A stretch of 24,463 bases of DNA. It comes from an uncultured Chitinophagaceae bacterium. GTDB taxonomy: Bacteria > Planctomycetota > Planctomycetia > Pirellulales > UBA1268. Location: contig CAZIQV010000002.1 in assembly GCA_964541275.1 (NCBI GenBank), positions 1-24,463 of the forward strand, given 5' to 3'. Position 1 is the first letter of the stretch, and every line of letters starts with the position of its first letter. Both the position numbers and the translations under genes were made by a program. Shown here piece by piece: positions 1-24,463 of this stretch. The notes under the pieces are model-generated. The model was given only the letters and a program-made list of their open reading frames with translations, had not been told where the DNA came from and did no database searches.

Positions 1-1008
1 GAGATCTTCGAGGCCCGCAAGCCGAAGGATCCGGCGATCATGGCCGAGATCGACGGCAAGGTGGAGGTCAGCGGTGAGAAACGCCGTGGCAAGCGAACGA
101 TTATCGTCCGCAATGATTCGGGGCTGGAACGCGAGCACCTGATCACCCACGGCAAGCACATGCGGGTCCATGCCGGTGACGTCGTCCGGGCTGGTGAAGC
201 GTTGGTCGACGGACCCCTTGTGCCGCATGACATCCTGCGGATCTCCGGTGAGGAAGAGGTGCAGCGGTACCTGGTTCGGGAGATTCAGAATGTCTACCGC
301 AGCCAACGGGTCGAGATTGACGACAAGCACATTGAAATCATCGTCTCGCAGATGTTGCGGAAGGTGCGGATCGACACCGTCGGCGACACCAGCTTGCTGC
401 CCGGAAGCATGCTCGACAAGCACGAGTTCCGCCAGGCGAACGAGCGGCTCACTGGCTGTCTGCGGATCACCGACAAGGGTGACAGCGAGTTTGAGGTGGG
501 CAGCATCGTGCCGAAGGACGTGCTGACGCAGACCAACGAAACCATCGAGACGCTCGGCGGAGCCCCGGCCAAGGGCAGCAAGCCCAAGGCGGCCACGGCG
601 AGCACGCAGTTGCTGGGGATCACCAAGGCGAGCGTCCAGAGTTCGAGCTTTATCTCGGCTGCCAGCTTCCAGGAGACCACCAAGGTCCTGACCGAGGCGG
701 CGCTTGCCGGCAAGATCGACAACCTTGTCGGCCTCAAAGAAAACGTGATCCTCGGGCATCTCATTCCCGCCGGAACCGGTTTCAACACGTTTCAGTCGTC
801 GGAGGTGCGGGTGCGGCCTGAGGCGCTTGAGGCCCTGCGAATTGACCGCGAGGACCTGCTGGCCCGGGACTTCCCGCTGCTCGAGGCGGCCGAGCCTTCG
901 GCCGAGGAACTGGCAGCAGAAGCCGAAATGCTTGCAGGCGGCAAGCCCGGGCTCGAGATTTTCGGGGACACGCCCGAGGCATCCGAGGAGCCGAGCGAAG
1001 GGCTCTGA
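1..1008 (+). CDS. rpoC: DNA-directed RNA polymerase beta' subunit, C-terminal part (5' truncated by window edge)
   Basis: Frame is open from base 1 ([19 protein letters not shown]). Hallmark beta' motifs: [69 protein letters not shown]. Stop TGA at 1006-1008. Confidence 0.99.
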
Positions 1009-1145
1009 CGTCCGGCGGCCGAGCGGCCGCGGCGACGGTCCGCGAATGCCGGCTCGGCGGTCCCCCCGGGCGGGTCCTGAGGCAGGCAAATCGGCCGCGG
1101 AAAAAACCGGTCGCTGCCGTCTGCGGCGGCGGGCCCGATTCCCAG

Positions 1146-1156
1146 TCTGCTAAGCT
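1146..1156 (+). promoter_or_regulatory. Candidate extended -10 promoter element (TG-c-TAAGCT) upstream of CHAD gene
   Basis: TCTGCTAAGCT matches TGnTAnnnT about 100 bp before ATG 1259. The same TCTGCTA core recurs at 17228 and 21448, both in 5' regions. Confidence 0.4.
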
Positions 1157-1258
1157 GCCCGGAGGCGGAATGCCGCTGCCTCCGAAGTGCTTCTCGGATG
1201 CAGCAGGGCGGGCGTGATCCTGAGCTGTGAGTGCCGTGGCGGCGGTGGGGACAACTCG

Positions 1259-2248
1259 ATGACAACACGACAGGCGGCTGACCGCGAATGGATCGGGGGC
1301 AAACGCGACGGCTGTCGCGAGGATGCGTCGGTGCCGGCGGGCGACCCGAGCCTGCAGGAATTGGCGACGCCGCCGACGGAACGGACCGCTGCTGCGGCGG
1401 CGGTTGAGAAAATCGGTGACCGGCTGGCGGCTGTCTGGCGGGAACTCGACGAGGCGGGCGACCCGCTGGCCGATCCGGAGGTCGTCCACCGGCTGCGGGT
1501 GGCGACCCGCCGCTCGCTCGCCGCCCTCGCCGCGTTCGGCGACCTGACCCCAAAAAAGCTCCGCCGGCGATTTGAGCGGCAATTGCGGCGAGTCAGGCGG
1601 GCGGCTGGCGAGGCTCGCGACCTCGATGTGCTCATCGACCGGCTGCGGCAGCGGTGGCCGACTGCTGCCGAGAACGACCCTGCGGCGGAACGGCTGCTGA
1701 GCCTGCTTGCCGACCAGCAGGTTGCCAGCCGCGGGCCGATTCGCGACTGCCGGGCCGACTTGCTCGCCTGGGATTGGCCGGCTCGGACAAAGCGGCTGCT
1801 TGCGGCAATCGGTGCAGCCGACAGCCTCGGCTACGGCCGCTATGCCCGGCGGCGACTGCGACAGGTCGGCCGCCGGTTTTTTGCCGCAGCAGGTCCGTTC
1901 AAGAGGGCGGCGGGACTGCACCAGTTTCGGATCTGTGGCAAACGGCTGCGGTACAGCCTCGACCTGTTCGCCGACGCCCTGCGGCCGCAGCCCCACGACC
2001 GGTGCCTGAAACTGCTGAAAAAACTGCAGGAGCAACTTGGCGGCTTCACCGACCATGTCGCTGCCGCCGAGCGATTCAGGCAGTTGGCTGCCGAGCCCGT
2101 CGACGCGGGAACCGCCGCAGTCGTCGACTCGCTGCGGGAGGAGGAGCGACGACTGGCACGGCTGACGCGGCGGCAGTTTCGCCGCTGGTGGACCACCGAC
2201 CGCCAGCAGAAACTTCAGCGACTCCTCCGAAAGGCAGCCAAGCGATGA
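1259..2248 (+). CDS. CHAD domain protein (polyphosphate-binding family)
   Basis: CHAD motifs VHRLRVATRR, RDLDVL, LHQFRICGKRLRY, LQEQLGGFTDH; helical and Arg-rich. ATG 1259 is preferred over the ORF-track start 1187. Confidence 0.88.
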   Translation: MTTRQAADREWIGGKRDGCREDASVPAGDPSLQELATPPTERTAAAAAVEKIGDRLAAVWRELDEAGDPLADPEVVHRLRVATRRSLAALAAFGDLTPKKLRRRFERQLRRVRRAAGEARDLDVLIDRLRQRWPTAAENDPAAERLLSLLADQQVASRGPIRDCRADLLAWDWPARTKRLLAAIGAADSLGYGRYARRRLRQVGRRFFAAAGPFKRAAGLHQFRICGKRLRYSLDLFADALRPQPHDRCLKLLKKLQEQLGGFTDHVAAAERFRQLAAEPVDAGTAAVVDSLREEERRLARLTRRQFRRWWTTDRQQKLQRLLRKAAKR

Positions 2249-3444
2249 ACCACCTGCGGAACAACGCCGCTTCCCCGTCGGCCCCCAGCCACGCACTGGC
2301 GGGACGCTGGCTCGGATCGACTGCCGGTCTGATCTCCGTGGGGGGGCTCGCGGCCGTGCTGCTCTGGGGCCTGGCCCGACTTGCGGTCAGCCCGCCACCG
2401 CTGCCGCGGGGGAACACCGGAGACAGCCCGGCCCCGACTGCCGCCGGGTTTCGGCCGACGGTCGAATCGGCGAAGCCGGCCCCGGGGCCGCCGCCGCGGG
2501 GGATGGCCTGGATTCCCGGGGGGCGGTTTTCGCTCGGCTGCCGCGATCCACGGGGCCTTCCCTACGGCGGCAAGCAGCCGATGACCGATGCCCGGCCGGT
2601 GCATGAGGTGACCGTGGGCGGCTTTTGGATCGACACCACCGAGGTGACCAACCGGCAGTTCGCCGCCTTTGTCGAGGCCACGGGCTATGTGACGGTCGCC
2701 GAGAAGCCGCCGCGGCCCGAGGACTTTCCCGGCGCACCTCCCGAGAACCTGGTGGCCGGATCGATCGTGTTCTCGCCGCCAGCGGCGCCGGTGCCGCTGG
2801 GGAATCACCTGCAATGGTGGCGATATGTTCCCGGCGCCGACTGGCGGCATCCGCTCGGGCCCGATTCGTCGATCGCCGGGCACGACGACTTTCCGGTCGT
2901 GCATGTCTCCTATGAAGACGCCGAAGCCTACGCCAGTTGGGCGGGCAAACGGCTGCCGACCGAGGCAGAGTGGGAGTTCGCCGCCCGGGGCGGTCTCGCC
3001 GGGAGCCTTTACCCCTGGGGAAATGAGTTCCGCCCCGAAGGCCGCTGGATGGCCAACACCTGGCAGGGCAGGTTTCCCGTCGAGAACACCGCAGCCGACG
3101 GGTTCGCTGGAATCGCTCCGGTCGCCCGCTACCCTGCCAACGGCTATGGCCTGTTCGACGTCTCCGGCAACGTCTGGGAGTGGTGCGCCGACTGGTATCG
3201 GCCCGACACCTACACCGAGCAGGTCGCCGGCCGGTTGCCTGTGGCCGACCCGGCTGGGCCGGCCGAAAGCTTCGACCCACAGGAGCCGGGGATCGCCAAA
3301 CGGATTCAGCGCGGCGGGTCGTTTCTCTGCAGTGAGCAGTACTGTGCTCGCTACATCATCGGCACCCGCGGCAAGGGCGAGGTGACCTCGGGCTGCAATC
3401 ACCTCGGCTTTCGCTGCGTCCGCGACCTCGAGCCGTCAGACTGA
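2245..3444 (+). CDS. Formylglycine-generating enzyme (FGE/SUMF1) family protein with N-terminal membrane anchor
   Basis: Motifs FWIDTTEVTNRQF, PVVHVSYEDAEAYA, RLPTEAEWEFAARGG, NGYGLFDVSGNVWEW, RGGSFLCSEQYC (Cys-x4-Cys as in active FGE), GFRC. Hydrophobic GLISVGGLAAVLLWGLARLAV near the N-terminus. ATG 2245 overlaps the CHAD stop (ATGA). Confidence 0.93.
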   Translation: MNHLRNNAASPSAPSHALAGRWLGSTAGLISVGGLAAVLLWGLARLAVSPPPLPRGNTGDSPAPTAAGFRPTVESAKPAPGPPPRGMAWIPGGRFSLGCRDPRGLPYGGKQPMTDARPVHEVTVGGFWIDTTEVTNRQFAAFVEATGYVTVAEKPPRPEDFPGAPPENLVAGSIVFSPPAAPVPLGNHLQWWRYVPGADWRHPLGPDSSIAGHDDFPVVHVSYEDAEAYASWAGKRLPTEAEWEFAARGGLAGSLYPWGNEFRPEGRWMANTWQGRFPVENTAADGFAGIAPVARYPANGYGLFDVSGNVWEWCADWYRPDTYTEQVAGRLPVADPAGPAESFDPQEPGIAKRIQRGGSFLCSEQYCARYIIGTRGKGEVTSGCNHLGFRCVRDLEPSD

Positions 3445-3457
3445 GCAACGCGACGCC

Positions 3458-5212
3458 TCAGCGGCCGCGTTTTTTCGCCAGCAGCTTCCGGAGTCCGGCC
3501 AGGGAGCGGGTGTTGGCCACATCCTTCGCCTCGAGCCCGGCCCGACGGGCCTGCAGGATCCCGCATCGCATCACCCCGAGACCGCGGGTCGAGTGCGCGT
3601 CAGTTGAAATCACCAGCGTCGCCCCGGCGCGTTTGGCTGCAGCGGCAAGCGTGTCGTCGAGATCGAGCCGCCAGGGATTGGCATTCACCTCAAGACAGGT
3701 TCCGGTCGCTGCCGCTGCCTCGATCACCTGCTGCATGTCGACTTCATAGGCCGGCCGGCGGTTGATCAGCCGGCCGGTCGGGTGGCCGATGCAGGAGACG
3801 GCCGGGTGGTGAATCGCCTCGAGGATGCGGGCGGTGATCCGCTCGCGGGACTGTTGCTGGCCGTAGTGAAGGCTGGCAACGACCCAGTCAGCCTCGGCAA
3901 GCACGTCATCGGGGAGGTCGAGGCCCCCCTTCTCAAGCATGTCGACCTCGATGCCTTTGAGCACCACCAGCGGCGGCCTTCCGGCGGCGGCGAGGGACTC
4001 ATTGAGCCGGTCAATCTCACGCCACTGCTGCCGCAGTCGTTTTTCGTCGAGACCGTGGGCCATCGTGACTCGTTTGCCATGATCCGTGATGGCGATGTAG
4101 GTCAGGCCCTGGGCAGCTGCTGCCGCCGCCATGTCGGCAAGCGTCGCCTCGCCGTCGGTGGCGGTGGTGTGCATGTGCAGATCGCCACGGATGTCGGCGG
4201 TGGTGACGAGTTTCGGCAGGTTGCCCGCCTCCGCCAGCTCGATTTCGCCGCGGCCTTCCCGCAGTTCCGGCGGGATCCAGGGCAGGCCAAGGGCCTCGTA
4301 CACCTGCTCTTCGCTGGCAGCGGGGGGCAGCGGGGCGGTGCCTGCGAGCCTTGACAGGCCGTATTCGTTGAGCGACAGGCCACGGTCGCGGGCCCGGCCC
4401 CGGAGCCGGACGTTGTGCTCCTTTGAGCCGGTGAAATACTGCCAGGCGGCCCCAAACGATTCGCCGCGAACCACCCGGAGGTCGATCTGTACGTCTCGCG
4501 GCCCGCGGATGCTGGTCTTGGTCTCGCCCCGCAGCAGCACCGCGCCGGCCGCCTCCCAGGAAATGAGTCTGTCCATCACGGTGGCCGGCTCGTCGCTCTC
4601 GGCCAACAGGTCGATGTCGCCGACCGTCTCCCGCCCCCGCCGCCAGCTGCCGGCTGCCTCAACCCGGCGGGCGGCCGGGCACGGCCGCATCCAGGCGAGC
4701 AGGTCCCCGACGATCGCGTCGGCCTCGCTCCAAAGCAGCCGGCTGTGCTCGGGATCTTGGGCGAAGGCGAGGTTGGCAAGGATGGCCGCCTCGGTCTTGG
4801 CGGCAAAACCCTTCAGATCACGCACCCGCCCCTCGCGGCAGGCGTCGGCCAAGTCGTCGAGGGAGTTGATCGAGAGTGACTCGACCAACAGCTTGACCTT
4901 TTTGGGGCCGAGGCCGGGCACCCGCATCAAATCGAAGATGACCGGCGGCACTTCGGCTTCGAGCTGCGCAAGCAGCGGCAGCGGCTGACCGTCGAGTAGC
5001 GTCTCGATCTTCGCCGCGAGGTCCTTGCCGATCCCCTCAAGATCGGTCAGCCGGCGGTCGGTCGAGCGGCGGATCGCCGCCAGGGGCTCGACCGTACCCT
5101 TCACCAGCCGGGCGGCGTTCCGATAGGCCCGCACCCGAAAGACGTTGCCCCCCTGATACTCCAGGAGATCGGCGACATGATCGAAGACGGCGGCGATCTC
5201 GGCGTTGGTCAC
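3458..5212 (-). CDS. polX: DNA polymerase X family / PHP 3'-5' exonuclease (PolX)
   Basis: N-terminal FRVRAYRNAA, HhH motifs GIGKDLAAKI and GLGPKKV, catalytic GSWRR...GDIDLL plus QIDLRV, YFTGSKEHN; PHP motifs DLHMHT, TDHG, HPTGR, STDAH. GTG start. Confidence 0.96.
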   Translation of the reverse strand: MTNAEIAAVFDHVADLLEYQGGNVFRVRAYRNAARLVKGTVEPLAAIRRSTDRRLTDLEGIGKDLAAKIETLLDGQPLPLLAQLEAEVPPVIFDLMRVPGLGPKKVKLLVESLSINSLDDLADACREGRVRDLKGFAAKTEAAILANLAFAQDPEHSRLLWSEADAIVGDLLAWMRPCPAARRVEAAGSWRRGRETVGDIDLLAESDEPATVMDRLISWEAAGAVLLRGETKTSIRGPRDVQIDLRVVRGESFGAAWQYFTGSKEHNVRLRGRARDRGLSLNEYGLSRLAGTAPLPPAASEEQVYEALGLPWIPPELREGRGEIELAEAGNLPKLVTTADIRGDLHMHTTATDGEATLADMAAAAAAQGLTYIAITDHGKRVTMAHGLDEKRLRQQWREIDRLNESLAAAGRPPLVVLKGIEVDMLEKGGLDLPDDVLAEADWVVASLHYGQQQSRERITARILEAIHHPAVSCIGHPTGRLINRRPAYEVDMQQVIEAAAATGTCLEVNANPWRLDLDDTLAAAAKRAGATLVISTDAHSTRGLGVMRCGILQARRAGLEAKDVANTRSLAGLRKLLAKKRGR

Positions 5213-5218
5213 AGGTCG

Positions 5219-6457
5219 TTACTGGGCTCGCGAGGGGAGCGCCGCGGTCGGATACGACGGCTGCCAGCCTTGAGCATACGGCCCGGCAGGAGCCCGCGTG
5301 AACGCCGGCTGCCAGGCCGCTTGCCCGGTGTCAGCCCGAGCGGCGGCGGGTGCCGTCGCTGACGTCGCCCGCCACGAGGTCGTGTGCCCGGTCGGCTCGA
5401 GCAATTTCGGGAAGGCGCGGGTCGAATTGCTGGGCCCGTTCCCCGGCATCACCGGCATTTCGCTGTCGCCCCGCAGCGGCGTGCCGTAGGAGCTGCGGCT
5501 GCCGCTGGTGGGACCGCTGCTCGCCGGCGGAATCGGTCGCAGCGACGGCGGTGGGGTCGCTGCGGGGGGCTGCTGCGGCCCTGCCGGAGCGGGGCGGCCA
5601 GCCTCGGCGGCCTCGGCGGCGTCGGTTTGCCGGTTCGTGCCCGTGTCGCCGGGGGTAGCCGGGGCTTTCTTGGTCTGCCCCTGGCCGGTGGTTTGGCCAG
5701 GCTGCCGCGAAAGGTCCGGAATCGGCTTCAATGACGGCGTCGGAGCCAGCGACGGCGGACTGGTCGGCTGGGGCTGGGCCGGTGTCGGCGGTGGGGCATA
5801 GCTGCCGCTTTGGGGAACGATCTGCTGTTGGTAGGTGCTGCCGCCGGTCGCCGGCGGCAGCATCGGCTGCTGAGTCGGTACCGACGGTGGTGCGGCAGTG
5901 CCGGCGGCGCCCCAGGCCTGTGGCGTTGTCTGCGGCGTGGCAAAGGCACTGGCGGCGGCTCCGGCAGTGTTGGGAGCGGCGACTGCTGCCGGCGGGGTGG
6001 CACCCGGCTGCATCTGGACATATTTGGTGGTGTAGACGGCTCGGTACTGGGTCACCGGCACGCTGACTGGCTGCTGGACATAGTTGGTGACCAGCTCCAT
6101 GCACTCCACGGCGCAGCCAGTGCAGGGATCGATCTCGCAAGACGGCCGATAGCAGGTGACGGGAACACACTTGTAGGTTGTCCGGTAGGTGGTCTCGGGC
6201 ACGTAGCTGACCTGTTGCACCGGCACCATGACAGGCTGGGGTGGAGGCTGCGGTGCGACGGCCACCGCCGCAGGAGCGACCGGTGGCGGGGCGGGCACCG
6301 GCGCCACGGCATAGGCCGGAGCCGCCTTTTTGAAACAGCCGCAGCCGGTGCCGCCAAACAAGCCCGAGAGGCAACACTGCGCCTCGGCGACTGCACAGCA
6401 GCTGCAGAGGGCCCCGGTGAGCAACACGACACCGATTGAATTTTGCTGCGAACGCAT
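5219..6457 (-). CDS. Secreted Pro/Gln/Cys-rich hypothetical protein (planctomycete YTV-like segment)
   Basis: AGGAG RBS 6 nt before ATG 6457. Signal peptide MRSQQNSIGVVLLTGALCSCCAVAEA, Cys/Tyr/Thr/Val-rich block YVPETTYRTTYKCVPVTCYRP...VPVTQYRAVY, then a long low-complexity Pro-rich tail. Confidence 0.75.
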   Translation of the reverse strand: MRSQQNSIGVVLLTGALCSCCAVAEAQCCLSGLFGGTGCGCFKKAAPAYAVAPVPAPPPVAPAAVAVAPQPPPQPVMVPVQQVSYVPETTYRTTYKCVPVTCYRPSCEIDPCTGCAVECMELVTNYVQQPVSVPVTQYRAVYTTKYVQMQPGATPPAAVAAPNTAGAAASAFATPQTTPQAWGAAGTAAPPSVPTQQPMLPPATGGSTYQQQIVPQSGSYAPPPTPAQPQPTSPPSLAPTPSLKPIPDLSRQPGQTTGQGQTKKAPATPGDTGTNRQTDAAEAAEAGRPAPAGPQQPPAATPPPSLRPIPPASSGPTSGSRSSYGTPLRGDSEMPVMPGNGPSNSTRAFPKLLEPTGHTTSWRATSATAPAAARADTGQAAWQPAFTRAPAGPYAQGWQPSYPTAALPSRAQ

Positions 6458-6645
6458 CGCATTCTCCTCGATTCGGAATCGACGGGTCAGGCAAACATGC
6501 CGGGTTTTCCCGTCGCCACCCCTAACGTAGGTTGCGGTCGAGCCGCACCGTCGAGAAAAAATCCCAATTCGATTCCTGAATCTTCTTGGGTCGCAAGGCA
6601 CATCCGGCACGGCCGCGCCAGTCGTTTCAACCGGACAGCCACCGG

Positions 6646-7260
6646 TCATTTCCGGGCAGCTAGCTCGAAGCGGTCGTAGAGTTCAAAGAGGGCCTCCCGG
6701 AAATTTCCGCGGTGCCGATCGAAGACCTCGGCAAGCAGGTCGGGGCCGAAGCGAGCCGCGACGCCCGCGGGGAGGTCGGTCCCTGCGAGCAGGCTGCGGA
6801 CGACCCGGCGAAACACCTCGGCGTCGGGAGCGATCTCCAGCAGCACCGGCCAGCCTCCGGACCTGGGCCGCCGGTGCATCGTGACCACCATGCGACTGTC
6901 CTGGCGGGCCGCCAGACGGATCATCGTCCGGCTCAGACCGCCGGCCAGTTCCCCTCCATCGATGCCGATGAAGCCCCCCGGCGACGTTGCCGCCGCCGTC
7001 GCGACCCCGCGGATCACGTCGGCTGCCGACCGCAGCAGCAACAGCCGGGGCTGCCAGCCCCGGTCGGCAGCGGCCACCGCCAGGTGACTCAGGAGGGTCG
7101 ATTTGCCGCTGCCGTGCGGGCCGCAGATTGCCGCCCGGCCGCCGAGCCGGTCGAGTCGATCGAGCAGCGCCGCCGGCGTCTCGGGCAGCGGCTGCCAGGC
7201 GACTTCGCCAGGACGGGTGAACCGGGTGCTGAACGGATTGGGTTGCGGCTCGCCGGCCAT
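6646..7260 (-). CDS. Small P-loop NTPase, AAA+-like (planctomycete hypothetical)
   Basis: Walker A GPHGSGKS, Walker B-like FIGIDG, C-terminal GNFREALFELYD. ATG 7260 overlaps the upstream stop (TAATG). Confidence 0.8.
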   Translation of the reverse strand: MAGEPQPNPFSTRFTRPGEVAWQPLPETPAALLDRLDRLGGRAAICGPHGSGKSTLLSHLAVAAADRGWQPRLLLLRSAADVIRGVATAAATSPGGFIGIDGGELAGGLSRTMIRLAARQDSRMVVTMHRRPRSGGWPVLLEIAPDAEVFRRVVRSLLAGTDLPAGVAARFGPDLLAEVFDRHRGNFREALFELYDRFELAARK

Positions 7261-7715
7261 TACGAGACCGTCAGCGTCAGCGGTCGGGCGACCGGAACAT
7301 CGCCGACGCAGAAGACCTGCTCGGAGACGAAGTCGCGGCCGCCGCTGAAAAAAAGCCGGACTCTTGCGCACCACCGGATCTTCACGATCAACCCCTCGTA
7401 CGACAGCGGGCTTTGCGGGAGCCGGCTGGCGAACCTGCCAGCCGGCCAGGGTGGGCCGGATGGCTCAACCGCCGGTTGACCGGCCGGAGCGGTGAGCCGT
7501 TCGAAAAAGACAACGCCGAGGTCCTCCTCGCCCTTGCCCTCGGTATACCAGGCGACCGATCGTTCGACGGCTTCGACGGTCGCGGGATCGACAGCCTCCA
7601 CCCGATAGGTGACCTCGAGCAGGCCGCCGGGCCAGAGGATCGTCCCGGCGTTGCCAAAGCGAAACGCCACCCGGGGTTCGGCGAGCGGTCGGCCATCGGA
7701 GGATCGCCCGGTCAT
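7260..7715 (-). CDS. Conserved hypothetical protein, predicted arrestin/Spo0M-like beta-sandwich
   Basis: Alternating beta pattern with WYTEGKGEEDLG and LPQSPLSYEGLIVKIRW. Coupled on both sides (ATGA at 7712-7715, TAATG at 7258-7262). Confidence 0.75.
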   Translation of the reverse strand: MTGRSSDGRPLAEPRVAFRFGNAGTILWPGGLLEVTYRVEAVDPATVEAVERSVAWYTEGKGEEDLGVVFFERLTAPAGQPAVEPSGPPWPAGRFASRLPQSPLSYEGLIVKIRWCARVRLFFSGGRDFVSEQVFCVGDVPVARPLTLTVS

Positions 7716-9037
7716 GAGACCGCCTCCCGGTCGGCGGCCGCCCGACCGCGGGCAGCGGTTCCCGGCGCGGGCACGATCACCAGCGGAAAGATTCGCCGGA
7801 AGGTCGGCCAGTTGCCGGCGGTCCCCCGGAGCAACAGTCGCCAGTTGACGCTGTTGTGCGCGGAGCGAAAGGAATGCATCGCCTGCCGGGGCAGTTCGAT
7901 GCAGAGGTCGACCTCAAACGGCCGGCCCGGCACCGGCTCGACCCGCTCCCAGCGACGGATTGATTCCGACCAGACGACCTGCTTTTCCGTGCGGACGTCG
8001 GTGCCCTGCTGATAGGTCGCTTGCTCCTCGAGTTCCAGCAGGAGTTCCAACCGCCGGAATGCGACCGAACCGCCCTGCGAAATGTGAATGTCATACCTGC
8101 CGCCGGGCCGCAGCGGGTGATCCGAGATCTCCAGGTGGGTCGGCCCGATGGCGGTCGCCAGAATCAGCCGCCGGAGAAACAGACCGATGGCGACCAGGCC
8201 GACAAGTCCGAACGGTGCCAGCAGCCCGAACAGCCACCAGTCGGTGCGGCCGCCGGCAAGATCGAGCCCGGCGGCCACTGCCAGCACCACGACCACGGCG
8301 TTCCAGAGCAACGCGAAGAGACCGGAGCCGACCAGCGACCAGCCCTCCGGGCTTTCGGTCGGCAGCCGAAATTGCTGGATGGTTCCCGGCGAGTTTGTCA
8401 GGTCGTCGCAAGAGGGCACTGCGGGATAGTCTGCCGCCCGGGTCGGCAGCGGCAGCAGCGGCTGCAGCAGGGAGCCTCGCTCGGCGGCCTGCCGTTCTTC
8501 TGAACGTCCCCAGCGGGCTGCGGCCCGGACCAGCCCGCTGCCGCCAAAGGCGACCAACGCACCGGGCAGTAACAGGGTGAGCAGCCAGAGCCACCAGCTG
8601 TAGCCGCGGCTGAGCACGACCGACTCGGGATGGTCCGGGTCGTACCAGCACCGCAGTGGCTGCCCCAGCCGCCAGCCCTTCAGGCCGGTGACCGCGCGGC
8701 TGCGGTCGGCGGTGGCGGCGGCCGGGCTGCCCGTATGCCACGCCCGGACGAGCCGATCGCCGGCCCGGTACTCCAGCAGCAAAGCCGGGCACCAGGTCGG
8801 GCGGCGGTCGGCGGCTCGGCGGGCGAGCCCCTTGCCGACGAGCCGGCCCTCGACCGCGACAAACTCGTTGTTGATCCGCCATTCCGGCACGGCGACGCCG
8901 GTGAGCATCAGCCCGCCGACGAGCAGCCCGGCACCGAGCAACCCGGCATAGAACGAGGCCTCGCCGAACGAGCCCCAGGCCGCGGACCCGGTGCGTCGGT
9001 CGCCCCGCTTCTTGCTGAAAAACGTCGGCAGCCTCAC
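7712..9037 (-). CDS. DUF3592-containing membrane protein with C-terminal beta-sandwich domain
   Basis: N-terminal TM helix, DUF3592-type segment (LEYRAGDRLV...CWYDPDHPESVVLSRG) followed by a TM helix, two more TM helices, and a soluble C-terminal beta-rich domain. GTG start. Confidence 0.8.
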   Translation of the reverse strand: MRLPTFFSKKRGDRRTGSAAWGSFGEASFYAGLLGAGLLVGGLMLTGVAVPEWRINNEFVAVEGRLVGKGLARRAADRRPTWCPALLLEYRAGDRLVRAWHTGSPAAATADRSRAVTGLKGWRLGQPLRCWYDPDHPESVVLSRGYSWWLWLLTLLLPGALVAFGGSGLVRAAARWGRSEERQAAERGSLLQPLLPLPTRAADYPAVPSCDDLTNSPGTIQQFRLPTESPEGWSLVGSGLFALLWNAVVVVLAVAAGLDLAGGRTDWWLFGLLAPFGLVGLVAIGLFLRRLILATAIGPTHLEISDHPLRPGGRYDIHISQGGSVAFRRLELLLELEEQATYQQGTDVRTEKQVVWSESIRRWERVEPVPGRPFEVDLCIELPRQAMHSFRSAHNSVNWRLLLRGTAGNWPTFRRIFPLVIVPAPGTAARGRAAADREAVS

Positions 9038-9143
9038 GCCCGCATCTCCCGGTCACCGGTGGCCGGGCCCGTCGGCCGCCGCGGCAGTGCCGCCGGGCTG
9101 CCCGCCGCGGCGGGCGGCGGGAAGCCAGGCCGGCCGGTTGAAA

Positions 9144-9449
9144 TCATCCGATCGTGTCGGAGGCGATCGGCTTGCGGGTCACGACGATCTCATCCGCAGC
9201 CGCCTGCTTGCGAAAAAACCCGATCTTCTCCAATGCCTTGTAGACCTCTTCGAGGGTCTTCTCGCCGAAGTTCGAGATGCTTAACAAATCCGACCTCGTG
9301 CAGTTGAGGAGGTCGTGCACCGTGAAGATGCCCTTCTCTTCGAGACAGTTGGTGGTGCGGACCGAAAGGCCGATCTCGGCGGTGCTCATCTCCAGTTTCT
9401 CGGCGAGCTCATCCGACTTCGTCAGGCTTTTGTAGGGAATCCTGGGCAT
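9144..9449 (-). CDS. Stand-alone RNA polymerase alpha subunit C-terminal domain (alpha-CTD) protein
   Basis: IGLSVRTTNCLEEKGIFTVHDLL...LLSISNFGEKTLEEV matches alpha-CTD (E. coli LTVRSANCL...NLGKKSLTEI). There is no alpha-NTD. GGAGG RBS 6 nt before ATG 9449; 101 aa. Confidence 0.92.
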   Translation of the reverse strand: MPRIPYKSLTKSDELAEKLEMSTAEIGLSVRTTNCLEEKGIFTVHDLLNCTRSDLLSISNFGEKTLEEVYKALEKIGFFRKQAAADEIVVTRKPIASDTIG

Positions 9450-9595
9450 GGGGTCCCTCCCGTGCAGCATGGGTATGGTGGGACGGGTCGCCCGGGCCAA
9501 CGCCGGGGGAAGCCCGTGAACCGCGGGCGGCGGCCTACCTGCCGTCGCCGGCCGCCTGCTGGGGTGTCAAGACATCCCACGAGCGGCCGGACCGG

Positions 9596-9603
9596 AATAT
9601 ACT
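9596..9603. promoter_or_regulatory. Candidate overlapping divergent -10 hexamers (TATACT on +, TATATT on -)
   Basis: AT-rich patch AATATACTCAATTCTCACAA in the GC-rich divergent spacer between the alpha-CTD gene and uvrD. No well-spaced canonical -35 found. Confidence 0.35.
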
Positions 9604-9711
9604 CAATTCTCACAAGGAGCGGCCAATCCTGTCAGCGGCAACAGGAGCCGCTCCGCCGCGGGTGCGGCAGCGGCCGCCCATCCGTTGCGTCCCCGGCCGA
9701 CAGCAAACGCC

Positions 9712-12129
9712 GTGCGGCGACTATCCCTTGAGTCTCTCAATCCGAGCCAGCGGCAGGCGGCCACGCATGTCGAAGGCCCGCTGTTGGTGCTCGCCGGCCC
9801 CGGCAGCGGCAAGACCCGGGTGGTGACCCATCGGGTGGCCCATCTGATCACCGCGGGCGTGCCGGCCCACCAGATTGCCGCCCTGACGTTCACCAACAAA
9901 GCCGCCGACGAGATGCGGCGGCGGGTGACCGATCTCGTCGGCCCCCAGCCGGTCGAGATGGGCACCTTCCATCGGTTTGCCGCCCGGCTGCTGCGGTCGC
10001 AGGCCCGGCTGGTGGGCCTGACCAGCGACTATTCAATTCTCGACACCGACGACTCGCAGGCAGTCCTCAAGCGGGCGGCGAAAAAGCTCGGGCTGTCACT
10101 GACCCACACGCCGATCGGCCGGATCGCCGGCACGATCAGCCGGGCGAAGAACGATCTGGTCACCCCCGAAACCTTTGAGCCCCGATGGGGCCGGCCGGCC
10201 GACGAGGTCGTCACTCGCCTCTGGCCGGTCTACCAAGAGATGCTCCTCGAGGCCAACTCGGTCGACTTCGACGACCTGCTCGGGCACATCGCCCGGCTGC
10301 TCCTCGACAATCCGGATCTCCGCCGCCAGCTCGACGCCCGCTATCGCTGGCTGCTGGTCGACGAATACCAGGACACCAACGCGGTGCAGTACTGTATTTT
10401 GCGGGGACTCTCGCTCGACCATCAGAACCTCGCTGTCACCGGCGATCCCGACCAGGCGATCTATGGCTGGCGAGGGGCGAGCATCCGCAACATCCTCGAA
10501 TTTGAGCGGGACTATCCCGCGGCAGCGGTCGTCACCCTTGAGCAGAACTATCGCAGCACGGCCAACATCCTCGGCACCGCCGACCGCGTGATCGCCAACA
10601 ACAGCCGCCGCAAGCCGAAGCGGCTGGTGACGGCCGCCGAGCCGGGGCCCCAGGTTCGCATCGTCCTCGACAGCACCAGCCATGAGGAGGCCGACCGCAT
10701 TGCCGACGAGATCGCCGCCGCGGTCGCGGCCGGTCGCCGGCAGCCCCGCGACTTCTGCATCCTGTTTCGCACCAACGCCCTGTCGCGGTCGCTCGAGGTG
10801 GCCCTTCGGAATCGGCAGCTGCCCTACCAACTGATCCGAGGGCTGGAGTTTTTCAAGCGGCGGGAGGTCCGCGATGTCGTCGCCTGGTTGCGGCTGCTGA
10901 AAAATCCCCGCGATGACGAGGCCCTGCTGCGGATCGTCAACGTGCCGCCCCGGGGCATCGGCAAGCAGTCGCTCGACCGGCTCGCCGCCTGGGCCGAGCA
11001 GCAGGGGCTGTCGAGGCTCGAGGCCACCCGGCAGGCGGCTGCCGTGCCGGGGCTTTCCAAGCGGGCCGTGAAGGCCTATGCGCAGTTCGGCAATCTGGTC
11101 GATTCGCTCCAGCAGGTGCAGCGGCGGACCGGCAGTGGAGTCGCCCCGCTCGTCGAGGCGATCCTCGAACGGACCGGCTATCGCGAACTCCTCGCCGCCG
11201 AACAGGAGGACGAGGGCGACGAGCGGCTGGCCAACGTCGAGGAACTCGTCACGGCCGCCCGCCAGGTCGATGAATCATTCACGGCCGTCCTGCCCGACGA
11301 TGATCCCCTCGGCCAGTTTCTCGAACAGACCGCCCTCGTCGCCGACACCGACATCTGGGACCCCTCCGGCAACCAGATCGCGCTGATGACGTTCCACGCC
11401 TGCAAGGGGCTCGAGTTTCCGGTCGTCTACATGATTGCCGTCGAGGATGGCATCCTGCCCCATGAGCGGAGCCTCGACCACGACGACCAGCTTGAAGAGG
11501 AGCGGCGGCTCGTCTTTGTCGGCATCACCCGCGGGCAGCAGGAGGTGCATGCCAGCGCCGCCCGGATTCGCGATTATCGCGGCAGCCGCCGGATTTCCCC
11601 GCCGAGCATCTTTCTGACCGAGATGCTCGGTGCGGAGACCGTGCTGACCGGGCCGGAGGCACCGGCGATCGGCAGTTCCGGCATCACGGCCGCCGATGCC
11701 GACTGGCACGTCGATGCGGAAGACCCCTTTGCCGACTGCTTCGACCCCGGCCCCGACAGCATCGCCGACGAGGCGGCAGCCCCGGCCGACCAGCCGGTTG
11801 CCCGCCTGGAACGGGCGGACGGACTGGTGCTTGAAGTCGACGCGGCCCACGACGCGGGGGCCGGCGAAAGCCCGCGGCCGCAGCCGGCCCGTTCCCGAAG
11901 CTCGCGGTCCCCCGGCTTGGCGATGAAGCGGGCGTCGGAACTCGGGGCGGCCCCTCAGGCCCCTCCCTTGGTGGCGGGCGAGCGGATTCATCACGACAGC
12001 TACGGAGCGGGCACGCTCGAGCGAATCAGCGGTCACGGGCCCCGCGCTATCGGAGTGGTCAAGTTCGACGGCGCGAGCCGAACCCGCAGCTTCGTCCTCG
12101 CCCACGGCGGGTTACAGCGGCTCCAGTAG
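9712..12129 (+). CDS. uvrD: UvrD/PcrA superfamily 1A DNA helicase with C-terminal Tudor-like domain
   Basis: Motifs LAGPGSGKT, DEYQDTN, GDPDQAIYGWRGA, LEQNYRS, FRTN, TFHACKGLEF, EERRLVFVGITR; C-terminal GERIHHDSYGAGT...VVKF. Start is GTG 9712 (alternative TTG 9685). Confidence 0.97.
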   Translation: MRRLSLESLNPSQRQAATHVEGPLLVLAGPGSGKTRVVTHRVAHLITAGVPAHQIAALTFTNKAADEMRRRVTDLVGPQPVEMGTFHRFAARLLRSQARLVGLTSDYSILDTDDSQAVLKRAAKKLGLSLTHTPIGRIAGTISRAKNDLVTPETFEPRWGRPADEVVTRLWPVYQEMLLEANSVDFDDLLGHIARLLLDNPDLRRQLDARYRWLLVDEYQDTNAVQYCILRGLSLDHQNLAVTGDPDQAIYGWRGASIRNILEFERDYPAAAVVTLEQNYRSTANILGTADRVIANNSRRKPKRLVTAAEPGPQVRIVLDSTSHEEADRIADEIAAAVAAGRRQPRDFCILFRTNALSRSLEVALRNRQLPYQLIRGLEFFKRREVRDVVAWLRLLKNPRDDEALLRIVNVPPRGIGKQSLDRLAAWAEQQGLSRLEATRQAAAVPGLSKRAVKAYAQFGNLVDSLQQVQRRTGSGVAPLVEAILERTGYRELLAAEQEDEGDERLANVEELVTAARQVDESFTAVLPDDDPLGQFLEQTALVADTDIWDPSGNQIALMTFHACKGLEFPVVYMIAVEDGILPHERSLDHDDQLEEERRLVFVGITRGQQEVHASAARIRDYRGSRRISPPSIFLTEMLGAETVLTGPEAPAIGSSGITAADADWHVDAEDPFADCFDPGPDSIADEAAAPADQPVARLERADGLVLEVDAAHDAGAGESPRPQPARSRSSRSPGLAMKRASELGAAPQAPPLVAGERIHHDSYGAGTLERISGHGPRAIGVVKFDGASRTRSFVLAHGGLQRLQ

Positions 12130-12197
12130 CGTTCTCGCAGCAAGCCCACCCTGACCGCGGAGCGGTCGCGGCTCGCCGTTGGGTTGCCGGCGGACCA

Positions 12198-13217
12198 TCA
12201 ACCCGCAACCGTTCGGAAGGCAAGGCTTTCCAGCAGCCCGTTGATCGACTGATCGAGCCACCGCCAGGCGATCAGTTCGATCGCAAAGGCGGCGACCAGA
12301 TCTGCCAGCAGCAGCCGGGGCGCCTCGAGCCACTCGTCGTCGAGATTGGGCAGGCTCGTGCCGGCAGCGGCCGTAAGCACCCGCCGCGTGCCGGTGCGAA
12401 CGACACTCACGGCAAACCAGATCACCGCCGTCGCCAGCGTCGCCTGCCAGCCGCAGAGCCCGCCGATGAGCGCCATGGCCGGCGGCGCGAGGCGGCTGCC
12501 CAGCCGCAGGTTCCGCAGGAGCGTTCCGACCAGCCAGCCGGTGAGCATGCCGACGAGCCCGACCAGACCGGCCGCCTGCCACTCCGGGAGTGGGAGCGGG
12601 GCCCCCGGTTCAGCGGCAAAAAACGTCAATCTGGCCGGCTGCAGCCAGGGAAAGGCGAGCAGCAAGGAAAGCAGACCCAACAGGGTCGCCATCCACCAAC
12701 CAGGGGGAAGCCGCTGGCGGTCGCGTTCGATCAGCGCCCAGGCCAGCAGGGTCGCCACGCCGGTGACGTGCAGTGAGCAGATCGCGACGAGACGGCCGTT
12801 CGGACGCAGCAGGAGTTGGTCGACCCCCCGCCACCAAGGCCCGGATGCCACCGCGTTGCCCGCCGGAAGGTTGCGGCCGCCGGAGAGCAGTTCGACGGCC
12901 GCGACCGAGCCGATGACCACCGCCGCCAAGGCCTCGACGAGTGGGTAGCGAAAGGGGATCGCGACCAGGCAGTCGCGGCAGCGGCCTCCGAGCAGCAGCC
13001 AGCCGACGACCGGCAGGTTGTGCCAGGGCCGGATCGGCTTTCGGCAGACCGGACACCGCGACCCACCAAAGACAACCGACCGCCCCCGAGGGACCCGGTA
13101 AGCGACGACGTTGAGAAAGCTCCCGAGATTTGCTCCGAAGATCACCAGAAAGCCGATCGCCACGAAATCGATCAGCGAGACGCCGCCCGTCTCGCCGCTG
13201 AGGAATTCCCGGAACAT
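12198..13217 (-). CDS. Prepilin peptidase (A24/PilD) homologue; N-terminal Zn-binding domain intact, catalytic Asp motifs degenerate
   Basis: GSFLNVVAYRVP...SRCPVC...NLPVVGWLLLGGRCRDC...RYPLVE is the PilD N-domain, followed by multiple TM helices. IERDRQRLP stands where IDxDxxxLP is expected, and no GxGD motif is present. Confidence 0.88.
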   Translation of the reverse strand: MFREFLSGETGGVSLIDFVAIGFLVIFGANLGSFLNVVAYRVPRGRSVVFGGSRCPVCRKPIRPWHNLPVVGWLLLGGRCRDCLVAIPFRYPLVEALAAVVIGSVAAVELLSGGRNLPAGNAVASGPWWRGVDQLLLRPNGRLVAICSLHVTGVATLLAWALIERDRQRLPPGWWMATLLGLLSLLLAFPWLQPARLTFFAAEPGAPLPLPEWQAAGLVGLVGMLTGWLVGTLLRNLRLGSRLAPPAMALIGGLCGWQATLATAVIWFAVSVVRTGTRRVLTAAAGTSLPNLDDEWLEAPRLLLADLVAAFAIELIAWRWLDQSINGLLESLAFRTVAG

Positions 13218-13439
13218 GGGGAGGGGTATCCAAGTCGTCGCGGTACCGGAAGAAAGACCGGGCCGGACAGGGCTCGACCCGCGGGGTCTGATAAAGTACC
13301 ACCGGCCGGCGAGAAACCGATGAGGGTTGGTTGCAGCACCCGGTGTCGGGAATCGGGCGGATTCCGCATCCGGCCAGCAACGACACGATTTCCCCCGCCC
13401 CGCGGATGGCGGCGGGAGACTGTCAAGGCCATTCCTGCT

Positions 13440-14468
13440 ATGTCCCAGCGTTTGCCCGATTGCTCCAACACCGACGTTCCTACCGGCGGTCCGCGGTCGG
13501 GGCTGCCGGCGTGGGTCGGCCTCGGTCTGCGGCTCGCGGCAACCGTCGGGCTGGTCGTCTTCGTGCTCCGCGGCATCGAATGGCAGTCGCTCCTGGCGTT
13601 ACTTGAGGCACTCGACTGGCGCTGGTTCGTCGCCGGGCTGGCCACCGCGGTCGGCATTCAGGTGGTTGCCGGGATCCGCTGGTCGGCATTGGCCCGGCCG
13701 GTCGGATTTGATCATTCGACCGCCGCCTTCGTCTGGCGGTTCTTTGAGGGAGTTTTTTTCAACCTCTGCCTGCCTTCGTCGATCGGTGGCGATGTGATCA
13801 AGGCCTACCGGCTTGCCGAGACCACCCGGGGCCGCCTGCTGGCCGGCTGCACGATTCTCGCCGACCGGCTCGCCGGAGTCTCCGCGCTCGGCGTGCTCGC
13901 GGGAGCCGCTCTCCTGGCGATTGAGTTTGATCTCTCGCCCGGTGTCACTTTTGCCGTTGGCGGCGGCCTGCTCGCGGCGGTGATCGTCTTCTTCAGGGTC
14001 GCTGTCGGCGGCCTTGACCGGTTGCTCGACCTGCTGCCGGGCGAACACCGACTGCGGCAGTTTCTCGGCCAGCTCCTTCCCTACCAGCAACGGCCTCACC
14101 TGATGACCCGAGCCGTTGGTTGGAGCCTGATCGTCCAGGTCGGCGCGTCGGTGTCGGTCGCCATGCTCGCGCGGGGCATCGGCGTTTCCTTGGGCCTGGG
14201 TATCTGGTTTTCGGTCGTCCCGCTGATCGCCCTGGCGATGGTGCTGCCGGTGAGCATCAACGGCGTTGGGGTTCGCGAGGGCGGCATGGCCCTGCTGCTC
14301 GCCCCGTGGGGCGTCGGCAAGGAGCAGGCGGTCGCGATCGGTCTGCTCTGGTTCTTCGCCACGATTGTCACCGGCCTGATCGGCGGCGTGCTCTTCCTGC
14401 TCGATCGTCGGGGCGCCGCGGCAGGCCTTGTCACCGAGGCGTCACCGCCCTCAGCCGCGAGTCGGTGA
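13440..14468 (+). CDS. Lysylphosphatidylglycerol synthase TM / flippase-like membrane protein (UPF0104/YbhN)
   Basis: RWSAL, FFNLCLPSSIGGDVIKAY, DRLAG, PVSINGVGVREG motifs; many TM helices. ATG 13440; the ORF-track extension to 12816 overlaps the divergent gene. Confidence 0.88.
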   Translation: MSQRLPDCSNTDVPTGGPRSGLPAWVGLGLRLAATVGLVVFVLRGIEWQSLLALLEALDWRWFVAGLATAVGIQVVAGIRWSALARPVGFDHSTAAFVWRFFEGVFFNLCLPSSIGGDVIKAYRLAETTRGRLLAGCTILADRLAGVSALGVLAGAALLAIEFDLSPGVTFAVGGGLLAAVIVFFRVAVGGLDRLLDLLPGEHRLRQFLGQLLPYQQRPHLMTRAVGWSLIVQVGASVSVAMLARGIGVSLGLGIWFSVVPLIALAMVLPVSINGVGVREGGMALLLAPWGVGKEQAVAIGLLWFFATIVTGLIGGVLFLLDRRGAAAGLVTEASPPSAASR

Positions 14469-14997
14469 GTTGCAGGGCCGCGACCGTCTTGGCGTCTTCG
14501 ATGCGGCCGTCGCGGCACATTGCCAGCGCCTCGGACCAGGCCACAACCCGGTTTTCGATCTGTTCGCCGGGCTCGAGCGCCTGCGGCCCCGGCTCGAGTT
14601 CCCGCGCCAGGAACAGATGCATCCGTTCCCGCAAAATGCCGGGCGACATCCAGAGGCCGCCAAGCGGCTCCAGTCGACCGGCCCGGTAGCCGGTCTCCTC
14701 GGCAAGTTCGCGGGCGGCGGCTTCCGCCAGCGATTCGACCCGGTCGAGTGTTCCGGCCGGAATTTCGACAAGGCTGCGGCCGACGGCCCGCCGGAAGACC
14801 TCGATCAGGCAGACGTGCTGCGGATCGACAAGCGGGACGATCGCCACGCTGCCGGGATGCTCGATGACCTCCCGGGGCCGCCGGCTGCCGTCCCGGCATG
14901 TTTCCTGAACACGGATCACCCGGAACCGGCTGGTGGCGAGGAGCTGCTCGGCCTCCGGTTCACTGCTGTCGGCCCGGGACGGAGTGGTCTGATTCAT
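14431..14997 (-). CDS. Nudix hydrolase (ADP-ribose pyrophosphatase-like)
   Basis: Complete Nudix box GTLDRVESLAEAAARELAEETGY, HPGSVAIVP, SPG, C-terminal GRIEDAKT. ATG 14997 overlaps the ygfZ stop (TGATG). The 3' end overlaps the convergent gene by 38 bp. Confidence 0.92.
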   Translation of the reverse strand: MNQTTPSRADSSEPEAEQLLATSRFRVIRVQETCRDGSRRPREVIEHPGSVAIVPLVDPQHVCLIEVFRRAVGRSLVEIPAGTLDRVESLAEAAARELAEETGYRAGRLEPLGGLWMSPGILRERMHLFLARELEPGPQALEPGEQIENRVVAWSEALAMCRDGRIEDAKTVAALQLTDSRLRAVTPR

Positions 14998-15992
14998 CAA
15001 CGGTCCTCCGGGGGAGCGGCTGTCGGCTGGGGCAGCGGCCTCGCCGGCCGTCCGGCAACACGCAGGGATTCAGCCGCAGTCAACGCCTTCAGGGGCACGA
15101 TCGCCAACGCGAGTCGGCCGTCACCGGATGGAGCCGGTGCCGCCGACGTGACGACGGCGACCTGGTCGGCCCCGGTGGTCACCGCCTCGCCCGGCGCGAG
15201 CGGTTCGTCACCGGCGACTGCGAGCACTGTCAGCCGGCGATTGACGTGACCGAGGGCATCGAGGCGGGCGACCGTCTCCTGACCGAGATAGCAGCCCTTC
15301 GTGAAGCAGATGGCCCGCTGATCGAGGCCAAGTTCCTGCGGCAGGGTTTTGTCGGGAATGTCGTCCGCCGTCGGCCAGCCCCGCAGCAGCCTCAGGCCGG
15401 CGACCTGTTCGTCGGCATATCGGTCGAGCCCCGAGCTGCTGAGGACCTCCTCGACCGCCTCGGCCCGCGGCGTCTCCAGCAGGAAGCCGTCGTCACCGAA
15501 CCAGTCGGCCCGCGTCAGCCTCGCCGCGATCGGTTCGCCGGGGGCCGCCGCGTCGACCAGCTGCCCGCCGACGAACCGGTATCGCGACGTCGGCAAGGGC
15601 TGGTCAAACCTCTGCTGCAGCCAGCTGGCTGCCTGCGGGCCGGCAATCAGAAAGGTGCTTGCCTCACCGCTTTGGTCAACCAGCTCGAGCCGCTCACGGA
15701 TGTGATAGCGGTCGAGATGGCGGCGAAGCGTTGCCCCGCGTCCAGACTCAAGACCGAGCAGGAGTCCGTCGGCAACCCGGCGGATCAGGCCGAGGGCGAG
15801 CACCCAGCCGCGGGCGTCGCAAAAAAAACCGTCGCAGCCGCTGCCTGACGCCAGATCGCCGACCCGCGCGGTGGTGAAGTTTTCGACGAACCCCACCGCA
15901 TCGGCACCGCGGACAAGCAGTTGATCTCGCCGGCCAAGTGGAGCCCAGGAGCCCGCCGGGGGGCCGGCTTGGGAAGCGGCAGCAGCAGTCAT
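14997..15992 (-). CDS. ygfZ: YgfZ/GcvT family folate-binding protein
   Basis: Signature FTKGCYLGQETVARL, preceded by LPQELG; VRGADAVGFVENFTT. ATG 15992 is preferred over GTG 16052, which overlaps a TATAGT -10 candidate. Confidence 0.92.
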   Translation of the reverse strand: MTAAAASQAGPPAGSWAPLGRRDQLLVRGADAVGFVENFTTARVGDLASGSGCDGFFCDARGWVLALGLIRRVADGLLLGLESGRGATLRRHLDRYHIRERLELVDQSGEASTFLIAGPQAASWLQQRFDQPLPTSRYRFVGGQLVDAAAPGEPIAARLTRADWFGDDGFLLETPRAEAVEEVLSSSGLDRYADEQVAGLRLLRGWPTADDIPDKTLPQELGLDQRAICFTKGCYLGQETVARLDALGHVNRRLTVLAVAGDEPLAPGEAVTTGADQVAVVTSAAPAPSGDGRLALAIVPLKALTAAESLRVAGRPARPLPQPTAAPPEDR

Positions 15993-16050
15993 GGAGAGGT
16001 CGTGTTGAAGTGGTGCGTTGACGGCACTCAGCAGGTACCAACTGTCGGCC

Positions 16051-16056
16051 ACTATA
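16051..16056 (-). promoter_or_regulatory. Candidate -10 element (TATAGT) for ygfZ-Nudix
   Basis: Near-consensus -10 on the minus strand about 60 bp upstream of ATG 15992; -35 poor. Confidence 0.3.
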
Positions 16057-16138
16057 GCGGCCGCCCCGGTCCTCGTTCAGTGGCGGCCGCCGCCTGAATC
16101 ACCAGGAAAAATTCTCCGACCGAACGGTCTGCGAGCGG

Positions 16139-16162
16139 ACTGCGTAGAAGGTCTACAGCAGT
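16139..16162. repeat. Imperfect inverted repeat ACTGC-GTAGA-agg-TCTAC-a-GCAGT in the ygfZ/XRE divergent spacer
   Basis: Ten complementary pairs with one bulge and a 3-nt centre, read directly from the sequence. Confidence 0.5.
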
Positions 16163-16477
16163 GAGGTCGCATCTCGGACGATTCGCTGCGGCACGAGCAG
16201 GGTGGCTGCCGGCTGGTTCAAGGCAGACTCGCGCTTTTCTCGCTGCCGCAGCAAAGGTATCGTTTCACCAGCCGGACATGCGGGCAAGGCATGGTCCGAT
16301 CTGGTGAGCACCTGCCGCGACGACTTCTTTCGCTCACGAACCCCCGTTGGAGTATTGCCGGCAGATGCTGCGCAATGCGCTCCGCGGAGGCCGGCGAGCG
16401 GGACAGTCGGCCGCGGTGCCCGCCCGGGGAACTTTCTGTCGAGATTCCGCGGGGTTGCTCGCAAGAAGGAGAGAGAC

Positions 16478-17134
16478 ATGGCAACGGTTCCGTATCACGT
16501 CGCTCGCGACGAGGACTTCGACGACCGCGACGAGGCCACCCCAAATCCCCTCGCGGTCGCCGACACGGCCTTTTCTGATGTTGTCCGCGCTGAGACCGAC
16601 TGCCGGGACAGCCAGCGGCAGCGGCGGCTGCGGCCGCGACGGCCCCGGCCAACCGGCGGGAATCCGGGCTCGCGGTCTCGCGGACGGCAGCTCCACCGGA
16701 TTGCCGACGTCCGGCGGCAGCAGGGAGTCACCCTGCGAAACGTCGCGCGGCGGCTCGGCATTGAGATGGCTGTCATCAGGCGGCAGGAACTGCCCGAGAG
16801 CGATCTCCGAATCAGCGATCTGCTGCGATGGCAGCAGGTGCTCGATGTGCCGCTCGCCGAGTTGCTCGAGGAGGGCGAAGGGCAGCTGTCGGGGCCGGTG
16901 CTCGCCCGCTCGCGGATGGTCAAGCTGATGAAAACGGCCGCCGCCATCCGTGAACAGGTCGGCGACGAAGGCCAGGCAAGCCAGCTTGTCGGGCAGCTGA
17001 TCGAGCAGATTCTCGAAATCATGCCGGAGCTGTCGGACGTCACGCCCTGGCACACCGTCGGCCAGCGCCGCACCCTCGACGACGTCGGCCGAGCCGCGCG
17101 CAACACCCTGCCGGATGACCTGTTTGGCCGGTGA
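16478..17134 (+). CDS. XRE-family helix-turn-helix protein
   Basis: AAGGAG RBS before ATG 16478. LHRIADVRRQQGVTLRNVARRLG...ESDLRISDLLRWQQVLDVPLAELL matches the HTH_XRE pattern, followed by a helical C-terminal domain. Confidence 0.85.
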   Translation: MATVPYHVARDEDFDDRDEATPNPLAVADTAFSDVVRAETDCRDSQRQRRLRPRRPRPTGGNPGSRSRGRQLHRIADVRRQQGVTLRNVARRLGIEMAVIRRQELPESDLRISDLLRWQQVLDVPLAELLEEGEGQLSGPVLARSRMVKLMKTAAAIREQVGDEGQASQLVGQLIEQILEIMPELSDVTPWHTVGQRRTLDDVGRAARNTLPDDLFGR

Positions 17135-17227
17135 AAATCCGGCTTGCCGGGGGCGGCAGTGCGGCGATTGGCGGTTTGAAGGTGCGTGGGTTGTCGCCGC
17201 GGCAGGCATGGCGGCCTGTCAATCCTC

Positions 17228-17238
17228 TCTGCTACGAT
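17228..17238 (+). promoter_or_regulatory. Candidate extended -10 promoter element (TG-c-TACGAT)
   Basis: TCTGCTACGATC, the identical 12-mer also found at 21448-21459; it lies 57 bp before GTG 17296. Confidence 0.5.
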
Positions 17239-17295
17239 CCCGGCGGCCCTGCGATGGGCGGCTGCGATTGTCTGGTCCTCAGAGAGGTTGTTGTC

Positions 17296-17382
17296 GTGTT
17301 CTCACTGCTCGGTGTGCTCGGAATCACCCTGATCCTGTTCGTCGGTGTCGTCGTCACCGCCCGCTTTCTGCTCGGCAGGTAG
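17296..17382 (+). CDS. Candidate 28-aa single-pass membrane peptide MFSLLGVLGITLILFVGVVVTARFLLGR
   Basis: AGAGAGG RBS 8 nt before GTG, an upstream extended -10, one clean TM helix with a basic C-terminus, GC-rich third positions. It overlaps the 3' end of the opposite-strand gene in register, so it could be a shadow ORF. Confidence 0.45.
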   Translation: MFSLLGVLGITLILFVGVVVTARFLLGR

Positions 17383-17817
17383 CCTGCCCGGGTTCGCCGG
17401 CTCGATCAATCCGACAACGACCATGCTCATGAAGCCGTAGAGGGTCGAGCCAAGCACGCCCCAGGCGGCAACCGCCAGCCAGAAATAGTCCCGCAGCCAG
17501 ACCCGCAGCGGCGGCTCCGGGCTTTTGGGGACCTTGTGTTGCACCGGTCCGCTGCGGTCCGACTGCGCCTCCATATCGCTGCGAAACCGATCCCAGTGCG
17601 CTTGAATGGCGGGGGCGTCAAGCTCGGCCAGCCAGCCGGACCGCAGCGTCCACACCACCCCCGGTGGCAGCACCAGCAGCATGATCCAGCCCGCCAACAG
17701 GCCGGCCTTCACGAGGCCGACCCGGCGGCCGGCTGCAGGACTTTTTGTTTGGTTGCTGCCGGTCATGCCAGTGGGATTGGGGGAAGCGGGCGGCGGAAGG
17801 TCGCCGTCGGTTCCCAT
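17302..17817 (-). CDS. Hypothetical two-TM membrane protein
   Basis: Two hydrophobic helices flanking a soluble segment (WDRFRSDMEAQS...GPVQHKVPKSPEPP...LRDYF). Start uncertain (17817 or 17766). Confidence 0.7.
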   Translation of the reverse strand: MGTDGDLPPPASPNPTGMTGSNQTKSPAAGRRVGLVKAGLLAGWIMLLVLPPGVVWTLRSGWLAELDAPAIQAHWDRFRSDMEAQSDRSGPVQHKVPKSPEPPLRVWLRDYFWLAVAAWGVLGSTLYGFMSMVVVGLIEPANPGRLPAEQKAGGDDDTDEQDQGDSEHTEQ

Positions 17818-18030
17818 CCTACCCAGATCGGCACCGCCGACCGGTCCGCAGAAAATCGCGGCGGTGCGACAAAAAATTCCTCTCGTTCAGCACCACCGGG
17901 ACTGGTACCGTCCCGCCGCAGCCGCTTGGCTTCTGTTCCAGCCGTGCCCCCTGTGATCGCCACCGCCGTGTTATCCAAGCCCTCTCCGTGGAAGAAGCCC
18001 TCCGTGGCCCGCGTCCGCGGGTCTGGGCGA

Positions 18031-19191
18031 TTGCCAGGGCAGTTTCACCAAGCCGAAAACCCGCGAGGGTTTTCAGGGCTTTCGGCCGCCGTCGGGTCGT
18101 GCCCGCGGTCACTGAGCCGGCGGCAGGCGTGCGTTCGCTACCCGCTGTTGCTGCTGGCGGTGCTGGTCTGCGGCTGGCCGACCGCCGCCTGCGGACAGAG
18201 CGGCTGGCTGCCGACGAGCTGGTTTACGAAGCCGAAGGTCGACCCTCGGGCGATGTATCCGCTGTCGGAGCGGGATGGCCCCTGGTTGGTGCTCGCTTCG
18301 ACCTTTCGTGGCGACGGTGCCCGCGAGGACGCCCGACGACTCGTTCAGGAACTCCGGGGCCGATTTCACCTGCGAGCCTTCACCCACGAGCAGGCGTTCG
18401 ATTTCACCGGGGCCCAGCGAGGCCTGGGGCTCAATCCGGACGGCAGTCCGAAACGCATGCGGTATGCGAACTCGCGGCAGATTCTCGAGGTCGCCGTGAT
18501 GGTCGGCGACTTCGCCTCCTGCGATGACAGCCGGGCCCAGAAGACGCTGACGAAGATCAAGACATTGCAGCCGGAGGCGCTGACCGGAGAGCGGGGCAAG
18601 AGCCGCGCGTTCGCAGATTTCCGGCGGCTGATTGGCCTCGACAAGCAGGCGGGCGGCGGACCGATGCGGCTGGCATTCATGATCCCCAATCCTCTGTTGC
18701 CGGCGGACTATTTCAATCAGCCGCAGCTCGACGAGTTTGTCGTCGGGATCAACGCCGACGTCGAGCACAGCCTGCTCGATTGCCCCGGCCGGTACAGCGT
18801 GCGGGTCGCCACCTTCAGCGGCGCCGGCACCTTCACCGATCAGGAAGCGGCGGCCGATCCGGATGCCGCCTTTGAAAGCCGGCTCGTCAAGGCTGCCGAG
18901 AAGGCCCATCGACTCACCGCCGCTCTGCGGCGGCAGGGCTGGCAGGCCTGGGAGTTTCACGACCGCGAGTCAAGCGTCGTCTGTGTCGGCAGTCTCGGCC
19001 AGCTGACGATCGAACAGCAGAACGGCACCCAGCAGCCGCATCCGGAACTCGTGCGGATCACAAAAGCCCTCGGCCCCGACCCCGAGAAGCTGGCCGCCGG
19101 CACGATTCTGCCGAGGCGGATCGAGGGCATTCTGCTCGACGTCGAACCCCGTCCGGTCGATGTGCCCCGGCTGCCGGTCGGCCGCCGCTAG
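18031..19191 (+). CDS. Secreted protein with two SPOR-like repeats
   Basis: Signal-peptide-like RYPLLLLAVLVCGWPTAACG. Repeat 1: GPWLVLASTF...ARRLVQELRG...VAVMVGDF. Repeat 2: GRYSVRVATF...AHRLTAALRRQGWQAW...VVCVGS. Start uncertain (TTG 18031, CTG 18112 or TTG 18148). Confidence 0.75.
   Translation: MPGQFHQAENPRGFSGLSAAVGSCPRSLSRRQACVRYPLLLLAVLVCGWPTAACGQSGWLPTSWFTKPKVDPRAMYPLSERDGPWLVLASTFRGDGAREDARRLVQELRGRFHLRAFTHEQAFDFTGAQRGLGLNPDGSPKRMRYANSRQILEVAVMVGDFASCDDSRAQKTLTKIKTLQPEALTGERGKSRAFADFRRLIGLDKQAGGGPMRLAFMIPNPLLPADYFNQPQLDEFVVGINADVEHSLLDCPGRYSVRVATFSGAGTFTDQEAAADPDAAFESRLVKAAEKAHRLTAALRRQGWQAWEFHDRESSVVCVGSLGQLTIEQQNGTQQPHPELVRITKALGPDPEKLAAGTILPRRIEGILLDVEPRPVDVPRLPVGRR
18055..18080. 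repeat. Spaced palindrome copy A: GAAAAC-ccgcgagg-GTTTTC-AGGGCT
   Basis: Read directly; as RNA it would form a GAAAACCC/GGGTTTTC stem with a GCGA tetraloop. Confidence 0.75.
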
Positions 19192-19266
19192 CTGTTGGTT
19201 GAGAAAGCGATCCCTGACCCCGAGCCCGCGAATGCGGGCGAACGCCAGTCCCCGTGGGCAACCCCC

Positions 19267-19292
19267 GAAAACGCCGCGGGGTTTTCAGGGCT
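19267..19292. repeat. Spaced palindrome copy B: GAAAAC-gccgcggg-GTTTTC-AGGGCT
   Basis: Same arms, spacer length and AGGGCT tail as copy A; lies between the SPOR-like gene and rdgB. Confidence 0.75.
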
Positions 19293-19479
19293 GCCGAGCG
19301 GCCCATCCCGCGGCGGCAGCCTCCCGCCGGGTCCCTCCGGCACCCGTTTCCGACGTGGTGAAAATGACCAGTGCACCATCGCTGTCGGCGACCACCGCAG
19401 CGGCCGTCTGGAGCCTGTGCCGACACAACCGCGTCGCGGCGGAGGAACGTCGCGATTCCTCTTTGCCCGCGAAACAGCC

Positions 19480-20103
19480 ATGACCCCGCCCGCCGCCCCG
19501 ATCCTCGTCCTCGGCACCACCAACGCCGGCAAGCGTGCCGAACTTTCCGGACTGCTCGAGCCGTACGGGATCAGCTGCCGCTCGCTCGCCGACTTCCCCG
19601 CCGCGATCGACGTCGCCGAAACCGGTCAGACCTTTGCCGAGAATGCCGCCCTGAAGGCGAGCCAGCAGGCCCGTCAGCTCGGCGAGTGGGTCCTCGGCGA
19701 GGACAGCGGACTGGTCGTCGATGCGCTCGACGGCCGTCCGGGAATCTATTCCGCCCGGTTCTCCGGTCCAGATGCCACCGCGGCGTCCAACAACGCCCTT
19801 TTGCTGGAGAAGCTCGCCGGCGTCCCTGCGGCGGCCCGCACGGCCCACTATGCCTGCCACGCCGCCCTCGCCGATCCGACGGGGGCGATCCGGGCTGCCA
19901 GTTCCGCCCGCTGTCAGGGCACGATCGTCGAGACGGCCCGCGGGACCGGCGGGTTTGGCTATGACCCGTACTTCCTGGTTGCCGAATACCACCGAACCTT
20001 TGGCGAGTTGGCCGCGGCGGTCAAGGCGCTGATCAGCCATCGGGGGCGGGCGATCCGGCCGTTGCTGCCGACCATTGCCCGCCTGCTTTGCAACCGCGGC
20101 TGA
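19480..20103 (+). CDS. rdgB: Non-canonical purine NTP pyrophosphatase (RdgB/HAM1)
   Basis: GTTNAGK, ETGQTFAENAALKA, EDSGLVVDALDGRPGIYSARF, GFGYDPYF, ISHRGRA. ATG 19480. Confidence 0.96.
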   Translation: MTPPAAPILVLGTTNAGKRAELSGLLEPYGISCRSLADFPAAIDVAETGQTFAENAALKASQQARQLGEWVLGEDSGLVVDALDGRPGIYSARFSGPDATAASNNALLLEKLAGVPAAARTAHYACHAALADPTGAIRAASSARCQGTIVETARGTGGFGYDPYFLVAEYHRTFGELAAAVKALISHRGRAIRPLLPTIARLLCNRG

Positions 20104-20149
20104 GCCCGTCAGCCGGCCCGGTCTGCCGCCGGCGGTTGTGCGGCACCGT

Positions 20150-21244
20150 TCAGGCAGCCTCGCTGAGCCGGCGGGCGAGCCAGTTCCGAATCGTCTGAAG
20201 GACTCGCGGGGTGCCGTCGATTGTCCCGACGAGATTGGCCAGCGGGGCGGCATACCGGTCGAGACCGTCGAGGAAGCCGCGAACATCGCCGACGGTGACG
20301 TCCTCGAGGTGGACGAAGTCACCGCAGCCCATCGCCCGCAGGAAGTGACTGTTCATCGATTGCTCGCCATGGGCCCGTTCCGGCAGCACCAGCAGCGGCT
20401 TGCCGAGGTGGATCGCCTCGCCGATGAGCTGGTTGCCGGCTGCCGACACGACCGCCCGGCAGCCGGCGAGATCCTCGGCGAACCGCCGGTCATCGATCGG
20501 CTGAAAGGACACCGGCCCGATCGGATCGCGACTGCCGAGGCCGTAGACCTTTACCGGCAGGCCGCACTGGGCGAGGGTCTCAATCGCGGAAAATGGCGTG
20601 TGTCGGCGGAGGTAGCTGAGCAGGTAGCCGCCGGACGTTGGCTCAGCCCGGACGATCTCGCGACGGAGCAGGGGACCAACTTGCACGACATGCTCCCAGC
20701 CTGGCCGCAGGGGTGGCCGGAAGAAGGCCGACACCATCGTCTCGGCGGCATTGCTGACATACATCCAGACGGCATGGCTCATCAGCCAGGCGTTCCACCG
20801 CAGGGTCCAGGGCAAAGCGTCGAGTTCGTAGGCGAGGAGGAAGTGCTGATGGTCGATGCTCAGCAGCGGCACCCGCAGTCGGGCCGCCGCCCGCGGCAAC
20901 GCCGGCTCAAAGTCGGTGATCGCCAGCGTGACATGAAAGGCCTCAAAGTCGGTGAGCAGGCGATCGACCAGCGGCCCGAGTTGACGAGCCTGATACTCCA
21001 ATCCGCAGCGGATCGATCGCAGCACATCGAGCCGGCCGCCGCTGTACTGGAAGACGATGCCTGGAATCTCAATGACAGCGACACGCGGATGGCCGACAGC
21101 GAATCGCCGCTGCAGGAACCGGTAGCCGTCGTCGGAACTGTAGACCCGGATGTCGTGATCGCGTTCCAGATGCTCAATCAGCGTTGCGATCCGGGTGGCA
21201 TGGCCCCGGCCCTCGCCGCACAAACTGATCGCGATCGTCGCCAT
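20150..21244 (-). CDS. GT-B glycosyltransferase, MJ1255/VC2487 (GT28-related) family
   Basis: N-terminal CGEGRGHATR, ITDFEP, SIDHQH, VGPLLR, SAAGNQLIGEAIHLGKPLLVLP...EQSMN. ATG 21244. Confidence 0.88.
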   Translation of the reverse strand: MATIAISLCGEGRGHATRIATLIEHLERDHDIRVYSSDDGYRFLQRRFAVGHPRVAVIEIPGIVFQYSGGRLDVLRSIRCGLEYQARQLGPLVDRLLTDFEAFHVTLAITDFEPALPRAAARLRVPLLSIDHQHFLLAYELDALPWTLRWNAWLMSHAVWMYVSNAAETMVSAFFRPPLRPGWEHVVQVGPLLRREIVRAEPTSGGYLLSYLRRHTPFSAIETLAQCGLPVKVYGLGSRDPIGPVSFQPIDDRRFAEDLAGCRAVVSAAGNQLIGEAIHLGKPLLVLPERAHGEQSMNSHFLRAMGCGDFVHLEDVTVGDVRGFLDGLDRYAAPLANLVGTIDGTPRVLQTIRNWLARRLSEAA

Positions 21245-21382
21245 GCGTTCCCGCCAGCTCAATGATGTTGGTGGCAGTCGTGGAAAGGGGTGGCCAAGCA
21301 ACCCTTGCTGTCGGTGGAAAAAGCCGTCGACGGCCCTTGTCGGCGGGGGGCGGGCGAATGATAGTCCACCTGATCAACCCCG

Positions 21383-21410
21383 TAAAACGCCGAGGATTTT
21401 TGGGGCTGCC
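21383..21410. repeat. Spaced palindrome copy C (degenerate): TAAAAC-gccgagga-TTTTTG-GGGCTGCC
   Basis: Shares AAAACGCCG, the T-tract and the GGGCTGCC tail with copy B; lies in the divergent GT/hypothetical spacer. Confidence 0.6.
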
Positions 21411-21447
21411 CAGCGCCGCCGCTTGCGGCGGCGGACTTCATCCACCG

Positions 21448-21458
21448 TCTGCTACGAT
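21448..21458 (+). promoter_or_regulatory. Candidate extended -10 promoter element (TG-c-TACGAT)
   Basis: TCTGCTACGATC, identical to 17228-17239; upstream of the exported protein gene starting at 21613. Confidence 0.5.
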
Positions 21459-21530
21459 CACCGCAAATTATTTTGAACCAAAGCGGCAACGGTTGCCGAG
21501 GCCGATGTCGGCGGCAGTTGGCCAGCCAAC

Positions 21531-21552
21531 GGAAAACTCACATAAATTTTCC
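21531..21552. repeat. Spaced palindrome copy D: GGAAAA-ctcacataaa-TTTTCC
   Basis: Exact GAAAA-N10-TTTTC with an extra outer G/C pair; lies between the candidate promoter and the start codon. It lacks the GGGCT tail. Confidence 0.6.
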
Positions 21553-21612
21553 CTGCCGCCGCTGGGAGCCGTCGCAGACCGCGATCGCCGTTCTCGCCGG
21601 GAGGCCCGCCGC

Positions 21613-22710
21613 TTGAAACTATCGCCCGTCGCTGCCGGGCTGCTGGTGTTCCTGCTCGTTCAGGGACCGCCGCGGCTGGGGGCAGCCCCGAACTCGGCAG
21701 CTGCCGCCCGGCCCGAGCGGCTGATCCGGCAGCTCTCCCACGGCAGTCTCGCCGCCCGTGACGCGGCGGTGGCGGGATTGCTCGACTGCGGGCCGGCCGC
21801 GTTGCCGGCGATCGAGCGAGCCCTGCCGACAGCCGGTGGCGAAGCGGCCTTTCGCCTGCCGCTGATCGCCGCGGCCATCGCGGTGGCGGAGACCAACCGG
21901 CGGCTTGAGACGGCCCCTGCTGACACCCCGCCGGGAACGGCCGCCGGGCCACTGCGGGTGTCGCTCGAACGCGTTGATCGCCTCGGCGATGCCGGCCTGC
22001 GGCTGCAGGTGCGGCTCCGCTGGCGAGCCGATCTGCAGCCGGTCCTCCTCCGGCTGCCGCTCGCCTCGGTGGTCGCCGAGGGGCCGCTCGGTGAAGCGGT
22101 GCCGGTCCGCAGCCGCCGGGGTTCTGTCGAGCCGCTGCTGACTGCCGGCTGCCACTGGGTCGACCTGCCGCTGCGGCTCGGCCCGCCGCCGGCCGGGCTC
22201 ACGGCGGTCGACAGCCTGCGGGGCACGGTCGAATGCTGGCTCCCGGGATTCGATCACCGGTTCACGCTGCCGCTTGCTGACGCGAGCGGGAAGCCGTCAA
22301 CCGCCGCGGTGACGAGCCTCGGCGGCGTCGACGTTGAATGCGAAGCCTGGTCGCTCGAACCTCCCGACCCGAGTCGGCCGCGGGCTCGCCTCAACATCCG
22401 CCTGTCAGCGCGGTTTTCCGAGCCCTCTGAAGCGTTCGCCTCGCACCGGGACTGGCTGGCCGATCGGCAGCCCCAGCTGCTGCTTCCCGACGGCACGCTG
22501 GTGCGGGCAGCCAGCCATCGCGTCGTCGGGAGAAATCGCCAGGGCCTGACGGTCGAGGGCAGCTTCCCCCTTCCCGAATCCCGGCCGGGAGGCGGGCTCC
22601 GGGTCGCCTGGCGGCTGCCGCTGGGGGTCAGCCGGCTCCGGTTTGATTTTCGACTGCCTGGCTTCGCGTTTGCCCCCGGTGGTGCCGGGCCGGAGACCGG
22701 GGACGATTGA
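21613..22710 (+). CDS. Exported hypothetical protein with N-terminal HEAT-like helices and beta-rich C-terminal domains
   Basis: GGGAGG RBS 8 nt before TTG 21613. Signal-like MKLSPVAAGLLVFLLVQG, HEAT-like LIRQLSHGSLAARDAAVAGLLDCGPAALPAIERAL. Alternative ATG at 21505. Confidence 0.7.
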   Translation: MKLSPVAAGLLVFLLVQGPPRLGAAPNSAAAARPERLIRQLSHGSLAARDAAVAGLLDCGPAALPAIERALPTAGGEAAFRLPLIAAAIAVAETNRRLETAPADTPPGTAAGPLRVSLERVDRLGDAGLRLQVRLRWRADLQPVLLRLPLASVVAEGPLGEAVPVRSRRGSVEPLLTAGCHWVDLPLRLGPPPAGLTAVDSLRGTVECWLPGFDHRFTLPLADASGKPSTAAVTSLGGVDVECEAWSLEPPDPSRPRARLNIRLSARFSEPSEAFASHRDWLADRQPQLLLPDGTLVRAASHRVVGRNRQGLTVEGSFPLPESRPGGGLRVAWRLPLGVSRLRFDFRLPGFAFAPGGAGPETGDD

Positions 22711-22981
22711 GGCCGTCAACGGGGCGGCCGGTCGAGCAGGCCCGCTGCGGCCCCAAGGCGGCGACCGGCAGCCGCGGGGGCCTGTCTGGGTGGGTTTCGC
22801 GGTCGCTCCGCCTCGGTGGCGGCTGCGTTTTTGTCACGGGATTGAGGCGGTTTCAGGGGGGGGTGAGGGATCAGCGGCAGCCGCTGCGGCGGTGGGCCCC
22901 GCTGTGGTTTCGCGTTGTTCCAGCCGGGCGGCGTCGCTACTGTCCCGGTCAGCATTTTCGTGGCCCGATGCGGAATGATCG

Positions 22982-23731
22982 ATGAAAGTTCGTTCGCTGC
23001 TGCTGTTCGCCTGCATGATTGTGGTGCCGTTTCTGGCAATGTTCTCCCACAAGCTCCCTGCCGAGATGCGGGCCGCCTGGGCCGCCGCGGTGTTCGACCC
23101 GGCGATCGAACTGATCGACTCGCTTGCCGGTTCTGCCGTGGCGAACGACGCGGCGGAACCACTCGATTTCAACGAGCCGCCGGTCGGTCCGCTGCTCGGC
23201 GGAGAACCGCAGCCGCTGCAGTTGCCCGCTCGCCCTGACGGCGGACAACGCCTCGGCGGAACTGATCCCGGCTCCAGTCTCGGCGGCCTGCCTGCCGCAG
23301 TCCGCCCGCCGCCTGCCTCGGAACCGAGTCTGCCGCTGCCGGCTGCGGCAGGTGGTGCCCCGGCACCCCCGCAGCGGTTTCGGGACGCGTCTCCGGGAGC
23401 ACAAAATACTGCAGCCGCTTTCCCGAGCCAGTCGCCGTCGGGAGAGCCTGCAGCGCTTTCCCGGCAGCTTCGCCGTCGGCTGGAGGTTGCCGGAGTTGAG
23501 CGGCTGCTGCTGGAACCGGTCGCTGATGGCAGCGGCGGCGTTCGGGGAAGCTGCCGGCTGGCGGTCGACGCCGAGGGGCAACTGCAGCGGCTGTTCCAGA
23601 CCTGCGGGGCGACCGAGGTGGAGACCCTCCGCCGACTCAACGACCAGGTGGGCCGGTGGCGGAGCCGCTTCGCCCGCCGGGATCAGGTTCCCGTCGCCCC
23701 GGGCCGCAGCGCAGGCAATCCCGCACCCTGA
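22982..23731 (+). CDS. Membrane-anchored hypothetical protein (TM, Pro-rich linker, small C-terminal alpha/beta domain)
   Basis: MKVRSLLLFACMIVVPFLAMF hydrophobic N-terminus, Pro-rich middle, compact C-terminus LRRRLEVAGVERLLLE...QVGRWR; ends 14 bp before scpB. Confidence 0.75.
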   Translation: MKVRSLLLFACMIVVPFLAMFSHKLPAEMRAAWAAAVFDPAIELIDSLAGSAVANDAAEPLDFNEPPVGPLLGGEPQPLQLPARPDGGQRLGGTDPGSSLGGLPAAVRPPPASEPSLPLPAAAGGAPAPPQRFRDASPGAQNTAAAFPSQSPSGEPAALSRQLRRRLEVAGVERLLLEPVADGSGGVRGSCRLAVDAEGQLQRLFQTCGATEVETLRRLNDQVGRWRSRFARRDQVPVAPGRSAGNPAP

Positions 23732-23745
23732 CCGTCTGTCAGCCG

Positions 23746-24463
23746 ATGCTGCCCCCCCGCAACACGTCGCGTTCGATTCATCCGCTGCGCGACTGCCGCA
23801 GGCGGCTTCGCGATGTTCACCAGCCGGCCGCGCGTCTGCGGCCCTGGTGCGCCGAGGCCGCCTCGAGCCGCCGCTGGCCGCCGAGACGGCGACGGACAGC
23901 AAGGGGACGGCCGGGGTCACCGCCGGCCGGCAGTGGCAGCCAGCTCCGAACCGCGGAGCTGGCCCGGCTTGAGGCGGCGTTATTTGTCGCTCGCGAGCCA
24001 CTGCCAATTCGGCGACTGGCCAAGCTGGCCCGGCTGCCTGACGCCACCCGGGCCCGCACGTTACTCGGCCAGCTCAATCAGCTGCTCGACACTGCCGGGA
24101 CGGCTTTTCGGGTTGAGCATCTTGCCGGCGGATACCAGCTGATGACCCGCACCCAGTTTGGCCCGTGGGTGCGGCGAACCCTCGCCTATCCTGCAGAAAA
24201 TCGGCTGTCGACTGCGGCGCTAGAGACCCTGGCGATCATCGCCTACCGGCAGCCGGTGACTCGTCCGGAGATCGAGTCGATTCGCGGGGTCGGCTCTGAA
24301 GAGATGCTCCGTCAGCTGCTCGATCGTGATCTGATCGCCATCGGGGGCCGTAGCGACGACCTCGGCCGGCCCAACGTCTACATCACCAGCCGCAGTTTTC
24401 TGCGGGTCTTTGGCCTCGGGCGGATCGATGACCTGCCTCCGGTCGCACTGCCCGACGAGGCCC
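23746..24463 (+). CDS. scpB: SMC-Scp complex subunit ScpB (3' truncated by window edge; not in ORF track)
   Basis: Manual translation from ATG 23746: RLEAALFVAREPL, AGGYQLMTR, LSTAALETLAIIAYRQPVTRPEIESIRGV, GRPNVY...FLRVFGL. No stop before the window end. Confidence 0.95.
   Translation, partial: MLPPRNTSRSIHPLRDCRRRLRDVHQPAARLRPWCAEAASSRRWPPRRRRTARGRPGSPPAGSGSQLRTAELARLEAALFVAREPLPIRRLAKLARLPDATRARTLLGQLNQLLDTAGTAFRVEHLAGGYQLMTRTQFGPWVRRTLAYPAENRLSTAALETLAIIAYRQPVTRPEIESIRGVGSEEMLRQLLDRDLIAIGGRSDDLGRPNVYITSRSFLRVFGLGRIDDLPPVALPDEA

Follow-up and report, generated by a model that had tools for sequence, protein, structure and literature searches.

A palindromic repeat of a planctomycete contig as the probable hairpin of a mobile MITE family

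The GAAAA…TTTTC repeat found in this planctomycete DNA is, judging from sequence comparison, very probably the hairpin of a non-coding mobile element, a MITE, of which three decayed copies lie in the window (the whole stretch of 24,463 nt that was analysed); it would thus belong to selfish DNA of an ordinary sort and not be the site of a regulator. The MITE family was previously undescribed and is of a well-known kind. An IS5-type transposase acting in trans probably mobilises the element, a reading taken solely from the target duplication.

The repeated unit and its copies in the window

Exact matches to GAAAA-N10-TTTTC occur at 18055-18074 (A), 19267-19286 (B) and 21532-21551 (C) and nowhere else in the window, where 0.01 were expected and none of 100 shuffles reached three. 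A degenerate palindrome (D, 21383-21402) was confirmed, and A, B and D have in common CCG-[G/T]AAAAC...TTTT[C/T][A/G]GGGCT. All four had been listed in the preliminary description as copies of one short site and are real, but C does not belong to the family and the repeated unit is an element of about 143 nt rather than a 20-nt site. B and D can be aligned over about 85 nt with a score of 62, shuffles reaching 21 +/- 2, and a profile made of full-length copies matches the window at 17982-18125, 19192-19329 and 21308-21451. Judged by their sequences, A, B and D each form the middle palindrome of a 143-nt element, of which the window has three diverged copies on the + strand. As these three copies share common descent, the excess of the motif over chance does not amount to three independent occurrences. 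In most other family members the palindrome spacing is N9 rather than N10, and the half-sites of copy D are degraded. The features are as follows.

17982..18127, + strand: copy A of the putative MITE (profile match E=2e-28; central palindrome 18055-18074)
19188..19191, + strand: CTAG, left target-site copy of B, containing the TAG stop of the upstream gene
19192..19336, + strand: copy B of the putative MITE (profile match E=3e-31; central palindrome 19267-19286)
21308..21451, + strand: copy D of the putative MITE (profile match E=1.5e-37; central degenerate palindrome 21383-21402)
21532..21551, no strand assigned: palindrome of copy C, single-copy and AT-rich, not a family member

Copy A, the most decayed of the window copies (65% identity to the family consensus), follows closely on the conserved GTG start (17968) of an exported/lipoprotein-like gene, where it keeps the reading frame and adds about 47 codons to the signal-peptide n-region of the protein. 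This stretch is missing in relatives, whose proteins begin about 55 residues later. Copy A is single-copy at a likeness of at least 80% and has lost its recognisable target duplication. The gene positions given in the preliminary description were correct; its 'SPOR-like' label is unsupported, a Pfam search of that protein having found no domain.

Copy B (78% identity to the consensus) starts directly after the CTAG at 19188-19191 and has a degenerate 3' end, so that a recognisable right end is lost. Its palindrome is located 76 nt downstream of the stop codon, and in the relative L005 an unoccupied CTAG is present at the same stop codon. The spacer to rdgB measures 288 nt in the window and about 55 nt in relatives. 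Copy D (81% identity) occupies the spacer between the divergent glycosyltransferase and exported-protein genes, which has 368 nt in the window against 118-154 nt in relatives. It is flanked by CTTG (21304-21307) and CTAC (21452-21455), each one change from CTAG, and other metagenome contigs match this region up to 21454 and from 21315. On its minus strand copy D carries a predicted promoter-like site, TTTACG-17-TATCAT, directed towards the glycosyltransferase gene. A, B and D all lie in the same orientation upstream of + strand genes, within about 3.4-3.5 kb, and none of the three is interrupted by a stop in the reading frame of the gene that follows. The profile search revealed no further copies in the other ~27 kb of the contig.

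Copy C, which can be extended to GGAAAA-N10-TTTTCC at 21531-21552, precedes the exported-protein gene, whose TTG start (21613) lies 62 nt further downstream. At a likeness of at least 80%, four metagenomes have C in single copy; no family profile matches it, and it shares no flanks with A, B or D. Its spacer is AT-rich and its hairpin is weak (z = -0.84). On this comparison copy C is unrelated to the 143-nt family. C and the stretch after B were also considered as further decayed copies and rejected, their similarity not being above that of shuffles.

Dispersal, ends and target sites of the family

In each of four metagenomes (Logan contigs) the core of copy B (19224-19284) was present in 13-28 contigs with other flanks. 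The contigs break at 19224 and 19284, and the summed depth was 97-305 on the core against 7-9 on the flanks, a copy number taken from summed contig depth, to which related organisms of the same samples may have contributed some copies. The profile search of loci yielded eight more copies in five other planctomycete regions (two each in L155, L157 and L165, one each in L161 and L166), giving a total of 11 copies in 6 regions. They occur in both orientations, in unrelated loci and also inside ORFs, and other loci too have 2-3 copies within a few kb. The well-kept copies are all 143 nt long, with 83-92% identity to the consensus.

Syntenic relatives (L005-L011; 74-84% protein identity) are without all three window copies and have shorter spacers, and no element was detected in the 21 kb of L167 and L168. 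In L155 the element follows exactly after ...CTATCTCTAA, where the relative L167 runs on without it, although the sequence downstream of this junction is too diverged for a clean two-sided empty site. Assembled metagenome contigs contained no empty-site alleles joining both flanks.

The consensus element has the ends 5'-CTGTCCGTGGAAAAAG... and ...CTCTATCCACAGTCTG-3', which form imperfect terminal inverted repeats (CTGTCCGTGGAAAAAG / …CCACAGTCTG); CTGTCCGTGGAAAAAG matches CAGACTGTGGATAGAG, the reverse complement of the 3' end, at 11/16 positions. Most of the conserved positions of the terminal repeat pair in 8/10 copies, and 61% of all cells pair. The element holds three successive palindromes, and the middle one, GGCAACCCCCGAAAAC-loop-GTTTTCGGGGTTGCC in the consensus, is the GAAAA…TTTTC motif that had drawn attention; this central hairpin is about 38 nt long.

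Perfect 4-nt direct repeats flank L155a (CTAA), L157a (CTAG) and L161 (CCAG), and the flanks of L166 (CGAG/CTAG) agree at 3/4 positions. A perfect duplication is kept in only 3/9 scored copies, that of older copies having decayed, and CCAG is off the YTAR consensus by one base. A TA duplication of the IS630/Tc1 type was rejected in favour of 4 bp because the bases outside TA are repeated in all three perfect cases, and it is further disfavoured by one of these being CCAG.

In the mechanism we propose, a transposase from an IS5-type insertion sequence, supplied in trans, would cut and paste the element into C/T-T-A-A/G tetranucleotides, which would be duplicated, and non-coding mobile DNA would have spread in this way through this planctomycete lineage. 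YTAR-type sites are rare in a 69% G+C genome and are mostly stop codons or in spacers, which would explain why copies adjoin gene ends and starts. Between the ends of IS5 and those of the element the likeness presumably does not go beyond a GAA.AAG stretch. For IS5, a 4-bp duplication of a YTAR target is documented (PMC5009759). The 143-nt family resembles IS5 of E. coli (IS5 family, IS5 group) in its 4-bp duplications CTAA and CTAG and in the CTAG left of B, but differs in that its perfect duplication CCAG departs from YTAR and that neither a transposase gene nor a parent IS was present in the loci examined (about 285 kb for an autonomous parent IS with matching ends).

A scan of viral contigs for the left end of the element gave no match, and one for the consensus hairpin gave an unrelated palindrome only. 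Scanning a genome collection for GAAAACN{6,10}GTTTTCAGGGCT returned, among the matches listed, single scattered ones in unrelated taxa, in about the number expected by chance; since this pattern derives from A and B and the family consensus is different (…GTTTTCGGGG), the scan is uninformative. With a stricter pattern of the A/B type, the metagenome scan recovered only the same locus (L138, L140) and chance matches.

At 143 nt the element is too short for a transposase and has no coding capacity. Together with its duplication it measures 147 nt, equal to 49 codons, and its depletion in stop codons is marginal (P = 0.048). A conserved encoded peptide was considered and rejected, as the reading frame falls differently on the element from copy to copy and the peptides are of low complexity.

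Known repeats and alternative explanations

Bacterial MITEs are defined as elements of 70-300 bp with terminal inverted repeats of 15-30 bp and no coding capacity (PMC3733652). Those such as NEMIS/Correia of Neisseria, RUP of Streptococcus pneumoniae and Nezha of cyanobacteria are like the 143-nt element in size, terminal inverted repeats and target duplication, in the lack of a transposase ORF, and in having many dispersed, mostly intergenic copies with a patchy, lineage-specific distribution. They are unlike it in that its terminal repeats are imperfect and that its phylum is Planctomycetota. Moreover, Correia and Nezha duplicate TA whereas the 143-nt element duplicates 4 bp. In the papers searched, no literature pairing MITEs with planctomycete taxa was found.

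A second resemblance is to the Rickettsia palindromic elements (RPEs), palindromic repeats of about 100-150 nt that lie in frame inside protein-coding genes (PMC3733652). Copy A likewise extends a signal peptide in frame, and a conserved membrane-type protein has gained about 44 internal residues through the insertion L155b, with its ORF intact. The likeness is one of shared in-frame behaviour; phylum and sequence differ. Target duplications and terminal inverted repeats like those seen here are not known from RPEs.

The preliminary description favoured an operator for a dimeric regulator. In such a reading GAAAAC-N8-GTTTTC would be bound by a dimeric factor co-regulating the lipoprotein-like gene, rdgB and the glycosyltransferase/exported-protein pair, and the symmetric half-sites, the placement of three copies upstream of + strand genes within 3.5 kb and an exact pattern far above chance all agree with it. 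In three syntenic relatives, however, the corresponding sites have shorter spacers and lack the motif (no copy in L005-L011), so that the expected conservation upstream of orthologues was not seen. In addition, the copies are parts of homologous 143-nt elements, of which many position-independent members exist, in either orientation, at unrelated loci and also within coding sequence, most with N9; the half-sites of D have decayed. Lack of conservation before orthologues and position-independent copies are both outcomes that the preliminary description had itself named as refuting. The operator reading is largely refuted and we regard it as barely credible. The least probable reading of all is a local segmental duplication, whereby a fragment of an ancestral spacer would have recombined into two neighbouring spacers without transposition. 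The grouping of three same-orientation copies in 3.4 kb, with the remaining ~27 kb of the contig free of them, would suit it, but the reading is contradicted by the full-length copies with the same ends in five unrelated regions and in many metagenome contigs. Young copies also bear target duplications, and a local-copy model would leave each window copy less close to the family consensus than was observed (65-81%). Since other loci also have 2-3 copies within a few kb, the local density is simply high.

The same preliminary description offered a short repeat family or REP-like hairpins as its other option. What survives of this is the dispersed palindromic repeat; the terminal repeats and the 4-bp duplications point to a MITE instead of a REP. 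REPs measure 20-40 nt, carry a GTAG or CGTC tag, depend on RAYTs for their movement and are free of terminal repeats and duplications (PMC3733652). Like REP, BIME and REPIN sequences, the family consists of dispersed extragenic palindromes forming hairpins, and its many copies and central hairpin of about 38 nt would fit a REP or REPIN moved by a RAYT (an IS200/IS605-like tyrosine/HUH transposase). Nevertheless the unit has 143 nt, the consensus shows no GTAG or CGTC tag at the end of the palindrome and no RAYT gene is present in any locus examined, so that the size, tag and RAYT association of these repeats are all missing and such an origin is very improbable. It is also unlikely, if less so, that the hairpin is a functional RNA or exapted module, that is a terminator, processing site or mRNA-stability element kept by selection at three sites. 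Such a role would be compatible with a MITE origin, and hairpins of Correia and ERIC-type repeats have been reported to act in transcripts. The A-run/stem/T-run layout is like that of a bidirectional terminator, with B shortly downstream of a stop codon, the whole elements A and D fold somewhat better than shuffles (z = -2.2 and -2.5, respectively) and D has its minus-strand promoter-like site. Yet Rfam gave no match overlapping the copies even at E<=1, and the covariation check for an RNA hairpin gave no significant helix signal (27/500 shuffles reached the observed pairing; RNAalifold, pair counts). The core hairpins of the window copies are decayed (z -0.2 to -2.1), and the T-run is inside the stem and not after it. 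The RNA runs contributed a few short contigs, only on the lipoprotein-like gene, too sparse for transcript ends.

Implications for annotation and for the genomes

The MITE interpretation removes a false regulatory lead from the annotation and would explain three lineage-specific spacer expansions as MITE copies. It would also explain why gene callers extend ORFs through the copies, one case being the lipoprotein-like gene with its 415-aa call. Another example of such over-extension may be P0137 and P0139, cluster members of 302 aa, the length of the 19195-20103 ORF running through B into rdgB. The consensus can serve as a strain marker, for masking repeats and for better assembly of these MAGs, in which the element interrupts contigs.

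For the Planctomycetota a MITE family would be added which, through its YTAR-type 4-bp target, lands preferentially at stop codons when the genome is rich in G+C, and whose 147-nt footprint permits in-frame survival inside genes. The element with its duplication measures exactly 49 codons, is poor in stops and has repeatedly been tolerated in frame, in a signal peptide and in a conserved membrane-type protein. It may be a planctomycete counterpart of the RPEs, creating new peptide segments, or its central hairpin and the promoter-like site of D may have been co-opted to end or drive the transcription of adjacent genes, though we consider this improbable.

Palindrome copies and the genes around them

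The pattern GAAAA-N10-TTTTC has three exact matches in the window (G+C 68.6%), at 18055 (copy A), 19267 (copy B) and 21532 (copy C). Dinucleotide-preserving shuffles give a mean of 0.01 and none of 100 reaches three, which bears out the count in the preliminary description. The degenerate copy D listed there is recovered at 21382/21383 once two mismatches are allowed. The resemblance of A, B and D exceeds the motif, as all three follow CCG-[G/T]AAAAC…TTTT[C/T][A/G]GGGCT on the plus strand. C had been grouped with them, yet its own spacer is AT-rich, it lacks these common flanks and it is not a member of the family. Gene calls on identical metagenome contigs, together with Pfam, give the following map.

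Genes around the copies
17944-19191 (17944 being the gene callers' start), conserved exported/lipoprotein-like gene, no Pfam domain
19480-20103, rdgB (Ham1 family)
20150-21244, minus strand, family-1 glycosyltransferase
21613-22710, exported protein

The window DNA is metagenomic, with identical DNA in ENA and JGI assemblies and one GOS contig, and the homologues of its genes carry the label Planctomycetia MAGs. The first gene had been called SPOR-like, a label left unsupported by a protein with no Pfam domain. This protein is widespread in planctomycetes and has a lipoprotein-type signal peptide.

Gene order is kept in three sets of syntenic relatives, with protein identities of 84% (L005), 82% (L006-L008) and 74% (L009-L011), and neither the motif nor the longer repeat described below was found in any of these loci. 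The spacer before rdgB is about 55 nt in the relatives and 288 nt in the window, that between the divergent pair 118-154 nt and 368 nt, and after the conserved GTG (17968) the relatives are short by about 140 nt. Because the corresponding spacers are shorter and the 5' stretch is missing, sequence comparison places A, B and D each in lineage-specific extra DNA. The palindrome had been proposed as a conserved operator, with phylogenetic footprinting as the check; since each copy sits in such extra DNA and the relatives lack the motif, that reading is refuted.

A dispersed 143-nt element

B and D align over about 85 nt (19234-19316 and 21350-21434; score 62, shuffles 21 +/- 2), a weak alignment of about 100 nt links A to D, and A and B have a common core of 28 nt. 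Searches of the window, the 5.6 kb past it and the relatives gave no copies besides A, B and D. Dispersal was assessed with contigs from four metagenomes containing the locus, aligned to 19190-19340 at a likeness of at least 80%. The unique flanks of B had a depth of 7-9 in the four metagenomes, while its core (19224-19284) occurred in 13-28 contigs per run with differing flanks, with a summed depth of 97-305. Positions 19224 and 19284 are the precise start or end of many contigs, the pattern to be expected of repeats in an assembly. The consensus of their loose ends reads …TGTCCGTGGAAAAAGCCATCCATGGCCCTT upstream and CGGGGTTGCCGATCGCCGCAGCCTGCGGCG… downstream and contains a hairpin with a 15-bp stem, GGCAACCCCCGAAAAC / GTTTTCGGGGTTGCC. 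Parts of D recur in the metagenome contigs; A, C and the stretch after B are single-copy at a likeness of at least 80%. This stretch, about 140 nt between B and rdgB (19337-19479), is absent from the relatives and not MITE-like, and carries a terminator-like hairpin (19433-19456) followed by TCCTCTTTGC.

Further copies were sought by six-frame translation of the reconstructed consensus and a search of protein collections for ORFs called through copies. The matches led to other planctomycete loci (L155-L166). With the window and its three copies included, a profile search gave 11 distinct copies, spread over six regions and lying on either strand. At several loci a few kb contain two or three copies, so the window's three in 3.4 kb fit the local density of the family.

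Aligned with their flanks, all well-kept copies measure 143 nt. The element starts with CTGTCCGTGGAAAAAG, ends with …CTCTATCCACAGTCTG and has an imperfect terminal inverted repeat (11/16 matched in the consensus) and three successive internal palindromes, GCCCGC-GAAT-GCGGGC, a long central hairpin and CGCCGCA-TCC-TGCGGCG. The 4-base flanks are identical on both sides in three copies (CTAA, CTAG and CCAG) and agree at 3/4 in a fourth. The left flank of B is CTAG, containing the stop codon TAG of the upstream gene, and L005 has an unoccupied CTAG at this same stop codon. Moreover, the young copy L155a begins exactly after the CTAA ending an NTP-transferase gene, where the related locus L167 runs on without the element. 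L155 has two copies, 3.3 kb apart and both young (6536-6678 and 10020-10162), and L167 and L168 have none in the 21 kb concerned. In size, ends, duplications, patchy distribution and absence of coding capacity the element agrees with MITEs as defined in PMC3733652. IS5 has as its signature a 4-bp duplication at YTAR (PMC5009759), and the present family likewise has 4-base flanking duplications. It was most likely moved by an IS5-type transposase, to judge from these target sites; no such transposase was found for the family. At L157 the ORF at 10001-10624 (207 aa) encodes an IS256-type (Transposase_mut) domain and contains a copy at 10389-10531; here the MITE has inserted into part of an IS to which it is unrelated.

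State of the window copies and in-frame insertion

Identity to the consensus is 65% for A, 78% for B and 81% for D, as against 83-92% for the other copies. Most members have N9 spacing, and N10 occurs only in A and B. The flanks of A and the right end of B are no longer recognisable, and those of D (CTTG and CTAC) are each one change away from CTAG. Joining the two outer arms of the MITE hairpin directly would give GGCAACGGTTGCC, the palindrome present at 21485-21497, and the bases after it (21490-21517) weakly resemble the right half, with a score that is not significant (24 vs 16 +/- 2.4). The segment 21485-21517 may be what is left of a fourth copy that lost its centre.

Element and duplication together make 147 nt, or 49 codons. 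A begins four codons past the conserved GTG and keeps the frame, with the n-region of the signal peptide longer by about 47 codons. The lipoprotein-like protein is called at 415 aa in the window versus about 360 aa in its homologues, which begin at window residues …SLSRR…. Both the called start (17944) and the conserved GTG are upstream of the insert; initiation at the CTG at 18112 would yield a signal peptide of canonical form. Likewise, copy L155b adds about 44 residues, in frame, inside a conserved 296-aa protein whose L167 orthologue is without them. The consensus is somewhat poor in stop codons (2 over the six frames vs 5.3 +/- 1.75 in dinucleotide shuffles, P = 0.048). The in-frame insertion recalls the Rickettsia palindromic elements, and is recorded here without being taken as evidence for a function.

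The covariation check suggested for the hairpin was run as pair counts on ten copies and gave none above controls, and the copies match no Rfam family. Hairpin stability in the window copies is unremarkable (core z-scores -0.2 to -2.1), and the RNA contigs are too few to inform on the copies. D contains a sigma-70-like candidate site on the minus strand (21358-21386, TTTACG-17-TATCAT) facing the glycosyltransferase gene; in the family consensus this site is present in weaker form (TATCGT). Through this predicted site the element might supply or disturb the promoter of that gene.

Other non-coding sites and the nature of the repeat

C is single-copy and unrelated to the MITE family. Extended, it reads GGAAAA-N10-TTTTCC (21531-21552). 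The exported-protein gene begins with its TTG 62 nt downstream, and the palindrome overlaps a -10-like CATAAA; at a comparable position the relatives have TCACACAAT. C may form part of a promoter or operator of this gene, or be a chance palindrome in AT-richer spacer DNA.

The spacer separating the lipoprotein-like gene from the divergent 171-aa gene has three non-coding blocks that are kept in relatives of only 74-84% protein identity.

Conserved non-coding blocks
17813-17828, CCCATCCTACCCAGAT
17873-17887, AAAATTCCTCTCGTT
17900-17914, GACTGGTACCGTCCC

Judged by this conservation, the blocks form a true phylogenetic footprint and are better candidates for an operator or promoter than the GAAAA...TTTTC palindrome. 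Seven IMG/VR viral contigs (L148-L154) share GAAGCCCCCGAAAAC-N6-GTTTTCGGGGGCTTC beside the conserved stretch caaatccctatctctccgccata; this palindrome has no relation to the MITE and has the look of a conserved region, either a terminator or an attachment site, next to the end of an RNA gene. On the minus strand, 1486-1566 weakly matches eukaryotic pRNA in Rfam (31.5 bits, under the gathering score of 34), almost certainly by chance in G+C-rich DNA.

The A/B/D repeat is real, but as mobile DNA it is of an ordinary sort; it represents a MITE family of a planctomycete lineage that had not been described before. The literature searched for MITEs with planctomycete taxa yielded no description of MITEs in Planctomycetota. 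As no earlier MITE paper was found for the phylum, the novelty is that the family is new, the kind of element being already known.
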